From contig JAQWSZ010000035.1 in the NCBI GenBank assembly GCA_029242945.1, positions 12,695-76,694 on the forward strand: 64,000 nt of DNA, given 5' to 3'. Positions within the stretch are counted from its first letter, which is position 1; every line of letters starts with the position of its first letter. Source of the DNA: Gammaproteobacteria bacterium (GTDB lineage: Bacteria > Pseudomonadota > Gammaproteobacteria > Steroidobacterales > UBA11654). Shown piece after piece: positions 1 to 64,000 of the stretch. The notes beneath the pieces are model-generated. The model worked only from the letters and a program-made list of their open reading frames with translations, had not been told where the DNA came from and ran no database searches. The position numbers and the translations under genes were made by a program.

Positions 1-16
1 TTTAGGTATACCTTTT

Positions 17-1033
17 CTAGAAAGATGTTAGAAAAGATGCTGCATTACCACCGGATACTTCAGCCTTTCTAGCTGCTATTAGATAGTCAACTCCTTCTGG
101 CGATAATTCATCATGATTACCGTAGATTCTTGTTACTCGGTTTTTATGAAATATTTTTACTTGTGAATGAAAAGGAATAACCGTTTCAGGATTATTGCCA
201 AAAAGTTCTCTATGCTTTTCAGGTAATCGGTACCAAGGTACTGTCATATTATGATGATGAGCATTATGGAAACCAAAGTTCAAAGTTAACCAGTTAATGG
301 CTTCAATGTTAAAAGAATGAGGATTACTGTATGTATGTATCTGTTCCCATTCATAGTCACCCTGTCTTGCTGGTTTGTCATTACTAAAAAGAGTTAGATT
401 GTAGGGGTAATCATGTTGAATTGAATCCATGAATCGCAGAACAGTCAAGAGTAAGATATAAGAGAAAGTATACAAAAGAGCAACTTTTGGAAAATAGATG
501 ATTAACGCTAAGAACATAGTGAATCTTATAACAATAACTGCAGTATTTCTAAAACGTTGATTTCTTCGTTCAGGAATAATAAAAGAAGAAAACATCATAA
601 TAAAATGCATGATAAATTCATGAGCAGGTATATAAAACCATTCAAATATTTTGGTTAATAAATATTTTTTTGGATTGCTTTCAAAAAAGGCTTCATAATC
701 GAACCAGACAACATCATCAACATCAACGTGATGTCTAAAATGCTTATGCTGAATATCTTTATACGTTCCATAGGAAGAACCACAAATCCAGCTAAAAATT
801 TCACCAAAATAATTATTAAATCTAATTCTTTTAAACACTAAATTATGAGCACACTCATGAATTAAGTAAGCGGCAATAATCATGGAATGCCCTAAAAGAA
901 GAGCAGATAGGATATTTATAATAATGCTTGAATCAAATAAGCCTAAAAAACCTATAATATAACCAACAATTGAATAAAGAATTGCTCCTCCGTTATAGAT
1001 CATTCCTTGAGATTCTTTAAATAAGTTTTCCAT
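17..1033 (-). CDS. membrane fatty-acid desaturase family protein
   Basis: 338-aa ORF with three histidine boxes (HECAH, HKHFRHH, HNAHHH) and several hydrophobic segments. Confidence 0.8.
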   Translation of the reverse strand: MENLFKESQGMIYNGGAILYSIVGYIIGFLGLFDSSIIINILSALLLGHSMIIAAYLIHECAHNLVFKRIRFNNYFGEIFSWICGSSYGTYKDIQHKHFRHHVDVDDVVWFDYEAFFESNPKKYLLTKIFEWFYIPAHEFIMHFIMMFSSFIIPERRNQRFRNTAVIVIRFTMFLALIIYFPKVALLYTFSYILLLTVLRFMDSIQHDYPYNLTLFSNDKPARQGDYEWEQIHTYSNPHSFNIEAINWLTLNFGFHNAHHHNMTVPWYRLPEKHRELFGNNPETVIPFHSQVKIFHKNRVTRIYGNHDELSPEGVDYLIAARKAEVSGGNAASFLTSF

Positions 1034-1081
1034 AATTAAAGATTAGCAAATCTATAATGATTCACAATAATTGACACCCTA

Positions 1082-1747
1082 TTAATTCCGTCTACTGTTT
1101 TCTCTTCTCCAATCTTCTGGATCTAGAAAATTACCACTCCAGATTCCTACCCTATTAGTCATTGCTTCAACCATCTCATTTTCATATCGTCGTGAATATT
1201 TTAAATAAGCAATAGCCATACCTGACTTAACCATTTCTGATTGAAGATCCAATCCATTGGCGTAACAGATACTGAGAGTTCGATCGTATTTATCTCTTCC
1301 CTCATCTGTACAGCGAACTTCGTTACCATCGATGAGTTCTCTGAGTTTTTTTGTAGCTTTTTTACCGCACGCCCAAATTTTGCCATTAGGTTTTTGACAA
1401 TATTGAGTTTGACCATAGAAATGACTTTCAGGTGCATCAATACCACTAAATCTAATCTTCGTTCCATTAATAGTAATGGTATCGCCATCAATCACTTTTG
1501 CTTTTCCAACTAGATCTATTTTAGGGGCTTGATCATCTCGATTGTGATATTTGTCATCCAGAGTTGTATCGCCATAGCCGTATATAGAGTCATTGCCTCC
1601 CATAGGAACTGATCCTGACTGAATGGGTGATGGTCCATCATCTCGTTCACGTTCGCCCTCACCTCCATTTTGACTATAAGAGATAGTTGGAAAGATTAAA
1701 AAAGAGATAATTGTGAAAAGAATTTTACTTCTATTGAATTTTAACAT
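1082..1747 (-). CDS. secreted thermonuclease (staphylococcal-nuclease fold)
   Basis: N-terminal hydrophobic signal-like segment. VIDGDTITINGTKIRFSGIDAPE motif typical of SNase-family nucleases. Confidence 0.75.
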   Translation of the reverse strand: MLKFNRSKILFTIISFLIFPTISYSQNGGEGERERDDGPSPIQSGSVPMGGNDSIYGYGDTTLDDKYHNRDDQAPKIDLVGKAKVIDGDTITINGTKIRFSGIDAPESHFYGQTQYCQKPNGKIWACGKKATKKLRELIDGNEVRCTDEGRDKYDRTLSICYANGLDLQSEMVKSGMAIAYLKYSRRYENEMVEAMTNRVGIWSGNFLDPEDWRRENSRRN

Positions 1748-1749
1748 AT

Positions 1750-2547
1750 TTAATAAGCCCTCTTAGTAAGTGTTCTAGCTATAGATCGAGAAATACTTTG
1801 CGGTATAATTTTTGCTAAAATTGCAAAAAATTTATTCAATCTGCCATTAATTAATATCATTTTACCATTCATTACAGCATCAAGCCCCTGCCTAGCTACT
1901 GTTTTTGAATCCATCCATAACCATTTGGGTGCTTTAGCTACTTCATCCATTCCTGCTGCAATATGAAATTCTGTTCTTGTTAGACCAGGACATACAGCCG
2001 AACAATGAATTCCTTTATCCAGATATTGCAGATGTATACTCTCTGAAAATTTGATCTGAAAAATCTTTACTGGACTGTATAAGCCTGCCATATCTGGTGA
2101 TGGAATAAAAGGAGCTAGTGATGCTAAATTGATAATTCTTCCATAACCATTATTGACCATACTGGGTAAAAATAAGTAAGTCAGTTCTACTATAGTATTC
2201 ACCATAACTTGAAGAAAGTTTTGGTGTCTTTCCCATTCCATTTCTTCAAACTTTCCTGTGTTACCGTATCCTGCATTATTGACTAATGCATCAATATGGA
2301 TTTCGTTATCTACGCAATATTGATGAATATATTTAGGAGCTTCAGGTTTAGAAAGATCCATAGAAATTAGGTCAATCCTAGCATCAGAATTCTTGAGGAG
2401 TTTCACCTTTAGATCTTCCAATCTATTCATCCTTCGAGCTGTAATCACAAGATTAAATCCAGCTTCTAAGAATACTTGTGCAAATGCCTCTCCTATTCCA
2501 GATGATGCACCTGTAATTAAAACCGTTTTTCTAGTCTGCTCTGACAC
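1750..2547 (-). CDS. short-chain dehydrogenase/reductase (SDR)
   Basis: TGASSGIGEAF Rossmann motif near the N-terminus; NNAG motif; length 265 aa. Confidence 0.8.
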   Translation of the reverse strand: MSEQTRKTVLITGASSGIGEAFAQVFLEAGFNLVITARRMNRLEDLKVKLLKNSDARIDLISMDLSKPEAPKYIHQYCVDNEIHIDALVNNAGYGNTGKFEEMEWERHQNFLQVMVNTIVELTYLFLPSMVNNGYGRIINLASLAPFIPSPDMAGLYSPVKIFQIKFSESIHLQYLDKGIHCSAVCPGLTRTEFHIAAGMDEVAKAPKWLWMDSKTVARQGLDAVMNGKMILINGRLNKFFAILAKIIPQSISRSIARTLTKRAY

Positions 2548-2550
2548 TTT

Positions 2551-2934
2551 TTATACCCTAATAATGTTATACCCCAAAAGTGCTAAAAGAACACCAATTA
2601 TCACCTGTGAGGCAATATATAAAACTAGTTTCAACAGTTCTCCATTCTGGATAAATAATTGGGCTTCAAAAGCAAATGCGGAGAATGTTGTATAACCCCC
2701 TAACACACCAATCGCAATGAACATATAAAAACTTGTAGGTTCAGATATTTTATTTGAAAAATATCCTGCAAAAAGACCAATAAATAAACAACCAATAATA
2801 TTTACAAAGAAAGTTCCTAAAGGAATAGCAGATAAAGGCACAGCTTTCTCAATTAATGCAGTTGAAAGGAAACGGAGTATTGTTCCAAAAAAACCACCAA
2901 TACCAACCCATATGCTTAATTTTAATATTTCCAT
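2551..2934 (-). CDS. crcB: fluoride channel CrcB/FluC
   Basis: 127 aa, four hydrophobic helices, GGYTTFSAF motif characteristic of CrcB. Confidence 0.85.
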   Translation of the reverse strand: MEILKLSIWVGIGGFFGTILRFLSTALIEKAVPLSAIPLGTFFVNIIGCLFIGLFAGYFSNKISEPTSFYMFIAIGVLGGYTTFSAFAFEAQLFIQNGELLKLVLYIASQVIIGVLLALLGYNIIRV

Positions 2935-2987
2935 TCTTATCTCAATAATTATTTAAATTTATCGAATCACACACTAGCATTATAAAA

Positions 2988-3131
2988 CTATGAAATTTCA
3001 TCTAAAAGTGATTTCGGATCATTCAACTTTTTCTTGGATGACTTTCTATCGTATTTAGTTTTATTTTTATGCGTCTTAGTCACACCATGCTTAGGTGTTT
3101 TTTTTCTAAATTTTGTTTTTTTCTCATCCAT
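2988..3131 (-). CDS. possible 47-aa lysine-rich small protein (not in ORF track)
   Basis: Manual translation gives MDEKKTKFRKKTPKHGVTKTHKNKTKYDRKSSKKKLNDPKSLLDEIS. It fills the gap between the cytochrome gene and crcB on the same strand. No family recognised. Confidence 0.25.
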   Translation of the reverse strand: MDEKKTKFRKKTPKHGVTKTHKNKTKYDRKSSKKKLNDPKSLLDEIS

Positions 3132-3141
3132 GTCCTTAAAC

Positions 3142-4179
3142 TTATTCCATTGAATCTATCCATTCTCTAATCAGAGCTATACCTTCTTGATGTGCTATTG
3201 ATCTTCCAGATTCAGGCATCATGATATCCGGCTCATTTGAGATCATTCTATAGAGAAGTATAGATTGATCTGGAAAACCTGGAACGATTGAATATTTATT
3301 GGTACCAGCTCCTCTGCCAGCTGCTACTGGTGGCTTATTAATACCAATACTTTTTCTATTATTCTCAAGCAAATTAAGATAGAGTCCTGTGGTATTTGCT
3401 GAGCCATTCTGTGAATGACAATGGCCGCAATTAATATCAAGATAAGCTCTAGCTCTATCATTTAGTGGCTCTTCCGAGTCTGAATAATTAGAAATTGGTT
3501 GAGGAATTTCAATATTTTCAGAGATTAGGTTCATTGCTCTCCACTTCACTAACTGATTCATAGGACCTTCAGAATAATGATGTATTTTATTAAGATTCCT
3601 TGGTTTAGGTCCTATAGGAACTAAAGAATTATTCTTTAAATGACACTCTTTGCATTGATTCTTATTGGGTACACGATAACGAAGATTAGTAAGGTTATTG
3701 GATGGATCCAAATATTGAGTTAAGACAGTCTTACCAGCTATATTTAAGTATGCTTCTTCTTGTTCTTTATCCCAGACATAAGTGATTGCTTCCCAGCCAT
3801 TTTTTTTATGCAACAGTAATCGCGTCTCAATTAAATTAATACGATCAGAATTTATTGCTTCATATGAGAATGTTTTTATAAGAACTGAGCCTATAGGAAA
3901 ATTAAATACTTCATTTTCTTCATACGCTGCTCTCATAGTTTGAGGAATATAAACAAATCGAGTCTTATCTGCATAATCTGTAAATAGAGGAGATATTAAA
4001 CTATATGGAAGTACACCAGTATTAGGTAATTGCCTCTGGGGATTACTGAAAAAACCAAAATCAGAGAGCTTTTCTGGGTGTGTATCCGATAGTATCATCT
4101 CTTCATTGACCATTGAAAAGACATTCAATGTAAAAATTAAAAAAGCTATAGAAATGGTAGCAACAAACTTTTTAGTCAT
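3142..4179 (-). CDS. diheme c-type cytochrome (resembles the SO_2930/HNE_0200-type family)
   Basis: Two CxxCH motifs (CKECH, CGHCH). Signal-like N-terminus from the MTKKFVATISIAFLIF start at 4179; the track start at 4200 is probably too long. Overlaps the upstream gene's stop by 8 nt. Confidence 0.7.
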   Translation of the reverse strand: MTKKFVATISIAFLIFTLNVFSMVNEEMILSDTHPEKLSDFGFFSNPQRQLPNTGVLPYSLISPLFTDYADKTRFVYIPQTMRAAYEENEVFNFPIGSVLIKTFSYEAINSDRINLIETRLLLHKKNGWEAITYVWDKEQEEAYLNIAGKTVLTQYLDPSNNLTNLRYRVPNKNQCKECHLKNNSLVPIGPKPRNLNKIHHYSEGPMNQLVKWRAMNLISENIEIPQPISNYSDSEEPLNDRARAYLDINCGHCHSQNGSANTTGLYLNLLENNRKSIGINKPPVAAGRGAGTNKYSIVPGFPDQSILLYRMISNEPDIMMPESGRSIAHQEGIALIREWIDSME

Positions 4180-5410
4180 TATATCCTGATGGCAAATCAA
4201 TAATAACAGTATTTAAAGGTTCAATAGTACCCTTAAAGTCGAGAGAATCTCTATTAACTGGATTTGGTAATGAGAGCATATATTGAATAGGTTTAATCGA
4301 CATAAAAGATGAATCATAGTTATCTTTCAGTATCAATTTATCTTGTTCAGGCTGGCCAAAAATCATTTGTGATAAGGGAAGTACGCCATCCCAAAATATA
4401 TCTGGCATATCCTCTTTAGCTAAATGCTTTACTACTGATGCAATTTCTTTATCCATATCAGGATTGTATCCAGAATTACTCAATCTATTATTATGTATCT
4501 GTATCGCCCTAGGGTGAGGATAGTAATCAGTTTCATCAATAGCCTCTTCATAAGAATAGCTGACTATCGCTATATTCATCGTTTCATTGCCAGAGATATC
4601 ATTATCAAATATTTCAACATCAGAATTTGCCATAACAATAACACCAGTACCTCTTGGGACTTCGCCTACTATATTTCCTTCGGGTGCAAAGTTATCGGTG
4701 TCATTATTGAGAATTTGATTACTAAATACTCTCACATGATGCCCCCCTTGTTGAGGCAAATCAGGTAAATCAAACACCAATATTCCACCTGTATTATGTT
4801 GAGCTATATTGCTATGCACATCAGCGTAATAAGAATTTTCAATCTCAATACCTGCGACATTATACTCAGCTCTACTATTACGAACTATGATGTTCTGAGA
4901 TTGTCCCACATAAATACCAGCATCCGATGCACCAATAGCAACACAACCATCAATTAAAACATCTTTGGATTGAACTGGGTATAAACCATAAGCACCATTA
5001 GTGCTTTTTGGACCGCTAGTCCATTCCGTTCTAATATTTATAAAATATATCCCATCTGAACCAATAGCTTTGATTGCATCCCCTTTGGTATTAGTAATGG
5101 CAAAATCTTTAAGTAATACTTTATTTGAAGTGACTAGGAGACCTTGGGCACCAGTCATCTGATTTGAGAAATCTAATATTGTATTCTCATGGCCTTCACC
5201 AGATAGAATAATATTGTCAATATCGAGTGACAATCCATCTTCAATTGAATAGATACCTGTAGTTAGATGAACTTCGTCACCAGGGTTAGCTAATATAAGA
5301 GCTTCTTGTATTCTTTCCTGAGCTTCATCTGATGGTGGAACGATGATGACATCTGTCAATGCATCAAAAGAAAAAAGCAAAGTAATAATAAATAATATTC
5401 TCATAATCAA
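4172..5410 (-). CDS. secreted parallel beta-helix repeat protein
   Basis: Signal-like N-terminus. Repeated short G/N/D-rich beta-helix-like turns (GIYVGQSQNIIVRNS, AGIEIENSYYADVHSN, GGILVFD). Translationally coupled to the downstream cytochrome. Confidence 0.65.
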   Translation of the reverse strand: MIMRILFIITLLFSFDALTDVIIVPPSDEAQERIQEALILANPGDEVHLTTGIYSIEDGLSLDIDNIILSGEGHENTILDFSNQMTGAQGLLVTSNKVLLKDFAITNTKGDAIKAIGSDGIYFINIRTEWTSGPKSTNGAYGLYPVQSKDVLIDGCVAIGASDAGIYVGQSQNIIVRNSRAEYNVAGIEIENSYYADVHSNIAQHNTGGILVFDLPDLPQQGGHHVRVFSNQILNNDTDNFAPEGNIVGEVPRGTGVIVMANSDVEIFDNDISGNETMNIAIVSYSYEEAIDETDYYPHPRAIQIHNNRLSNSGYNPDMDKEIASVVKHLAKEDMPDIFWDGVLPLSQMIFGQPEQDKLILKDNYDSSFMSIKPIQYMLSLPNPVNRDSLDFKGTIEPLNTVIIDLPSGYND

Positions 5411-5454
5411 ATACTATCAAAGAAAACGATTGGAATAATTAGAAAATAGTCTAA

Positions 5455-5544
5455 TGGCGGAGAGGGAGGGATTCGAACCCCCGGAAGGTTTGACCCTTCA
5501 ACGGTTTTCAAGACCGCCGCATTCGACCGCTCTGCCACCTCTCC
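5455..5544 (-). tRNA. tRNA-Ser (anticodon UGA), CCA encoded
   Basis: The reverse complement folds as a class II tRNA. It has acceptor GGAGAGG/CCUCUCC, anticodon loop CUUGAAA, a long variable arm and a GGUUCGAAUCC T-arm. It closely parallels E. coli tRNA-Ser. Confidence 0.95.
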
Positions 5545-5606
5545 TTATTCGTTAGAACCTGTATTCTATAGAGTCTATAGATGATTTCAAAGATTTATCC
5601 AATTTT
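5518..5606. repeat. direct repeat copy A: 5' 27 nt of tRNA-Ser plus 62 nt of its upstream flank
   Basis: Manual alignment to 6325-6412. tRNA part has 1 indel and 1 mismatch. Flank has 10 mismatches in 62 nt, with the last 26 nt identical. Confidence 0.8.
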
Positions 5607-5641
5607 GTCTAAATGCCTCAATGATTGCATTTTGATTGCAT

Positions 5642-5752
5642 TTATTTCCAGCTGGCTCTGATCTTCGTTTCAAGTTGCTGTATTACATCATCATCCACAC
5701 TTGTAAACAAGTGTCCATAGACATCCACTGTGGTTGATATAGCAGAAAACCT
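5642..5752 (-). pseudogene. C-terminal remnant of a tyrosine recombinase (phage-type integrase)
   Basis: Translates to RFSAISTTVDVYGHLFTSVDDDVIQQLETKIRASWK*. The ISTTxDVYGH block is the conserved catalytic-Tyr region of integrases. The frame is closed by a stop immediately upstream, so only ~36 codons remain. Confidence 0.6.
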
Positions 5753-5857
5753 TTATCACTACTTACTCAGAGCAGAGTTATTGAAGAAACAATTTAAAGA
5801 TCATCCTGAGTTATTAGAACAGGGTGGATTCCCTCAAATAAAAGAAGAACTAACAGA

Positions 5858-6268
5858 TTAAACAGGAGAATTTAAGTAGGTAATAGTTAATTGCAAACAA
5901 GTGGCAAAAGTAGCCCAGAGAAGATATGGAATATTTGCGTAGACTATCCAGCGAAGCTCAGGAGCGGCATACCACAGTGCATAGAGGGCCCAGACAAGCG
6001 TCCCAGCGACAAACAGAATATCAATTGAAGCAAGTAAGTTGTTTTTGAGACCAAACTGTAGTGGAGTAAATGCAAAATTAAATACAAGATTTAGAGCAAA
6101 AGGTAGTGCAATAATCCAAGGAATCTGCTTTGTGAATGCCCTATAAAAAACAGTACCGAATGAAATTGCGATAATCGCATAAAGCATTGCCCACACTGGA
6201 CCAAAGAGCCACGCCGGTGGCGACCAAGAAGGTTTTATAAGTTGTGCATACCATTCATAACTTTGCAT
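5858..6268 (-). CDS. tspO: tryptophan-rich sensory protein TspO/MBR
   Basis: 136 aa, five hydrophobic helices, Trp-rich N-terminus (YEWYAQLIKPSWSPPAWLFGPVW) typical of TspO. Confidence 0.85.
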   Translation of the reverse strand: MQSYEWYAQLIKPSWSPPAWLFGPVWAMLYAIIAISFGTVFYRAFTKQIPWIIALPFALNLVFNFAFTPLQFGLKNNLLASIDILFVAGTLVWALYALWYAAPELRWIVYANIPYLLWATFATCLQLTITYLNSPV

Positions 6269-6324
6269 ATAACTTATATATTATATTGGATAAGTATTTT
6301 TATCAAAAAACCAGGATAGACTGA

Positions 6325-6412
6325 CGCATTCGATGCTCTGCCACCTCTCCTTGCTCTTTAGAATCTGTATTCTGTATTGTCTCTGAATGATTTCAAAGAT
6401 TTATCCAATTTT
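6325..6412. repeat. direct repeat copy B: decayed 5' fragment of tRNA-Ser plus upstream flank
   Basis: 6325-6350 is the reverse complement of GGAGAGGTGGCAGAGCATCGAATGCG, i.e. the tRNA acceptor 5' strand and D-arm. Similarity ends exactly before the anticodon stem. No 3' half is present. Confidence 0.8.
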
Positions 6413-6455
6413 CTATCTGATCACATAATGATTTTCTAGTCTCCAACTTAAAAAA

Positions 6456-7148
6456 TTAGATCAAATAAAATAAGGAGATTAATAGAACAAGAAGAGGAAA
6501 CCATTTAAGAGACTTAATAAATAGGATTCTTCTCTTAAACTCAACTGAATCATTAACCCATGGATATGGTTCTTCAGGTATAGATACTTCTAAGAAGTCA
6601 CACAGTGGCTCCCATCCATCCTTTGCAGAATGAACCAATAGTCGATCTTGAGAAATATACTTCTTTACAGACTCAATGTGCCTAGTAAATACTTTCATAG
6701 CAAATTCCTTATCCTCAAAACGGTTCAAAAATGGAGGACCAAATACTGTGTTATGCATCATTTTCATGAGGCGATCACTTCTTGGAAAGATCCGCCTAAT
6801 CCATTTCGGAAAGTTCATGGGAACTTGATAAATCGTACCTCTTGCACTGTCATACCAAGCACTTGCATCCCTAACACTCAAAATAACTTTTGCATTGGGA
6901 TACTCATCAGCTAATTCTTTATAGTATGCAATTGCAGGCCAATCTACAGCGGATTGATAATTTTTGAAAACTTGCTCCCAATTCATTGGTTCACCTAGTG
7001 AGGCATTATAAAAATAATTTGTTTGTTCACCACTGAGGATAACTTCTTTCATATGGTGACAAGGACCAAAACCCAACTTCTCTAGAGCAACCTTTAAGGA
7101 AAGTGTTCCTGTCCTTCCAAAGCCTGCTCCTATTATCTTTAATGCCAT
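6456..7148 (-). CDS. sulfotransferase family protein with C-terminal membrane anchor
   Basis: N-terminal GAGFGRTGT PAPS-binding-loop-like motif. The MALKIIGAGFGRTGTLSLK start is typical of bacterial Sulfotransfer_4-like proteins. Hydrophobic C-terminal tail. Confidence 0.65.
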   Translation of the reverse strand: MALKIIGAGFGRTGTLSLKVALEKLGFGPCHHMKEVILSGEQTNYFYNASLGEPMNWEQVFKNYQSAVDWPAIAYYKELADEYPNAKVILSVRDASAWYDSARGTIYQVPMNFPKWIRRIFPRSDRLMKMMHNTVFGPPFLNRFEDKEFAMKVFTRHIESVKKYISQDRLLVHSAKDGWEPLCDFLEVSIPEEPYPWVNDSVEFKRRILFIKSLKWFPLLVLLISLFYLI

Positions 7149-7302
7149 ACAGATATCTTACCTATGACATAGTGTAAAACAAAATATTCCATTGATTTCA
7201 AATTGTGATGGATCAGAAATTAGATCGAAGGTAGATCATTATTGGTAAGACTAATATGATAATCTTATTTCATATAATAAATTGTTGAGTAAATAATAAT
7301 TC

Positions 7303-8874
7303 ATGAACAAAGACAATTATCCAGAGATCGGAGGAAGATCGGCTAAAATAGCATTAGCACTATTGGTCATTGTCTATATTTTCAATTTTGTAGACAGACA
7401 AATATTATCTGTTTTGGCTGAAGAAATTAAAGCAGATCTTAACATCAGTGATAGTGATTTAGGGTTTCTATTTGGTACTGCATTTGCTGTCTTTTATTCT
7501 ATATTTGGGATACCTCTAGGTAAGCTTGCAGATGTCTGGTCAAGAAAAAATATACTGAGTATAGGTCTAGCAACGTGGAGTTTAATGACGGTCCTTTCTG
7601 GGACAGCTAAATCCTTTACTTCTTTATCCATATACAGGGTTGGTGTTGGGATCGGAGAATCGAGTGCAAGTCCTGCTTCTTATTCACTATTATCAGACTA
7701 CTTTTCACCAAAAATACGAACAACCATACTTGCGATTTATTCAAGTGGAGTCTACCTAGGAGCTGGTATTGGTTTATTTTTAGGTGGTTGGATTGTTGAA
7801 TTATGGTCATCAGCCTACCCTATATCAATTGATGCCCCTTTCGGACTAAAAGCATGGCAAGCAGCATTTGTGATTGTGGGTTTACCTGGAATATTATTAG
7901 CCTTCTTCACTTGGAATATTAAAGAACCTAAAAGGGGTGGAAGCGAGGGTATTGAAAGTCAAATTGAACCACATCCCTTTAGATTAATGCTTAAAGAATT
8001 TATAGGAATTTCTCCATTTGGCTTAATTACAACTAAAGAACCCATTAAACTACTCTCTATCAATGCTCTTATTGGAAGCATCATCAGTATGATTTGTTTT
8101 GGTCTGTATCGAATAACTGGTGATACAGTGCAATGGGTTGCATTTGGAATTGGAATATATTTTTTGACCTGCTGGATTCAGGGATTAAAAACGAGAGATC
8201 CTGTTACCTTTGAAATGATTTTTAAAACCAAGTCTTTCATACTCGTCGTTTTTGGATTTCCTTCTATCAGCTTTATCACCTATTCCATGGCTGCGTTTGG
8301 TCCTTCTTTTTATATGAGAAATTATGGAATCACTGAAGCGGAAGTTGCAACAATACTTGGATTGATTACAGCGGTTTCAGGATCTATCGGAGTCATTAGT
8401 GGGGGCATCATAGCTGATAAGCTTAGAGAGAAATACATCAATGGGAGATTGTATGTAGGATTTGCTGTAATAATCTTGGGTATACCTACAGCATTGGCAT
8501 TTTTATACAGCAAAAACCTCTATGCATCATATGTTTACTATGCTTTATTTCAAATAATCACTCCTATGTGGGTAGGCATTGCACCAGCAACTGTCTCTGA
8601 TCTAGTTCTTCCCAGAATGAGAGGGTTAGCCAGTGCGTTTTATCTGTTGATGGTGAGTATGATTGGCCTAGCTCTCGGGCCCTACTGTGTCGGTAAATTA
8701 AGTGACATTTATCAATCCACAGGGTATTCATCGGGTGAAGCATTAAAAACGGCCCTTGCTACAGGCTTACTGGCTCTTATTGTGACAGCTATTGCGTTAA
8801 CCTTTGCTTGTTATTACTTACCTCGGGATGAGGCGAGTAAAGTTGAGAGAGCGAAAGCTTTGGGAGAGCTATAA
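7303..8874 (+). CDS. MFS transporter
   Basis: 523 aa, about 12 or more hydrophobic helices, DRQ/GKLAD-type MFS loop motif (FNFVDRQILS, GKLADVWSRK). Confidence 0.8.
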   Translation: MNKDNYPEIGGRSAKIALALLVIVYIFNFVDRQILSVLAEEIKADLNISDSDLGFLFGTAFAVFYSIFGIPLGKLADVWSRKNILSIGLATWSLMTVLSGTAKSFTSLSIYRVGVGIGESSASPASYSLLSDYFSPKIRTTILAIYSSGVYLGAGIGLFLGGWIVELWSSAYPISIDAPFGLKAWQAAFVIVGLPGILLAFFTWNIKEPKRGGSEGIESQIEPHPFRLMLKEFIGISPFGLITTKEPIKLLSINALIGSIISMICFGLYRITGDTVQWVAFGIGIYFLTCWIQGLKTRDPVTFEMIFKTKSFILVVFGFPSISFITYSMAAFGPSFYMRNYGITEAEVATILGLITAVSGSIGVISGGIIADKLREKYINGRLYVGFAVIILGIPTALAFLYSKNLYASYVYYALFQIITPMWVGIAPATVSDLVLPRMRGLASAFYLLMVSMIGLALGPYCVGKLSDIYQSTGYSSGEALKTALATGLLALIVTAIALTFACYYLPRDEASKVERAKALGEL

Positions 8875-8876
8875 CA

Positions 8877-9665
8877 CTACTCTTGGTAAGCAATCCATAT
8901 TTTCAAAACACCATTCGGTACTGAGAATATCCCATCCCAACCTGAAGGCACAAGAATACCTTCTCCTGGGTTAGTAATAAGTTGCTCACCATTCTTATTG
9001 GTTAATATGATGGAGCCTTTCAGTGGATACATAAATTCATGAAATGTCTCAGAACCAGAAACAGAACCTGCACTTGATTCCCATAGGCCAATCTGAAACG
9101 TTTCATTTTTATTTGAAAAAAATGTGAGATCCCTTGCTGTTAAATCACTTTCACCAGGAGAATATTCTTCAAAGTCACCCAGCTCATATTGAAACACTCT
9201 AGCATCATTAATTTTTACAATGTAATTAGCATCAACATTCTCAGTTTCATTAATTCCATCAACGGCATAGATAATTTTTAAATCTTTTGTAATTGCGAAA
9301 TCACCCATCCAGCCTTTAGGAATCATAAAGGATTCACCTACTCGATAAATATGGTTATGCCCATCGACAGTTTTTGTCAAAACTTCACCTTCTAGAATAT
9401 ACATATATTCATTATAAGGATAAGGTTCATCAATGATTTCTGAACCTACTTTTGATTGATAAATTCCAATAATAAAGTTTTCATCATTGGATGTGAATAT
9501 TTCAAGATCTTTAGATAAAAATTCAGCATAACCAGTATCAACAGACTCAAACTCTATTACTTGTAGTTCATCGAAAGTATTTTTATTCAATTGAATTAAA
9601 TCTGATGCGTTAGATACATGAATTAATGAAAAAAAAATCGAAGCAATAGTTAAAAATTTATACAT
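8877..9665 (-). CDS. secreted tandem-cupin (bicupin) protein
   Basis: Signal-like N-terminus. Two similar halves, each with a cupin-like block (EYMYILEGEV...GESFMIPKGW and EFMYPLKGSI...GEGILVPSGW). Confidence 0.55.
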   Translation of the reverse strand: MYKFLTIASIFFSLIHVSNASDLIQLNKNTFDELQVIEFESVDTGYAEFLSKDLEIFTSNDENFIIGIYQSKVGSEIIDEPYPYNEYMYILEGEVLTKTVDGHNHIYRVGESFMIPKGWMGDFAITKDLKIIYAVDGINETENVDANYIVKINDARVFQYELGDFEEYSPGESDLTARDLTFFSNKNETFQIGLWESSAGSVSGSETFHEFMYPLKGSIILTNKNGEQLITNPGEGILVPSGWDGIFSVPNGVLKIWIAYQE

Positions 9666-9679
9666 CCAATAATTATAGT

Positions 9680-10162
9680 CTACTTATGTCTTAATCCTAG
9701 CCTTAAATCAAAATCTAATTTGCCTGCTTCATTATGTCTTTGCATAACTTGTTCAAGACTCTGTAAAATTTTCTCAGGCATATTTGTAGTTTTTCTAATA
9801 TTCATATCCACATGAGCCACTATTGTTTCTGAGATAGCAGCTAACTCATTATCTTTATTGAGAAGAATCCCAACAAAATGTATTAGCTTATGATTGGAGT
9901 CAATTATTTTAAATCTTGAATAAATCGTTTCACCCTCAATAAATTCTTTCAAATATCGAATACTATCTTCTAAAGCAAAAGTTGAAAATCCTTCCTTAAA
10001 ATAATCTTGATCAAACCCAATTTCTTCAAACAGTGGTCTAGAGTAAACATCAAAAGATCGGAGATAATAAGCCACATTCATATGGCCATTGATATCACAC
10101 ATGTCTTCTGTCACTATTTTCTCAGCACCTATGTATGGAAATTTATTTTTAATATCGGTCAT
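9680..10162 (-). CDS. hotdog-fold acyl-CoA thioesterase (4HBT-like)
   Basis: 160 aa; CDINGHMNVAYYLRSFD block resembles the YbgC/4HBT catalytic region. Confidence 0.65.
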   Translation of the reverse strand: MTDIKNKFPYIGAEKIVTEDMCDINGHMNVAYYLRSFDVYSRPLFEEIGFDQDYFKEGFSTFALEDSIRYLKEFIEGETIYSRFKIIDSNHKLIHFVGILLNKDNELAAISETIVAHVDMNIRKTTNMPEKILQSLEQVMQRHNEAGKLDFDLRLGLRHK

Positions 10163-10864
10163 TTAGTCATCATTTGTTTTATTAAAATAGAGATATATTG
10201 CAGCGGATAAGCCTGCAGTACTAAAAATCATACACATTACCATAATTTGATAACGAGCTGCAGTTAATGGATCAATACCAGATAGGATTTGTCCAGTCAT
10301 CATTCCTGGAAGCGCCACTAAACCAACAGCTAATAGAGCATTAATTTGAGGAATCATTGCAGCTCCCATAGCAATTTTTCTGGCTTCAATATAGCTTTCA
10401 CCTCTATTGATTTCAGCTGTAAATCGTTCTCCAACTAAACTGATTGTATTCATACTGTTAGCAAATACCATACCTGATAGTGGAATTATATATTGAGGTT
10501 CAAACCAGCGAGGAAGCTCTAAAATAATTTGAGTAACCAATAATAGAACGCCAATTCCACTAATTCCAAGAGAGATAAAAATAATAGAGAATGCTCTTAT
10601 GCCTTTTTGTTGTAATGGACGAAGAGCAATATAAGAAGACATCAGAACCATAAATATTACAACTAAAAGAACTAATATTGGACTGTCAGTCTCAAATATA
10701 TATGTCAAAATATAGCCTACTAACAAAAGCTGTATAAGCATTCTAATATTGGCATAAATTGCTTGTATAGAATCAAGCTCCCATAACTTCATAATGAGAA
10801 TCAATAGAATGACTGGTATAAAACCTATCAGAAGACTGGTAATTGATATTATATTAACTGACAC
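10163..10864 (-). CDS. FetB/YbbM-like (UPF0014) ABC-type permease
   Basis: 233 aa polytopic membrane protein. The QLLLVGYILTYIF block resembles E. coli YbbM/FetB. No adjacent ATPase gene. Confidence 0.6.
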   Translation of the reverse strand: MSVNIISITSLLIGFIPVILLILIMKLWELDSIQAIYANIRMLIQLLLVGYILTYIFETDSPILVLLVVIFMVLMSSYIALRPLQQKGIRAFSIIFISLGISGIGVLLLVTQIILELPRWFEPQYIIPLSGMVFANSMNTISLVGERFTAEINRGESYIEARKIAMGAAMIPQINALLAVGLVALPGMMTGQILSGIDPLTAARYQIMVMCMIFSTAGLSAAIYLYFNKTNDD

Positions 10865-10886
10865 TATTTCTATGATGAATTAAGCA

Positions 10887-11342
10887 CTATGAATGCTTAA
10901 TATTCATAGTGATTTCAGCAGTAAATACGGTTTCATCATTTTTGTCTTTAATAATCACTGGCACAAGTGTTTCTCCTTCTTTGCTCCAGTCTATCCCAGT
11001 ACCATCAGAGATAGCCGTCAAATCAGTTTTAGCTTTCTTGAGATACTTTACTGTCATACCTGATGGGATCCATCTACTTTTATCTTTGACTGAAACTTCT
11101 GTCATAAGACCGCCTGCAAATTCAGCCATATTGCACATCGCTATGGCATGAACAGTATTAATATGGTTTGTGACTGCTTTTCTTTTTTTTATTTTTATCT
11201 CAACATAATTACTCTCAATCTCAATAATCTTAGGTCGAATTGATAAAAAGTAAGGGGCGTTAAGACAGATGCCTAGGCCAAATAGTTTTTTTCCGAATGG
11301 ATAATTAATGGCTTTTTTATATAATTTTAGTGTCTTTCTCAT
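10887..11342 (-). CDS. hotdog-fold protein (DUF4442/PaaI-like)
   Basis: 151 aa; NTVHAIAMCNMAEFAGG block typical of PaaI-like hotdog proteins. Confidence 0.5.
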   Translation of the reverse strand: MRKTLKLYKKAINYPFGKKLFGLGICLNAPYFLSIRPKIIEIESNYVEIKIKKRKAVTNHINTVHAIAMCNMAEFAGGLMTEVSVKDKSRWIPSGMTVKYLKKAKTDLTAISDGTGIDWSKEGETLVPVIIKDKNDETVFTAEITMNIKHS

Positions 11343-11490
11343 ATTTATTTATTAGTTATCAATCTTAGCATACTCAATCCAATCAAGTAGTAAACGATGC
11401 TGATCTGGATATTTTTTATTAGAACAATTTTTGATAGTTACATTATTTTAACTCTAATACCTAAATAGAACTTTATGGTTTTTGTTTAGA

Positions 11491-12801
11491 TTAATCTAAA
11501 TTATATCCACGTTCCCCATGCAATGTAATATCTAGGCCATCAGACTCTTGTTCTTCTGATACTCTTAAGCCCATAGTTTTATCGATGACTTTAAGAATTA
11601 TATAACTCACGCTGCCACAATAAACAATTGTCACTATGACTCCTATCATTTGTGCTAAAACTTGAGAACTGATTGTTCCATCTATGCCAGAACCTCCAAA
11701 TGTTGCTGATGAAAATACACCCGTTAGTATCGCTCCAACAATTCCCCCTACTCCATGAACACCAAAGACATCTAAAGAATCATCGTAGCCTAGTTTTCTT
11801 TTTAGAGATGTTGATGCAAAATAACAGACAACGCCAGATGCCAAACCTATAGCAATTGCACCTAATGGGCCGACACTTCCAGATGCTGGAGTTATAGCAA
11901 CTAAACCTGCAACAGCTCCTGTAATGATTCCTAATAGACTGGCTTTATTTGAAAATATTTTTTCCATTAATGCCCAGGTTAAAGCTGCTGCAGCTGTGGC
12001 TACTTGTGTCACAAGCATTGCCATAGCAGCAACTCCATCTGCAGCAAGTTCACTGCCTGCATTAAAGCCAAACCAACCTACCCAAAGCATGCATGCTCCA
12101 ATAAAGGATAAGGCTAAATTATGAGGTGCCATTGGTGTACGAGGATAACCAATCCTTGGACCAATCACTATACAAGCAACCAAAGCTGCTATACCAGCAT
12201 TGATATGAACAACAGTACCTCCAGCAAAATCAATAATGCCAAAATTACTCAAATAACCACCACCCCATACGTTATGACATATTGGTGCATAGACTAAAAT
12301 TAGCCATAATGCTGAGAAAACAGACATAGATGAAAACTTCATTCGGTCAGTAAATGCTCCAACGATTAAAGCAGGCGTAATTATTGCAAAAGTAGCTTGA
12401 AACATTACAAATAAACTTTCAGGAATGGTGCCTGAAACAGCATCAACTGTAATACCATTAAGAAACATGTTTCCAAAACCTCCCCAAAATGCATTCGGCT
12501 CTCCAAATGCGAGTGAGTAGCCAAAAACAACCCAAATTAATGTTGCAATACCTGCAATCGCAATACATTGTGCAAGTACGGAAAGAATATTTTTACTCCT
12601 AACTAGGCCTCCATAAAAAAGTGCTAAACCTGGAAGTGTCATAAATAAAACCAGTGCACTAGCTGTTAACATCCAAGATGTATCACCTGAGTCTAATTCA
12701 TCAGTGTAGCCAACTGTTGGTATCAAAATACCTACCAAACAAGCAAATAGCCCAAAACTAGTCATTAATTTTTTTAAATTTAATATTGTTGATTTGTCCA
12801 T
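11491..12801 (-). CDS. amtB: ammonium transporter AmtB
   Basis: Amt family motifs (DFAGGTVVHINAG, WFGFNAGS, GVHGVGG). Start set at the ATG at 12801, preceded by AGGAA. The track start at 12852 would overlap glnK. Confidence 0.9.
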   Translation of the reverse strand: MDKSTILNLKKLMTSFGLFACLVGILIPTVGYTDELDSGDTSWMLTASALVLFMTLPGLALFYGGLVRSKNILSVLAQCIAIAGIATLIWVVFGYSLAFGEPNAFWGGFGNMFLNGITVDAVSGTIPESLFVMFQATFAIITPALIVGAFTDRMKFSSMSVFSALWLILVYAPICHNVWGGGYLSNFGIIDFAGGTVVHINAGIAALVACIVIGPRIGYPRTPMAPHNLALSFIGACMLWVGWFGFNAGSELAADGVAAMAMLVTQVATAAAALTWALMEKIFSNKASLLGIITGAVAGLVAITPASGSVGPLGAIAIGLASGVVCYFASTSLKRKLGYDDSLDVFGVHGVGGIVGAILTGVFSSATFGGSGIDGTISSQVLAQMIGVIVTIVYCGSVSYIILKVIDKTMGLRVSEEQESDGLDITLHGERGYNLD

Positions 12802-12841
12802 AATCTTATTCCTGAATATTTTATTGCTGTATGTTGAATTC

Positions 12842-13213
<372 letters not shown>

Positions 13214-13308
13214 TCATCATATTACGAGGGAAGTAATAATTAAATACATCAACAAGAATCTTGAGTTTATTGAGTTGTCTCTTCATTAAATTATTGCTAT
13301 GAATCAGA

Positions 13309-13947
13309 TTATTCAAAAGAAAAACCTTTACCAAGACTCAAGATTAAAAAATTATCTCCTGATGGTCCAACCAACGTACTGTCTGATGAAATATATTTAA
13401 TAGTGGCATCTAATTCAGCTACTGTAAAACCGTATCCAAATTCAATATAACTGCCTGCAGCGTCTTGAGAAAAATCTCCATAGGTGACATAAAGTCCATT
13501 TTCAAAAGCATACGATGCTGAAACAAAAGTATAATCTAGAGTTGGTCCATCGAAGTTTTCATAATCACCAAAAGCTCCATCAAGGCAAAACGAGCTGTAG
13601 CAAAATCCTAAATTAATCTCTTCATAAGTATCATCAAAGTCATCGGTATAGTAATAACCTGTGAATCCAAGATTGTATGTAAAATCACCCGATTCATCAG
13701 AGCCTGAATAACCAAAAAATCCATCCACTTCTAATCCTTCAGTCACTTGTGCAGCCCAAGTACCTGCATAAAAGCCATTCGATGAATAATCCAATCCAGC
13801 TGATGCTGAAGATTTTTCCTGTGCGATGCCTCTAAAGATATACTCACTCTCATAACCAACATTAGCTGATGTCTCAGCATTAAGTTGATGAGGTGAAAAT
13901 AATAGAATTAAAAGTATTGAAAATAAGATATTTTCATTATTATTCAT
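13309..13947 (-). CDS. small outer-membrane beta-barrel protein (TIGR02001-like porin)
   Basis: Signal peptide. YIFRGIAQ and GFYAGTWAA blocks and a C-terminal aromatic residue pattern. Heads the glnK-amtB cluster. Confidence 0.6.
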   Translation of the reverse strand: MNNNENILFSILLILLFSPHQLNAETSANVGYESEYIFRGIAQEKSSASAGLDYSSNGFYAGTWAAQVTEGLEVDGFFGYSGSDESGDFTYNLGFTGYYYTDDFDDTYEEINLGFCYSSFCLDGAFGDYENFDGPTLDYTFVSASYAFENGLYVTYGDFSQDAAGSYIEFGYGFTVAELDATIKYISSDSTLVGPSGDNFLILSLGKGFSFE

Positions 13948-14010
13948 TGGCTTAGACTCCTAAAAAAGTTAGTAAATGATTAACTCATTGGTTCGAAAAA
14001 AATTAGATAA

Positions 14011-14028
14011 ACACAAGGGATGTGCCTT
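14011..14028 (-). promoter_or_regulatory. candidate sigma-54 promoter for porin-glnK-amtB
   Basis: The reverse complement reads AAGGCACATCCCTTGTGT. GG and TTGT have the -24/-12 spacing of TGGCAC-N5-TTGC, but the -12 GC is GT. It lies about 65-80 nt upstream of the ATG at 13947. Confidence 0.3.
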
Positions 14029-14241
14029 ATTTTTTTTATAAATGGTAACTTATTTAGAGAACTGTTTAGCTTCTTGCTGCAAATTTCTCTTCGTATGGGA
14101 GTGAATATACTAGCTGCTTTTTTTCTGTCAAGAAAAAATAAACTTTAGGCTATTTTTCCTTCTTAAAGTATTATTTCTTCATAAATGATACTGAACAGAA
14201 TAAAATTTTTCCGCAATCGTGGCATGTAATTATTTGACAAT

Positions 14242-15081
14242 ATGAGTCCTCAATCTAAATTACTACTATCCTCAATTGCATTGGGTACAACAATTGCTCT
14301 CTTCTCAATTATTGACACAAATAAAAATTATGTGAAGTTGCCCAATCATGTTCTTGCTATTGTCAATGATGTTGTCATTGAAAAAAATAAATTAGACATC
14401 GTTCTAGATCTAATGGCACAAGATAAAAAAGAACGTTTAACAAAAAAAGACCAAGCACTTGCAATTGAAAGAATTATTGAAGAAGAACTACTCGTGCAAT
14501 ACGCCTATTCAAATGGACTCCTCAATGCTGATGAAAACATCAGAAAAACTATCATACGATCTGTTATTGATACTGTTGTTGATCAAGTCATAGCAATTAA
14601 ACCAAATGAACAAGTACTGAAAGATTTCTATTTATCAAATCAGCCAATTTTTACTCTAGGTGAAGAGGTCAAAATCATTGTCCTGAATATTAAAAGCCTG
14701 GATGATGCGAATAACATCATTAGAATCTGGAAGGAAACCAAAAATGAATCACTATTATTAATTAAAGATACAATAAGGCAATCAACTATACCGAATGATT
14801 TCATACCATCGATAACTCTACCTCGATTGATTGGACCTAAACTTGCAAAGGTTGTTGACCGTCTAGAACTATATTCAATCAGCAAACCTATTGAAAATTA
14901 TTCTGATTACAGTGTAGTAATTCTAAAAGATCGAAAAAATAAAAAAACACCCGATTATAAGAATATAAAACAAACAGTATTACAAGAATACAAAAGAAGG
15001 ATGAGAGAAGACATACTGTCTAATTTAGTAGCAGATCTAGAGAAAAAAGCTGAGATTAGAATCAACACCGACCTAAATTAA
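14242..15081 (+). CDS. membrane-anchored SurA-N/parvulin-like chaperone (degenerate PPIase)
   Basis: N-terminal TM segment. Overall layout resembles PpiD/SurA-like periplasmic chaperones with a weakly conserved parvulin-like C-terminal part. The stop overlaps the next start (TAATG). Confidence 0.5.
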   Translation: MSPQSKLLLSSIALGTTIALFSIIDTNKNYVKLPNHVLAIVNDVVIEKNKLDIVLDLMAQDKKERLTKKDQALAIERIIEEELLVQYAYSNGLLNADENIRKTIIRSVIDTVVDQVIAIKPNEQVLKDFYLSNQPIFTLGEEVKIIVLNIKSLDDANNIIRIWKETKNESLLLIKDTIRQSTIPNDFIPSITLPRLIGPKLAKVVDRLELYSISKPIENYSDYSVVILKDRKNKKTPDYKNIKQTVLQEYKRRMREDILSNLVADLEKKAEIRINTDLN

Positions 15082-16301
15082 TGTCCCACAAATTGATTAA
15101 TCAATTTTGCACACTGACACTATTGGTGTTCATTAGTTCATTTTCACACAGTGTATCTGCCCATACTAGAAGTGTTTCTTATTCAAACTGGTTGATCAAT
15201 AATGATCAAATTATCATGACATTCATTGCCCCTGCTAGAGAAGTTACAAAATTAAATGAATACCAATTACTCTATCCTGACTTAGCAGCAAGTCTGGAAA
15301 AGCATCTAGTCAATTCCATCCATCTGAACCCAAGTAGCAAGCTTATTAACAATAAAGCCTTACTGACTGAACAAGGAACGGTTGGCATAGAGCTTATATA
15401 TAAAATTGACAAGAAAAATATCCCACTAATGATTGAAATGAATGCTTTCTATGATGTGACATCCAGTCATACTCATTATGCGACCATCAATACTAGAGAA
15501 GGCTTGAACAAAAGCATTATAGTCAATGAGCAAAATCGATCATTTGAAATTCTTTCATTGGATGAAAAATCAAAAGATCAAACTATCAAAGAAGTAATTT
15601 TTGGTTATATTGATTTAGGTTTCACCCATATACTCAGTGGTTTTGATCATTTGGTATTTTTATTACTACTATTACTGTTATGCAGTAGTCTTAAAGAACT
15701 CTTCTTTACGGCCACTGGCTTTACTGTTGGGCATAGCCTAACTTTATTTTTAGCGGCATCCAATTTGGTTATACCAAATACAAAAATCATTGAATCTTTA
15801 ATAGGATTGACAATTGTCATAACAGCCATTGAAGCAATTAACCTGCCCATAATAGACAAGAAAAGAATGTGGTTAGGTTCTATATTTTTGTTTATATTAT
15901 TACTACTGATATCAGTATCTACTTCAATTATCGATAATTCATTATTCATTATCGGTATCGGTCTTTTAACCATTAGTTATCTCAAATTGATCCAAGATCA
16001 AGATACTGCATCTAGATACAGGCCATTACTAGCTTGTATTTTTGGAACAATTCATGGGTTTGGATTTGCAAATATCTTAAATGAAATGGGTATTGTAAAG
16101 ACAAATTATTTACAGGCATTATTTAGTTTCAATATTGGAGTAGAATTAGGCCAAATTCTAGTCCTTACAGTCCTTTGGCTTTCATACACCTACATAAAGA
16201 AACATACAAAAAATAAATATTTTTTTGAAATACGAAGTCTTATATCTTCAATCTTATTATCAATTGGTCTATATTGGTTGATTACAAGATTATTTATATA
16301 A
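15081..16301 (+). CDS. HupE/UreJ-family membrane protein with N-terminal periplasmic domain
   Basis: Signal peptide plus ~190-aa soluble part, then GFTHILSGFDHLVFLL and polytopic helices typical of HupE_UreJ_2. Confidence 0.65.
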   Translation: MSHKLINQFCTLTLLVFISSFSHSVSAHTRSVSYSNWLINNDQIIMTFIAPAREVTKLNEYQLLYPDLAASLEKHLVNSIHLNPSSKLINNKALLTEQGTVGIELIYKIDKKNIPLMIEMNAFYDVTSSHTHYATINTREGLNKSIIVNEQNRSFEILSLDEKSKDQTIKEVIFGYIDLGFTHILSGFDHLVFLLLLLLLCSSLKELFFTATGFTVGHSLTLFLAASNLVIPNTKIIESLIGLTIVITAIEAINLPIIDKKRMWLGSIFLFILLLLISVSTSIIDNSLFIIGIGLLTISYLKLIQDQDTASRYRPLLACIFGTIHGFGFANILNEMGIVKTNYLQALFSFNIGVELGQILVLTVLWLSYTYIKKHTKNKYFFEIRSLISSILLSIGLYWLITRLFI

Positions 16302-16331
16302 AAAGGTACTGGACTAAAGGGAGGTTGAGAA

Positions 16332-18569
16332 ATGAAAGCATTCTTAAAGAGAGTCGTCGTTATTTTATTAATTCTAGTAATCACAGCTGTTGGTTATATA
16401 TTTTCAATCTCACCACAATCAAAAACAAAATTAACAACTGATTACTTTGATACCAACCCCTTTACAACTGAACTTGCCACAAATAAAACAAGGCCTATTT
16501 TTATTGAAGATATAAAAGGTAATCAAAAACAAATTCTCTGGGGTGATACCCATGTTCATACAACCTATTCAATGGATGCTTTCTATATGTCACTCCCTAT
16601 GATGCATGGTTCTAGAGGAGCTTTTCCTGCTGCTTTTGCATGTGACTATGCACGATTTATTTCGCAACTAGATTTTTATGTATTAACAGATCATGCGGAA
16701 TCATACATACCAAGAACCTGGAAAGATCAGGTGGACAGTATTAGGCAATGCAATGCTATTTCAGGCAATGAAGATAATCCTGATTTAGTCGCGTTTATTG
16801 GATGGGAATGGACTCAAGCTGGACCAACACCTGAAACTCACTATGGGCATCATAATGTTATTTTTAAAGACTATAAAGAAGGACAAATTCCAGATAGGCC
16901 TATTGCTGCTGGTGGCGCTTTAGCTAATATTTTGAGAACCCAATTGGCTGATGTAAATAGAAATCTTTTTTTACTGGACCCACTAAACAGAGACTATTAC
17001 TGGTCCTTTGCAGACTATCTTGATGCGATTTTATCTACTCCTAACTGTGAAGAAGGAATTCCTTCAAATTATCTCCCAAAAGACTGTTATGAAAGTGCAA
17101 CAACCCCAGGAGAACTCTATGCCAAACTTGATGATTGGGGTTTTGATGTTGAGGTTATTCCACATGGGACAACATGGGGATTTTATACTCCACAAGCTGC
17201 AAGCTGGAAAGAATACACCAATACACCCGATAACATTAGACCCGATTACAATAGTCTCGTTGAAATATATTCTGGACATGGAAATTCAGAAGTGTTCTTT
17301 GATTTCCTAGAAGTGGAGATTGATGAAGAAGGAAATATGAGTTGTCCTGAACCAACATTAAACTACCTTCCAACATGTCATCAAGCAGGAGTAATTATGA
17401 AGAAACTCTGTTTGGATGAAGGGAAAACAGAAGAGACTTGCGAGAACCTTGCAATAAAAACTAGAGAGGAGTTGAATACATTTCCAGGCGGTTCAGGCAT
17501 GAGACTACTTTATGGAGCTGATAATCAATCATGGCTAGATGCAGGGCAAGCTAGAAATACGTATCTACCATCTTTCAATTACAGACCTAAAAAGTCTATT
17601 CAATATGGTCTTGCTCTAAGAAATAATAATTACAGCGATGACAAAGAACGATTTCGTTGGGGTTTCATTGGATCCAGTGATACTCATAAATCAAGAGCAG
17701 GTCATGGGTTTAAACAAATACTCAGAAATGGTGGTACAGAAGCCACAGGCGTTACAACTGAGAAATGGAGGAACCTATTAAACACAGTCACTGCTGAGAA
17801 ACGAAAAAGTGGTTTGAGAACATTAACAGAACTCCAAGAATTACGAGGGCCATCTGCGATTGATACTGAAAGACAGATGAGTTTCTTTACCCTCGGTGGC
17901 TTAATGGCAGTGCATTCAGAAGGACGTGATCGTGAGTCTATTTGGAATGCAATGAAGCGAAAAGAAGTGTTTGCTACTACAGGTCATAGAATCCTAATTT
18001 GGTTTGACTTGATCAAAGGTGAAATGAAACTACCAATGGGATCAGTGACAAAACAAAAAATTAATCCCACTTTTAAAGTCAAAGCTTTAGGCTCTTTTAA
18101 GCAACTTCCAGGCTGTCCTGATTACGTTCATGAAGCGTTATCAGAAAGAAGATTGAAAAAGCTTGCTGATAATGAATGCTATAATCCATCAGATGAAAGA
18201 CACCGCTTAGTCAGAATTGAGATAATTCGAATCATGCCACAAAATAATTCCAGTGAAGATCCAAGAAATCTCATTGATGATGTCTGGAAAAGCTTTGAAT
18301 GCGACTCCAATACTATTGAATGCAATATAGAATTTACTGACGATGAATTTGAGAATAATGCAAGAGATGCTGTCTATTATGCAAGAGTAATAGAAGAAGA
18401 TATCTTATTAGTCAATGGAGCTAATTTGAGAACAAAATTTGATGATAGCGGAAATGCTATTTCTGTCGATCCTTGTTTTGGTGATTTCCGTACTGATTAT
18501 ACTGATGAATGTTTAGCGCCTGAAGGTCATAGAGCTTGGTCCTCGCCAATCTTCATTGACTATAAGTAA
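16332..18569 (+). CDS. DUF3604-like, His-rich putative metal-dependent hydrolase, membrane-anchored
   Basis: N-terminal TM anchor. PHP-like His clusters (GDTHVHTTYSMDAF, VLTDHAES, GHHNVIF, IPHGTTWG, SGHGNSE, GSSDTHKSRAGH). Many paired Cys suggest extracytoplasmic disulfides. GGGAGG RBS upstream. Confidence 0.65.
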   Translation: MKAFLKRVVVILLILVITAVGYIFSISPQSKTKLTTDYFDTNPFTTELATNKTRPIFIEDIKGNQKQILWGDTHVHTTYSMDAFYMSLPMMHGSRGAFPAAFACDYARFISQLDFYVLTDHAESYIPRTWKDQVDSIRQCNAISGNEDNPDLVAFIGWEWTQAGPTPETHYGHHNVIFKDYKEGQIPDRPIAAGGALANILRTQLADVNRNLFLLDPLNRDYYWSFADYLDAILSTPNCEEGIPSNYLPKDCYESATTPGELYAKLDDWGFDVEVIPHGTTWGFYTPQAASWKEYTNTPDNIRPDYNSLVEIYSGHGNSEVFFDFLEVEIDEEGNMSCPEPTLNYLPTCHQAGVIMKKLCLDEGKTEETCENLAIKTREELNTFPGGSGMRLLYGADNQSWLDAGQARNTYLPSFNYRPKKSIQYGLALRNNNYSDDKERFRWGFIGSSDTHKSRAGHGFKQILRNGGTEATGVTTEKWRNLLNTVTAEKRKSGLRTLTELQELRGPSAIDTERQMSFFTLGGLMAVHSEGRDRESIWNAMKRKEVFATTGHRILIWFDLIKGEMKLPMGSVTKQKINPTFKVKALGSFKQLPGCPDYVHEALSERRLKKLADNECYNPSDERHRLVRIEIIRIMPQNNSSEDPRNLIDDVWKSFECDSNTIECNIEFTDDEFENNARDAVYYARVIEEDILLVNGANLRTKFDDSGNAISVDPCFGDFRTDYTDECLAPEGHRAWSSPIFIDYK

Positions 18570-18683
18570 AAAAATACCAGCAATATGTTCTTGCCCACTA
18601 TTGATAATTTAAATCATAGCGCATTGACCCACATCAGCATATCTAATAATTTTTATAAAGAATGAATAGAGGCTAACTATAAT

Positions 18684-20213
18684 ATGAATTCAATAGACGA
18701 TATTAATCTTTCCAAACGAGACTTTCTCAAGTACACCACGAGCTTGCTTTCAGCCACAGTACTTCCCTTTTCATATCAATCAGCCTTAGCAAAAGAACAT
18801 TGGGATGTCATAGTAATCGGTGGAGGCACTGCTGGTTTACCTGCAGCTATTTTTGCTGCACAAAGAGGATTAAAAGTACTCATCATAGAAAAAGCTTCAA
18901 TTTTAGGAGGCACTTTATTCTTATCAACAGGACAGATTGCAGGTGCAGGAACCATATTCCAAGAAAGAAAAGGAATTAAGGATACACCCGATCAACACTA
19001 TGATGACATCATGAGAATTAATAATGGAACCTCTGACCCGATTCTCACTAGAACACTTGCTGATCATGCAGGCCCAACGATCAATTGGCTGGAGAAAAAT
19101 GGATACAGTATTTTTGAAAATCATCCTGTGAAAAAAATTGCCCATGATCCTTTTAGGATACCTAGATATCAACAAGGTCCTATGGGAGGAATGTCTATTC
19201 TCAATGTATTAAAACCTATTGTTGATAATCAGATCAACAAAGGTTCCATTACAGTTCTTCTAGAAACCAGTGCTAATGATCTGATTCAATCCGCTAATGG
19301 AGACATCACAGGTGTGATAGTTGAAAACAATAAAGGCAATATCTTAGAGTACAAAGGACAAAATATAGTTTTAGCTTCAGGTGGTTGTGCTTCAAATCCA
19401 CTTCTCTATGAAGAATTACATGGCGTTCCGCTATATTGCCAAATGGCTTATCCAGAAAGTCAAGGTGCGGGGCTAATATTAGGGCAATCGGTAGGAGGCT
19501 TCCTTAGAGGTGGAGAAAAATACTCACCACTGTATGGTATGGTCCTTTCAGACAATAAAGCACCTTCTACGCCATTTGCAGTAGCAAAAAATGTCATTGA
19601 AAGATTACCTTGGGAAATTTTAGTTAATTCAGAAGGAAAACGTTTTGTTCAAGAAGATCATCAGAGTATTGATCATATAGAGCATCTAATAGGGGAACAA
19701 CCCAGTCATCGACATTGGGCTATTCTTGATCAGGCCATGCTCAGTCAAATGCCAGCTATGTTCTATGATTGGGGTGGCTTCACTAATGAAAAAATTATTG
19801 AAGAATCTGAAAAGAAAAACATGTTTAAAAAAGCAGACACTATTAGAGAATTAGCAATCAAAACAGGCCTACATCCACTAAACCTTCAAAAAACAGTTGA
19901 AGGCTACAATACTAATCTTGTAAATAAAACAGTAGATGAATTTGGACGTGAATATCGACCACTACCATTACAAAATGGTCCTTATTACTCCATCAGAATG
20001 AGTGGGTGGACCTTGTGTTCTTTTGCAGGATTGAGCATCAATGGAAATTTTGAAGTTATAAGACCGTCAGGAGAACCAATAAAGAATCTCTACGCAATTG
20101 GTGAAGTGATTGGATTTGGTGCCACCTCAGGTAATGCTTATGTTAATGGCATGGGTGTTACTCCTGCACTAACCTATGGTCGATTATTAGGGCAGAATAT
20201 CAGCTCTAGTTAA
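18684..20213 (+). CDS. Tat-exported FAD-dependent oxidoreductase (fumarate-reductase/KstD-like flavoprotein)
   Basis: SKRDFLKYTTSLL...ALA leader (KR variant of the twin-arginine motif). GGGTAGLPAAIFAA dinucleotide-binding motif. C-terminal GEVIGFG flavoprotein block. Confidence 0.7.
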   Translation: MNSIDDINLSKRDFLKYTTSLLSATVLPFSYQSALAKEHWDVIVIGGGTAGLPAAIFAAQRGLKVLIIEKASILGGTLFLSTGQIAGAGTIFQERKGIKDTPDQHYDDIMRINNGTSDPILTRTLADHAGPTINWLEKNGYSIFENHPVKKIAHDPFRIPRYQQGPMGGMSILNVLKPIVDNQINKGSITVLLETSANDLIQSANGDITGVIVENNKGNILEYKGQNIVLASGGCASNPLLYEELHGVPLYCQMAYPESQGAGLILGQSVGGFLRGGEKYSPLYGMVLSDNKAPSTPFAVAKNVIERLPWEILVNSEGKRFVQEDHQSIDHIEHLIGEQPSHRHWAILDQAMLSQMPAMFYDWGGFTNEKIIEESEKKNMFKKADTIRELAIKTGLHPLNLQKTVEGYNTNLVNKTVDEFGREYRPLPLQNGPYYSIRMSGWTLCSFAGLSINGNFEVIRPSGEPIKNLYAIGEVIGFGATSGNAYVNGMGVTPALTYGRLLGQNISSS

Positions 20214-20713
20214 TCACTCGCCTTGACATTGTTTGCTCTTTTACTCAGTTCTAGCCCTAGATAGAATATCAGAGAGAAGACCAACGTACTAAGCAGCAAC
20301 CTAAAATCGAATGGTATTGCTAATGCGTATGTTTGTGCTAGTGATTTAGTACCAAGACCATTGACATATACACCAAAGTTAACAATCAGATGCCACAAAA
20401 TAACACTGGTAACACTGCTTTTGAATAACGAGCCTAATGAACCATCATTTATTGTTCTAGCTAGTAATCCTATTAGGATCATAGAGCCATAAACAAAGAG
20501 CATTGTGGAGCCATAAAAACCTAATAATAAATCAGTCATAAATAATATTGAAACAGGTAAAAATAACTGTAGGGTTTTATTATTTGATATAAATGGCATA
20601 AAGATAGCCATTGCTATTATTGGTGTATAACTAGGTGGCATAACGAACCTTGATAAAAAAATACAGAAAACGAGTAAGAAAATAGATTTCATCAATTCAT
20701 TTATATTCATCAT
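20210..20713 (-). CDS. polytopic membrane protein, unknown function
   Basis: 167 aa, about five hydrophobic helices; no motif recognised. Confidence 0.4.
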   Translation of the reverse strand: MMNINELMKSIFLLVFCIFLSRFVMPPSYTPIIAMAIFMPFISNNKTLQLFLPVSILFMTDLLLGFYGSTMLFVYGSMILIGLLARTINDGSLGSLFKSSVTSVILWHLIVNFGVYVNGLGTKSLAQTYALAIPFDFRLLLSTLVFSLIFYLGLELSKRANNVKASD

Positions 20714-20767
20714 GGACCCCTATATTATTTATCAAAATTATAACAAAATTTAAGACGACATCATTGG

Positions 20768-21274
20768 TTATTTTTGAGCAAAGATAAAATTAAATTCTTC
20801 AACGATAATGGGCATATCATCAGTACAAGATTTATTATATTTTTTCAAAAGGCCGTTCCAATAATCTCTATGCAACGGGATCCAAATATCTGGATCTTGA
20901 ACAGGTGGACCATCCATTTGAGTTTCTTTATAAGTGATCTCACCAAATGTTGTATTGTAAAGATTTGATATTTGGATCATTACTTCTGGCGTACCATCAT
21001 AGCCTAGGAGAATAATTGGCATATTAATAACAGAGTTGGGATGTTTTTCTATAGTCATAATCCATGGCAAACTAAACGTTGCTACCTTTTCCTTTTCTTT
21101 AATAAAATCAAGAATTAATCCTGTTGTCTCTTCATCTATTCCGATGCATCTAATTTGATGATCTCTTCTGAGTTTAGAATCATAGTTCACAGCTTTTTCA
21201 AAAAAAATATCAATTAAGTCATGATCAAGATTTTTTTCAGGCCCCTCTCTATCTATCACTATTGATCTTATCAT
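20768..21274 (-). CDS. hypothetical cytoplasmic protein
   Basis: 168-aa ORF with a GAGGAG RBS ~10 nt upstream of the ATG; no recognisable motif. Confidence 0.4.
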   Translation of the reverse strand: MIRSIVIDREGPEKNLDHDLIDIFFEKAVNYDSKLRRDHQIRCIGIDEETTGLILDFIKEKEKVATFSLPWIMTIEKHPNSVINMPIILLGYDGTPEVMIQISNLYNTTFGEITYKETQMDGPPVQDPDIWIPLHRDYWNGLLKKYNKSCTDDMPIIVEEFNFIFAQK

Positions 21275-21432
21275 TGGATGATTCTCCTCTATTTTTAACT
21301 TTAGATTTTTTAATATAAATATTTTTTATAAATAAGATACTACTATCTTCTAGATTATGAATTTTTTCAATACGACTTTTTAATTGCATGGTAGACTTCA
21401 TTTAACCATTGTTTTTAATATAATTAACTTGA

Positions 21433-23745
21433 ATGCTAAGAAATAATTATAAGTTTTTGAAAATGAAGAAGATTGCATTTTGTACTCTTTTTATCTCATT
21501 GCTAGCAGTTCATAGTTCCATTTCTTTCGCTGAGTTTGAGGCTAATGAAGCCATTGAACAACTATCCACACTGACAGATCAATTAAACAAAGAAAGCATC
21601 AACGAACGAAGTATTAAAACTATCAGAGAACAGTCTACAAAATTAAGAGCATCAGCTCTCAATTGCATCGATGAAGTTGATCCTCAGGTTCAAGCATTAA
21701 AAGAAGAAATTGAAGCCATTGGGGACATTAATCCAGAAATTGATATTCAAGTCTATGATCGACTAACAAAAGCAAAAGAAAATCTAAGACGTGTTGATAC
21801 AAATTTGAAGAACTGTTCTCTTACCGTAGTTCGCTCATCAAGGTTAATTGATTTATCGAACAAATTATTAAATGATTTGACAACAGAATTATTAAGCGAG
21901 AAAGATAAAAATATCCTGGATGCTATAACCTCAATTCCAGAGCAAATAACACTTTTACCAATTCTATTTTTTGATCAAACATTACAAAAAGTTAATCAAA
22001 ATACAATTATCGTATTAGTCTTATTGCTACTAGTTGGCTTTAGTTTTGGTTTTTTTCTGGGCGATCAAATAAAAAAAATTCAATACAATAGCTTTTTCAA
22101 AAATATTAATAGGCAGTTAATACTTGACCTAAGATCACTCTTTAAGCCTTTTGGAAGAGTCCAAGCACCTTTTCTTATAGGAACATTAGGTGTGACTGCT
22201 GCATTGAGTCTAGCCCTATCCTCAGGACCAAATGAATCTTGGTTAATAAGAATGACATTAAGTCCAGTAATTATTTCATTATCTTATGTTTTGATTAATT
22301 GGGTTACTGGTTCTCTATCTCTAAATGCGATCAAAGAAGATAATAAAAAAGAAGATAAAAAAACGTTAAAAAATAAATTAAAGTTTTTAACGCTTGTATT
22401 AATTTCTAGTTACATCCTTTTTGGACCCGAATGGCTTTCAAGTAATATAGCTGCGACTCAATCTTTAATGAGGATTAGTATAGTTAGCCTAATTATACTT
22501 TCAATGATTTCAGTTCTTACTTCTGTATCAAAAGTGTTTTCTCTAAATGGTGAATATGGAATATTAAAATTTTTAGGCTATTCTGCACTTGGTATTAGTT
22601 TCTTAGCAGAATTATCAGGTTTTCATAATCTTTCAAGCTTTATATTGAGCGGCTTCATAATCACATTATTTTCTTCCTATGTTTTTTGGTCACTTTTATC
22701 CTTAAGTGAGACAAGTACACAATGGATTGATACGAGCACGAATACCATTGGGATAAAAATTAGAGGGTTCCTCAATATACCTAGAGATCAGGGCAAATCT
22801 AAACTAGGAGTATATCAACTGTTTTTTGACGCACTATTCTGGCTTGGCTTTTTAATGATAATTTTTCAAATATGGGATCCTACAGGCACTGTTTTAGGAA
22901 CAATTTCATCATATGCAACGGATGGTATCCCCATGGGAGATATACGAATAATTCCAACGAATATTATTGCAGGAATCATTGCTTTCGTAGTCTTAACTGG
23001 CATAACAGGATGGATCAAAGTTTGGATTGAAAAAAGATGGTTAAGGCAGATCACATCAGATAGAGGAGCAAGGGATGCCTTGGTTACTATCGTGGGTTAT
23101 GCAGGATTTACGCTCTCTATCTTAGTTGGTTTATCGATCGGTGGTATCAATATTACAGGATTAGCCGTGGTAGCAGGTGCACTTTCAGTAGGTATTGGTT
23201 TTGGATTGCAGTCCATAGCAAACAATTTTGTCTCAGGCATTATTCTACTTTTTGAACGACCTATTAAATCAGGCGATTTTATTAGTGTTGGTGATGTTGA
23301 GGGTTATGTGAAAAAAATAAGCATTAGAGCCACAGAAATAGAAACATTGGATAATCAAGATATGCTTATTCCCAATTCTGAATTGGTCTCCGGAAGAGTC
23401 ACTAATTGGGTTCTCCATAACCCATATGGAAGACTAAGACTCAAGATTGGAGTTGCATACGGCAGTGATGTAAAAACAGTAATTAATATTCTAGAAAGCA
23501 TTGCTTGTACTAATGAACAAGTGATTACTGATGGAAGAGCATCCCCTCCTAAGGCATTATTTATGGGCTTTGGAGATAGTGCCTTGGATTTTGAGCTTAG
23601 AGTTAGGATATTAGATATCAAAAAAAGATACGATGTTTTAAGTGAACTCAATTTGGGAGTCAATGATGAATTCATTAAAGAAGGTATTAAAATACCCTTT
23701 CCTCAAAGAGATATTCACATTAAAGATTGGTCTAATAAAAAATAA
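21433..23745 (+). CDS. MscK/KefA-like mechanosensitive channel (MscS family)
   Basis: Signal and coiled-coil periplasmic N-domain, about 10 TM helices, C-terminal MscS core (GDFISVGDVEGYV, PNSELVSGRVTNW, PFPQRDIHI). The true start may be the MKKIAF codon at 21463. Confidence 0.8.
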   Translation: MLRNNYKFLKMKKIAFCTLFISLLAVHSSISFAEFEANEAIEQLSTLTDQLNKESINERSIKTIREQSTKLRASALNCIDEVDPQVQALKEEIEAIGDINPEIDIQVYDRLTKAKENLRRVDTNLKNCSLTVVRSSRLIDLSNKLLNDLTTELLSEKDKNILDAITSIPEQITLLPILFFDQTLQKVNQNTIIVLVLLLLVGFSFGFFLGDQIKKIQYNSFFKNINRQLILDLRSLFKPFGRVQAPFLIGTLGVTAALSLALSSGPNESWLIRMTLSPVIISLSYVLINWVTGSLSLNAIKEDNKKEDKKTLKNKLKFLTLVLISSYILFGPEWLSSNIAATQSLMRISIVSLIILSMISVLTSVSKVFSLNGEYGILKFLGYSALGISFLAELSGFHNLSSFILSGFIITLFSSYVFWSLLSLSETSTQWIDTSTNTIGIKIRGFLNIPRDQGKSKLGVYQLFFDALFWLGFLMIIFQIWDPTGTVLGTISSYATDGIPMGDIRIIPTNIIAGIIAFVVLTGITGWIKVWIEKRWLRQITSDRGARDALVTIVGYAGFTLSILVGLSIGGINITGLAVVAGALSVGIGFGLQSIANNFVSGIILLFERPIKSGDFISVGDVEGYVKKISIRATEIETLDNQDMLIPNSELVSGRVTNWVLHNPYGRLRLKIGVAYGSDVKTVINILESIACTNEQVITDGRASPPKALFMGFGDSALDFELRVRILDIKKRYDVLSELNLGVNDEFIKEGIKIPFPQRDIHIKDWSNKK

Positions 23746-23770
23746 ATAGATAATCATAACTAAAGGGTCA

Positions 23771-24853
23771 GTGGATATTCTGAGTAAATATTTGTCTATA
23801 GATGGTCTTAGAGATGACCCATCTCAACGATTAATTATTCAAGAGCTATCCTTATTGCAATCTCACTTAACTACTCTTGATAAAAACGAAAATAGATTTT
23901 TAAATATAGGATTCAAAAAGAGAGAGAAATGGGACAACAAAGGCATGTACTTATGGGGTGATGTAGGCAGAGGAAAAACATTTCTCATGGATTTATTTTT
24001 TGAAACCTTGGATATCAAAAAGAAAAAGAGATTACATTTTCATCATTTATTGGATGAAATCCATGAAGCCATTAAACTAACTAAGAATATAGAAAATCCA
24101 ATTGAAGACTTTGTTAAAAATATTGCTAAAGAGGTCAGAGTAATATGTTTTGATGAATTCTATATTGAAGATATAGCCGATGCTATGATACTGAGCAAAC
24201 TATTAGAAAATATATTCAAGTATAAAATATACCTTGTCATCACATCTAATTGTATGCCATCTGAGTTATATAAAGATGGCCTACAAAGAGATCTTTTTTT
24301 ACCCGCTATAGATTCAATTAAAAAAAACCTAATGATAATTAATATTAGTCAAGGTGTTGACTACAGACAAATCATTAATAAAAGCACTCAGCTTCCTATT
24401 GAAAATGATGATTATGATCATAAAAATCTTGAAAAATACTTTTTATCAATTAATGGGTCTAATTATAAAACAAATGAAAGCATTATTATTCGTGGAAGAG
24501 AAATTGAAAGTCTTTACTGTGGAGATCAAATAGTATGGTTCGATTTTCTCGCCATTTGTGGTTATAAAAGAAGTAAAAATGATTACATTGATATAGCAAA
24601 CAAATACAAAAACATCATCATCTCCAATATTATAGAAATGAATTCAGAAATGGAGAACGAAGCTAGAAGGTTCATTGCACTCATAGATGAATTATATGAT
24701 CAAAATATTAATCTAATACTAGCGACAAATAATGATTATAAAAATCTTTACCAAGGAGAAAAACTTAAATCTGAGTTTAAAAGAACTTATAGTAGATTAA
24801 TTGAAATGCAAGACAATGATTATTCTAATGGAAACAAAGATATAAATTTTTAA
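23771..24853 (+). CDS. zapE: AFG1-family ATPase ZapE
   Basis: GTG start; Walker A GDVGRGKTFLMD; Walker B ICFDEF. Confidence 0.8.
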   Translation: MDILSKYLSIDGLRDDPSQRLIIQELSLLQSHLTTLDKNENRFLNIGFKKREKWDNKGMYLWGDVGRGKTFLMDLFFETLDIKKKKRLHFHHLLDEIHEAIKLTKNIENPIEDFVKNIAKEVRVICFDEFYIEDIADAMILSKLLENIFKYKIYLVITSNCMPSELYKDGLQRDLFLPAIDSIKKNLMIINISQGVDYRQIINKSTQLPIENDDYDHKNLEKYFLSINGSNYKTNESIIIRGREIESLYCGDQIVWFDFLAICGYKRSKNDYIDIANKYKNIIISNIIEMNSEMENEARRFIALIDELYDQNINLILATNNDYKNLYQGEKLKSEFKRTYSRLIEMQDNDYSNGNKDINF

Positions 24854-26121
24854 ATAACTTCTTTATTGTCCATATAAGCTCTTAAAGCTTTAGGAACAAT
24901 AATTGACCCATCTTCTTGTTGGTAATTCTCTATAACAGCTATAAAAGTCCTTCCTACAGCCAAACCAGATCCATTTAAAGTATGCAGATATTCACTTTTA
25001 CCTGAGATATTATTTTTCCATCTTGCCTTAATTCTTCTTGATTGGAATGACTCACAATTACTGCATGAAGAAATTTCCCTATATCTATTTTGTGAAGGTA
25101 ACCAAACTTCAATGTCATAAGTTTTAGCCGAGGTATCTCCAGTATCACCAGCACACAATAATACAACTCTATAAGGTAATTCTAACTTTTTTAGAATTGA
25201 CTCAGCATGATTGGTAAGTTCTTCTAGCGCATCGTATGATTCTTCAGGTTTTACAATTTGAACTAATTCTACTTTTTCAAATTGATGCTGCCTGATCATA
25301 CCTTTTGTATCTTGACCATAAGAGCCTGCTTCTGATCTAAAACAGGGTGTATGGGCCACCATTTTAATCGGTAATTCAGTTTCATCTACTATTCTATCTC
25401 TGATGAGGTTTGTAAGTGGAACCTCTGCTGTAGGAATTAAATAAAAATCTTGATCTCCATTAATCTTGAATAGATCGGACTCAAATTTAGGCAGTTGTCC
25501 AGTTCCCTCAAGACTTCTTGACTTAACAAGACTCGGAACATAATGCTCTGTATAACCATTATTATTGGTTTGATGATCTAACATAAAAGCAATCAATGCT
25601 CTGTGAAGTTTTGCATAATTATTCTTAATGACAGTAAATCTTGATCCTGATAACTTCGATGCTTCCTCAAAATTTATTTCTCCTGACTGTTCACCTAATT
25701 CAACATGATCTTTAATACGATCATTACTTATTTTTGGCTCTCCCCACTTCTTTATTTCTAGATTTTCGCTTTCATTTTTCCCAGAAGGAACTGACTCATG
25801 AAGTATGTTGGGTATAGTCTTAGATAGATAATTAAAATCAGTCATGAGTTCAGATATTTTATCTTCGGATTCTTTTAATATTTTATTCAAAGATTTCATC
25901 TCTGTTTTTAATTCTTCTTTATCACTATCCAGTAGCTGATTTGATCCAATATCTTTTGAAATGAGATTCTTTTTACTTCTCATATCTTCAATATTGGATT
26001 GAATTTTTCTTACCTTTATATCGAGCTCAATAAAATAATCCAGATCAAAATTGCTGGATCTTTTGTGAAGACTACTAGCTATCAAGTCCCTATTTTTTCT
26101 TATAATTTTTGGATCAATCAT
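24850..26121 (-). CDS. serS: seryl-tRNA synthetase
   Basis: N-terminal coiled-coil arm and class II motifs (FRSEAGS, TLNGSGLAVGR). Confidence 0.95.
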   Translation of the reverse strand: MIDPKIIRKNRDLIASSLHKRSSNFDLDYFIELDIKVRKIQSNIEDMRSKKNLISKDIGSNQLLDSDKEELKTEMKSLNKILKESEDKISELMTDFNYLSKTIPNILHESVPSGKNESENLEIKKWGEPKISNDRIKDHVELGEQSGEINFEEASKLSGSRFTVIKNNYAKLHRALIAFMLDHQTNNNGYTEHYVPSLVKSRSLEGTGQLPKFESDLFKINGDQDFYLIPTAEVPLTNLIRDRIVDETELPIKMVAHTPCFRSEAGSYGQDTKGMIRQHQFEKVELVQIVKPEESYDALEELTNHAESILKKLELPYRVVLLCAGDTGDTSAKTYDIEVWLPSQNRYREISSCSNCESFQSRRIKARWKNNISGKSEYLHTLNGSGLAVGRTFIAVIENYQQEDGSIIVPKALRAYMDNKEVI

Positions 26122-26156
26122 TTAATTTTATTATTTCGATATTTATTAGTTATTAA

Positions 26157-26516
26157 TTATATCCATTTGCTGATAGTAAAAAAACCAACAATTACACCTA
26201 TACTATCAGCTATCCAATCAAACCATTCAAATGATCTATGAATAAAAAAACCCATTTGCATTAATTCTAATAAAAGACCAAAAAATACTAAGTAAGATAG
26301 AAGAATAAATTTATGGCTATATTTATAGATCATTACAAACCAGCTTGTTAAAAAAAAGAACATAAGAAAATGAATTAGCTTATCTATGCCAATCAATGAA
26401 TCAAATATTTCAATATCTGGTGTATTCATGAAATGCAAGACAGTTATAGATAAGACTAATAAAGTACTAATGAAGTTCTGAATGTCTTTGGATAAACCCT
26501 TAAAATAGTCAATCAT
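26157..26516 (-). CDS. VanZ-like membrane protein
   Basis: DKLIHFLMFFFL and DWIADSIGVIVG blocks. Start moved to the internal Met (track start 26567 overlaps lolA by 59 nt). Confidence 0.55.
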   Translation of the reverse strand: MIDYFKGLSKDIQNFISTLLVLSITVLHFMNTPDIEIFDSLIGIDKLIHFLMFFFLTSWFVMIYKYSHKFILLSYLVFFGLLLELMQMGFFIHRSFEWFDWIADSIGVIVGFFTISKWI

Positions 26517-27135
26517 TTGATTGGTCAATAATTTCAGTGTTTTTAGGAGGGTTAAAAACAAATTCATTGTTGCTAAGATTAGTGTTAATTAAAGCATTTA
26601 TCAGCTTTATTTCTAATGATTCATTTTTACTATCTACAAATGTAAGCTTATTCAAGATGCCGTTCAGGATACTGATATTTATCCTTTCAAAACTATTTCC
26701 TCTAGTATTTGAAATAAGTGAAAATAATACTTCACTGTCATCTGTATCAATTTTTTCAATCGAATAAAAATTTAAGATACTAGCATTTCTAAGAAGCAAA
26801 ATAAGAAATGAATCGTAAGCTTCTATAGGTAATGAAGAGATTAACAGCTGATTTAGCTGTGAATCAAAGATACTTAGTTTATCTTGATGTAAGATGATTT
26901 TCTTTACAAAAGGCTGCTTGATATCCCATATTAAGTGATGAGGTTTTTTTATTTTTATACGACCATTCGATTGATTGATCATTGCATTAGAAACAGAATA
27001 ATTCGTCTGTATAAAATCAGCTTTTATGGTATTTATATTCTCTAGATATTCTTTTAAGCTTAGTTCTTGTGTAGAAATATTTTGAAATAATAATATTAAT
27101 GATATACAAACAATTAGCTTACTGTTTACTTTCAT
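26509..27135 (-). CDS. lolA: outer-membrane lipoprotein carrier LolA
   Basis: Signal peptide and ADFIQ block. Conserved position between ftsK and serS as in E. coli. Confidence 0.7.
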   Translation of the reverse strand: MKVNSKLIVCISLILLFQNISTQELSLKEYLENINTIKADFIQTNYSVSNAMINQSNGRIKIKKPHHLIWDIKQPFVKKIILHQDKLSIFDSQLNQLLISSLPIEAYDSFLILLLRNASILNFYSIEKIDTDDSEVLFSLISNTRGNSFERINISILNGILNKLTFVDSKNESLEIKLINALINTNLSNNEFVFNPPKNTEIIDQSND

Positions 27136-27147
27136 TAAAATGAATAT

Positions 27148-29406
27148 TTAATCTTTAGGTGGGGGTGGAGCCAGTATTTCCCTCTTACCATTTGGCTCAA
27201 CCGCACTAAGTATGCCTATTTCTTCCATTTTCTCAATGATTCTTGCTGACCGATTGTATCCAATTCTTAATTTTCTTTGAACAGATGAAATAGAAGCATT
27301 TCTTGATTCGGTAACAAGTTTCACTGCCTCATCAAACAACGGGTCATTTTCGCTGTCATCAGAAGACTGACGATCCAAGCCTGGAAGATCATCAACGGCA
27401 CCAGAAGTTATTTCATCAATAAATATTGGCTCGGATTCTAGCTGTAATTCTTTCGAGACTTGATTGACCTCATCATCGGAAACGAAGGCGCCATGAACTC
27501 TTATAGGATTAGAGGAACCGGGAGCAATATATAACATATCTCCATTCCCTAATAAGCTCTCAGCTCCCATTTGATCCAAGATGGTTCTTGAATCAACTTT
27601 TGCTGAAACCTGGAATGCGATTCTGGATGGGATATTGGCTTTAATAAGACCTGTGATAACATCAACAGAAGGTCTCTGTGTTGCAACAATCATATGTATA
27701 CCTGAAGCTCTAGCTTTTGCTGCTAGTCGTGTTATTAACTGTTCCACTTTTTTACCAACAGTCAACATCATGTCAGCCAATTCATCAATAACTACAACAA
27801 TATTTGGCAAAGTTTCTAAATCCGGTATTGCTGTGCTTTCTCCTAATTGAATTTGTTTATCTACATCAAATAATGGATCTTGGATAGGTTCACCATTTTT
27901 TATTGCATCTTCAATTTTCTTATTTAAGCCTTTAAGGTTTCTTACTTTTAGTTCTGACATTAGCTTGTAACGTCTCTCCATTTCTACTACACACCAACGA
28001 AGAGCATTTGCTGCTTGCTTCATGTCTGTCACAACAGGTGCTAATAAATGAGGTATGCCTCCATATACAGATAACTCCAGCATTTTTGGATCTATTAGAA
28101 TCATCCTTACATCTTTCGGTGTTGCTTTATATAATAAACTTACAATCATGGCATTAATACCAACTGATTTACCTGAACCTGTTGTCCCTGCTATAAGAAG
28201 ATGAGGCATTTTTTGCAGATCAGCAACTATAGGATTACCAGCAATATCTTTACCCAAAGCAATAGATAAGGGTGAACCCATATCTTCAAATGTCTTAGAT
28301 CTAAGAATTTCTCCCAAAACAACTAGAGCTCTTTTTTCATTTGGAATTTCAATACCAATAAAAGATTTTCCTTCTATAACTTCAACTATCCTTACGCTTG
28401 ATACCGAAAGTGACCTTGCTAAATCTTTAGATAGATTACTAATTTGACTAACTTTAACCCCAGGGGCTGGATTGATTTCAAATCGTGTGACAATCGGTCC
28501 TGGAAGTACTTCTTCAACTGTTGCGTCAATCCCAAAATCTTTTAATTTTAATTCTAATAAACGTGATAAAGCTTCGAGTGATTCTTCTGAATTTCCGTAT
28601 TTTTCATTGGGTGTTTCATCCAAAAGATCTAAACTAGGAAGAGAAGTCGTATCACTGGATTCAAATAACTTAGATTGTCTTTGTTCTCTAGCTTTTAACC
28701 CTTCTTCTATTAAAGGTTTGGATTTTTCAATTTTTGGTTTTGAAGTGTATTTTTTAGGGGTTTTATCCACTTTAGTATCTGTGGAAAAAATTGTTTTGCT
28801 ATCAATTTCATTTTTTACTTCAACAGTCTTGTTAAGAGTATTCTTTATTTCAATAGCCTTAGAAATATCTTTAGATTTCAATAGTACTTTTTTGACAGCT
28901 GTAATAATTAATATACTAGTTTTTATTACATATCTGCCAATTAGGTCTATCAAACTAATCCATGAAAAACCGATAAACACAGGAAGAAAAGAAAACCAAA
29001 TAGCCAGCATTAAAAGAGTTGCTCCTATAAGGCTAAAGCTATTCAATAAAGAAGAAGCAATAACCAAGCCTAAAATTCCACCAGATCCTTCTGGCATCCA
29101 AGGTATAGATAGATGTATTGATGCGATTACACACGTTGTGATCAAAATTATGAGAAATGAAACAACTTTAAGTATTATCATTTCTTGATGAGACTGTTTT
29201 GATTCTTTAGATGTAATTAAAATCAAAGATAATATAAAGAATAGTAGCGGAATAAAATAACTGGATACTCCTATAAACGTTATTACTAAACTAGAAAAAA
29301 AAGAACCAAATATACCTATAAAGTTATAAACAATTTCATTAGAACCTGTCGAATTATATCCAGAATCAGTCGGGCTATAGGAAATTAAAGCCAAAAAGAA
29401 TATCAA
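27148..29406 (-). CDS. ftsK: DNA translocase FtsK (N-terminus probably extends upstream of the track start)
   Basis: Walker [10 protein letters not shown], Walker [12 protein letters not shown]-terminal gamma wHTH ([20 protein letters not shown]). The frame stays open to 29499 with no ATG/GTG. Confidence 0.9.
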
Positions 29407-29550
29407 ACCGAATGAGAATAATACGACTATAAGTGACTCTCGAAGTAATTCGCCTTTACTAAAAAACTTCTTGAAATTAATCTTTGAAATAATGATTCCT
29501 TATTTATAAATCAAATAATAAAATGAATTTAAGATAATATTTAAACTTAA

Positions 29551-30558
<1,008 letters not shown>

Positions 30559-30603
30559 TAAATATAGTTTAGAATATTTTTTTGATTAACTAGAGATTTA
30601 AAT

Positions 30604-30822
30604 ATGCCTAAAGCAGATGCAATACAAATGAATGGAGTGGTAAAAGAAACACTTCCAAATACTATATTCAGAGTTGAATTAGAAAATGGACATATGATCA
30701 CAGCTCATATCTCTGGAAAAATGAGGAAAAATTATATTAGAATTCTTACTGGGGATAAAGTCTTAGTTGAAATGACTCCATATGATTTATCAAAAGGCAG
30801 AATTGTTTTCAGAGAAACCTAA
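30604..30822 (+). CDS. infA: translation initiation factor IF-1
   Basis: 72 aa, near-identical blocks to E. coli InfA ([15 protein letters not shown], [34 protein letters not shown]). Confidence 0.97.
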
Positions 30823-30895
30823 TTTGATTGCTCTTTATAACATTTTATTGGAAAATAAAATAAGACGTCAAATATACAAACATAGGCCATATTAA

Positions 30896-31123
30896 ATGAA
30901 AAATAAAAACACTTTTAAAATTATATTAGCTATTTTATCAATATCACTTTTTAACGGATGTAGCTCACAATTAGAAAGTAGAGCTGAGCTAGAAAATCGT
31001 ATCAATGAACTAGAAGAAGAAAATATTGCAATACAACAAGAGGCTGAAGAAGCTGTAGAGATCGCTCAAGAAGAGGTAGAAAAAGCTGAAAGAATCTGGG
31101 AAAGAGACCAATCTAAAAAATAA
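30896..31123 (+). CDS. small coiled-coil lipoprotein, Lpp (Braun lipoprotein)-like
   Basis: Lipobox LFNGC followed by SS. The mature part (~53 aa) is heptad-like and acidic. C-terminal residue is Lys. Confidence 0.5.
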   Translation: MKNKNTFKIILAILSISLFNGCSSQLESRAELENRINELEEENIAIQQEAEEAVEIAQEEVEKAERIWERDQSKK

Positions 31124-31145
31124 ATTCTTTTCTTAGAATCACAAT

Positions 31146-32048
31146 TTAATAAGATATTTGACCTATAAGGCCAGATTTTTCCTTGAATATTTTCTTCACT
31201 TTATTCCAGTTAATAGTATCCCTATCAATTTTATTTCTAGTAAGATAATCCATCACCTTGGCTTCAAGATATGAATATTCTTCGTTTGTAAGATAATCGA
31301 ATTGAGCATTATGTACTTGCAGAAATATTTTATTTGCAGACTTTGCTAACTTTATAGGCTCATCAACCACTAATACTTTAGTGCCAATTGGGCTCATCTC
31401 AAATAATTCTTTTATATCTTCAGGAAAAAGACGTATGCATCCATGAGATATCTCCATACCCACTCCATCTGGTCTATTAGTGCCATGAATAAAATAACCC
31501 CCTGGTATATTTATTCGCATGGCTAACTTACCTAATGGATTATTGGGACCCGGTGGGACAATTGAATCTAATATCAAACCTTCTTGTTTGTATTCATCTC
31601 TAACTGACTTTGGAGGATACCATGCTGGATTTTCTAACTTGAGGTCAATTTCTGATAAACCTAGAGGTGTTTTCCAGTCCATTCTTCCGATACCAACAGG
31701 AAATGTTATTAATTGTCCATTTTGAATTAAATAACCTCTAAAATCAGAAAGATTTATAGTAATACCGTTATTGAGGTATTGACTGGGCAAGATGAATGCG
31801 CTCGGTATTTTTATTAAGGTGCCTTCACCCGGTAGCCATTTATCAACAGTTGGATTTGCTTGTATCATCTCATTAAATCCAAGGTTATATGTTCTCGCAA
31901 GATCTACCAATGTATCTTCATATACTGCTTTAACTTCTATTATCTCTCCATATATTTTTTGCGAAGGATCGTAAGAAAAATTAGTTGATGATTCTGAATA
32001 ATTAAAGGCAAAAAGGAAAAGAAATACTATGACTTTAGAGGTCTGCAT
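31146..32048 (-). CDS. L,D-transpeptidase with LysM domain (YkuD fold)
   Basis: LysM-like block (DTLVDLARTYNLGFNEMIQANP). Catalytic HGTNRPDGVGMEISHGCIRL. Start set at the ATG at 32048 (MQTSKVIVFLFLF signal); the track start at 32078 overlaps fabH. Confidence 0.8.
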   Translation of the reverse strand: MQTSKVIVFLFLFAFNYSESSTNFSYDPSQKIYGEIIEVKAVYEDTLVDLARTYNLGFNEMIQANPTVDKWLPGEGTLIKIPSAFILPSQYLNNGITINLSDFRGYLIQNGQLITFPVGIGRMDWKTPLGLSEIDLKLENPAWYPPKSVRDEYKQEGLILDSIVPPGPNNPLGKLAMRINIPGGYFIHGTNRPDGVGMEISHGCIRLFPEDIKELFEMSPIGTKVLVVDEPIKLAKSANKIFLQVHNAQFDYLTNEEYSYLEAKVMDYLTRNKIDRDTINWNKVKKIFKEKSGLIGQISY

Positions 32049-32050
32049 TC

Positions 32051-33016
32051 CTATATTTCTAAAATTACAGTGCCCCAAGTGAAACCAGCACCAAAGCTCT
32101 GCAATAAAACAGTATCCCCATTTTTAATTTTTCCTTCTCTAATGGATTGATCGAGTGCCAGTGGGATGGATGCAGCTGATGTGTTTCCATGATTAGTCAA
32201 ACTAATAACAACTTTATCTTCTGATATATTTAACCTTTTTGAAACTGCTTGAATAATTCTAATGTTAGCTTGATGCGGGATAAACCAATCAATATCATCT
32301 GCTGTCATATTAGCTTCTTTCAACGAATCCATAGCAATTCTTTCGAGAGTTTTTACAGCTACCTTGAAAACTTCGTTTCCTCTCATTTGAAGAAAATTAT
32401 CATTTCTTTCTTCTTTGATGGGTCTCTTTGAAGTTCCATAAGGTACATAGAGTAGATCAGAATAGGCACCATTAGCACCTAATTTTGAATGAATAATTCC
32501 TGGATCATTAGACGGTTTTAAAATTGCAGCACCTGCTCCATCTGCAAATAATACACAGGTATTCCGATCTTCCCAATCAGTTATCCTAGATAATGTTTCT
32601 GCACCAATAACTAAGGCGCATTTTGAGTCTCCTGATAAAATAAATTTATTGGCTAAATTGATCGCATAAATAAAACCACTGCATGCAGCTTCTATACTAA
32701 ATGCAGGGAAGTTCTTTAAGCCAATTTTTTCTTGAATGATAGTGCCAACATTGGGAGTTGGAACATCTGGTGTACAGGTTCCAACAATAATTAAATCAAT
32801 TTCATTTGCATCTATACCTGATCTCTCAATTGCTTTTTTAGCTGCTTCATAACCTAAATCTGAGGTGGCTTGCTCTGAATCTGCAATGGATCTTCTTTGG
32901 ATTCCAGTTCTTGTTCTGATCCACTCATCAGTAGTATCAACTTTCTTTTCTAGATCTTGATTGGTTACAACATTAGTTGGAAGATAGCTTCCTGTTGCGA
33001 TTATTTTTGAAAACAT
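32051..33016 (-). CDS. fabH: 3-oxoacyl-ACP synthase III
   Basis: Active-site AACSGF, HQAN and GNTSAAS blocks; synteny with plsX. Confidence 0.95.
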   Translation of the reverse strand: MFSKIIATGSYLPTNVVTNQDLEKKVDTTDEWIRTRTGIQRRSIADSEQATSDLGYEAAKKAIERSGIDANEIDLIIVGTCTPDVPTPNVGTIIQEKIGLKNFPAFSIEAACSGFIYAINLANKFILSGDSKCALVIGAETLSRITDWEDRNTCVLFADGAGAAILKPSNDPGIIHSKLGANGAYSDLLYVPYGTSKRPIKEERNDNFLQMRGNEVFKVAVKTLERIAMDSLKEANMTADDIDWFIPHQANIRIIQAVSKRLNISEDKVVISLTNHGNTSAASIPLALDQSIREGKIKNGDTVLLQSFGAGFTWGTVILEI

Positions 33017-33032
33017 TATCTAACTCAACCTC

Positions 33033-34022
33033 TTAAATCTCTGCTTTTAATTTCATAACTATATCTTCTTCAATTTCATCAATTGCAGTTAATAAGGCAT
33101 GATGAAATCCATATGCATCTGTCGCTCCATGACTCTTCACTACGATACCATTAAGACCTAAGAGCAAAGCTCCATTATAACGTCTTGGATCCAGCCTTTT
33201 TTTAAATCTAGCAAACACTGGCTTTGATAATAAACCAATCAATTTATTATATGTATTATAACCAAATGCATCTTTAATATAATTCGAGACTAAATTAACA
33301 CTACCTTCCATTGTCTTGATAACTATATTGCCTGTGAAACCATCAGTGACAACAACATCAGCAATATCTTCAACAATATTATTTGGTTCAATGAAACCTA
33401 TATAATTAAGTGATGTATCTTTGATCAATAAAGATGCTTCTTTGATAGTTTCACTCCCTTTAGTATCTTCTTGGCCAATATTAAGTAATCCTACTCTTGG
33501 TTTATTTATATGTTTAATTTCTTTTGCAACAGTAGATCCCATTAGAGCAAATTGAGTGAGTTGTTCCGCTGAACATAAAGTGTTTGCACCTAAGTCTAAA
33601 ATATAAACAAACCCTTTTTTTGTAGGGATAGAAGTCATCAATGCAGGTCTAGCAATACTAGGAATTGTTTTTAATGAATTTTTAGCAACTGCCATTAATG
33701 CAGCTGTATTACCTGAACTAATGCATGCTTGTGCTTTGTTATCCCTTACTAAATCAACAGCTATCCTCATCGAAGAGTTCTTCTTCTTTCTAAGGGCATC
33801 AATAGGTGAATCATCCATTGTTATAACCTCATCTGTATGAATGATTTCTATTCGTTTGGTATCCGTATTAGTAATCTTACTTTTTATACTTTCCGCATTA
33901 CCTACAAGTATAATTTTTATATCATCTCGAGATGAAAGGAGTTCTAGAGCTCCTAATATAGCTGCATCTGGGTCATTCTCACCACTCATCACATCCAGTG
34001 AAAGTGTTAGATAATTATTCAA
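33033..34022 (-). CDS. plsX: phosphate acyltransferase PlsX
   Basis: Length and blocks typical of PlsX (VMSGENDP, TDGFTGN); rpmF-plsX-fabH order. Confidence 0.9.
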   Translation of the reverse strand: MNNYLTLSLDVMSGENDPDAAILGALELLSSRDDIKIILVGNAESIKSKITNTDTKRIEIIHTDEVITMDDSPIDALRKKKNSSMRIAVDLVRDNKAQACISSGNTAALMAVAKNSLKTIPSIARPALMTSIPTKKGFVYILDLGANTLCSAEQLTQFALMGSTVAKEIKHINKPRVGLLNIGQEDTKGSETIKEASLLIKDTSLNYIGFIEPNNIVEDIADVVVTDGFTGNIVIKTMEGSVNLVSNYIKDAFGYNTYNKLIGLLSKPVFARFKKRLDPRRYNGALLLGLNGIVVKSHGATDAYGFHHALLTAIDEIEEDIVMKLKAEI

Positions 34023-34031
34023 ATGAATGCC

Positions 34032-34235
34032 TTACTCTTGTTCTTCTTCAACAGAACTTTTTTCTTTTATACTGATAACTTTCTTTCCTTTGTAGAAGCC
34101 TTGAGGGCTTATATTATGTCTAAGATGAGTTTCTCCAGTATTTTCATCATTTGTTAATGCGGGTGTGCTCGCTTTAATTTGAGATCTTCGCATATCTCTT
34201 CTTGATCTAGTTTTTCTTTTCTTTTGAACTGCCAT
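34032..34235 (-). CDS. rpmF: 50S ribosomal protein L32
   Basis: MAVQKKRKTRSRRDMRRS N-terminus. Confidence 0.95.
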   Translation of the reverse strand: MAVQKKRKTRSRRDMRRSQIKASTPALTNDENTGETHLRHNISPQGFYKGKKVISIKEKSSVEEEQE

Positions 34236-34264
34236 TGCTTTCTCCCTAGGCGTTTTATTACTTT

Positions 34265-34837
34265 TTAACCTTTCTTCAATATTTCTGATAATTCTGAAAA
34301 AGGCCTTTTCTTACTTTCCAAAACTTCTTTTTCTTCATTAATGGATAAAAACAAGCTTAAGGTATCGTTATTTTCACATAATTCAATACTTTTATGCATT
34401 ATTGACATTGGAATAACACTTAATATTTCATCTTCTATTATTTTTTCAATTGAAATTCCTTCCTGATCAATAGTAATTCTATTTACATGTGTTTCGCTTG
34501 TTATTGATGTGTCATTTTCATTAATAACCTCACAATCTATATTCAATTCATTAATCCATTCTATTGAACTCAAACAGCGTTGACATTCTAAAGTTAATGT
34601 CATACTTGAATTAACTATTATTTTAGGATTCATTGAACTACCTTTTAATAATTTTATATCTGAAACAATTCTATTGGTTGCAGAATCAATACTCATGACA
34701 ACATCAGATAATCTTGGATATTCATGAGCATAATTGATAATTTGAAATGAATAATCTCTTTTTGAAAGATCCAAATAATCTTTAAAATCTAAATTTTGTT
34801 TAAACATAATTTTTTGGACTATATAATTTACAATCAT
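34265..34837 (-). CDS. yceD: YceD/DUF177 large-subunit accumulation protein
   Basis: CQRCL motif; position upstream of rpmF as in E. coli. Confidence 0.8.
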   Translation of the reverse strand: MIVNYIVQKIMFKQNLDFKDYLDLSKRDYSFQIINYAHEYPRLSDVVMSIDSATNRIVSDIKLLKGSSMNPKIIVNSSMTLTLECQRCLSSIEWINELNIDCEVINENDTSITSETHVNRITIDQEGISIEKIIEDEILSVIPMSIMHKSIELCENNDTLSLFLSINEEKEVLESKKRPFSELSEILKKG

Positions 34838-34876
34838 TTTATCAGGTAAATAATATTTTTTAATTAAATCAAAACT

Positions 34877-35476
34877 ATGAGAAACACAATTAATAAAAAT
34901 ATTATTCTTGCATCAAGCTCAGTTCATCGAAAAGAACTTTTAGGAAAGTATATTTCTGACTTTAAATGTGTTGCTCCAAATGCAAATGAAATTGCATTGA
35001 AAAATGAGACTGGCAAAAACTTATGCATTAGACTTGCTAGAGATAAGGCTAATATTGTCGCAAAAAGTTATCCTAATAATATTATTATCGGTTCAGATCA
35101 AGTTGCTAATTTTAAAGATAAGAATCTAGGTAAACCTCATACCTATGAAAATGCGTTTAAAATAATAATGAAATTCTCAGGTGAAAATGTTTTCTTTAAT
35201 ACTGGGGTAGTTATTATAAGCCTCATTCACAATATTGATCTCTCTTACATTGATCAAACAATTATTAATTTTAAAAATTTCAAAGAAATTGACCTAATAC
35301 AATACTTGGATAGTCAAGATGACTTTAAAACAACAGCTGGAGTCAAAACTGAATCTGAATTGTTTCAGAAACTAATCAATAAAATTATATGCGATGATAA
35401 AGAAGCAATTATTGGTCTTCCAATTCAGTGGACTCTAAGTCAACTTGATAATATTTTTTCCAATCTAAATGATTGA
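34877..35476 (+). CDS. maf: Maf-like nucleoside triphosphate pyrophosphatase
   Basis: ILASSSVHRKELL N-terminal motif, GSDQV block; yceF position. Confidence 0.8.
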   Translation: MRNTINKNIILASSSVHRKELLGKYISDFKCVAPNANEIALKNETGKNLCIRLARDKANIVAKSYPNNIIIGSDQVANFKDKNLGKPHTYENAFKIIMKFSGENVFFNTGVVIISLIHNIDLSYIDQTIINFKNFKEIDLIQYLDSQDDFKTTAGVKTESELFQKLINKIICDDKEAIIGLPIQWTLSQLDNIFSNLND

Positions 35477-35483
35477 ATGATCT

Positions 35484-36428
35484 TTAGAATATTTCATCTA
35501 AAGTTTTTTTTAAACTACTAGGTAAAGCACATTTGATTTTAAATATTTGTCCATTTTCCGTTAAGGATGGAAATGAAATGGATTCCGCATGTAAAAATAA
35601 TCTATTTAGACTAGTATTCTGAGAGATTATATCGGGTTGTTCGCCGTATCTATCATCACCTGCCAATGATGAGTTTAGAAACTTAGCATGGGCTCTTATT
35701 TGATGTGTTCTTCCAGTCAAGGGTTTAATGTTATACAAACAACAATTGTTATATTTTTTTATTCTATTAAACAATGTTACTGATTTTTTACCTTCACTAT
35801 CTGGTATCGATATTCTTTTATTATTGTTAGCTCTGATAACTTTCAATGACTGATCTAAAGTAAAATTTGTTTTATCAAACTCTCCAACCAATAATCCAAT
35901 ATAATTCTTTTTAACTCGGCCATCTCTAAAATATTTATGTAATTTTCTTAAACGAGAACGCTTCTTTGAAATTAATAAACAGCCACTTGTATCCTTATCT
36001 AACCGATGTACAAGCTCTAAATCCTCTTTTATGTTTTTTCTATGAAGTCTTAATAATTCTATGATGCCTCCACTTATACCACTGCCTCCATGAACAGCTA
36101 TACCTGAAGGCTTATTTAAGACTAAAAATGAATCATCCTCATAAATAATAGTATTGTCTATCCATGTTAATGAATCTGGTTTTATTTTGAGCCTAGAGTC
36201 TTTAGTTGCATAGACTAAATTAGGTGGAACTCTTACCAAGTCACCACTTTTTATTCTATCTTTTGGTTTAACTCTTTTTGAATTAATTCTCACCTCACCT
36301 TTTCGAATCATGCTATATATTTTTTTTTGAGGTAATCCCTTAATTGATTTGATAAGAAAATTATCAAGTCTCATCCCATTGTCATTTTCATCGATATTGA
36401 ACTTATTAGTGGCTAGTTTTATATTCAT
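35484..36428 (-). CDS. rluC: 23S rRNA pseudouridine synthase RluC
   Basis: S4-like N-domain, HRLDKDTSG catalytic motif, divergent from rne as in E. coli. Confidence 0.85.
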   Translation of the reverse strand: MNIKLATNKFNIDENDNGMRLDNFLIKSIKGLPQKKIYSMIRKGEVRINSKRVKPKDRIKSGDLVRVPPNLVYATKDSRLKIKPDSLTWIDNTIIYEDDSFLVLNKPSGIAVHGGSGISGGIIELLRLHRKNIKEDLELVHRLDKDTSGCLLISKKRSRLRKLHKYFRDGRVKKNYIGLLVGEFDKTNFTLDQSLKVIRANNNKRISIPDSEGKKSVTLFNRIKKYNNCCLYNIKPLTGRTHQIRAHAKFLNSSLAGDDRYGEQPDIISQNTSLNRLFLHAESISFPSLTENGQIFKIKCALPSSLKKTLDEIF

Positions 36429-36690
36429 AAATGAATTAAATAATATTATGTAAAATATTGATAATTAGTGATATTCAGTTAAAAGTGTTATAGTTTAATC
36501 GTTAAAAATCAGGTTATCTGAATATGATAATCTATAAATGCTAGATAATTTAAATAAATCTAGAAAATAATAAAATTTTAACAAGAATTTTTTAAACAAA
36601 GACAAAATAGGAAAATTAGATAGATGATCTTTGTTGGTAGACAGACAGTTTTAAGTAGTAAATTAATAAAAGTAAAGAAAAACAACTTAA

Positions 36691-36717
36691 TTTTAGCATT
36701 AAATCGTAATGCTAAAA
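36691..36717 (+). promoter_or_regulatory. perfect 11-bp stem hairpin in the rne 5' leader
   Basis: TTTTAGCATTA-AATCG-TAATGCTAAAA, ~55 nt upstream of the rne ATG, inside a ~340-nt noncoding leader. Confidence 0.4.
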
Positions 36718-36770
36718 GCCAATAAGATAATTTAAATATATCTATCTAGTTGCCTAAAAAAGAGGTAACA

Positions 36771-38969
36771 ATGAAAAGAATACTTATAAATGCGACTCAG
36801 AAAGAAGAGCTGAGAGTTGCAATGGTTGATGGACAAAAACTTTATGACTTAGATATAGAAGTTGCATCAAAAATACAAAAGAAAAACAATATATACAAAG
36901 GTACAATCACTCGAGTAGAACCGAGTTTAGATTCTGTATTTGTTGACTTTGGCTCAGGTAGAAATGGATTCCTACCTGTTCGTGAAATATCAAAAGAATA
37001 TTTTCTAACACAACCAGTACCTGGTGAAAAACAAAATATCAAAAATCTTTTAAAAGAAGGACAAGAAATCGTCATACAAGTTGTCAAAGAAGAAAGAGGC
37101 AATAAAGGAGCAGCATTAACAACCTTTTTGAGTCTAGCAGGAAGATTTGTAGTTCTCATGCCGAATAATCCTAAAGGTGGAGGTATTTCAAGAAAAATAA
37201 CTGGAAAAGATAGAACTCAAACACTTGCAAGCTTGGATAATATAGAGATTCCAAAAGATGTCAGCATGATCATAAGGACTGCAGGTGTAGGAAGGGATGA
37301 CATTGAATTGCAATGGGACTTAAACTATCTAATGGAAATATGGAATTCCATTAAAGAATTAGCCATAAAAACTGAGAGTCCTGCTCTTATATTTCAAGAA
37401 AATAATCTTATTGTAAGAGCTATGAGAGACCATTTAGATGATGATATTGGAGAAATCATTATTGATGATGAATCAACATATAAAGATGCAAAAAAATATA
37501 TAAAACAAATAACTCCTAAGTACCTAAGGAAACTAAAATCTTACAAAGATTCAACTCCTTTATTTACAAAATTTCAAATTGAAAATCAAATTGAATCTGC
37601 TTACGCAAATGAGGTAATACTTCCGTCTGGTGGGACTGTTGTTATAGATTTCACCGAAGCATTAGTTTCTATTGATATTAATTCTGGAAAAGCTACAAAA
37701 GGAGCAGATATAGAAGCAACAGCAGTTCAGACAAACATAGAAGCTGCAGAAGAAATAGCTAGGCAATGCCGTTTAAGAGATATGGGTGGCTTACTAGTTA
37801 TTGATTTTATAGATATGAGGCAATATAAAAATCAAAAGATAGTAGTAAACACCCTAAGATCTGCAGTTAAACAAGATCGAGCAAGGATATCAATAGGAAA
37901 TGTTTCGAAATTTGGATTGGTCGAAATGTCAAGGCAGAGACTAAGACCTTCATTAGGGGACTCTGCTTATAGGATTTGCTCAAATTGCAGCGGTGTTGGA
38001 AAAGTCAGAAGTACAGAATCATTAGCATTATCAATTTTAAGATTAGTAGGCGAAGAAGCTAGAAAAGAGTATACAGAAAGTGTGGTAGCAGATATTCCTT
38101 CAGACGCAGCAACATATCTTTTAAATGAAAAAAGAGAATGGATTAAAGCAATAGAAGAAAGAGAAGGTATTAGCGTTGTCTTGATGTCTAATGCTGAGCT
38201 TTCTAGTGCAAATTTCTCGCTAAAAAGAGTTAGAAAGGATGAGCATAAATTACCTGCAAATAAAAAAGCTACTTTCAAACTTATGGGAAGTGCCAATAAC
38301 TCACATCAGAATTCAACTAAAAATAATGAAACAAAAAATGACAGTGAGGTACTTGATTCTAAGTACCCTCCTCTCACTGCATGGGATGTAGATGGAGTAA
38401 AAAGCCCTAATATTATTGACCGTTTTAAATTTTGGATTTCTACAACTAGCAGAAAAAAAACTAAACAAACTACAAAAAGAACCGCTACAAAAAGAAATAA
38501 TAGAAAGTCAAAAATAAATAATAAAGCTAAATCAAACTCGAATAGAAAAAGAAAACCAACGTCAAATATTAATAAATCTAAAAGAAAAGCACCTGTTAAG
38601 AAAGCTGAGAACAAAGCACCTGGTAAGAAAATAGATAGAAAAGCACCTGCTAAGAAAGCTGAGAACAAAACACCTGGTAAGAAAATAGATAGAAAAGCAC
38701 CTGCTAAGAAAGCTGAGAACAAAGCACCTGGTAAGAAAATAGATAGAAAAGTACCTGTTAAGAAAGCTGAGAACAAAGCACCTGGTAAGAAAATAGATAG
38801 AAAAGTACCTGTTAAGAAAGCTGAGAAGAAATCTAAAAAAACCTTTAAAGATAGTAATAAGTTGCCTAAAGATATTAAAAAGCCAAAGAGAGAAGGTTTA
38901 CCGGAAAATAATAATGCGAACAATCAACGAGTATTGCCTTGGGAAGACATTATTCCTCCAAAATCATAA
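36771..38969 (+). CDS. rne: ribonuclease E
   Basis: The MKRILINATQKEELRVAMVDGQKLYDLDIE N-terminus matches the RNase E/G catalytic domain. Start set at the ATG at 36771, preceded by AGAGG (the track starts at a TTG at 36750). The C-terminal half is low-complexity and Lys-rich. Confidence 0.95.
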   Translation: MKRILINATQKEELRVAMVDGQKLYDLDIEVASKIQKKNNIYKGTITRVEPSLDSVFVDFGSGRNGFLPVREISKEYFLTQPVPGEKQNIKNLLKEGQEIVIQVVKEERGNKGAALTTFLSLAGRFVVLMPNNPKGGGISRKITGKDRTQTLASLDNIEIPKDVSMIIRTAGVGRDDIELQWDLNYLMEIWNSIKELAIKTESPALIFQENNLIVRAMRDHLDDDIGEIIIDDESTYKDAKKYIKQITPKYLRKLKSYKDSTPLFTKFQIENQIESAYANEVILPSGGTVVIDFTEALVSIDINSGKATKGADIEATAVQTNIEAAEEIARQCRLRDMGGLLVIDFIDMRQYKNQKIVVNTLRSAVKQDRARISIGNVSKFGLVEMSRQRLRPSLGDSAYRICSNCSGVGKVRSTESLALSILRLVGEEARKEYTESVVADIPSDAATYLLNEKREWIKAIEEREGISVVLMSNAELSSANFSLKRVRKDEHKLPANKKATFKLMGSANNSHQNSTKNNETKNDSEVLDSKYPPLTAWDVDGVKSPNIIDRFKFWISTTSRKKTKQTTKRTATKRNNRKSKINNKAKSNSNRKRKPTSNINKSKRKAPVKKAENKAPGKKIDRKAPAKKAENKTPGKKIDRKAPAKKAENKAPGKKIDRKVPVKKAENKAPGKKIDRKVPVKKAEKKSKKTFKDSNKLPKDIKKPKREGLPENNNANNQRVLPWEDIIPPKS
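38586..38828 (+). repeat. in-frame 54-bp tandem repeat (~4.5 copies) in the rne 3' region
   Basis: Units start at 38586, 38640, 38694, 38748 and 38802 (partial). Each encodes KAP(V/A)KKAENK(A/T)PGKKIDR, with an internal 27-bp (9-aa KAPxKKxxx) sub-period. Confidence 0.9.
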
Positions 38970-39456
38970 TCTTTTCTTCAATGTAATCGATTAAACCTTC
39001 ACTAGCCTCATCAAGAAGATCTAGAACTAATTCAAACCCATTGATTTTTCCATAATATGGATCGGGTACTTCCGTCCACTCAGTTTGCTTTGAAAAATCT
39101 AGAAAAAGAGATAATTTATCCCTTTCATTAAAATTCATCATTGATTGAATATGAGTAAAATTCATTTTGTCCATTGCTAGAATAAGATTAAATTCAGAAA
39201 AATCAGATGTACTAATAGCCCTAGATTTTTGTGAGGAGATATCAATACCCCTTTTTAATGCTGCCTCTTGAGACCTCTTGTCTGGCTGTTGTCCTTGATG
39301 ATAATCATGAGTACCGCATGAATCTACAAAAACCATTTCACTTAATTTTTTTTCATTAATCTTATTCCTAAACACACCTTCTGCTGTTGGAGAACGACAT
39401 ATATTTCCCATACAAACAAATAAAACCTTATATTTATAATTATTCTCTGAATTCAT
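38950..39456 (-). CDS. low-molecular-weight protein-tyrosine phosphatase
   Basis: CMGNICRSP (CX5R-S/T) P-loop at the N-terminus; DPYYG block. Confidence 0.85.
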   Translation of the reverse strand: MNSENNYKYKVLFVCMGNICRSPTAEGVFRNKINEKKLSEMVFVDSCGTHDYHQGQQPDKRSQEAALKRGIDISSQKSRAISTSDFSEFNLILAMDKMNFTHIQSMMNFNERDKLSLFLDFSKQTEWTEVPDPYYGKINGFELVLDLLDEASEGLIDYIEEKIMILEE

Positions 39457-39457
39457 T

Positions 39458-40201
39458 CTAAAATGAACGATATATTCTGCGAACAGCTTCTAAGTCATCA
39501 TTTGTATCAACATCTGGCCCTGGATTTTTTTCTGCTTCATCAATTATGATACTTATACCTAAATCAAAGGCTCTTAATTGTTCAAGGTTATATTTGATTT
39601 CATTTTTAGAAGGCTGTGCATCACTAAATACCTTAAGAGAATCTCTCGTGTAAGCATATATACCAATATGTCTCCAAAATTTCTTTTTCTTTTTAAGACG
39701 TATATCCACATGTCGTTTAAAAGATATTGCTTTTTTTGTTTCTTGAATGAATTCAACTTTAACAACATTAGGATCTTCTATATCTTTATTCTCAATGATA
39801 CGAGTTGAAAGCGTGGCAATACACAAACCAGAATCTTCATGGGTATTAATCATTTTAGCAAGTTGATCTATATTCTCAAATGGCATTAAAGGATTATCAC
39901 CTTGCAGGTTTACAATTACTTGATCATCATTCCAGTACTCATGATTAGCAACTTCATTAATACGGTCAGTACCTGACTGATGGGTCTGGTTAGTCATTAT
40001 CACTTTAGCATTAAAACTATTAGCAATATCCTTAATCATTTGATTATCTGTAGCTATGATTACATCTTTAGCTGAAGATTTTCTGGCTGCATCATAAACT
40101 CTTTGTATTAACGGTTTTCCCTCGATGTCGGCCAGAGGTTTTCCAGGTAGTCTTTTGGACTCATATCTTGCTGGAATAACAATTACATAATTTGAATTCA
40201 T
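39458..40201 (-). CDS. kdsB: 3-deoxy-manno-octulosonate cytidylyltransferase
   Basis: VIPARYESKRLPGKPL N-terminal motif; lpxK-kdsB synteny. Confidence 0.9.
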   Translation of the reverse strand: MNSNYVIVIPARYESKRLPGKPLADIEGKPLIQRVYDAARKSSAKDVIIATDNQMIKDIANSFNAKVIMTNQTHQSGTDRINEVANHEYWNDDQVIVNLQGDNPLMPFENIDQLAKMINTHEDSGLCIATLSTRIIENKDIEDPNVVKVEFIQETKKAISFKRHVDIRLKKKKKFWRHIGIYAYTRDSLKVFSDAQPSKNEIKYNLEQLRAFDLGISIIIDEAEKNPGPDVDTNDDLEAVRRIYRSF

Positions 40202-41223
40202 AAGTTTCTGCCAATAAGCTTATTCAAAATAGAGTCAATCATTAATCCTTCTTTTATTCTTATTTTAGGATTTAATAGCCATGTATTATCTCTCATTTTA
40301 CCTTGGTACTTTACATAATCTTTAGGGGTTATAAATATAGGAATAGTTGCTTCTTTTTCAATCGTATCCAAGTCAATAAGTTCATGATCTTCTGCCATAA
40401 TTGGTATTATATGCAGACCTTTTTTCTTAAGTTCTGAATATATTCTCTCCGGATTTCCAATACCTGCTAGTACCTGAACTTCTGTATCTGCAAAATCAAT
40501 AATTGATCTTATTTGATTACTATTTACTTCTCTTACTTCTTCATTTTCTATTGTAAAATACACAATTGGATTATTTGTCAATAAAGGTTCATCCTTCGTT
40601 AATATTTTTGACCCATTAACCATTATTAGATCAACGGACGCTATTCTTTCAATGTCTTCTCTAAGTGGGCCAGCAGGTAACATCAAAGCATTTCCAAACA
40701 ATCGATTACTATCAATTATCAATATTTCTATATCCCTACCCAAAGCATAGTGTTGCAACCCATCATCAGAAATAATGATATCGACACCCTTTTCTTTTAA
40801 GAGTTTTGCAGCTTTTACCTTATTAGTACATACACAAATCATTGCGTTAGATTCTTGAGCCAAATAGACAGCTTCGTCTCCATATTCGGCAGCAGAATGA
40901 TCTGAATTAATAATAATTGGTTCCTGCCTCTTATTCTTCCCTTTATAACCGCGTGATATAATCCCAACTTTCTGGTTCTTTTTTCTTAACTCTTCGCTCA
41001 ACCAAAGCGTAACAGGAGTTTTTCCTGTACCTCCGATTGAAATATTACCAACGATAATTACAGGGATGCCTATATCTATTACTCTCAAAAAACCAGCTTC
41101 ATATAAAGTTTTTCTCAAATAAACTATAAACCTAAAAATAATAGATAACATTCTTAAGATTATTGGTGGTCTCAACCCCTCATACCAAATTGAATTTAGA
41201 AATTTATGACTAAACTTCTTCAT
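40198..41223 (-). CDS. lpxK: tetraacyldisaccharide 4'-kinase
   Basis: GNISIGGTGKTP P-loop. Start set at the internal Met (MKKFSHKF); follows msbA. Confidence 0.85.
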   Translation of the reverse strand: MKKFSHKFLNSIWYEGLRPPIILRMLSIIFRFIVYLRKTLYEAGFLRVIDIGIPVIIVGNISIGGTGKTPVTLWLSEELRKKNQKVGIISRGYKGKNKRQEPIIINSDHSAAEYGDEAVYLAQESNAMICVCTNKVKAAKLLKEKGVDIIISDDGLQHYALGRDIEILIIDSNRLFGNALMLPAGPLREDIERIASVDLIMVNGSKILTKDEPLLTNNPIVYFTIENEEVREVNSNQIRSIIDFADTEVQVLAGIGNPERIYSELKKKGLHIIPIMAEDHELIDLDTIEKEATIPIFITPKDYVKYQGKMRDNTWLLNPKIRIKEGLMIDSILNKLIGRNL

Positions 41224-42952
41224 CAAACTGTAATTTATGAAGTAGTGCATATTCTGAATTATTCTCTATTAATTCATTATGTGTACCTGTTTCTATAATT
41301 TGTCCTTCTGAAAGAACACATATGCGATCTGCTTTCTCAATTGTGGATAGGCGATGTGCAATAACCAATGTTGTCCGATTCTTCATTAAGTTCTCTAGTG
41401 CCTTCTGAATGTATTTCTCAGATTCTGTATCTAAAGATGATGTAGCCTCATCAAGTATCAGTATTGGTGTATTTTTTAGTAATGCTCTAGCTATAGCTAT
41501 TCTTTGTCTTTGACCACCAGACAATAAAATACCTTGATCTCCTACTATTGTTTCAAGCCCATTGGGTAGTTTTGCTATAAATTCTTCCAAATGTGCAGCA
41601 CTGACCGCCTTATCTATGTCTTCACTAGTGTGATCTCCATAGGAAATATTATTAATAATGGAGTCATTAAAAAGTGTGACTTCTTGAGTCACTACACTAA
41701 TATTTTTTCTCAATGATGCAAGAGAATAGTTTTCTATATTTGTATCATCAATAGTTATAGTACCTTTTGAGATATCATAGAATCTAGGTAAAAGATTAAC
41801 TAATGTAGTTTTACCACTCCCTGATTTACCTACGATAGCAACTGTCTCACCAGATTGAATATTTAAATTTATATTATTGAGTGTTGGTCCATACTCCTGA
41901 TCATAGGAGAAAACTATATCCTTAAAATCAATGGAGCCTTTCAGAATTCCTGCTTCTTGTAATCCAGTATCTTGTTCATTATTTTCATCAATTAAAATAA
42001 ATATACTAGATGCAGCTGCAATTCCTTTTTGAATCATGGCATTAACATTAGTCAATCTTTTTAGCGGAGTCATCAATAAAACCATTGCTGTAATAAAACC
42101 ACTAAAGTCACCTACACTCATATTATTTTTTACCTCATCTGTAGTTGCCACAAAAACTACACCTGCTACTCCTAGTGATGCTATAAATATAGTTAAAGCA
42201 TCCCCTATTGCCTTGGTTGATAAGAGCTTTGTGTTATGTTTTCTATTACTTTCATTAATCACTGAGAATTTCTTATTTTCATAACTCTGCCCATTGAAGA
42301 TTTTAATAATTCTATGATTCTGTAGTGTTTCCTTAATAGCATGAGTAACATCTCCCATGGAATCTTGTATTCTTTCGCTATATCTTCTGAATAATTTGCT
42401 CAAAGCCCAAACCAGTAGAGCAATAATAGGTGCGGCCATAAAAATTACTGTTGCTAATGTAGGACTGAGATAAATCATATAAATTGAAAGGACGATGATA
42501 GTTAATGTATCTCTAATTAGAATTGTAATAATATTAGATGCTGATTCTGCGACTTGCTCTATATTAAATGTGACTCTTGATAGAAGTTCTGCATTTGATT
42601 TTCTATCTAGAAATATTGTTGGCAGATATAAAAACTTATTATAAATTTCAGCTCTTAAAGATTTGATTACTTGCCTACCAATCCAGGCAATATTATATGT
42701 TGAGAAAAATCCTGAGAGGCCTCTGATCAAAAAAATAAAAATAACAACTAAGGGTAAATAATCTTTAATTTGATCTATATTGTTTGAATTTTCTGTACCA
42801 GCAAAACTATCGGTTAATGTTTTGATTAAAAAAGCAAAGCCAGTATCTGTGATAGCAAATATCAGCATGGCAATTGCTCCAAACGTAAACATTAGCCAAT
42901 AATGAGATGCGTATCTCAATAATCTTAAATAAGTTTTTAAGCCGTCGTTCAT
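41210..42952 (-). CDS. msbA: lipid A export ABC transporter MsbA
   Basis: Six-TM domain plus NBD (GKSGSGKTT, LSGGQRQR, ILILDEATS); msbA-lpxK order. Confidence 0.85.
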   Translation of the reverse strand: MNDGLKTYLRLLRYASHYWLMFTFGAIAMLIFAITDTGFAFLIKTLTDSFAGTENSNNIDQIKDYLPLVVIFIFLIRGLSGFFSTYNIAWIGRQVIKSLRAEIYNKFLYLPTIFLDRKSNAELLSRVTFNIEQVAESASNIITILIRDTLTIIVLSIYMIYLSPTLATVIFMAAPIIALLVWALSKLFRRYSERIQDSMGDVTHAIKETLQNHRIIKIFNGQSYENKKFSVINESNRKHNTKLLSTKAIGDALTIFIASLGVAGVVFVATTDEVKNNMSVGDFSGFITAMVLLMTPLKRLTNVNAMIQKGIAAASSIFILIDENNEQDTGLQEAGILKGSIDFKDIVFSYDQEYGPTLNNINLNIQSGETVAIVGKSGSGKTTLVNLLPRFYDISKGTITIDDTNIENYSLASLRKNISVVTQEVTLFNDSIINNISYGDHTSEDIDKAVSAAHLEEFIAKLPNGLETIVGDQGILLSGGQRQRIAIARALLKNTPILILDEATSSLDTESEKYIQKALENLMKNRTTLVIAHRLSTIEKADRICVLSEGQIIETGTHNELIENNSEYALLHKLQFDEEV

Positions 42953-43043
42953 GTAAAAATATTATACGCTACTTTAATATCCTAGAAGGTTCTCTAAATA
43001 TGATGTAATTATGAAGATTAAATAATACTTATTTTAGAAAAAA

Positions 43044-43724
43044 CTATATATTCACTAATTTTCCTAAACGTAATTCAATAATTCTATCTAGTTTTTTGAC
43101 CAATTCTTGATTATGCGTCACAACAATTAGTCCAGAACCTGAGTTTTCATTAAGCTCAAGCAAACAGTCAAAAACAGATTTTGCAGTTTCAGGATCAAGG
43201 TTACCTGTTGGTTCATCAGCCAAAATAACATTGGGCTTTCCAATCATCGCTCTAGCAACAGCAACCCTTTGGCATTCTCCACCAGAAAGTTCAGAGGGTC
43301 TATGATTCAGTCTATTACTTAGGCCAATTGCTGATAATATACTTGCTGCTTTATTCTTTGCCTCTGACATCTTTGTTTCCCTTACAAGTAGCGGCATCAT
43401 TGTATTTTCAAGCGCAGTAAATTCACCAATAAGATGGTGAAATTGGTAGATAAAACCAAAATAATTATTTCTTAACTTGCTTGCAGCTTTATCAGATAAA
43501 GTGGATGCATCAATGCCATCTATGCTAATGGCTCCAGAATTCAATTTATCCAGCATGCCAATAATTTGAAGTAAAGTGGTTTTACCACTCCCAGATGGCC
43601 CGATAATACCTATAGTTTCTTTTTCATGAATATTTAAATTAATGCCATCCAGAACTTTTATTAGCTCATTACCCTTAGTAAAAGCTTTTTTAATATCTTT
43701 TATTTCTAGTATCACTTTATGCAT
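43044..43724 (-). CDS. lolD: lipoprotein-release ABC ATPase LolD
   Basis: GPSGSGKTTLL, LSGGECQRVAVARA, ILADEPTGNLD; follows two LolC/E-type permeases. Confidence 0.85.
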   Translation of the reverse strand: MHKVILEIKDIKKAFTKGNELIKVLDGINLNIHEKETIGIIGPSGSGKTTLLQIIGMLDKLNSGAISIDGIDASTLSDKAASKLRNNYFGFIYQFHHLIGEFTALENTMMPLLVRETKMSEAKNKAASILSAIGLSNRLNHRPSELSGGECQRVAVARAMIGKPNVILADEPTGNLDPETAKSVFDCLLELNENSGSGLIVVTHNQELVKKLDRIIELRLGKLVNI

Positions 43725-43726
43725 AT

Positions 43727-44977
43727 CTAGGTATCCATTTTTAGAAGTATTGCAGGATTTAATTTAGATGCCCTATAGGATGGTACCAAAGATGAAATTA
43801 CTGATAGAAATAGAACTACTGCAAATATCATAAGAACCTCTAACCAATCAATTCTCGTAGGTATTTCACTAAGAAAATATATTTCTGCTTGATATAAGGA
43901 TGCACCAAAGAGTTTTTCTACAAACTGAATCAGTAGAGTTAAGTTAAGTGTGATCACTGTACCCAATAATATTCCTATTGCAGAGCCTATAGTACCTAGA
44001 ACTAAACCAATCGACAAAAATATTCTAAAAATACCAGATTGATTCACTCCTATGGTTCTAATAATACCAATGGTGGATCTTCTTTGCTTGATCATCATAA
44101 TTAGTGTAGAAACAATATTAAATGAGGCAACACATAAAATAATCAGTAATACCACAAATATTATTCTTTTTGTCAACTCCAGAGATCTAAAAAAATTAGG
44201 ACTTTGCTTAGACCAATCGCTGACTATAAATCCACCATTCGCTTCTAATGCAATATTTCTTATTTCATAGCTAGCTATATCGGGATTAAATAGTTCAATG
44301 TCATATCCATGTATTTGTTTCGCTAACTGAAGAAATATTTGTGCGTCAACAAAATTAATTAAGACTAAATTTTGATCATAACTATAGATGCCTGATTTAA
44401 ATATTCCAGTAATAGTGAATTTTTTGAGTCTTGGTAAGTTTCCAAAAGGTGTCAATGAATTATCTTGAGTCATTAAAGTAATAGTCTCTCCTATTTTGAC
44501 ATTTAATTGCTCTGCAAGACCACTACCAATCAAAATATTATAGTCTCCATTGATCAAAGTGCTAATGTTGCCTTTAACAACTAGATTGGAAACCTTTTTT
44601 CCTAAAGCACTATCAACTGATGAAATACCCTTTAACTGAACAGCAGAAAATTGGTCTTCACCAATAACTATCATTTCACGATTAACAAATACAGAATAAG
44701 ATTTCACATTGGAATTATTATTAAGAACTAAGGGTAATATATCCTTATCTTGTGATTCTTGAGTATAGGTAATAGAGGCATGGGGCAGTAAACCCAAAAT
44801 TTTCTCTTTAACTTCAACCTGGAAACCATTCATCACTGACATCACTGTAATAATAACTGCAACACCTAAACTTATTCCCAGGATACTGAATATTGATGTA
44901 TTTGATAGAATAAATATTCCAGATTTTGCTTTTAAAAAAGATTTTAAAACTGCGTATTCATAGTTTTTAGTAATCAT
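43727..44977 (-). CDS. lolE: lipoprotein-release permease (LolE-like)
   Basis: FtsX/MacB-type 4-TM permease with a large periplasmic loop. C versus E assignment is by order only. Confidence 0.7.
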   Translation of the reverse strand: MITKNYEYAVLKSFLKAKSGIFILSNTSIFSILGISLGVAVIITVMSVMNGFQVEVKEKILGLLPHASITYTQESQDKDILPLVLNNNSNVKSYSVFVNREMIVIGEDQFSAVQLKGISSVDSALGKKVSNLVVKGNISTLINGDYNILIGSGLAEQLNVKIGETITLMTQDNSLTPFGNLPRLKKFTITGIFKSGIYSYDQNLVLINFVDAQIFLQLAKQIHGYDIELFNPDIASYEIRNIALEANGGFIVSDWSKQSPNFFRSLELTKRIIFVVLLIILCVASFNIVSTLIMMIKQRRSTIGIIRTIGVNQSGIFRIFLSIGLVLGTIGSAIGILLGTVITLNLTLLIQFVEKLFGASLYQAEIYFLSEIPTRIDWLEVLMIFAVVLFLSVISSLVPSYRASKLNPAILLKMDT

Positions 44978-44982
44978 TTTGA

Positions 44983-46197
44983 TTAACCGTTATGAAAACG
45001 TGTAATTGTTGATGGATCTTGCTTTCCTGCTCTGAAAGAAGGGATTAAACAAGAAAGAATACTTATAATGATGGCGGATAAACATATGATACTAATTTCA
45101 TTTATTTTAATTAGATACGGCATCGTTTCAATATAGTAAAGTCCAGATGGTAATAATCTTAGATTAAATACAGAAGTTAATATTCGTTCTAATTGATCTA
45201 AGTTCAGAAGTGTCGTGACCCCTAATAAACAACCAAAGAAAATACCAATTAATACATTACCCATACCTTGTATAAAGAAAATATGACAAATATCCAATGA
45301 ATTAAAGCCTATGGTTTTAAGTACAGCAATTTCTTTTTTCTTTGCATCAATTGACATTGATAACATTACGATTACATTAAACATAGCAATAACTACAATA
45401 AGAAAAAGCAAAAAAGTCATCGTCATTTTTTCTATATTAATTGCACTAAATAGTACTGAATTATCTTCAGTCCAATCTGATATTCTATAATCTTTCCTAT
45501 CAAATATATCTTTAACCATCATTGTGATTCTCTTGGCTTGATAAATATCAAACAGATCAATTGATATTTTCTTTGTAAACTGATTCGCTTGAGCTATCTC
45601 ATCAGCGTCCTGTTCATTAATAAAAAGAAGAGACGCGTCATAGTCTTGTAAACCATAAACTACTATTTTTTTTATTACGAATGTCTGATTGTTTAAAAAT
45701 GAAACCTTACCTTTTGCAGTTATATTAGGAATATTCAACGAAAGACTATCGCCAATCCTAAGGTTCATTTTTTGAGCCAACTCTTGTCCTATAATCACTT
45801 CAGATCTTTTAATAGAAGTTAGATTAATCTTTTGCAAAAAAAGATCGCCGTTAAAACTTTTGACAATAACAGCTGAAGTTTTTTTATTCGATTCTATAAT
45901 TCCTTTCAACTGATAGCCTATTGAGACTCTTTTAATTTCTTCAATACGTTCTAAGCGTTCTATTAAGGTATCAATATCTGATCTAGATTCTTTCAATGAA
46001 ATAGTGATATGAGAATTGAGTTGTAAAATTCTTTGATGTATTTCAGATTCAAAACCGTTCATGACTGAGAGAATAATAATGACAGCTGCTATACCTATTG
46101 AGATCGCTATTATAGAGCTAAGAGTCACTATGGATATAAAGCGACTTTCTTTTTTTGATCTCAATAACCTATAGGCAATAAATAATTTATTCCTCAA
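44983..46197 (-). CDS. lolC: lipoprotein-release permease (LolC-like)
   Basis: Same fold as the neighbour; first gene of the cluster and divergent from mfd as in E. coli. Confidence 0.7.
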   Translation of the reverse strand: MRNKLFIAYRLLRSKKESRFISIVTLSSIIAISIGIAAVIIILSVMNGFESEIHQRILQLNSHITISLKESRSDIDTLIERLERIEEIKRVSIGYQLKGIIESNKKTSAVIVKSFNGDLFLQKINLTSIKRSEVIIGQELAQKMNLRIGDSLSLNIPNITAKGKVSFLNNQTFVIKKIVVYGLQDYDASLLFINEQDADEIAQANQFTKKISIDLFDIYQAKRITMMVKDIFDRKDYRISDWTEDNSVLFSAINIEKMTMTFLLFLIVVIAMFNVIVMLSMSIDAKKKEIAVLKTIGFNSLDICHIFFIQGMGNVLIGIFFGCLLGVTTLLNLDQLERILTSVFNLRLLPSGLYYIETMPYLIKINEISIICLSAIIISILSCLIPSFRAGKQDPSTITRFHNG

Positions 46198-46311
46198 AGG
46201 TTTACCTCACTATTAGTTGTTAATTAATATCATAATTAGTTTCTTGTTAAAGACGAAGAAAAAAAGAGTTAATTTATGAAATAATACCCTGCTTAATGTC
46301 TATCTATACGT

Positions 46312-49300
46312 ATGAAAGAAAATTATCAAACCATTCTTTTTGAAGGTATTGCTTCTCAATTAAAAAGCAAGGCGAACTCTATTGGCCAACTTTATGGATC
46401 TGCAATGAGCTTAGCCATAGCAGAATGCTTGATAAAATCGAACAATATGATGGTTGTCATTACACCGAATATAGAGGCGTCTGAAACACTCTTAAATGAA
46501 ATTAATTTCTTTAATCAAACCAATAAAGTTATAGAAGTACTTCCGGATCTAGAAATTCTTCCCTATGATATCTCCCCTCCCAATATTGATACTGTTTCTA
46601 AACAATCGAATATTCTTTACAAGTTAGCTCACAAAAAAATTGATCTTTTAATAGTTAGTGCCACGAATTTACTTTGGAGACTTCCTCCTAAAGAGTATAT
46701 TAAAAACGGCAGCTTAGAACTCAATATTAATCAAATACTTAATATCGATGCCCTTAGGAATCAACTAACATCAAGTGGTTACAAAAGAGTATCGATGGTC
46801 AGAAATCCTGGAGATTTTAGTATAAGAGGATCTCTGGTAGATCTATTTTCTCCTTCTTTAGATAATCCTCTTAGAGTTGACTTTAGTGATGACATTATTG
46901 AGTCATTAAGAATTTTTGATTATGAAAATCAACTTACACTACAAATAATTAATCAGGCAATGATTATCCCTGCTAACCATTACCCCAATAGTTCTGAAGC
47001 ATTTGATATTTTTAAAGAGAATATGAGAAATAGTTTTGAGGGCAATCAAATGGATTGGCCATTGTATAATCTCATAGAAACTGATGCCGCTTCATATGGT
47101 GTACATAACTACATTCCATTCTTTTTTAAATCAATGGATTCTCTTTGGGATTATGTTGATGATAGTGCTCATGTTTTTTGTATTAAAGAATCAATTGAAT
47201 CAATTTCAATTCATCAAAAACTAATAGAAGAAAGGTATGCAAGCGTAAAAGAAAATGATCAACCCATGATGAAACCAGAAAATTTGTTCTTAAACTCTAT
47301 AGCACAAATTGAAATCATTAGAAATAAAGAACCCGTAATATTACAATCAGTAAAATTTAGACTGAATAAGAATAAAACAATTATCAACTTAAAAACACTA
47401 CCCATTTTATCTCAAAATAAAAGTGAACATAATTCCTATAAAAAAATAATTGAAGATGTAGTAGCTAAAAAGGACTTAAAGAAAATACTAATTTCAGCAC
47501 CCACTGAGAATAGAAAATCAATGATTGTTAACGATATAAAAAATCATACCAGTAGCATTGGCGAAGTTGAATCATGGAAAGATTTTTTAAATCAAAATGA
47601 AATCTTCAATATTACTAAGAGATCAATCAGTGAAAGTTTTTATATTGAGAATAAGAAAATAGCTGTTATTGGGGAAGTAGATTTATTTGGTCGAACAACC
47701 AAAAGTAGAATAACTCGAAATAGAAATACAAAAGATCCTGAGGCAATTATAGAAAGCCTAAAAGATCTAGATGTAGGATCTCTAGTGGTTCATAAAGATC
47801 ATGGAATTGGAAAGTACAATGGACTAACAAAACTAATAATTGATGATGTGGAATCTGAATTTCTTTCACTATCGTATGCAAAAAATGATTTACTTCAAGT
47901 TCCTGTAACTCTCATGGATCAAGTTTCAAGGTATATTGGAGAAAGCTCTGATGAAAGTATTTTAAGTAATTTAGGTAGCGATCAATGGATTAAAATATGC
48001 AAAAAAACAAAAGATCAAGCTCATGATGTTGCAGCAGAACTATTAGATATCTATGCAAAAAGATCTTTAGTTCTTGGAAAAAGTCAGGTGGTTGACTCCA
48101 ATGATTATGCAAAATTCTGTGAAGGTTTTGAATACGTTTTAACAAGAGATCAATCAAAAGTGATTGAGCAAGTATTAGATGATCTTGCCTCAAGTAAATC
48201 AATGGATCGATTGATCTGTGGGGATGTTGGCTTTGGAAAAACAGAAGTTGCTATGAGGGCTGCTTTTACCACTGCTATCAACGGCTACCAAGTTGTGATC
48301 TTAGTTCCAACAACAATATTGGCTCAACAACATTATGAAACTTTTACAGAACGATTCTCTAATTGGCCAATCAACATAAACTTAATGACAAGAACCCAAA
48401 CTAAAAAATCTAAAGATCTACTTACTGAGAATATAAAAAATGGTAGAGCCGATATTATTATTGGAACCCATGGAGTACTCTCAGAAAACATAAAGTATAA
48501 GGATCTTAGACTGGTAATCGTTGATGAAGAACATCGATTTGGCGTCAGACAAAAAGAGAAACTTAAAAAAATTAAAGAGAATATTGACTATCTAGCACTC
48601 ACTGCAACACCGATTCCAAGAACATTAAATATGGCAATAGGCGATTTAAAAGACATCTCGATGATCACCACTCCACCCGAAAGCAGAATGCCAGTAAAAA
48701 CCTACTTGAGCCAATGGGAAAATAGCTTGGTAAGAGAAGCATGCCAAAGAGAAATCAATAGGGGTGGTCAAATTCTTTTTGTGCATAATAGAATAGAAGA
48801 CATAAATAATGTTGCTGAAAACATTAGAAAGATCATACCTACCATTTCTATTGGTATCGCACACGGTCAAATGAAAGAAAAAGCTTTGGAAATTATCATG
48901 ATGCAATTCTATAGCAATCAATTTGATCTCTTATTGGCAACATCAATAATAGAGAGTGGTCTTGATATACCGAATGCTAATACAATCATTATCAATCAAG
49001 CTGATAGGTTTGGATTAGCACAATTACATCAACTCAGGGGCCGTGTTGGAAGATCTGAGAGACAATCTTATGCATACCTTCTCATTCCACCAAAACACAA
49101 ATTAACACCTCAAGGTGAGAAAAGGTTACAGGCTATTGAGGCGATTGAAGATTTGGGTGTAGGTTTTATTTTGGCTACTCATGATTTAGAAATAAGGGGT
49201 GCAGGAGAAATACTAGGTGACGAACAAAGTGGACAAATTCAAAAGATAGGTTTTACTTTATACAAAGATATACTAGAACAAACCATAAAAACAATGAGAA

Positions 49301-49767
49301 GTGATGGCAGTAATCAAGTGATTGAAAATTTCTCAACTGATATTAATCTGAATATCCCAGCCTTAATCAATGAAGAATACATGCCTGATGTGCATTTAAG
49401 ATTGACTATGTATAAAAGAATTTCATCAACTTTTAATAATAAAGATCTAAATAAGATAAAAAGTGAGTTAATGGACCGGTTTGGCAATCTTCCTGAATAC
49501 ACAGAGAATTTAATTTTATTAACTAAACTGAGAAATAATGCTAAAAATTTAGGCATAGAAAAAATTAGACTCAATAAAACTCATGGAAGAATATATTTTA
49601 ATTCAGCATCAAATATTGATACTCAACTATTAATTAATTTAATACATAATGACACTAACTATAAGCTCTACCCAGATCAATCATTAGGCTTTTCTGGTGA
49701 ATTTATAAATACAGAAGACCGTATAAATAAAGTTAAATATCTACTTAACTATTTAGCCAATCATTAA
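46312..49767 (+). CDS. mfd: transcription-repair coupling factor Mfd
   Basis: 1151 aa; helicase motifs GDVGFGKTEVA, DEEHRFGV, TATPIPRTL, QLRGRVGR. Confidence 0.95.
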   Translation: MKENYQTILFEGIASQLKSKANSIGQLYGSAMSLAIAECLIKSNNMMVVITPNIEASETLLNEINFFNQTNKVIEVLPDLEILPYDISPPNIDTVSKQSNILYKLAHKKIDLLIVSATNLLWRLPPKEYIKNGSLELNINQILNIDALRNQLTSSGYKRVSMVRNPGDFSIRGSLVDLFSPSLDNPLRVDFSDDIIESLRIFDYENQLTLQIINQAMIIPANHYPNSSEAFDIFKENMRNSFEGNQMDWPLYNLIETDAASYGVHNYIPFFFKSMDSLWDYVDDSAHVFCIKESIESISIHQKLIEERYASVKENDQPMMKPENLFLNSIAQIEIIRNKEPVILQSVKFRLNKNKTIINLKTLPILSQNKSEHNSYKKIIEDVVAKKDLKKILISAPTENRKSMIVNDIKNHTSSIGEVESWKDFLNQNEIFNITKRSISESFYIENKKIAVIGEVDLFGRTTKSRITRNRNTKDPEAIIESLKDLDVGSLVVHKDHGIGKYNGLTKLIIDDVESEFLSLSYAKNDLLQVPVTLMDQVSRYIGESSDESILSNLGSDQWIKICKKTKDQAHDVAAELLDIYAKRSLVLGKSQVVDSNDYAKFCEGFEYVLTRDQSKVIEQVLDDLASSKSMDRLICGDVGFGKTEVAMRAAFTTAINGYQVVILVPTTILAQQHYETFTERFSNWPININLMTRTQTKKSKDLLTENIKNGRADIIIGTHGVLSENIKYKDLRLVIVDEEHRFGVRQKEKLKKIKENIDYLALTATPIPRTLNMAIGDLKDISMITTPPESRMPVKTYLSQWENSLVREACQREINRGGQILFVHNRIEDINNVAENIRKIIPTISIGIAHGQMKEKALEIIMMQFYSNQFDLLLATSIIESGLDIPNANTIIINQADRFGLAQLHQLRGRVGRSERQSYAYLLIPPKHKLTPQGEKRLQAIEAIEDLGVGFILATHDLEIRGAGEILGDEQSGQIQKIGFTLYKDILEQTIKTMRSDGSNQVIENFSTDINLNIPALINEEYMPDVHLRLTMYKRISSTFNNKDLNKIKSELMDRFGNLPEYTENLILLTKLRNNAKNLGIEKIRLNKTHGRIYFNSASNIDTQLLINLIHNDTNYKLYPDQSLGFSGEFINTEDRINKVKYLLNYLANH

Positions 49768-50851
49768 TTTTCACATTTGGTTGATTCTTCTCAATTTGCT
49801 TGATTACTTTTTTTCTTTCTTCTTTATTAATCATAGTCAAAGAATGTGCAAGAAATCTTTTATAACAATATGTTAATGGTGCCTCACCTGATGGGACTGT
49901 ATTTCTTTTGCATCTTAGAGCATCGTATTTTTTATCCATTGCAACATTGTCATAATCAAGTTCTAGATTCTCAAGAAGTATTGACATATCGGTAGATTCG
50001 ACATTACAGATCAAAATAAAGTCGCATCCTGCAAAAATTGCTTTATGAATCTTTTGCTCAATACTGAGTTTTTCATCAATCGCTTTCATCATGAGATCAT
50101 CAGAAAAAACTAACCCTCGGAAACCAAGCTCTTCCCTTAGAATAGTTTTTAACCAATATTCAGAAAAAGTAACTATATTCTCATCGATATTTGGATATTG
50201 GATGTGTGCTGTCATAATTGCATTCAAATGAGTTTCAGATAAAAATCTATAGGGTCCAAGATCATTATTCAAATCTTCAATAGACCTATCATCAATTGGC
50301 ATTTCTTCATGTGAATCCAAGACAACTCCTCCATGGCCTGGGAAATGCTTTCCAACAGATATCATCCCCTGTGTTTTAGTTCCGAGAACATATGCTTCAG
50401 CTAAAATTGAGACAACCTTATAATCTGAATGGAAAGAACGATCGCCTATAATTTCTGAGCAGCCATGATCTATATCTAGGACAGGTGCAAAACTAAAATC
50501 AACTCCGCACTCAGATAATTCTATAGCCATTACTCCTCCTGCCAAAAAAGCACATTCGAGCGCCTTTGGAAAACTATCTTCATACATTTCACCTATAGAT
50601 CCTAATGATGGAAGAGAAGAAAATTCATTTTCAAATCTTTGAATACGCCCTCCTTCTTGATCCACAGATATAATTAATTCAGGCGATTTAATATTTTTTA
50701 TATCGTTGATTAGTTCTTTCAGTTGTTTTATATTCTCATAGTTTCTAGAAAAAAGAATAACCCCTCCCACATTATCACTGCTTAGATTCTTCCTATCATT
50801 TTTTGTAAGAATTAGTCCTTCAATTGAAATAAATAAGGGTCCTAGTTTCAT
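49745..50851 (-). CDS. nagZ: beta-N-acetylhexosaminidase NagZ (GH3)
   Basis: VDQEGGRIQRF and KHFPGHGG blocks, and the FSDDLMMKA block containing the catalytic-type Asp. Confidence 0.85.
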   Translation of the reverse strand: MKLGPLFISIEGLILTKNDRKNLSSDNVGGVILFSRNYENIKQLKELINDIKNIKSPELIISVDQEGGRIQRFENEFSSLPSLGSIGEMYEDSFPKALECAFLAGGVMAIELSECGVDFSFAPVLDIDHGCSEIIGDRSFHSDYKVVSILAEAYVLGTKTQGMISVGKHFPGHGGVVLDSHEEMPIDDRSIEDLNNDLGPYRFLSETHLNAIMTAHIQYPNIDENIVTFSEYWLKTILREELGFRGLVFSDDLMMKAIDEKLSIEQKIHKAIFAGCDFILICNVESTDMSILLENLELDYDNVAMDKKYDALRCKRNTVPSGEAPLTYCYKRFLAHSLTMINKEERKKVIKQIEKNQPNVKINDWLNS

Positions 50852-50859
50852 TTTATACC

Positions 50860-51330
50860 TTATTTAATTAGTACTGATGTTCCGATATCAACAAGATCAA
50901 ATAACTCAATGACATCATCATTATTCATATTAATACAGCCTTTAGATCGAGGTACATTTAGAGGAACATCATCAGGTACTCCGTGAATATAAATATACCT
51001 TTGCATTGTATCCACATTTCCCAATCTATTTCTACCAAGTTCCATTCCGCTTAACCATAATATTCGAGTCAAGATCCAATCATTAGTTTTTTCTTTTTTC
51101 TTACTATCCAAATACACTTCTCCTGTAGATCTTCGTGATTTAAATATCTCTCCTCGAAGTGCATTGGTGCCTATTTTTGCTCTTATAATATGTTTGCCTC
51201 GAGGAGTACAATAACTATTTTTTTTCTCTCCAGGACCCAATTTAGCAGTAGAAACTGGGTAAGTAATTACTTGTTTAGTTGAATTAAAAGTCAGTAACTG
51301 ATCGGCTATGGATACAAAGATATTGGACAT
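50860..51330 (-). CDS. YkuD-fold L,D-transpeptidase-family protein without signal peptide
   Basis: IYIHGVPDD...SKGCINM catalytic His/Cys block. The N-terminus MSNIFVSIADQLLTFNS has no hydrophobic signal. Confidence 0.7.
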   Translation of the reverse strand: MSNIFVSIADQLLTFNSTKQVITYPVSTAKLGPGEKKNSYCTPRGKHIIRAKIGTNALRGEIFKSRRSTGEVYLDSKKKEKTNDWILTRILWLSGMELGRNRLGNVDTMQRYIYIHGVPDDVPLNVPRSKGCINMNNDDVIELFDLVDIGTSVLIK

Positions 51331-51332
51331 AA

Positions 51333-52052
51333 TTAGTCAGTTGAATACGTTTCCAATGCGAATGTATTGAGAGCTTTATTTTCATGTGATTCAAGGAATT
51401 GCTTAAGAATAGTATTCTTTTCATGTAATTCACCTTCAGAAATCACTCCAGTTATAAATTCATAATGGACAAATAAAAGATATGTATTTAGTACATCAAT
51501 CGTACAATAATCTGATATTTCCTGGATATTTCCATTCAAGTATAAGTCCCAAACTTTTGCACCTGAAGATAATTTTTTTCCTGGATATTTTAAACCTTTA
51601 GAGATTCTATCTAGACTCGATATATTATTAATATTGTTATTAGAAAGAAGATTTTTTAAATCAATATGTTTACCGCTTAGAAAAGTATTTTTAGTTAAGT
51701 TTTTTAGACTTCTGCAATTTAAAACTGGTAAATCAAACATCAAACCATTCCAAGAAATCAAAATATCAGACTCTTTATGAATTTTAAACGTATCCAATAA
51801 GATAGATTTTTCATTATACGATTTATCTAGCTTGAGAGATTTAATATCTAGATTGCCCGAATCATTAGTTAATATTGATATTGCAATAATTTGATGTAAA
51901 TCATAGGGTAAAAATTCAATACCAGTTTTTTGCTGTTGCTGAAAAAACATAGATTTCCCTATGTCTTCATCATTCAATCCTTCTAAATTAAGAAATTTTT
52001 TTCCAAAATCTAGATCAGGTATGGTTTCTATATCGAATACTATCTGTTTCAC
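51333..52052 (-). CDS. DEDDy 3'-5' exonuclease related to the PolB exonuclease domain
   Basis: Exo I FDIETIPD, Exo II WNGLMFDLPVL, Exo III YCTIDVLNTY. Confidence 0.65.
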   Translation of the reverse strand: MKQIVFDIETIPDLDFGKKFLNLEGLNDEDIGKSMFFQQQQKTGIEFLPYDLHQIIAISILTNDSGNLDIKSLKLDKSYNEKSILLDTFKIHKESDILISWNGLMFDLPVLNCRSLKNLTKNTFLSGKHIDLKNLLSNNNINNISSLDRISKGLKYPGKKLSSGAKVWDLYLNGNIQEISDYCTIDVLNTYLLFVHYEFITGVISEGELHEKNTILKQFLESHENKALNTFALETYSTD

Positions 52053-52436
52053 TTAGTGTCCTTCTAAAATAACAAAAGCTATTGATAATGGTGGTTCATC
52101 ACTAAAACTAACGTGTGATTTATCAATGCCTTCGTTCTTGAAAAGTGTTTGCATTTTTTTTGATAAAATCAATTTAGGTTGTCCAGAATCCAATCTAATA
52201 AATCCAAAGTCTTTCCAGGTAATTCCTTCAGAAAAACCAGTACCAAAAGCTTTGGCTGCAGCCTCTTTTCCTGCAAAACGGTTGGCTATGAAATGTACCT
52301 GATTCTTTTCATGATTAAATAACTCCATTTCTTCCGGGTGCAAAATTTTTTTTGCCAATCCATCTCCATATTTTTCATGCATTTTATGAATACGATCTAT
52401 ATTGACTATGTCAACACCAATGCCATATACATTCAT
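52053..52436 (-). CDS. acpS: holo-ACP synthase
   Basis: GIGVDIV N-terminus, FAGKEAAAKA block; follows pdxJ. Confidence 0.85.
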   Translation of the reverse strand: MNVYGIGVDIVNIDRIHKMHEKYGDGLAKKILHPEEMELFNHEKNQVHFIANRFAGKEAAAKAFGTGFSEGITWKDFGFIRLDSGQPKLILSKKMQTLFKNEGIDKSHVSFSDEPPLSIAFVILEGH

Positions 52437-53173
52437 TTTCTAGCCTTAATCAATATAGTTTGCATAGTTTTTACAGCTTCAGCGATCCCAATATCTAGAG
52501 ATTTTGCAATAATTGAATGTCCGATATTCAGTTCTTGTATTTCTTCAATCTTTGCAATTGGAGCTGTATTCTCATAGTGCAATCCATGGCCAGCATTCAC
52601 TCTTAGGCCTATTTTTTTAGCGTGTGATGCACACTCTTTAATTCTATTCAATTCATACTGTTGATCAGCAGGATTCAGACTGTCCGCATATGTGCCCGTA
52701 TGTATCTCTACTGCATCAGCTCCTGCCAATTGACTCGACTCAATTTGTTTAGGGTCAGGATCAACAAAGAATGAAACTCGTATTCCTGATTTTTTCATAC
52801 GCTCTGTTGCTATAGATAAGACATCCATTTGATTAAAGACATCTAAACCACCCTCTGTAGTTAGTTCGTCCCTGCTTTCTGGTACTAAACAACAATCATA
52901 AGGTTTGAGCGCACAAGCCATAGAAATCATCTCTTCTGTTAAGGCCATTTCAAGGTTAACCCTTGATTGTGAAATATTTATCAATCTTTCCACATCATGA
53001 TCTTGAATATGTCTTCTATCTTCTCTTAGATGAATAGTGATGCTGTCTGCACCATTTTTTTCTGCTATTAATGCAATCTCAACTGGATCTGGATAGTTAG
53101 TGCCTCTAGCCTGTCTTATCGTAGCTACATGATCAACATTAACACCTAATAAAATATTTTCTTTTTTGTTCAT
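52433..53173 (-). CDS. pdxJ: pyridoxine 5'-phosphate synthase
   Basis: LGVNVDHVATIRQARG, HLREDRRHI, EIHTG and NIGHSII blocks. Confidence 0.95.
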   Translation of the reverse strand: MNKKENILLGVNVDHVATIRQARGTNYPDPVEIALIAEKNGADSITIHLREDRRHIQDHDVERLINISQSRVNLEMALTEEMISMACALKPYDCCLVPESRDELTTEGGLDVFNQMDVLSIATERMKKSGIRVSFFVDPDPKQIESSQLAGADAVEIHTGTYADSLNPADQQYELNRIKECASHAKKIGLRVNAGHGLHYENTAPIAKIEEIQELNIGHSIIAKSLDIGIAEAVKTMQTILIKARK

Positions 53174-53236
53174 AATTCGATAGAAATAATTAACTAATAA
53201 TATATATTAGCAATAACTGATAATATTAATAAGCAA

Positions 53237-53266
53237 TTGTATTTATACAATAATTTTGAATATATA
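53237..53266 (+). promoter_or_regulatory. candidate sigma-70 promoter ahead of the riboswitch-like leader
   Basis: TTGTAT (53237-53242), 18 nt, TATATA (53261-53266). This would place the transcription start just before 53276. Such matches are common in AT-rich DNA. Confidence 0.2.
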
Positions 53267-53269
53267 GAA

Positions 53270-53364
53270 GTTAATCGTTCATTCACTCTAAATGTAGCAG
53301 TGAACGGAAGTAGACAATAAAGTTGAAGGAACGCTCTTAACCACTCTAAATGTAGAGTTAGGAG
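53270..53364 (+). promoter_or_regulatory. candidate glutamine riboswitch (glnA RNA motif) aptamer plus anti-SD expression platform
   Basis: Aptamer core spans 53276-53333. P1 is CGUUC/GAACG. A hairpin follows: UUCACU, 11-nt loop, AGUGAA. Then CGGAAGUAG-AC-AAUAAA-GUU-GAAGGAACG, with AGUA opposite GAA (E-loop-like). CUCUUAAC (53334-53341) is complementary to GUUAGGAG (53357-53364, includes the SD). Confidence 0.6.
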
Positions 53365-53370
53365 ATGAAA

Positions 53371-54771
53371 ATGAATAATTCAAGAATATTTTTGAATTCA
53401 ATAAACCAGATTTTTGATAAATCTGCCAAACTTCTAGGTCTGCCTGAAGACTTAGCTAATAAAATAAAACTAGCAAACTCAACCTATACAGTGAATTTTG
53501 GTGTTCGATTGAGAAATAAGCTGCATACATTCACAGGATTTAGATCCATTCATTCAGAGCATAATGAACCTGTAAAAGGAGGTATGCGATACTCTCTTGA
53601 TTCAACACAAGATGAAGTTGAAGCATTAGCAGCACTGATGACATATAAATGTTCACTAATGGAACTGCCTTTTGGTGGCTCTAAAGGTGCATTAATTATT
53701 GACCCAAACGCTTGGAATAAAAAAGAATTAGAAAAAATAACAAGAAGATTCACATCTGAACTAGCAAAAAGAAATCTAATTCATCCTTCACAGAATGTAC
53801 CAGCACCTGATATGGGTACTGATGAAAATGTTATGGCATGGATTGCTGATGAATACAGAAGATTGAATCCAACTGAAATGGACTCTCTAGCATGCGTTAC
53901 AGGGAAACCTATATCCAAAGGAGGTGTTCATGGAAGAAAAGAAGCCACAGGCAGAGGTGTGTTTTATGCTATAAAACAATTTTTAAAATATGAAAAAGAT
54001 TGCAAAAAGATAGGTCTTTCTCCGATCCTAGATGACCAAAAAATTATTATTCAAGGTTTTGGTAATGTTGGCTATCATGCAGCAAAACTACTCGAAGAAA
54101 ATGGGGCAAAAATTATCACTATCATTGAGCATGACGGTTCAATATCGAATGATAATGGTATTAATATTGATAACTTAAAAGAATACTTTGATAAAAAAAG
54201 AAAATTTAAAGGTTATAAAAATTATACGACAACGAGGAATAGATTTTTAAGTAAAAAATGCGACATATTAATACCAGCTGCAGTTGAAAATGTTATCAAT
54301 AAAAATAATGCTGAGAATATAAAAGCGAAATTAATTGTTGAGGCAGGCAATGGACCAGTTACGTCAATAGCTGATGAAATTCTTATAAAAAAAGGAATTA
54401 CCGTCATTCCTGATTTTTATGCGAATTCTGGAGGAGTCATAGTCTCTTATTTTGAATGGGTCAAAAATTTATCAAAAATGAGATATGGCCTGATGAATCA
54501 AAGGGATCAAGAAAATCGGCAATCAATTATGGTAAATGCTTTAGAAACAATGATTGAAAAAAACTTTCCAATTGAACTAAAAGAAGAAATTATTAAAGGC
54601 TCCACAGAAATAGATCTAGTCAGATCAGGACTGGAAGAAACAATGTCTTCTGGTTATTACCAAATACATGAGAAATTCCATTCGGATAAAAGAATTGATA
54701 ATTTAAGAACAGCAGCAATGATGATTGCTATACAAAAAGTAGCTGATTCCTATGACTATCTTGGGATATAG
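53371..54771 (+). CDS. Glu/Leu/Phe/Val dehydrogenase family protein, probable glutamate dehydrogenase
   Basis: Catalytic-Lys block PFGGSKGAL and NAD(P) fold GFGNVG. Start is either the ATG at 53365 or the one at 53371; 53371 has better spacing from AGGAG at 53360-53364. Confidence 0.8.
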   Translation: MNNSRIFLNSINQIFDKSAKLLGLPEDLANKIKLANSTYTVNFGVRLRNKLHTFTGFRSIHSEHNEPVKGGMRYSLDSTQDEVEALAALMTYKCSLMELPFGGSKGALIIDPNAWNKKELEKITRRFTSELAKRNLIHPSQNVPAPDMGTDENVMAWIADEYRRLNPTEMDSLACVTGKPISKGGVHGRKEATGRGVFYAIKQFLKYEKDCKKIGLSPILDDQKIIIQGFGNVGYHAAKLLEENGAKIITIIEHDGSISNDNGINIDNLKEYFDKKRKFKGYKNYTTTRNRFLSKKCDILIPAAVENVINKNNAENIKAKLIVEAGNGPVTSIADEILIKKGITVIPDFYANSGGVIVSYFEWVKNLSKMRYGLMNQRDQENRQSIMVNALETMIEKNFPIELKEEIIKGSTEIDLVRSGLEETMSSGYYQIHEKFHSDKRIDNLRTAAMMIAIQKVADSYDYLGI

Positions 54772-54913
54772 TTTCATCGAAGAGTTTAATTGCTTTGAAT
54801 AAAGAAACAATTTAATATTGCTATAGGATCCATAACTTCTCCTTCATGAGCATAAATGAAGTTAAAGCTGACTTTAGATCAATATAATTAAAGATTGTAT
54901 CTAAAAGAGAATT

Positions 54914-56497
54914 ATGAACTATTTGAAAAGCTTTGCAACGGTCTATCCACTAGATGGAATTAATGAAGACAAACTAGGTAAATGTCAAAATCTTCTGGAT
55001 GGAAAATGGATCAATGAGACTAACTACTTTGATAATATCCTAGATCCAATAACTGGAAAAAATTTCTTAGACATACCAAAAACAGAAGATATTTCTGGAT
55101 ACATAAACAGTCTAGGCATCTGCCCGAAAAGTGGACTACATAACCCATTAAAAAATAATGACCGGTATATTATGCTTGGCAATGTTTGCAGCAAAGCAGC
55201 ACACATATTACACGATAAAGAGGTGGAAACTTTTTTTGCACTTTTAATACAAAGAGTAATGCCAAAAACATTAAATCAATGTCTTGGTGAAGTAAGAGTT
55301 ACGAGAACATTTTTAGAAAATTTTGCAGGTGACGGTGTTAGATTTCTAGGCCGTGGTTTTTCTAATCCTGGAGATTACACAGGGCAAGAATCGTCGGGTT
55401 ATCGATGGCCATTTGGATCGGTAGTAATTATTACTCCTTTTAATTTTCCTTTAGAAATTCCAGTACTGCAGTTCCTAGGTGCCTTGTTTATGGGAAATAG
55501 ACCACTTGTCAAACCCGATGAAAAAGTTGGTATTGTTTTTGAACAGTTTTTAAGATTATTAATTTTTTGTGGACTTCCAAGTCAAGACTCAAACTTAATT
55601 TACTGCGATGGATCAACAATGGGTACTTTAATAAAGCAAGCCAAAAAAAATATTCGTATGATTCAATTCACAGGATCATCAAAAGTAGCACATCAAATTA
55701 TTCAAGAAATGGATGGAAAAGTTAAGATTGAAGATGCTGGCTTTGACTGGAAGATTATCGGTCCAGATTATGATCCACAATGGAGTGATTATGTAGCTTG
55801 GCAATGTGATGAAGATGCTTATAATGCTTCAGGACAAAAGTGTTCAGCTCAAAGTATTCTATTCGTTCATGAAAATTGGCAAGAAGACCTACTTCCAAAA
55901 ATTAAAACACTAGCTGAAAGAAGAAAACTTGATAATCTCAGTATAGGACCAGTGCTTACTTGGAATAATAATCAACTCTTTAATCACATCAATCAATTAT
56001 TAACTATACCTGATGCTGTCTGTCTATTTGGCAATGAACCATTGGAAAACCATAATATACCAACAAATTATGGAGCGATAAAACCAACAGCAATACAAAT
56101 ACCTATAGAGCATTTAATGACAGAATATTTTGATTTAATCACCACTGAAGTTTTTGGACCAATTCAAGTTATTATTTCATACAATAACGATTCATTACCT
56201 ATTGTACTTAAAGGATTAGAAAATATTTCTCATAATTTATCAGCAGCTATTGTTAGCAATGATTTACTCTTTCAGCAAGAAATATTAGGAAGCACCATCA
56301 ATGGAACAACTTATGTAGGAATGAGAGCTAGAACAACAGGTGCCCCACAAAATCATTGGTTTGGTCCAGCTGGTGATCCAAGGGCTGCAGGTATCGGAAC
56401 GATTGAAGCAATTGTCAATACCTGGAGCGGACATAGAGAGATTATTAAAGATATTGGTCCCATTGATTCTGATTGGAATATACCGGAGATAAACTAA
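54914..56497 (+). CDS. aldehyde dehydrogenase, probable 1-pyrroline-5-carboxylate/glutamate-semialdehyde dehydrogenase
   Basis: ALDH blocks including KIEDAGFDWK and the catalytic-Cys block SGQKCSAQS. Function inferred from coupling to the aminotransferase gene (TAATG overlap). Confidence 0.7.
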   Translation: MNYLKSFATVYPLDGINEDKLGKCQNLLDGKWINETNYFDNILDPITGKNFLDIPKTEDISGYINSLGICPKSGLHNPLKNNDRYIMLGNVCSKAAHILHDKEVETFFALLIQRVMPKTLNQCLGEVRVTRTFLENFAGDGVRFLGRGFSNPGDYTGQESSGYRWPFGSVVIITPFNFPLEIPVLQFLGALFMGNRPLVKPDEKVGIVFEQFLRLLIFCGLPSQDSNLIYCDGSTMGTLIKQAKKNIRMIQFTGSSKVAHQIIQEMDGKVKIEDAGFDWKIIGPDYDPQWSDYVAWQCDEDAYNASGQKCSAQSILFVHENWQEDLLPKIKTLAERRKLDNLSIGPVLTWNNNQLFNHINQLLTIPDAVCLFGNEPLENHNIPTNYGAIKPTAIQIPIEHLMTEYFDLITTEVFGPIQVIISYNNDSLPIVLKGLENISHNLSAAIVSNDLLFQQEILGSTINGTTYVGMRARTTGAPQNHWFGPAGDPRAAGIGTIEAIVNTWSGHREIIKDIGPIDSDWNIPEIN

Positions 56498-57714
56498 TGA
56501 GCGCCTCTAAACAACAATACTTGATAGACAAAGAATTGAACTTTGGACCTGATAACTATAAACCCATACCAGTAGTTTTAACCAAAGCTAAAGGAGTTTG
56601 GGTTTGGGATGTAGATGGAAATAAATATTTAGATATGATGTCTGCTTATTCTGCTGTCAGTCATGGACATTCTCACCCTGAACTACTCAAAGTTTTGCAT
56701 GAACAATCCAGTCGCTTAGCACTAACATCAAGAGCTTTCTATACTGATACTCTAGGCTCTTACTTGGAAAAAATTACCTCACTGAGTAATTTTGATATGG
56801 CACTTCCAATGAATTCAGGTGCGGAAGCAGTTGAAACCGCTATCAAGGCAGCTAGAAGATGGGGCTATCGTTCAAAAAATATTGCATCTGATAAAGCTGA
56901 GATTATAGTTGCTGATGGTAATTTTCATGGAAGAACAACCACCATTATAAGTTTCTCTAGTTCACCAAATTCAAAAGACGATTTTGGTCCACTCACATCA
57001 GGATTTGTTTCTGTTCAATTTGGTTCGTCTAAAGCCATCAAAGAAGCTATAAATGAAAATACAGCAGCTGTCTTAATTGAACCTATACAAGGCGAAGGTG
57101 GAATTATTGTACCCCCTGAAAACTACCTCTCCGAAATCAGAGACATTTGCACAAATAATAACATTCTTATGATACTTGACGAAGTACAATCAGGACTTGG
57201 CAGAACAGGTAAAATGTTTGCATTTGAACATGCAAATATTCAACCTGATGGACTAATACTTGGGAAAGCTCTAGGTGGTGGTTTTATGCCTGTTTCATGC
57301 TTTTTATCTACCAATGAAGTTATGCAATGGCTCACACCAGGTTCCCATGGTTCAACTTTCGGAGGTAATCCACTTGCAGCTGCTATTGGTAAAAGAGCTC
57401 TTGAGCTCCTTGAAGAAGAAAATTTAATTGAAAATAGCAGAATACTTGGTGAGTATTTTAAAAATGAACTCATTAATATGAAAAGCAAAACAATATTAGA
57501 TGTTAGAGGTAAGGGCCTTTGGATTGGAGTCCAAATGAATCCCAATTTTATCTCTGGTAAGGAGTTATCTAATTTACTCCTTAAAAAAGGTATTTTAGCT
57601 AAAGAAACACATGAAACAGTTATTCGTTTTGCTCCCCCACTAGTGATCTCAAAACAAGAAATTGATTGGGCGCTTGATACTATAAAAGAGATTCTTCAAG
57701 ATACTTCATCCTAA
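56497..57714 (+). CDS. rocD: ornithine aminotransferase (class III PLP aminotransferase)
   Basis: YKPIPVVLTKAKGVWVWDVDGNKYLDMMSAYSAVSHGH, DEVQSGLGRTGK and GSHGSTFGGNPLA blocks. Start at the ATG overlapping the ALDH stop, GGAG 10 nt upstream (the track starts at a TTG at 56473). Confidence 0.85.
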   Translation: MSASKQQYLIDKELNFGPDNYKPIPVVLTKAKGVWVWDVDGNKYLDMMSAYSAVSHGHSHPELLKVLHEQSSRLALTSRAFYTDTLGSYLEKITSLSNFDMALPMNSGAEAVETAIKAARRWGYRSKNIASDKAEIIVADGNFHGRTTTIISFSSSPNSKDDFGPLTSGFVSVQFGSSKAIKEAINENTAAVLIEPIQGEGGIIVPPENYLSEIRDICTNNNILMILDEVQSGLGRTGKMFAFEHANIQPDGLILGKALGGGFMPVSCFLSTNEVMQWLTPGSHGSTFGGNPLAAAIGKRALELLEEENLIENSRILGEYFKNELINMKSKTILDVRGKGLWIGVQMNPNFISGKELSNLLLKKGILAKETHETVIRFAPPLVISKQEIDWALDTIKEILQDTSS

Positions 57715-57733
57715 TTTATACAGAGCTTAAATC

Positions 57734-58630
57734 ATGTCTTTGCAATCAACCAATCATGTACTTTTGATTAAACCTGCTGAATTCTATTGTAATGAACAAA
57801 CAATTGAAACTAATCACTATCAAGAAATTAATAGCGAAAAAACTAAAGATGAGATATTACAAGAAGCATTAATAGAATTTACAGAATTCGAAAACATATT
57901 AAAAAGAAATAAAATAAAAGTAACTACTCTAATAGGACAAATAGGTTGTCCTGATAATATTTTTCCAAATTGGGCAGTGAGCTACGATGATCATACTATT
58001 GATATATTCAGTATGCTTGGCATGAATCGAAGACTAGAAAAATCTGAAAAACATATATCTTTTCTAAACCAAACCTACAACACAAATATTAATTATAGCA
58101 GTCTTGAAGATAAATCAATTTATCTAGAAGGAACTAGCAGTTTAGTACTAGATCGTGTTAATAAACATGCTTATATGGGAATTTCATCAAGATCAAATCC
58201 TGAGCTTGCAAACCAATGGTGTCAAGCTAGAGGTTATAAACTCATATATTTTGATACTATAAGTCATACTGGAAAGTCTATCTATCATACTGATGTAATG
58301 ATGTATATAGGCACAAAACTTGCAGTAATTTGCTCAGAATGCATAGCAGATGATTCTCAAGCCCTAGTATTGGAAAGACTTAGATCCACACACGATATTT
58401 TAGAAATATCCAATGAACAATTAGTTAGTTTTTGTGGGAATTGCATTGAAGTTTATGATGAAAATAATGAATCACATTTAATTATGTCCACAACAGCTTA
58501 CAACGCTTATAACAAAGAACAGAAAACAGTTCTTCTAAAGTATTATAAAAGTATTATCCATTCTGATCTTGAATCTATTGAGAAATATGGTGGAGGCTCA
58601 GCTCGATGTATGATCATGGAATTATTCTAG
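57734..58630 (+). CDS. pentein (guanidine-group-modifying enzyme) superfamily hydrolase, arginine-deiminase-related clade
   Basis: 298 aa. C-terminal nucleophile motif GGGSARCM, internal HTDV block, and an N-terminal LLIKPAEFYCNEQT start typical of small amidinotransferase-fold proteins. Confidence 0.6.
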   Translation: MSLQSTNHVLLIKPAEFYCNEQTIETNHYQEINSEKTKDEILQEALIEFTEFENILKRNKIKVTTLIGQIGCPDNIFPNWAVSYDDHTIDIFSMLGMNRRLEKSEKHISFLNQTYNTNINYSSLEDKSIYLEGTSSLVLDRVNKHAYMGISSRSNPELANQWCQARGYKLIYFDTISHTGKSIYHTDVMMYIGTKLAVICSECIADDSQALVLERLRSTHDILEISNEQLVSFCGNCIEVYDENNESHLIMSTTAYNAYNKEQKTVLLKYYKSIIHSDLESIEKYGGGSARCMIMELF

Positions 58631-59785
58631 ACTTAAAACCCTTTCATATAAATCAGGGTCAGTATCACCTTCTGTTGAATAGAACAGAACGTTTGATCTT
58701 TCATTAAGATTAAGCTCTTTCTTAATATGATCATAATCATTATTGGTGCAAATGGCATGTAAAAAACCAATAGGCACTGCTCCACTTTCTCCAGACACTA
58801 TCTTTTGATCTCCTTTGATTGGATTACCACAAATCTTCATTCCTTTGAATGCCACATCATCACTACATATGGCAAAATAATCAGCTAATTCTTTTATAAT
58901 ATTCCAAGCTAGTAGACTCGGCATACCGCATGACAATCCTGCCATTATTGTATTAAGTTCCTTTATCAAATGAGCACTGCCATCTCCCACTTTAATAGAA
59001 TTATAGAAACAAGCAGCACCATGGGGTTCAAGAATAATTAATTTAGGTTTGGGTTTGGGTTTAGATTGATTTATGAAATTTATTAATATTGATGCTGCAA
59101 AGGAGCCAACACCAGCTTGGACAATAATATGCGTTGGCCAATTATTATATTGTTTAATAAATTCTGTAACCATAGTTGAGTAACCCAGCATAATATTCTG
59201 TGGTATATCCAAATAGCCATTCCATGATGAATCTTGCAGTAATATCCAATTCTTTTCAGATGCCTTATTTTTTGTATATTTGACTGTCTCATCATAATTA
59301 AATTCCGTTATTTCAGCTGAGGCATCATTGTCTAAAATAGCATCTAGCCTATTCTTAGAAGTGCCTTTAGGCATATATACAATTGCCTTACACCCAAATT
59401 GCTTTGCCGTCCATGCAACAGCTCTTCCATGGTTCCCATCCGTAGCTGTTGTAAATGTAAGATTATTAATTTGGCCTGAATACTTCTTAATACCCTCAAA
59501 AGTTACATCATTTACATCAAGTTTTAAATATTTAACAATTTCAAGTGCCATGGCATAACTTGCACCTAGAACTTTGAAAGCATTTAGATTTAATCGAAAA
59601 CTTTCATCCTTAACTAAGCATTGATTGATACCAATACTTTTGGAAAAGTTTTTAAGTTCCACCAAAGGTGTAGGTTTATAGTTAGGCAAACTTTGATGAA
59701 ATTTAAATGCTAATTCACTACTCCAATTTAAATTGAAGTTTTTATTCTTAAAGGGATTAGAAATACAATCGATTTGGTGATTCAA
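58622..59785 (-). CDS. diaminopropionate ammonia-lyase (DpaL/YgeX)-family PLP enzyme
   Basis: FHQSLPNYKPTPLVEL...VKDESFRLNLNAFKVLGASYA parallels the E. coli YgeX N-terminal region including the PLP lysine. TTG start 10 nt after the upstream stop. Confidence 0.7.
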   Translation of the reverse strand: MNHQIDCISNPFKNKNFNLNWSSELAFKFHQSLPNYKPTPLVELKNFSKSIGINQCLVKDESFRLNLNAFKVLGASYAMALEIVKYLKLDVNDVTFEGIKKYSGQINNLTFTTATDGNHGRAVAWTAKQFGCKAIVYMPKGTSKNRLDAILDNDASAEITEFNYDETVKYTKNKASEKNWILLQDSSWNGYLDIPQNIMLGYSTMVTEFIKQYNNWPTHIIVQAGVGSFAASILINFINQSKPKPKPKLIILEPHGAACFYNSIKVGDGSAHLIKELNTIMAGLSCGMPSLLAWNIIKELADYFAICSDDVAFKGMKICGNPIKGDQKIVSGESGAVPIGFLHAICTNNDYDHIKKELNLNERSNVLFYSTEGDTDPDLYERVLSLE

Positions 59786-59795
59786 AATAAATACT

Positions 59796-60764
59796 CTATT
59801 TTTTAAACTGATTGGCTAGCAAACAAAGAATTTCATACATCATAGTCGCGCCTACAAGAGCTGTGTTACCAGTCTGATCATAGGGTGGTGCAACCTCAAC
59901 TACATCTCCCCCAATAAAATTCAATCCGTTTAATCCTCTTAAAAATTGTTGCGCCTCCAAAGTAGTAATACCTCCAACTTCGGGAGTACCAGTGCCAGGT
60001 GCATAAACAGGATCCAATCCATCAACATCAAAAGATAAATATACAGGGCCATTACCAACAACCTTAATTGCTTCTTTAATGACTTCTTTTACACCAAGAT
60101 CAGAAAATTCCTCAATAAAAATGACTCGCATTCCTGTTGAGAGAGAGAAATCAATTCCATCTGTGAAGTTTTGTGCACCTCTAATGCCGATCTGTATCGT
60201 TCTTTTAGGGTCAAGTAAGCCAGATTCAACTGCCGATCTAAATGGTGAACCATGATGAAACTTTGAACCCCAGATTTCTCCCCAAGTATCAGTATGAGCA
60301 TCTATATGGATCATGCCTATTGGATCACCTTTAACTAAACCCTTAAATATAGGATAAGTTATAGAATGATCTCCTCCAGCAGATAAAGGAATAACTCCAG
60401 CATTCTGCAAACTACTATAGAATTCAACAATATCATCATGGACAGATTGATGATCAAATGGCTTAGTAAACGAAACATCGCCAACATCAGCAATGCTAGC
60501 AATGTCATAAGGATTGATCCTTGTAACATGATGTATGTTTCGCATTAGAGTTGATTGATTTCTTATTTCTCTAGGGCCATGCCTGGCTCCTGCTCTATTG
60601 GTTACACCACCATCATATGGAACACCAACCATAGCTATATCTAAATCATCTAAAGAATCAGCTAGTGGTGTCCTCATAAATGTAGGTATACCTGAGTAAC
60701 GTGGCTCTTGATTAGCAAAATACTCTTTACCAGTAACTGGGGATATATATTTTTTATGTTTCAT
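59796..60764 (-). CDS. ureohydrolase of the agmatinase/guanidino-acid hydrolase family
   Basis: Mn-binding blocks GGDHSITYP, IHIDAHTDTW, SFDVDGLDPVYAPGTGTPEVGG. Confidence 0.8.
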   Translation of the reverse strand: MKHKKYISPVTGKEYFANQEPRYSGIPTFMRTPLADSLDDLDIAMVGVPYDGGVTNRAGARHGPREIRNQSTLMRNIHHVTRINPYDIASIADVGDVSFTKPFDHQSVHDDIVEFYSSLQNAGVIPLSAGGDHSITYPIFKGLVKGDPIGMIHIDAHTDTWGEIWGSKFHHGSPFRSAVESGLLDPKRTIQIGIRGAQNFTDGIDFSLSTGMRVIFIEEFSDLGVKEVIKEAIKVVGNGPVYLSFDVDGLDPVYAPGTGTPEVGGITTLEAQQFLRGLNGLNFIGGDVVEVAPPYDQTGNTALVGATMMYEILCLLANQFKK

Positions 60765-60823
60765 ATATTTACATTCTATAAAGATTTAAATTAAGATCAA
60801 TTTTTAAAAGATATTTTGCAATT

Positions 60824-61042
60824 ATGAAATATAAAAAATTAGATCTTCATGGAATTAGACATGGTGATGTTGATCGGTTAGTGGAAAACTTTGTTTTAAT
60901 GAATCAAAGTAAAACTCCATTAGAAATTGTCTGCGGAAATAGTAAAAAGATGATCGATCTTGTAAATTCTGTTTTAAAGAGAATTAGTTGTGAAAGCTAT
61001 GAGATGGTTCAATATGGAGTTTTAGTAATAAGAAAAGTCTAA
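60824..61042 (+). CDS. minimal standalone Smr-domain protein
   Basis: 72 aa with LDLHG motif at the N-terminus. Confidence 0.55.
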   Translation: MKYKKLDLHGIRHGDVDRLVENFVLMNQSKTPLEIVCGNSKKMIDLVNSVLKRISCESYEMVQYGVLVIRKV

Positions 61043-61075
61043 TGAATTAAGTATTAGAGAAATAAATATTTTTAT

Positions 61076-61801
61076 TTAGCCTTTAGATGTAATCGATTTA
61101 AAAACTTTTTTACTATTGAGCTCTTTGCCTGCAAGATGATGTTCTATAGATAAGCGAAGAATACTCTTAGCAGCTCTTAATGTATCCGCATTAGAAAAAT
61201 CTAGATTTTTAATAGCTTTAATTTCTGAACCTTTAACAATATCTCTCTTATTATTAATATTACTTGCTAACCTAAAACCCTGCTCAGCATGAAAAATATA
61301 CTCAAGTTCTTCTTCAATATTTTTTGAACTCATAGCTTCCGTATCAAAATTGATGGCGTATCCTATTTCAGATAGCATAAATAATTCAAAGTTTCTTAAA
61401 GTTATCTCAATATTTTCTGCTTCAGAAAGGTTTGTAATGGCTCTAGAATATTCAATGAAAAGATCAGGATAAGGATCCGTTATTGTTAAAAAAGATAAAA
61501 TCAATTCATTCAGGTAAAAAGCAGACATTAAATGTTTGCCTTGTATCTTTTCAATATAAATACCAGTTACCTCTACCTCTCTAAGAGTCTTCAACTGGGA
61601 TTTTCCTGACCATGAAACTCGGATTGGTAGAAATGGTTGAAGAAAAGATTTAAATTTTGATTTTGGTCTTTTAGATCCTTTAGCAATTAAGTCAACCCTC
61701 CCATAACTTTGAGTAAAGAGGTTGATGATCTGACTGGTTTCTGAATAAGGTCTATGATGAAGCAAATATGCTGGTTCATGTTCAATGATTCGATTGGTCA
61801 T
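61076..61801 (-). CDS. recO: DNA repair protein RecO
   Basis: N-terminal OB-fold region (AYLLHHRPYSETSQII); position after era. Confidence 0.85.
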   Translation of the reverse strand: MTNRIIEHEPAYLLHHRPYSETSQIINLFTQSYGRVDLIAKGSKRPKSKFKSFLQPFLPIRVSWSGKSQLKTLREVEVTGIYIEKIQGKHLMSAFYLNELILSFLTITDPYPDLFIEYSRAITNLSEAENIEITLRNFELFMLSEIGYAINFDTEAMSSKNIEEELEYIFHAEQGFRLASNINNKRDIVKGSEIKAIKNLDFSNADTLRAAKSILRLSIEHHLAGKELNSKKVFKSITSKG

Positions 61802-61802
61802 T

Positions 61803-62672
61803 TTAATTAGAAATTATCATTTTTTCATTGACTCTAACTTGAGACGATAAAAAAACCTTCTTTTTTAACATGTTCTCAATCTCCAATCTTGTTTCAGTGC
61901 CAACTTTTTTCAAGATATGTCCTTTTTTACCAATAATAATCTTTCTATGAGCACTTTTTTTCACACAAATAGAGATTTCAATAAATACAGTTCCTTTCTT
62001 CTCATTAAGACTATCAACTTCACAAGTCAAGCTATAAGGCAGTTCTTCTCTTAAGCAACTCATGAGTTTTTCTCTCATGCTTTCAGCAATCCTAAAACTT
62101 ATGTCTTTATCTGTTTTAGCATTCGTATCAAATTCTGGTTCTTGAAAAGGCAAATACTTTTCAATAGAGACTAATAAGTTATTTATATTTTTTCCACGAA
62201 GTGCTGATAAAGGTATAATTTCTTCAAATGTAGATCTTTCATTAGTACTTGCAAGATAATCTAAGATCTTGGTTTTGTCTTTGAATCGATCGACTTTATT
62301 CACTGCCAATATCTTTTTCAATCCAGTTTGTTCTATATTTTCTAATAGGTATTGATCTGCCTTCTTCCATTGATTGACCTCAACAAGCATGACAACAAGA
62401 TCAGCCATGGACAAAGCAAGACTGGCTTCTTTATTAAGTTTTTTTAAATTAAGTTTTTTGGTGTTATCCGATAATAGACCCGGCGTATCAATCAAAACTA
62501 TTTGAGTATTATCATAATTAACTATACCTAAAACATTTATCTGGGTAGTTTGAGGTTTAGAGGTCACTATGGAAACTTTCTCACCAACAAGGTAATTGAC
62601 TAAAGTAGACTTACCAACATTTGGTCTACCTACAACAGCAACATAACCACTTTTGACTTTTGTTTTACTCAT
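61803..62672 (-). CDS. era: GTPase Era
   Basis: GRPNVGKSTL, DTPG, NKVD motifs and a KH C-terminal domain. Confidence 0.95.
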   Translation of the reverse strand: MSKTKVKSGYVAVVGRPNVGKSTLVNYLVGEKVSIVTSKPQTTQINVLGIVNYDNTQIVLIDTPGLLSDNTKKLNLKKLNKEASLALSMADLVVMLVEVNQWKKADQYLLENIEQTGLKKILAVNKVDRFKDKTKILDYLASTNERSTFEEIIPLSALRGKNINNLLVSIEKYLPFQEPEFDTNAKTDKDISFRIAESMREKLMSCLREELPYSLTCEVDSLNEKKGTVFIEISICVKKSAHRKIIIGKKGHILKKVGTETRLEIENMLKKKVFLSSQVRVNEKMIISN

Positions 62673-62673
62673 T

Positions 62674-63348
62674 CTATAGCAATCTTAATGCTTTCATTGC
62701 AGCTTTCTGTTCAGCTACTCTCAAGCTTTTAGCACTGGCTTTGGATGATATTTTTCCTTTCTCCACAATGCATTCAACATGAAATGTTTGATCGTGTTGC
62801 TCTCCTTCAGTGCTTAACAAATGATATTTAGGGAGTTCTTTTTTTAGTTTTTGCAGCTTCTCTTGTAATAGACTCTTATGATCTTTATTTTCAGACTCAG
62901 GATTCAATGATTCCAGTTTTGATGAAAATATACTCAGAACAGATGTCTTTAAAGAGGAATAACCGCCTTCAATGAAAATAGCACCAATAATTGCCTCCAA
63001 AGCATTAGAGAGGATCGATGCTCTATTGGTTCCGCCTGATACTATCTCTCCTTTGCCTAAAATTAAGTATTGATCTAGATGTATTTCTCTAGCTATTTCT
63101 GACAGACTTTCTTGGTTTACAAGATTGGCTCGCATCCGACTTAGATTGCCCTCTGATTCTTCTAAGTATTTCTCAAATAACACTTCACTGATAACAAGAT
63201 CCAATGCAGAATCTCCTAAAAACTCCAATCTTTCATTATTATTGTAAGAAAAACTTCGATGCGTTAATGCATTCTCAACTAAAGACTGATCGCTGAATGA
63301 GTAATCAAATGTCTTTTTAATCCATTCTTGTGTTTTTTTAGTTTTCAA
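62674..63348 (-). CDS. rnc: ribonuclease III
   Basis: ERLEFLGDS signature and C-terminal dsRBD. Confidence 0.95.
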   Translation of the reverse strand: MKTKKTQEWIKKTFDYSFSDQSLVENALTHRSFSYNNNERLEFLGDSALDLVISEVLFEKYLEESEGNLSRMRANLVNQESLSEIAREIHLDQYLILGKGEIVSGGTNRASILSNALEAIIGAIFIEGGYSSLKTSVLSIFSSKLESLNPESENKDHKSLLQEKLQKLKKELPKYHLLSTEGEQHDQTFHVECIVEKGKISSKASAKSLRVAEQKAAMKALRLL

Positions 63349-63362
63349 AATGTCAGCAATAC

Positions 63363-64000
63363 TTAATCGATTGATGTACCGATTCTATTCCATTCAGGAA
63401 GTGAACTAAAATCCCAATTGAACCAAATTGTAGTGGCTTTACCTACAATGTGATCCCTAGGTACGAAACCTGGGCAATCATAGCGACTGTCTTTACTATT
63501 ATCCCTGTTATCACCCATAAAGAAGTAATGGCCTTCAGGAACTTCAAAGACACCTTCTCTACCTCTTCTTGAGGGAGTTAATAAAGCCAAGTGTTTTTTA
63601 TTTTCAATATTCTCTTCATAGACATGTGCACCATATTGTTTAGTATTCTTATAAACATATTGGAATTTATTAATTAATGAATCTCCATTGATTGAAATTT
63701 GTTTATTTTTATACCTAATTTCATCACCTGGTAAACCAATTAAACGTTTAATGTATTTGATTGAAGTGTCACAAGGATAATCAAAAACAACAACATCACC
63801 TCTTTTGAGTTCATTAGTGCTCCAAAATGAACGATTAGTGACTGGCATTCTCAAGTCGTATGCGTATTTTTGAACCAAGATAAAATCACCTTTAACTAAG
63901 GTTGGCATCATTGAACCAGAAGGAATACGAAACGGCTCAAATATAAAAGACCTGAGTATAAAGACAATCAATAAAATGGGAAATAAAGCACCGGAAAGTT
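63363..64000 (-). CDS. lepB: signal peptidase I (5' end runs off the window)
   Basis: SGSMMPTL (catalytic Ser), YIKRLIGLPGD and GDNRDNSKDSR blocks. The frame is open to position 64000, so the N-terminal TM region lies outside the window. Confidence 0.9.
   Translation of the reverse strand, partial: LSGALFPILLIVFILRSFIFEPFRIPSGSMMPTLVKGDFILVQKYAYDLRMPVTNRSFWSTNELKRGDVVVFDYPCDTSIKYIKRLIGLPGDEIRYKNKQISINGDSLINKFQYVYKNTKQYGAHVYEENIENKKHLALLTPSRRGREGVFEVPEGHYFFMGDNRDNSKDSRYDCPGFVPRDHIVGKATTIWFNWDFSSLPEWNRIGTSID

Follow-up and report, generated by a model that had tools for sequence, protein, structure and literature searches.

In E. coli K-12, the genes lepA-lepB-rnc-era-recO-pdxJ-acpS form a contiguous cluster with an 11-nt gap between recO and pdxJ, and the adjacency of recO and pdxJ is also known from other Gammaproteobacteria. 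Ornithine catabolism is described in the arginase pathway of B. subtilis, where arginase (rocF), ornithine aminotransferase (OAT; rocD), P5C dehydrogenase (rocA) and glutamate dehydrogenase (GDH; rocG) are encoded by clustered genes under RocR/sigma-54 control. Ornithine is also a product of ArgZ/AgrE, a multidomain protein of ~700 aa belonging to the cyanobacterial ornithine-ammonia cycle (PDB 6juy, 6lrf). The pentein CtlX, a putative citrullinase, is encoded by genes which adjoin ornithine-catabolic genes, such as ocd or aruFG, in cultured bacteria (Price et al. 2022, PMC9007349).

The recO-pdxJ interval and its gene content

The window analysed here is a stretch of DNA of 64,000 nucleotides. 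Its flanking genes have the same order and orientation as in the E. coli cluster, with era, rnc and lepB beyond recO and acpS beyond pdxJ, but ~7.9 kb carrying seven genes is interposed between the pdxJ start (53173) and the recO end (61076). This layout, as originally predicted, was reproduced by the ORF map and family scans, by which most of the gene names given earlier were also right (Table 1). The interval was compared with nine related loci that cover the complete junction (L001, L002, L007-L010, L013, L014 and L025) and with 11 further loci giving partial views, including L003-L006 and L019-L024.

We propose that the interval comprises three transcription units and a small unrelated ORF: the ALDH-OAT-pentein unit, a riboswitch-gdh cassette and a ureohydrolase-dpaL pair. 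Our preferred reading, with a probability of roughly 0.8, is that it represents a chromosomal, vertically inherited catabolic cluster for nitrogen-rich compounds, fixed between recO and pdxJ in its clade, and that the recO-pdxJ adjacency was broken by an ancient rearrangement or insertion common to the whole clade. The locus is a case of ordinary gene-order evolution.

Table 1. Features of the recO-pdxJ interval and its flanks (window coordinates).
Feature	Position	Strand	Evidence and remarks
pdxJ	52433..53173	-	flank, housekeeping; NF003623, 359.9 bits; PF03740
AT-rich dyad	53194..53213	.	divergent pdxJ/gdh promoter region; alignment of pdxJ-proximal spacers
Glutamine riboswitch aptamer (glnA RNA, type 1)	53274..53337	+	RF01739, 55.7 bits (gathering 35)
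Expression platform	53334..53364	+	predicted pairing of CUCUUA (53334-39) with UAGGAG (53359-64, Shine-Dalgarno sequence)
gdh, GLUD-type (mitochondrial-like) hexameric glutamate dehydrogenase	53371..54771	+	PF02812, PF00208
Leader/promoter region of ALDH-OAT-pentein unit	54781..54913	+	133 nt, conserved
ALDH12-type glutamate-gamma-semialdehyde/P5C dehydrogenase	54914..56497	+	643 bits, full length, ~58% identity to maize ALDH12 (6d97)
rocD-type ornithine--oxo-acid aminotransferase (OAT)	56497..57714	+	TIGR01885, 522.6 bits (cutoff 378.4)
CtlX-like pentein hydrolase, H-[S/T]-D subfamily	57734..58630	+	NF046062, 282.8 bits (below cutoff 334); PF19420, 252.8 bits
dpaL, 2,3-diaminopropionate ammonia-lyase family	58622..59785	-	NF006058, 468.5 bits (cutoff 276)
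gpuA-like guanidino-acid ureohydrolase, arginase fold	59796..60764	-	10 nt upstream of dpaL; 375.5 bits, ~60% identity to 3nip
72-aa LDLHG protein, minimal Smr-like domain	60824..61042	+	adjoins recO; seventh gene of interval
recO	61076..61801	-	flank, housekeeping; TIGR00613, 117.6 bits; RecO_N, RecO_C

The riboswitch and gdh cassette

Type-1 glutamine riboswitches are RNA elements in which glutamine binding activates expression, and in 2018 the class was called restricted to cyanobacteria (PMC6316151). Later reports placed RF01739 in MAGs of SAR86 and in marine phages (PMC12379486, PMC9004378). The genes associated with the motif by Weinberg et al. (2010) encode PII, GS, GOGAT and Amt, and a catabolic GDH is not among them (PMC2864571). 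The aptamer upstream of gdh matched model positions 1-53 of 53 and was also found in L007, L008 and L009 (55.9-57.9 bits). As in the cyanobacterial examples, such as the Synechocystis gifB leader, it is a full-length match that lies within a 5' leader, shortly before the Shine-Dalgarno sequence, and in a nitrogen-metabolism context; it differs in its host, a heterotrophic gammaproteobacterium, and in the gene that it would regulate, which encodes a catabolic GDH. A GDH gated in this way in a heterotroph is of moderate side interest.

In the alignment of spacers the riboswitch was nearly invariant, even though the adjacent genes are saturated at their fourfold sites. In the predicted fold of the expression platform, the CUCUUA/UAGGAG pairing is stacked on an ACUCUA/UAGAGU hairpin, with the MFE structure equal to the centroid (-10.4 kcal/mol, z = -2.4). 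The platform sequence was invariant across the window and L007-9, and therefore no covariation was available. A 63-mer covering the platform occurs in identical copy on seven metagenome contigs, and the exact platform was found at the recO-pdxJ locus only. The ATG of gdh lies 6 nt after AGGAG. By this fold, the 3' tail of the aptamer would sequester the gdh Shine-Dalgarno sequence, and by analogy with the cyanobacterial riboswitch GDH would be translated only at high glutamine. Amino-acid carbon may then be burnt only when the cell is nitrogen replete. The enzyme itself, of which an identical 466-aa protein is present in public databases, had only glutamate dehydrogenases as its best solved relatives (365-371 bits, residues 28-467 aligned including the C-terminal region), and is expected to deaminate glutamate to 2-oxoglutarate and ammonium.

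The riboswitch and gdh co-occurred strictly, and both were missing from five of the nine related complete junctions (L001, L002, L010, L013 and L014). This cassette is the variable part of the block, which comes and goes between lineages. The breakpoints of the gdh-lacking junctions differ: L014 retains the pdxJ-proximal promoter segment, and L001 and L002 retain the ALDH leader, their pdxJ-ALDH spacer being homologous to this leader in the window. We take the cassette to be dispensable and to have been lost repeatedly and independently. No significant fold was detected in the ALDH leader (z = -0.21). The original prediction had given the block its own RNA sensor; the riboswitch upstream of gdh is there, but it does not serve the whole module, because it is present only with gdh and the ALDH-OAT-pentein genes keep their own leader. 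In the divergent pdxJ/gdh promoter region, the AT-rich dyad is degenerate in the window and near-palindromic in L007-9 and L014, with a consensus of about CTGATAATATATATTAYCAG (2-3 mismatches in L009 and L014).

Predicted substrates and products of the two enzyme units

The ALDH, OAT and pentein genes showed operon-like spacing, and the junction sequences confirmed both the TAATG overlap of the ALDH stop and OAT start (56495-56499) and the 19-nt gap between OAT and pentein. The ALDH, named 1-pyrroline-5-carboxylate dehydrogenase by JGI, keeps the aligned motifs KIEDAGFDWK and SGQKCSAQS, the latter with the presumed catalytic Cys. Family membership was shown for OAT and ALDH12, and their activities are predicted from it: OAT would convert ornithine and 2-oxoglutarate to glutamate semialdehyde/P5C and glutamate, and ALDH12 would oxidise the semialdehyde to glutamate. 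The predicted chain from ornithine through GSA/P5C and glutamate to 2-oxoglutarate is chemically coherent and matches the enzyme families, and together the pentein, OAT, ALDH and GDH would make up a coherent route; the original interpretation as a whole is partly supported. This resembles the B. subtilis arginase pathway in its clustered genes, in its intermediates and in an OAT of the same equivalog family (TIGR01885). In contrast, the entry enzyme is a pentein and not an arginase, the P5C dehydrogenase is of the ALDH12 and not the RocA type, the GDH is GLUD-type, a glutamine riboswitch on gdh only takes the place of RocR/sigma-54 control, and the block has no permease.

The pentein is presumed to supply ornithine from citrulline or arginine, by hydrolysing a ureido or guanidino amino acid. 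Like the CtlX clusters, it belongs to the same pentein family (NF046062, E = 2.8e-84), adjoins an ornithine-catabolic gene, here OAT and not ocd or aruFG, and has the Cys/His catalytic motifs. Which of the two substrates is used is uncertain, because the protein stays under the equivalog threshold for CtlX and carries another amino acid at a residue with a proposed role in substrate binding (H-T-D in place of the H-T-N of CtlX). The motifs CPDNI[FY]PNW, YH[ST]D and GGGSARCM were invariant across 121 orthologues. Proteins with H-T-D form a subfamily distinct from CtlX with H-T-N, and are a minority (14 of 150 family representatives).

It is possible, though we consider it rather unlikely, that the pentein is not a citrullinase but a single-domain arginine dihydrolase/deiminase-type enzyme with arginine or methylarginine as its guanidino substrate, which would make the unit an arginine-to-glutamate route without arginase. 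The invariant H-[S/T]-D keeps the Asp used by guanidino-acting penteins, where CtlX has Asn (PMC9007349), and a non-citrullinase also fits the scores: none of the H-T-D-type representatives reached the CtlX cutoff (278-295 bits), whereas of the five H-T-N-type representatives tested, four passed it (range 313-422 bits). The nearest structures to the AF2 model (pLDDT 85.9) were the arginine dihydrolase domains of ArgZ/AgrE (TM 0.67-0.80), followed by DDAH-1. Against this, the first motif lacks the first Asp, reading FPNW like that of the H-T-N majority, and the match to ArgZ and DDAH is one of fold, at 14-18% identity and for a single 298-aa domain. CtlX itself, as the comparison enzyme, is only putative biochemically.

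The ureohydrolase and dpaL were expected to stand, with the pentein, at the feeding end of the ornithine route. This holds for the pentein as the presumed ornithine source; it does not hold for the other two, because the expected products of the ureohydrolase are an omega-amino acid and urea, and those of DpaL are pyruvate and ammonia. The ureohydrolase, named guanidinopropionase by JGI, is closer to the P. aeruginosa 3-guanidinopropionase GpuA (PDB 3nip) than to guanidinobutyrase (291.6 bits); the identity extends over the full length and the Mn-binding motifs GGDHS, DAHTD and SFDVDGLD are present. A similar identity to a Pseudomonas guanidino-acid hydrolase was the basis of a correct prediction of human AGMAT activity (PMC9772407). 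The likeness to GpuA is one of sequence, and in the window the gene shares a putative operon with dpaL, with no GpuR-type regulator or GpuP-type permease nearby. DpaL scored 453.7 bits to TIGR03528, under its cutoff of 532, and in its match to Salmonella DAPAL (5ygr; 325 bits) the motifs NAFK, TATDGNHGR and LLQD are kept. Its gene is convergent with the pentein gene, with a 9-nt overlap. We interpret the two genes as a separate nitrogen-scavenging pair that would not feed ornithine, the ureohydrolase freeing urea and the lyase freeing pyruvate and ammonia.

It is improbable that the two enzymes instead form one two-step pathway, in which the ureohydrolase would cleave 2-amino-3-guanidinopropionate, or another alpha-amino guanidino acid like it, to urea and 2,3-diaminopropionate, and DpaL would turn the latter into pyruvate and 2 NH3. 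The genes are co-directional and 10-17 nt apart in every relative, and on chemical grounds the hypothetical substrate would differ from that of GpuA by an added alpha-amino group and would give exactly the DpaL substrate on hydrolysis. However, the ureohydrolase homologues of other taxa (67-71% identity) are unlinked to dpaL and have genes for transporters or class-III aminotransferases as neighbours, which is the context expected if guanidinopropionate is converted to beta-alanine, and our literature search found no paper tying 2-amino-3-guanidinopropionate to DAP metabolism. The tight pairing is left unexplained if the substrates are unrelated.

Distribution and age of the block

The block was present in every related contig reaching the junction, with consistent partial views (RecO identity 58-83%, PdxJ 73-89%). 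The original prediction had itself named such an occurrence in relatives, with native composition, as the outcome that would refute acquisition. Two independently assembled contigs (L025 and L020) were ~100% identical to the window with the same layout, and 18 more diverged contigs agreed with this layout over the part of the locus that each covers; the recurrence on independent assemblies shows that it is not an assembly artefact. The composition of the block did not deviate from its surroundings: GC3 was 0.19-0.24 against 0.233 +/- 0.032 in 52 background genes, codon log-likelihood -0.86 to -0.94 against -0.934 +/- 0.069, and the tetranucleotide correlation with the whole window (r = 0.9866) was within the window-wide range. 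Fourfold-site identity was about 0.5 to L001 and L002, for block genes and flanks alike, and about 0.3-0.45 to L007-9 (gdh 0.38-0.40). No flanking repeats or tRNA gene were found at the block borders, and no integrase among the ORFs.

The block is an old cluster, inherited vertically in a marine, low-GC clade of uncultured Gammaproteobacteria, and not a recent island, and its position between recO and pdxJ is a clade-wide synapomorphy. Given that it is clade-wide, native in composition, flank-like in divergence and free of mobility signatures, the insertion counts as ancient with respect to the gene order of E. coli. Its age and direction are read from that order and from what is known of other Gammaproteobacteria, L011 ending at recO. 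The earlier view of a horizontally acquired, self-contained arginine/ornithine/guanidino-compound-to-2-oxoglutarate island, inserted at recO-pdxJ with an RNA sensor for the whole module, would suit the contiguous E. coli junction, the functionally related genes on both strands and the site content differing between lineages (gdh cassette; D-aminoacylase-like gene in L013), but is very improbable, and as a recent event largely refuted, given a block that occurs in all sampled relatives with native composition, flank-like synonymous divergence and no att-like repeats, tRNA gene or integrase, that contains neither a transporter nor a protein regulator gene, and in which the riboswitch tracks gdh only and ornithine is not an expected product of the GpuA-like enzyme or of DpaL.

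The small ORF next to recO was conserved in 12 of 12 relatives covering the locus (58-83% identity). Its Pfam Smr matches were sub-threshold only (12-14 bits); the AF2 single-sequence model (pLDDT 80.8) had Smr domains as its top three PDB folds (TM 0.63-0.70), and the protein is probably outside the catabolic set. The L013 junction carries one extra gene, which is D-aminoacylase-like.

Gene order at the junction of recO and pdxJ

In E. coli K-12, the genes lepA-lepB-rnc-era-recO-pdxJ-acpS are contiguous, and the gap between recO and pdxJ is 11 nt. The original prediction that seven genes separate recO from pdxJ in the window was borne out by the ORF coordinates and family matches, with the flanks as described. 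The TAATG overlap of the ALDH and OAT genes and the 19-nt gap before the pentein gene were both reproduced in the sequence. The gdh start was placed at the ATG at 53371, 6 nt 3' of AGGAG, and an identical 466-aa protein is present in public databases. The same gene order appears on L020 and L025, two metagenome contigs that match the window at about 100% identity; the layout is, therefore, not a mis-assembly. The identical GDH was found on 96 contigs, and the block proteins have already been deposited from several MAGs under routine names and consecutive accessions. GC content is low around the block region (about 0.30-0.37), and other parts of the window carry genes of the chromosomal core (ftsK, rne, serS, mfd, amtB).

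Features of the interval between pdxJ and recO, with the flanking genes
Feature	Position	Strand	Remark
pdxJ	52433-53173	-	flank, then acpS
RF01739 glutamine riboswitch	53274-53337
gdh	53371-54771	+
ALDH	54914-56497	+
OAT	56497-57714	+
pentein	57734-58630	+
dpaL-like	58622-59785	-
ureohydrolase	59796-60764	-
72-aa ORF	60824-61042	+
recO	61076-61801	-	flank, then era, rnc, lepB

A broken textbook adjacency need not imply horizontal transfer. Scanning one genome per species revealed ten relatives with RecO 58-83% identical, all of which have ureohydrolase-dpaL and pentein-OAT-ALDH at the recO-pdxJ junction, to the extent that their contigs cover it; the core block was found in all relatives reaching the junction. 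The same arrangement was observed on further contigs retrieved via the pentein and riboswitch sequences, and patchiness among relatives at the junction was confined to the gdh cassette (riboswitch plus gdh). The contig from Francisellaceae (L011) stops at recO and gives no outgroup state for the junction. The GC3, codon log-likelihood and tetranucleotide correlation of the block were all within background. Fourfold-site identity was comparable for the block genes and the flanking housekeeping genes in all comparisons; it was about 0.5 with the closest relatives, and with the more distant ones it was saturated, at 0.3-0.45. Neither flanking repeats nor a tRNA gene was found at the block borders, and no integrase or transposase was found among the ORFs. 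The synteny of the relatives, the native composition, the flank-like divergence at synonymous sites and the lack of mobility signatures all oppose the earlier reading of the block as an acquired module, and recent horizontal transfer was rejected on these grounds. The interruption is, therefore, old and has become fixed in the clade, giving a stable and lineage-defining gene order in an abundant uncultured marine group. As a split junction or acquired island, the finding is ordinary, and the arrangement is a further case of known kinds, namely a cluster for ornithine catabolism and a riboswitch class described before. The residual interest is in the occurrence of a glutamine riboswitch with GDH in a heterotroph, in the presence/absence polymorphism of this cassette and in the H-T-D pentein subfamily.

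Predicted enzymes of the block

The GDH contains both ELFV domains (PF02812 and PF00208), and all 45 of its 45 PDB matches at E <= 1e-30 were glutamate dehydrogenases. Its closest solved relatives are of the mitochondrial GLUD type, aligned through the C-terminal region; it scored below the NCBIfam equivalog cutoffs (340 vs 620) because those models cover archaeal types. The ALDH matched maize ALDH12 (6d97) with 643 bits (residues 5-525 vs 27-545, about 58% identity), and the KIEDAGFDWK and SGQKCSAQS motifs were conserved in the alignment. Judged by this match, the enzyme is an ALDH12-type P5C/glutamate-semialdehyde dehydrogenase and not a generic aldehyde dehydrogenase. The OAT passed TIGR01885 (522.6 bits vs a cutoff of 378.4) and fell below the stricter NF003145 cutoff (542.4 vs 656). 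Together, OAT and ALDH12 would turn ornithine and 2-oxoglutarate into two glutamates. A similar chain exists in the Bacillus roc arginase pathway; the window differs from it in the enzyme families at three steps, and its chain regulator is an RNA, whereas the roc regulator is a protein. The GDH (GLUD1-like, aligned through the antenna region) and the ALDH (closest to the plant ALDH12) resemble eukaryotic organellar types most, and the pentein matches a Pfam model named DDAH_eukar.

In the subclade of the window, the ALDH-OAT-pentein unit would have its own leader. The ALDH leader at 54781-54913 (about 130 nt) has a conserved counterpart in L001 and L002, two relatives that lack gdh. It contains a hairpin, CTTCAT...ATGAAG, and a UUCUC that may base-pair with GAGAA in the weak ribosome-binding site of ALDH. 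The gdh-ALDH spacer gave no Rfam match and folded no better than shuffled sequences (z = -0.21). In the related loci L007-9, ALDH is located about 45 nt after gdh, which makes co-transcription likely there.

CtlX was defined genetically as a putative citrullinase by Price et al.; by their account, it carries Asn at the two positions where arginine deiminase-like enzymes bind the guanidinium group through Asp, in the motifs FPNN and HTN (PMC9007349). The pentein scored 282.8 bits against the CtlX model NF046062, below the equivalog cutoff of 334; the nearest H-T-D representatives scored 278-295 bits and the H-T-N representatives 313-422. Clustering of the family at 50% gave 150 representatives, with HTN in 137 and H-T-D or H-A-D in 14, and the window pentein and its nearest representatives are of the H-T-D type. 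Across 121 orthologues, the motifs [FY]PNW and H-[S/T]-D were invariant, so that the double Asn of CtlX is absent, and the catalytic H185 and the C-terminal Cys nucleophile (GGGSARC292) were likewise invariant. As a sequence search against the PDB returned nothing, even at E <= 10, a fold search was needed; the AlphaFold model (pLDDT 85.9) was closest to the arginine dihydrolase domains of ArgZ/AgrE and to DDAH-1. The sub-cutoff score, the H-T-D motif and the model fold argue for the pentein as a sister subfamily of CtlX. Its position beside OAT further argues that its product would be ornithine, with either citrulline or arginine as the substrate. The H-T-D subfamily can provide a concrete target to settle what CtlX-like enzymes do.

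The ureohydrolase shares about 60% identity with the 3-guanidinopropionase of P. aeruginosa. It scored 375.5 bits against GpuA, 291.6 against GbuA (guanidinobutyrase), <=209.5 against agmatinase and <=92.7 against arginase, and the binuclear-Mn motifs GGDHS, DAHTD and SFDVDGLD are present. These scores place it clearly nearer GpuA than agmatinase or arginase, as a putative GpuA-type guanidino-acid enzyme; for human AGMAT, a prediction of guanidino-acid hydrolysis from comparable similarity proved correct (PMC9772407). The dpaL-like protein passed NF006058 (468.5 vs 276) and TIGR01747 (423.9 vs 274) and was below the TIGR03528 cutoff (453.7 vs 532), and its NAFK, TATDGNHGR and LLQD motifs align with the Salmonella enzyme 5ygr. 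A guanidino-acid hydrolase paired with a 2,3-diaminopropionate (DAP) ammonia-lyase would release urea, ammonia and pyruvate. Three genes had been proposed to feed the ornithine route; this would hold for the pentein, by the adjacency to OAT, and fails for the ureohydrolase and DpaL, whose products do not enter it. Ureohydrolase homologues from other taxa (67-71% identity) lie beside transporters and class-III aminotransferases, and no dpaL linkage was found in three contexts outside the clade; the tight ureohydrolase-dpaL pairing is, therefore, clade-specific. A route of two steps through 2-amino-3-guanidinopropionate would be elegant chemically but is unsupported, and the literature search returned no paper tying this compound to DAP.

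The glutamine riboswitch and the gdh cassette

The RF01739 match in the window scored 55.7 bits against a gathering threshold of 35 and covered model positions 1-53 of 53, and the orthologous copies scored 55.9-57.9 bits. At the gathering threshold, the whole window contains no second match to RF01739, and searching 53100-61150 against Rfam with E <= 5 added only chance-level eukaryotic miRNA/lncRNA models. Over about 75 nt, the aptamer and expression platform hardly vary despite saturated synonymous sites, which is good evidence, from conservation, that both are functional. Directly after the aptamer stem P1 lies CUCUUA, and a predicted helix joins it to the Shine-Dalgarno sequence of gdh, UAGGAG. 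Glutamine binding by type-1 glutamine riboswitches activates expression (PMC6316151). By analogy, GDH would be translated only when glutamine signals nitrogen sufficiency, and only then would glutamate be deaminated to supply carbon and energy. The gene associations first listed for this RNA do not include GDH (PMC2864571). The cassette brings a riboswitch class that was long considered cyanobacterial together with a catabolic enzyme of a heterotroph, and can serve as a simple, testable model of RNA-based carbon/nitrogen balancing. The exact platform sequence was found at this locus only. The riboswitch as a general partner of this GDH type was rejected, as three homologues (59-70% identical) in other contexts had none upstream.

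The window, L007-9, L019, L021-23 and L025 have both gdh and the riboswitch, and L001, L002, L010, L013 and L014 have neither, an on/off polymorphism between lineages. L014 keeps the same pdxJ-proximal promoter segment as the gdh-bearing genomes; L001 and L002 keep instead the leader of about 130 nt which in the window separates gdh and ALDH. These different breakpoints point to independent losses of the cassette. The fourfold identity of gdh against L007-9 (0.38-0.40) is like that of the neighbouring genes, so the cassette is old and not recently spread. The riboswitch had also been proposed as an RNA sensor for the whole module; this could not be upheld, since all the gdh-less relatives tested lack RF01739, and riboswitch control of ALDH-OAT-pentein was rejected for these five genomes. 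A 2025 long-read study reported RF01739 within deletion variants of SAR86 populations (PMC12379486), a possible link that fits the presence/absence pattern and may concern another locus.

Several smaller features were observed around the cassette. An exact 14-nt direct repeat, CACTCTAAATGTAG, occurs at 53284-53297 (variable hairpin loop of the aptamer) and 53342-53355 (hairpin of the expression platform); in L007-9 the platform copy is invariant and the loop copy differs. A near-palindromic AT-rich 20-mer, with a consensus of about CTGATAATATATATTAYCAG, is located in L007-9 and L014 within the promoter region from which pdxJ and gdh diverge, and may be an operator for some regulator. Its sites are 53194-53213 in the window (degenerate), about 18633-18652 in L007 and the pdxJ-ALDH spacer in L014, with 2-3 mismatches to the consensus in L009 and L014. 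In DNA this AT-rich, scanning for promoters and terminators gave no useful signal (38 matches vs 37.5 expected). Ammonium transporters are a classic association of the glnA RNA in environmental sequences, and amtB (ammonium transporter; 11491-12852, - strand) has a 455-nt upstream gap. The unrelated marine single-cell contig L027, which carries a GDH homologue, has a SAM-I/IV riboswitch (2608-2705, - strand, 71 bits) adjoined by phage-like and Fic genes and unconnected to the block.

The gene content suggests that these streamlined heterotrophs harvest nitrogen-rich small molecules, namely citrulline/arginine, ornithine, guanidino acids and diaminopropionate. A more specific reading, to which we give roughly one chance in ten, is a glutamine-gated guanidino/ureido nitrogen salvage cluster. 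The H-T-D pentein would act as a stand-alone arginine/methylarginine dihydrolase feeding OAT, and the gpuA-like and dpaL genes would convert an alpha-amino guanidino acid via 2,3-diaminopropionate to pyruvate, both of these being undescribed activities. The type-1 glutamine riboswitch would then be the only regulator of whether glutamate is retained for its nitrogen or consumed by the mitochondrial-type GDH.

The 72-aa ORF and local variation among relatives

The 72-aa ORF was conserved in every relative (58-83% identity) with an LDLHG motif. It scored 12-14 bits against Pfam Smr (PF01713), below the gathering threshold of 25.7, and the top three Foldseek PDB matches of its predicted fold were Smr domains (TM 0.63-0.70, E about 0.05-0.1). 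It looks, on the predicted fold, like a minimal stand-alone Smr-like protein adjoining the recombination gene recO, and is probably unrelated to the catabolic genes.

Split or frameshifted matches for dpaL, ALDH, recO or the ureohydrolase were observed in L001 (12042-13197), L007 (11997-13297), L010 (15286-16865 and 10001-10707) and L013 (10158-11034), and may reflect either errors in MAG assembly or genuine pseudogenisation. L013 also carries an extra 489-aa D-aminoacylase-like amidohydrolase (7313-8782, + strand; 244 bits to PDB 1m7j) between pentein and dpaL; the site, therefore, accumulates different hydrolases of amino-acid derivatives.

What the first reader, a model, noticed from the sequence alone, without database searches (positions are those of the whole stretch)
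53270..53373. Glutamine-riboswitch-like aptamer with an anti-SD platform in front of a glutamate-dehydrogenase-led catabolic gene set
Aptamer: 53276-53333 reads CGUUC-A-[UUCACU / 11-nt loop / AGUGAA]-CGGAAGUAG-AC-AAUAAA-GUU-GAAGGAACG. As I recall it, this reproduces the conserved core of the glutamine riboswitch (glnA RNA motif). That core is P1 CGUUC/GAACG, a variable hairpin, and the strands ACGGAAGUAG ... GAAGGAACG that build an E-loop (AGUA opposite GAA). Platform: directly 3' of P1, CUCUUAAC (53334-53341) can pair at 8 of 8 positions (one G-U) with GUUAGGAG (53357-53364), which contains the Shine-Dalgarno. Two structures compete with that pairing. The UUAAC part can instead pair with GUUAA (53270-53274), extending P1. 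A local hairpin ACUCUA/UAGAGU (53343-53358) also competes. An exact 14-nt direct repeat CACUCUAAAUGUAG sits once inside the aptamer hairpin (53284-53297) and once in the platform (53342-53355). These mutually exclusive pairings look like a translational switch; an ON switch upon P1 stabilisation is my favoured reading. Novelty: to my knowledge glutamine riboswitches are described from cyanobacteria, cyanophages and marine metagenomes, upstream of glnA/amt/glnB/gltS/gifB-type genes. Here the host gene order is gammaproteobacterial. The controlled gene is a Glu-type dehydrogenase heading an ornithine-to-2-oxoglutarate route. That would be a new lineage and a new regulon.
Basis: partly seen in the sequence, partly recalled or inferred. 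Interest (0 to 1): 0.85.

Follow-up and report, generated by a model that had tools for sequence, protein, structure and literature searches.

The report
Glutamine riboswitch before glutamate dehydrogenase
A genuine glutamine-sensing RNA switch sits in front of a glutamate dehydrogenase gene in an uncultured marine gammaproteobacterium; the switch class is known, but this host group and this catabolic target gene have not been described for it.

Summary
Window 53274-53337 (+) matches Rfam RF01739 (glutamine riboswitch) at 55.7 bits (threshold 35), over the full model, with every conserved core position present. Directly 3' of P1, a bulged 12-bp hairpin (53334-53364) buries the Shine-Dalgarno AGGAG of a 466-aa glutamate dehydrogenase, whose true start is 53371. 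Aptamer and hairpin recur upstream of the orthologous dehydrogenase in seven diverged lineages that share the same operon. The 31-nt hairpin is identical in all seven, although third-codon positions are about 55% identical. A helix between the nucleotides just after P1 and the SD is the standard platform of cyanobacterial gifB leaders (50 of 72; 0.4 expected). In those leaders glutamine turns translation ON. I therefore read this as a glutamine-ON translational switch. The GUUAA/UUAAC "P1 extension" is at chance level and not conserved, and the two "competing" helices stack into one hairpin. The exact 14-nt repeat is lineage-specific. The "new lineage" claim is overstated: RF01739 aptamers are common in SAR86, SAR11 and other marine proteobacterial genomes. 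The dehydrogenase association appears undescribed. Verdict: new member of a known kind, moderate interest.

The parts
53274..53337 (+). Glutamine riboswitch aptamer (Rfam RF01739, type 1 / glnA RNA)
   Evidence: cmscan 55.7 bits against gathering 35, E 1.5e-9, full model. Orthologous copies score 51.8-57.9 bits in L121, L122, L213, L214 and L215.
53276..53333 (+). P1 helix: CGUUC (53276-80) pairs with GAACG (53329-33)
   Evidence: Rfam alignment. Intact in all 7 lineages.
53282..53304 (+). P1a hairpin: UUCACU / 11-nt loop / AGUGAA. The loop varies between lineages.
   Evidence: Family-wide covariation: at least 4 bp in 131 of 148 aptamers, against 2.7% of shuffles.
53305..53312 (+). Conserved junction CGGAAGUA. 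By alignment to the solved riboswitch, G53307 is the ligand-dependent 'linchpin' G (G23).
   Evidence: Matches the invariant Rfam consensus. The role of G23 is taken from PMC11477058 section 2.3, summarising Ren 2015. The residue correspondence is my inference from the consensus.
53313..53324 (+). P2 hairpin: GAC / AAUAAA / GUU. The G-U pair is G-C in the other six lineages.
   Evidence: Family-wide: at least 3 bp in 136 of 148 aptamers, against 4.8% of shuffles.
53325..53328 (+). GAAG: 3' strand of the E-loop / junction, leading into P1
   Evidence: Invariant consensus positions.
53334..53334 (+). C immediately 3' of P1. It is the equivalent of linchpin C60 (C68 in Synechocystis). It is also the closing pair of the SD sequestor (C53334-G53364).
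   Evidence: Conserved C in the Rfam consensus GGAACGC. Its role is taken from PMC6212724 section 20 and PMC11477058.
53334..53364 (+). SD-sequestering bulged hairpin. Lower stem CUCUUA (53334-39) / UAGGAG (53359-64). Bulge ACC (53340-42). Upper stem ACUCUA (53343-48) / UAGAGU (53353-58). Loop AAUG (53349-52).
   Evidence: MFE -10.4 kcal/mol, z -2.83. The lower stem is worth about 4 kcal/mol. The 31 nt are 31/31 identical in 7 lineages, while third-codon identity is 0.53-0.56.
53360..53364 (+). Shine-Dalgarno AGGAG
   Evidence: 6-nt spacer to AUG 53371. The same spacing is seen in all orthologues. P(unpaired) is at most 0.02 for these five nucleotides (at most 0.04 for U53359-G53364) in the unconstrained ensemble.
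53371..54771 (+). Glutamate dehydrogenase, 466 aa, GLUD1-like; the gene directly controlled
   Evidence: Pfam ELFV_dehydrog_N and ELFV_dehydrog. All 52 PDB matches are glutamate dehydrogenases, best about 370 bits. Called as 466 aa on public contigs.
53284..53297 (+). First copy of the exact 14-nt direct repeat CACTCTAAATGTAG (aptamer hairpin). Window lineage only, plus a SAR86 paralogue (L034).
53342..53355 (+). Second copy of the 14-nt repeat (platform upper hairpin). Conserved in all 7 lineages.
54914..58630 (+). Downstream same-strand genes: aldehyde dehydrogenase (P5C-dehydrogenase-like; 54914-56497), ornithine aminotransferase (56497-57714), CtlX-like citrulline hydrolase (57734-58630). 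Probably co-transcribed, but not directly controlled by a translational switch.
   Evidence: Pfam and NCBIfam. No terminator-like site between 54771 and 54914. The same order is seen in L121, L122, L214 and L215.
53190..53233 (.). Conserved intergenic block upstream of the leader. Candidate promoter region shared with the divergent pdxJ. The transcription start is not determined.
   Evidence: Alignment of four lineages. The consensus promoter scan gave no more sites than chance.

Best explanation
Window 53274-53337 is a functional type-1 glutamine riboswitch aptamer in the 5' leader of a glutamate dehydrogenase mRNA. The host is an uncultured, low-GC marine gammaproteobacterium related to SAR86.

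By default a bulged hairpin that begins at the very next nucleotide after P1 (53334-53364) base-pairs with the whole Shine-Dalgarno sequence and keeps translation low.

When glutamine is abundant it binds the aptamer. The junction G (G53307) then captures C53334 in the ligand-dependent 'linchpin' pair that caps P1. This removes the closing pair and the P1 stacking from the weak, roughly 4 kcal/mol lower stem (CUCUUA/UAGGAG). The SD opens and the dehydrogenase is translated. This makes it a glutamine-ON translational switch.

Physiologically this would let glutamate, including glutamate made from arginine, ornithine or citrulline by the co-located enzymes, be deaminated to 2-oxoglutarate plus ammonium only when the cell is nitrogen-replete. 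That avoids a futile cycle with glutamine synthetase under nitrogen limitation.

Shown: aptamer identity, the hairpin and its burial of the SD, its conservation, and its equivalence to the gifB platform.

Inferred: glutamine binding by this RNA, the direction of the switch, the linchpin step, and the physiology.
For: - Aptamer: RF01739 at 55.7 bits (gathering 35), full length.
- Orthologous leaders in 6 further lineages score 51.8-57.9 bits.
- P1a and P2 covary across 148 distinct aptamers.
- Platform: one hairpin, -10.4 kcal/mol, z -2.83.
- SD accessibility, as P(unpaired) for U53359-G53364: at most 0.04 with or without the aptamer secondary structure; a mean of about 0.35 (range 0.02-0.58) when C53334 is withheld; 0.88-0.98 for four of the six nucleotides when 53334-36 are withheld.
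- Energetics: the full hairpin is -9.1 kcal/mol and the upper stem alone -4.9. The SD-covering stem is therefore worth about 4 kcal/mol, comparable with binding of a millimolar-affinity ligand.
- Conservation: 31/31 nt identical in 7 lineages whose dehydrogenase third-codon identity is 0.53-0.56. The chance of that is about 1e-8 per comparison. The boundaries are sharp: SD-to-AUG spacer 1/6 identical, P1a loop 6-7/11 identical.
- Same design elsewhere: in 50 of 72 cyanobacterial leaders the six nt after GAACG form a perfect helix with a hexamer ending at most 14 nt before an ATG, against 0.38 expected. The helix covaries: CGCCUC/GAGGCG, CGCUUC/GAAGCG, CGUUCC/GGAACG, CACCUC/GAGGUG. SAR86 leaders have CAUCUU/GAGAUG.
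- For that platform, glutamine 'enhanced protein synthesis in vivo'. The authors postulate that the C after P1 and its neighbours pair with the RBS and that glutamine melts this helix (PMC6212724 abstract and section 20).
- No intrinsic terminator lies in the leader, so control is translational.
- Circumstantial direction: in Pelagibacter, GdhA is lower under N limitation, and an Amt with a riboswitch-like leader is made only when N is replete (PMC3870248).
Against: - No experiment exists on this RNA.
- Nearest-neighbour thermodynamics does not by itself predict any switching. The SD stays buried whether or not the aptamer helices form. The ON step therefore rests on a tertiary contact taken from the literature, cited second-hand.
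- Losing one C-G pair costs only 1.6-2.4 kcal/mol, and five lower-stem pairs could persist.
- Within the dehydrogenase clade no pair varies, so the hairpin has no internal covariation support.
- The loop (AAUG) and bulge (ACC) are also invariant. A simple sequestor does not explain that, and it hints at an extra partner or contact.
- The transcription start is unknown.
- An arginine/ornithine-scavenging logic would predict the opposite direction (OFF at high glutamine).
Confidence: 0.62

Rival explanations
1. Glutamine-OFF switch. The ligand-stabilised P1 stacks coaxially on the adjacent sequestering hairpin and reinforces SD burial. In the free state some alternative fold opens the SD. The dehydrogenase and arginine/ornithine catabolism would then be made when nitrogen is scarce.
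For: The hairpin starts with zero linker after P1, so coaxial stacking is geometrically possible. Nitrogen scavenging from arginine or citrulline is typically induced under N limitation (general knowledge). Other members of the family look like OFF designs; for example, in L108 the start codon lies 3 nt after GAACG and the SD sits inside the aptamer.
Against: No competing structure that frees the SD exists in the unconstrained ensemble: P(unpaired) is at most 0.04. The same P1-adjacent anti-SD design is the experimentally ON gifB platform (PMC6212724). According to Klähn's account of Ren 2015, ligand binding melts a short helix attached to P1 rather than stabilising it.
Confidence: 0.15
2. Glutamine stabilises P1, which is extended by GUUAA (53270-74) pairing with UUAAC (53337-41). 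This pulls the anti-SD strand away from the SD, so the switch is ON. The local hairpin and the 14-nt repeat provide further competing folds.
For: In the window the state 'aptamer + P1 extension + upper hairpin' lies only 2.9-3.9 kcal/mol above the sequestered state. With the SD forced free, the best fold in four lineages uses some 5'-flank/anti-SD pairing.
Against: The pairing is no better than shuffled flanks: 13-45% of shuffles are as good. The 5' flank is not conserved (AGUUAAU, UUUAUGAU, UUUAUGAA, AACGCAAU), and in L214/L215, by inspection of the flank, it cannot extend P1. There is no enrichment in 72 cyanobacterial leaders: -0.95 against -1.42 kcal/mol for shuffles. GUUAA may lie upstream of the transcription start. 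The literature reports melting, not extension, of the helix next to P1 on binding. The exact 14-nt repeat is absent from six of the seven lineages.
Confidence: 0.08
3. The aptamer senses glutamine, but the invariant hairpin is primarily the site of a trans-acting partner (a protein, an sRNA or an RNase) or docks onto the aptamer. The output would then be more than simple SD masking, for example mRNA stability or a combined signal.
For: The 4-nt loop, the 3-nt bulge and both stems are invariant across lineages whose neutral sites are near saturation. Meanwhile the aptamer's own loops drift (notebook 'unexplained').
Against: No candidate partner was identified. The hairpin sequence occurs nowhere else in the window or in the fetched loci. 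SD burial by the lower stem is sufficient for a default-OFF state.
Confidence: 0.1
4. The aptamer is an evolutionary relic with no regulatory role, and the hairpin merely sets a constitutive low translation rate.
For: No experimental data exist. One orthologue (L121) carries GUAG->GCAG in the conserved junction.
Against: All conserved core positions are kept in the other six of seven lineages while adjacent loops, flanks and spacers diverge. L121 is a low-coverage contig (coverage 2.8 in its name), so its change may be a sequencing error.
Confidence: 0.05

Closest known systems
Type 1 glutamine riboswitch (glnA RNA motif, Rfam RF01739) in the gifB (IF17) leader of Synechocystis sp. PCC 6803 and other cyanobacteria (Klähn et al. 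2018, PMC6212724; Ames & Breaker 2011; Ren et al. 2015)
   Same: The aptamer is the same: P1, P1a, P2, CGGAAGUA and GAAGGAACG-C, with all consensus positions present. The platform logic is the same: the C just after P1 plus the next nucleotides pair with the SD a few nt before the start codon. The output is translational, and I predict the ON direction.
   Different: The host is a heterotrophic gammaproteobacterium, not a cyanobacterium. The target is a 466-aa catabolic-type glutamate dehydrogenase at the head of an arginine/ornithine/citrulline catabolic gene set, not a small glutamine-synthetase-inactivating factor. The sequestering helix is elaborated by an extra invariant 6-bp hairpin and a 3-nt bulge inside its loop. 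The anti-SD is CUCUUA rather than CGCCUC.
Tandem RF01739 aptamers of SAR86 / gammaproteobacterial MAGs in front of small basic ORFs
   Same: Same host group. L034's first aptamer has a P1, hairpin and junction identical to the window's (38 nt). The platform type is the same (CAUCUU/GAGAUG), and the SD context AGGAGAUG is shared.
   Different: Those are tandem pairs with a short simple hairpin platform and unannotated 50-60-aa ORFs. The window has a single aptamer, a longer platform and an enzyme gene.
Glutamine-II riboswitch (Downstream-peptide motif, RF01704)
   Same: It senses glutamine, is an ON switch, acts on translation and shares binding-site features (PMC6698751).
   Different: It has a pseudoknot fold without the three-way junction. 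No RF01704 match was found in the window at E up to 1.
Riboswitch-like leaders of amt / amtB in 'Candidatus Pelagibacter ubique' (Meyer 2009; Smith 2013, PMC3870248)
   Same: A streamlined marine heterotroph in which RNA leaders are thought to stand in for protein nitrogen regulators. One Amt is made only under N-replete conditions although its mRNA level is unchanged.
   Different: Those papers do not identify the leaders as glutamine riboswitches, and they control transporters rather than a dehydrogenase. I did not test whether they are the tandem RF01739 elements seen here upstream of amt in SAR11-type genomes.

Membership tests
Glutamine riboswitch type 1 (Rfam RF01739) | Covariance-model score at or above the curated gathering threshold (35 bits), full-length match | tested here: met
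   55.7 bits, E 1.5e-9, model positions 1-53 of 53.
Glutamine riboswitch type 1 (Rfam RF01739) | Three-stem architecture: P1 (CGUUC/GAACG), variable hairpin P1a, short hairpin P2 | tested here: met
   P1 has 5 bp, P1a 6 bp and P2 3 bp, all standard pairs. P1a and P2 covary across 148 family members.
Glutamine riboswitch type 1 (Rfam RF01739) | Invariant junction / E-loop strands ACGGAAGUA ... GAAGGAACG | tested here: met
   Exact match at 53304-53312 and 53325-53333.
Glutamine riboswitch type 1 (Rfam RF01739) | Linchpin pair partners: the second G of CGG and the C immediately 3' of P1 | tested here: met
   G53307 and C53334 are present and invariant in 7 lineages. Formation of the pair itself cannot be tested here.
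Glutamine riboswitch type 1 (Rfam RF01739) | Selective binding of L-glutamine with a conformational change | not testable with these tools
   Needs in-line probing, ITC or NMR on the 53270-53340 transcript.
Glutamine riboswitch type 1 (Rfam RF01739) | Location in the 5' leader of a nitrogen-metabolism gene, conserved in orthologous leaders | tested here: met
   The aptamer's P1 ends 37 nt upstream of the glutamate dehydrogenase start (the Rfam match ends 33 nt upstream). It is present in 7 lineages with the same operon.
gifB-type (glutamine-ON) expression platform | The nucleotides directly 3' of P1, starting with the linchpin C, base-pair with the SD close to the start codon | tested here: met
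   CUCUUA/UAGGAG, 6 of 6 pairs, seen in 1 of 200 shuffles. Found in 50 of 72 cyanobacterial leaders against 0.38 expected.
gifB-type (glutamine-ON) expression platform | Expression rises with glutamine | not testable with these tools
   Shown only for Synechocystis gifB and a Prochlorococcus element (PMC6212724).
Glutamine-II riboswitch (RF01704) | Covariance-model match | tested here: not met
   No hit in the window at E up to 1.
Transcription-terminating riboswitch platform | Intrinsic terminator (GC-rich stem followed by a U tract) between the aptamer and the start codon | tested here: not met
   0 terminator-like sites in 53100-53450. The hairpin is followed by AUGAAAAUG.

The most novel reading that the evidence does not exclude
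Glutamine riboswitches, published as exclusive to cyanobacterial genomes, may be a main nitrogen-status sensor of the dominant streamlined marine heterotrophs (SAR86, SAR11, SAR116 and relatives). They would sit on amt, glnA, gltD-like, porin-like and IF17-like genes, and the window adds the first catabolic enzyme target. Here a glutamine-ON switch would gate glutamate deamination to nitrogen-replete conditions. Its platform, a 31-nt hairpin frozen across deeply diverged lineages, would use an additional, still unknown contact or partner beyond simple SD masking.
Probability: 0.3. Interest if true: 0.7.

Novelty: new member of a known kind. Interest (0 to 1): 0.5.

Why it matters
- It would extend a riboswitch class characterised only in cyanobacteria, where it controls a glutamine-synthetase inhibitor, to heterotrophic marine gammaproteobacteria.
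- It would extend the class to the catabolic side of the glutamate node: glutamine-gated deamination of glutamate.
- The many RF01739 elements found here in SAR86 and SAR11-type genomes give a concrete, testable candidate for how abundant streamlined ocean bacteria sense nitrogen status with little protein machinery. Some of these bacteria are reported to lack the PII/NtrBC system.
- It offers a natural pair of designs, ON-type and probable OFF-type platforms on one aptamer, for mechanistic study.

Tried and rejected
1. P1 extension (GUUAA/UUAAC). I computed energies, ran shuffle controls and compared 72 cyanobacterial leaders. It is at chance level and not conserved, so I rejected it as the mechanism.
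2. A functional role for the exact 14-nt repeat. Orthologous aptamer loops differ and L214/L215 share only CACU. It is a lineage-specific relic or conversion; the same hairpin occurs in a SAR86 paralogue, L034.
3. The platform as a degenerate second (tandem) aptamer. There is no second RF01739 hit in the window at E up to 1. The similarity to the aptamer's 5' half stays suggestive only.
4. Covariation within the dehydrogenase clade. No pair varies, so it is uninformative.
5. Naming the organism. Two protein searches and a cluster look-up give only 'Gammaproteobacteria bacterium'. The SAR86 affinity rests on about 67% nucleotide collinearity with SAR86 single-cell genomes and on the shared aptamer module.
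6. Locating the transcription start. The consensus promoter scan was at chance level, so it is unresolved.
7. Ren 2015 and Ames & Breaker 2011 could not be read. Their content is cited second-hand from PMC6212724 and PMC11477058.
8. The weak SAM_alpha hit at 24090-24150 lies inside an ORF and is probably chance.
Full report
**Observation.** The sequence is as described. Rfam's curated model RF01739 (glutamine riboswitch, glnA RNA) matches window 53274-53337 on the + strand at 55.7 bits. The gathering score is 35, E is 1.5e-9, and all 53 model positions are aligned. A permissive scan finds no second copy and no glutamine-II (RF01704) element in the 64 kb. P1 (CGUUC/GAACG), the hairpin P1a (UUCACU/AGUGAA), P2 (GAC/GUU) and the invariant strands CGGAAGUA and GAAGGAACG-C are all present. 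The exact 14-nt repeat is at 53284 and 53342.

**Setting.** The window has about 32% GC. The gene downstream is an ELFV-family dehydrogenase. All 52 of its significant PDB matches are glutamate dehydrogenases, and the best are the mitochondrial GLUD1 type at about 365-371 bits. Public gene calls give 466 aa, so the start is AUG 53371. AGGAG (53360-64) then lies 6 nt upstream, as in every orthologue.

The following genes are on the same strand:
- an aldehyde dehydrogenase, P5C-dehydrogenase-like but below the equivalog cut-offs;
- an ornithine-oxo-acid transaminase (TIGR01885, 522.6 bits against a cut-off of 378.4);
- a CtlX-like citrulline hydrolase (282.8 bits against a cut-off of 334).

A diaminopropionate ammonia-lyase and an agmatinase-family ureohydrolase converge on this block. 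The whole block lies between recO and pdxJ of the gammaproteobacterial array lepB-rnc-era-recO ... pdxJ-acpS. No terminator-like site separates the dehydrogenase from the next gene.

Source names stop at 'Gammaproteobacteria bacterium'. However, window 25-30.5 kb is collinear, at about 67% nucleotide identity, with a SAR86 single-cell genome. A SAR86 MAG (L034) also carries an aptamer whose first 38 nt are identical to the window's. I therefore treat the host as a SAR86 relative, without proof.

**Conservation.** I collected dehydrogenase relatives from metagenomes and by exact-protein look-ups.
- The riboswitch is present in seven lineages: the window (identical in ten samples), L121, L122, L212, L213, L214 and L215. 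Dehydrogenase identity to the window is 73-80%, and Rfam scores are 51.8-57.9 bits where tested.
- Where the contig reaches the flanking genes (L121, L122, L213, L214, L215, and the window's own contigs), these lineages share the synteny pdxJ | GDH, followed by ALDH where the downstream gene could be identified.
- Dehydrogenase homologues in other contexts (L123-L160, at most 76% identity) have none of the window's flanking genes next to them. None of the 13 whose upstream region I scanned with the Rfam model (L123-L126, L128, L129, L131-L137) has the aptamer.
- Between the three deep groups, third-codon identity is 0.53-0.56.
- Against that background, the 31 nt from the end of P1 through the SD are 31/31 identical in all seven lineages.
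- By contrast, the P1a loop (6-7 of 11 identical), two P2-loop positions, the 5' flank and the SD-to-AUG spacer (1 of 6 identical) have diverged.

This is strong purifying selection with sharp edges. Because nothing varies, the clade itself gives no covariation evidence.

**Family-wide structure.** A scan of 185,579 species-representative genomes for the aptamer core stopped at its 120-locus limit. About 49 of those loci are labelled SAR86, Gammaproteobacteria, Porticoccaceae, SAR116, Pelagibacteraceae, Rhodobacterales or 'Alphaproteobacteria' single-cell genomes. All 28 aptamers that I re-tested from 16 such loci pass the Rfam threshold at 51.7-68.5 bits.

Across 148 distinct aptamers:
- P1a forms at least 4 consecutive pairs in 131 (2.7% of shuffles do);
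- P2 forms at least 3 pairs in 136 (4.8% of shuffles do);
- every stem position shows several Watson-Crick pair types.

The genes downstream of the proteobacterial copies are ammonium transporters, glutamine synthetases, circularly permuted ATP-grasp proteins, Gcw_chp porin-like proteins, a gltD-like oxidoreductase, a TonB receptor and small ORFs. None is a dehydrogenase.

**Expression platform.** Its energy is -10.4 kcal/mol with z -2.83. It starts at the nucleotide after P1 and covers the entire SD.

In the unconstrained ensemble the SD is unpaired with probability at most 0.04. Imposing P1, P1a and P2 does not change this. Ordinary competing secondary structures therefore do not make a switch here.

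The SD-covering lower stem is worth only about 4 kcal/mol: the full hairpin is -9.1 and the upper stem alone -4.9. Withholding C53334 raises SD accessibility to a mean of about 0.35 (range 0.02-0.58). Withholding 53334-36 raises it to about 0.9 for four of the six nucleotides.

[quoted passage not shown] According to PMC6212724 section 20, the equivalent C68 of Synechocystis gifB and the nucleotides after it can pair with the RBS. The authors postulate that glutamine melts this inhibitory helix, and they show that glutamine enhances protein synthesis (their abstract).

I tested whether this design is general.
- In 50 of 72 cyanobacterial leaders the six nt after GAACG form a perfect 6-bp helix with a hexamer ending at most 14 nt before an ATG. 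Shuffles give 0.38.
- The helix covaries: CGCCUC/GAGGCG, CGCUUC/GAAGCG, CGUUCC/GGAACG, CACCUC/GAGGUG.
- SAR86 leaders L013 and L034 have CAUCUU/GAGAUG. L066 and L116 have CACC/GGUG.
- The window has CUCUUA/UAGGAG, which arose in 1 of 200 shuffles.

The window's platform is therefore a gifB-type platform, elaborated by an inserted hairpin. By alignment to the consensus, C53334 is the linchpin C and G53307 its partner. On this basis I favour a glutamine-ON translational switch.

The GUUAA/UUAAC P1 extension exists in the window, and the resulting SD-free state lies only 2.9-3.9 kcal/mol above the sequestered one. However:
- shuffled 5' flanks do as well in 13-45% of trials;
- the flank is different in the other lineages, and in L214/L215, by inspection of the flank, it cannot extend P1;
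- cyanobacterial leaders show no such complementarity;
- the literature describes melting, not extension, next to P1.

The exact 14-nt repeat is confined to the window's lineage. It probably reflects common descent or conversion between the aptamer hairpin and the platform hairpin. The orthologues L121, L122 and L212 still share 10 of 14 positions (my count from the sequences).

**What remains unexplained.** The loop AAUG and the bulge ACC of the platform, and both stems, never change, while the aptamer's own loops drift. A simple sequestor does not require this. A tertiary contact or a trans-acting partner cannot be excluded. The transcription start is not located. The direction of the switch is inferred, not shown.

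**Physiology (inference).** A glutamine-ON dehydrogenase would deaminate glutamate only when nitrogen is plentiful, and so avoid a futile cycle with glutamine synthetase. Two observations in Pelagibacter fit this direction but do not prove it. GdhA is about half as abundant under N limitation. An Amt with a riboswitch-like leader is made only when N is replete, although its mRNA level is unchanged (PMC3870248).

**Novelty.** The class is known. The canonical papers place it in 'cyanobacteria and marine metagenomes' (PMC2864571), or 'exclusively' in cyanobacterial genomes (PMC6212724 abstract). RF01739 hits in SAR86 and Pelagibacter MAGs, and in pelagiphages and a methylophage, have been mentioned only in passing (PMC12379486, PMC9004378). 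No paper in the searchable library links the riboswitch to control of a glutamate dehydrogenase. The finding is a new member of a known kind: a new host group in the described sense, a new target gene, and an elaborated but recognisable platform.

Noticed in passing
L001-L120 (genome contigs), e.g. L092 7358-7532, L037 2345-2447, L063 3412-3530, L007 5240-5358: RF01739 aptamers are common in SAR86, unnamed Gammaproteobacteria, Porticoccaceae, SAR116, Pelagibacteraceae and Rhodobacterales genomes. They are mostly tandem pairs or triplets, upstream of amt, glnA, circularly permuted ATP-grasp, Gcw_chp porin-like, gltD-like and TonB-receptor genes. This contradicts the published statement that the class is exclusive to cyanobacterial genomes.
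   Followed up: partly
L088 7563-7742 (+), Porticoccaceae MAG: A 60-aa ORF behind tandem glutamine aptamers matches DUF4278, the family of the cyanobacterial glutamine-synthetase inactivating factor IF17, over its full length (E 1.2e-4; 22.8 bits against a gathering score of 25.3). This suggests IF17-like regulators outside cyanobacteria.
   Followed up: partly
L025 (-) about 2725-2886, L052 (-) about 2380-2541, L034 6937-6999, L116, L066: SAR86 and gammaproteobacterial tandem aptamers with a gifB-type platform precede small lysine-rich ORFs of 36-70 aa. Two of them end in ...PYYL. They have no Pfam family and may be functional analogues of GS-inactivating factors.
   Followed up: partly
L034 6804-6867 (+), SAR86 MAG: The first aptamer of a tandem pair has a P1, hairpin (including CACTCTAAATGTAG) and junction identical to window 53276-53313. 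This points to duplication or conversion between paralogous riboswitches within this lineage.
   Followed up: partly
window 54400-54768 (dehydrogenase residues 344-466): The C-terminal 123 residues align end to end with the antenna-containing region of mitochondrial GLUD1-type glutamate dehydrogenases (8qf0, 1l1f). The 415-420-aa prokaryotic enzymes align over only about 25 residues. This bacterial enzyme therefore seems to carry an antenna-like insertion, a feature associated with allosteric control in animals.
   Followed up: partly
window 53371-60764: The catabolic block (GDH, ALDH, ornithine aminotransferase, CtlX-like; convergent diaminopropionate ammonia-lyase and agmatinase-family enzyme) is inserted between recO and pdxJ of the otherwise classical lepB-rnc-era-recO-pdxJ-acpS array.
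   Followed up: partly
L009, L012, L021, L041, L042, L058, L063, L078 and other SAR11-type loci: In the tandem leaders of alphaproteobacterial single-cell genomes, the linker GCAUGCAAAGUUAU is complementary to a downstream AUAACUAGAGCAUG. The two would enclose the second aptamer in a long-range helix. This platform differs from the window's and I did not analyse it further.
   Followed up: no
L018, L020, L037, L043, L092, L107, L110 (SAR86-type leaders): A third platform type follows GAACG: C.CCGUUAAAC ... GAGUUUAAC. Its CGUU could pair with the P1 3' strand (an anti-P1 element). It sits upstream of Gcw_chp, TonB-receptor and GS-like genes.
   Followed up: no
L108 7031-7040 (+): The start codon lies 3 nt after GAACG, so the only SD-like sequence (GAAGGA) is inside the aptamer. 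This looks like an OFF-type design on the same aptamer class.
   Followed up: no
L121 5735-5797: This orthologous aptamer has GUAG->GCAG in the conserved junction (51.8 bits). The contig has low coverage, so this may be a sequencing error or a decaying copy.
   Followed up: no
window 25063-30553 versus L092 68-5268 and L043: This region is collinear with SAR86-type contigs at about 67% identity. In those contigs a triple glutamine aptamer lies about 2 kb beyond the shared block. The window has no aptamer at the equivalent place.
   Followed up: partly
window 24090-24150 (+): A weak SAM_alpha (RF00521) match (24 bits against a gathering score of 36, E 0.33) lies inside ORF 23771-24853. It is probably chance.
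   Followed up: partly
window 53292-53297 and 53350-53355: Both copies of the 14-nt repeat contain an AUG-UAG start-stop pair. There is no SD in front of either, so they are probably meaningless.
   Followed up: no
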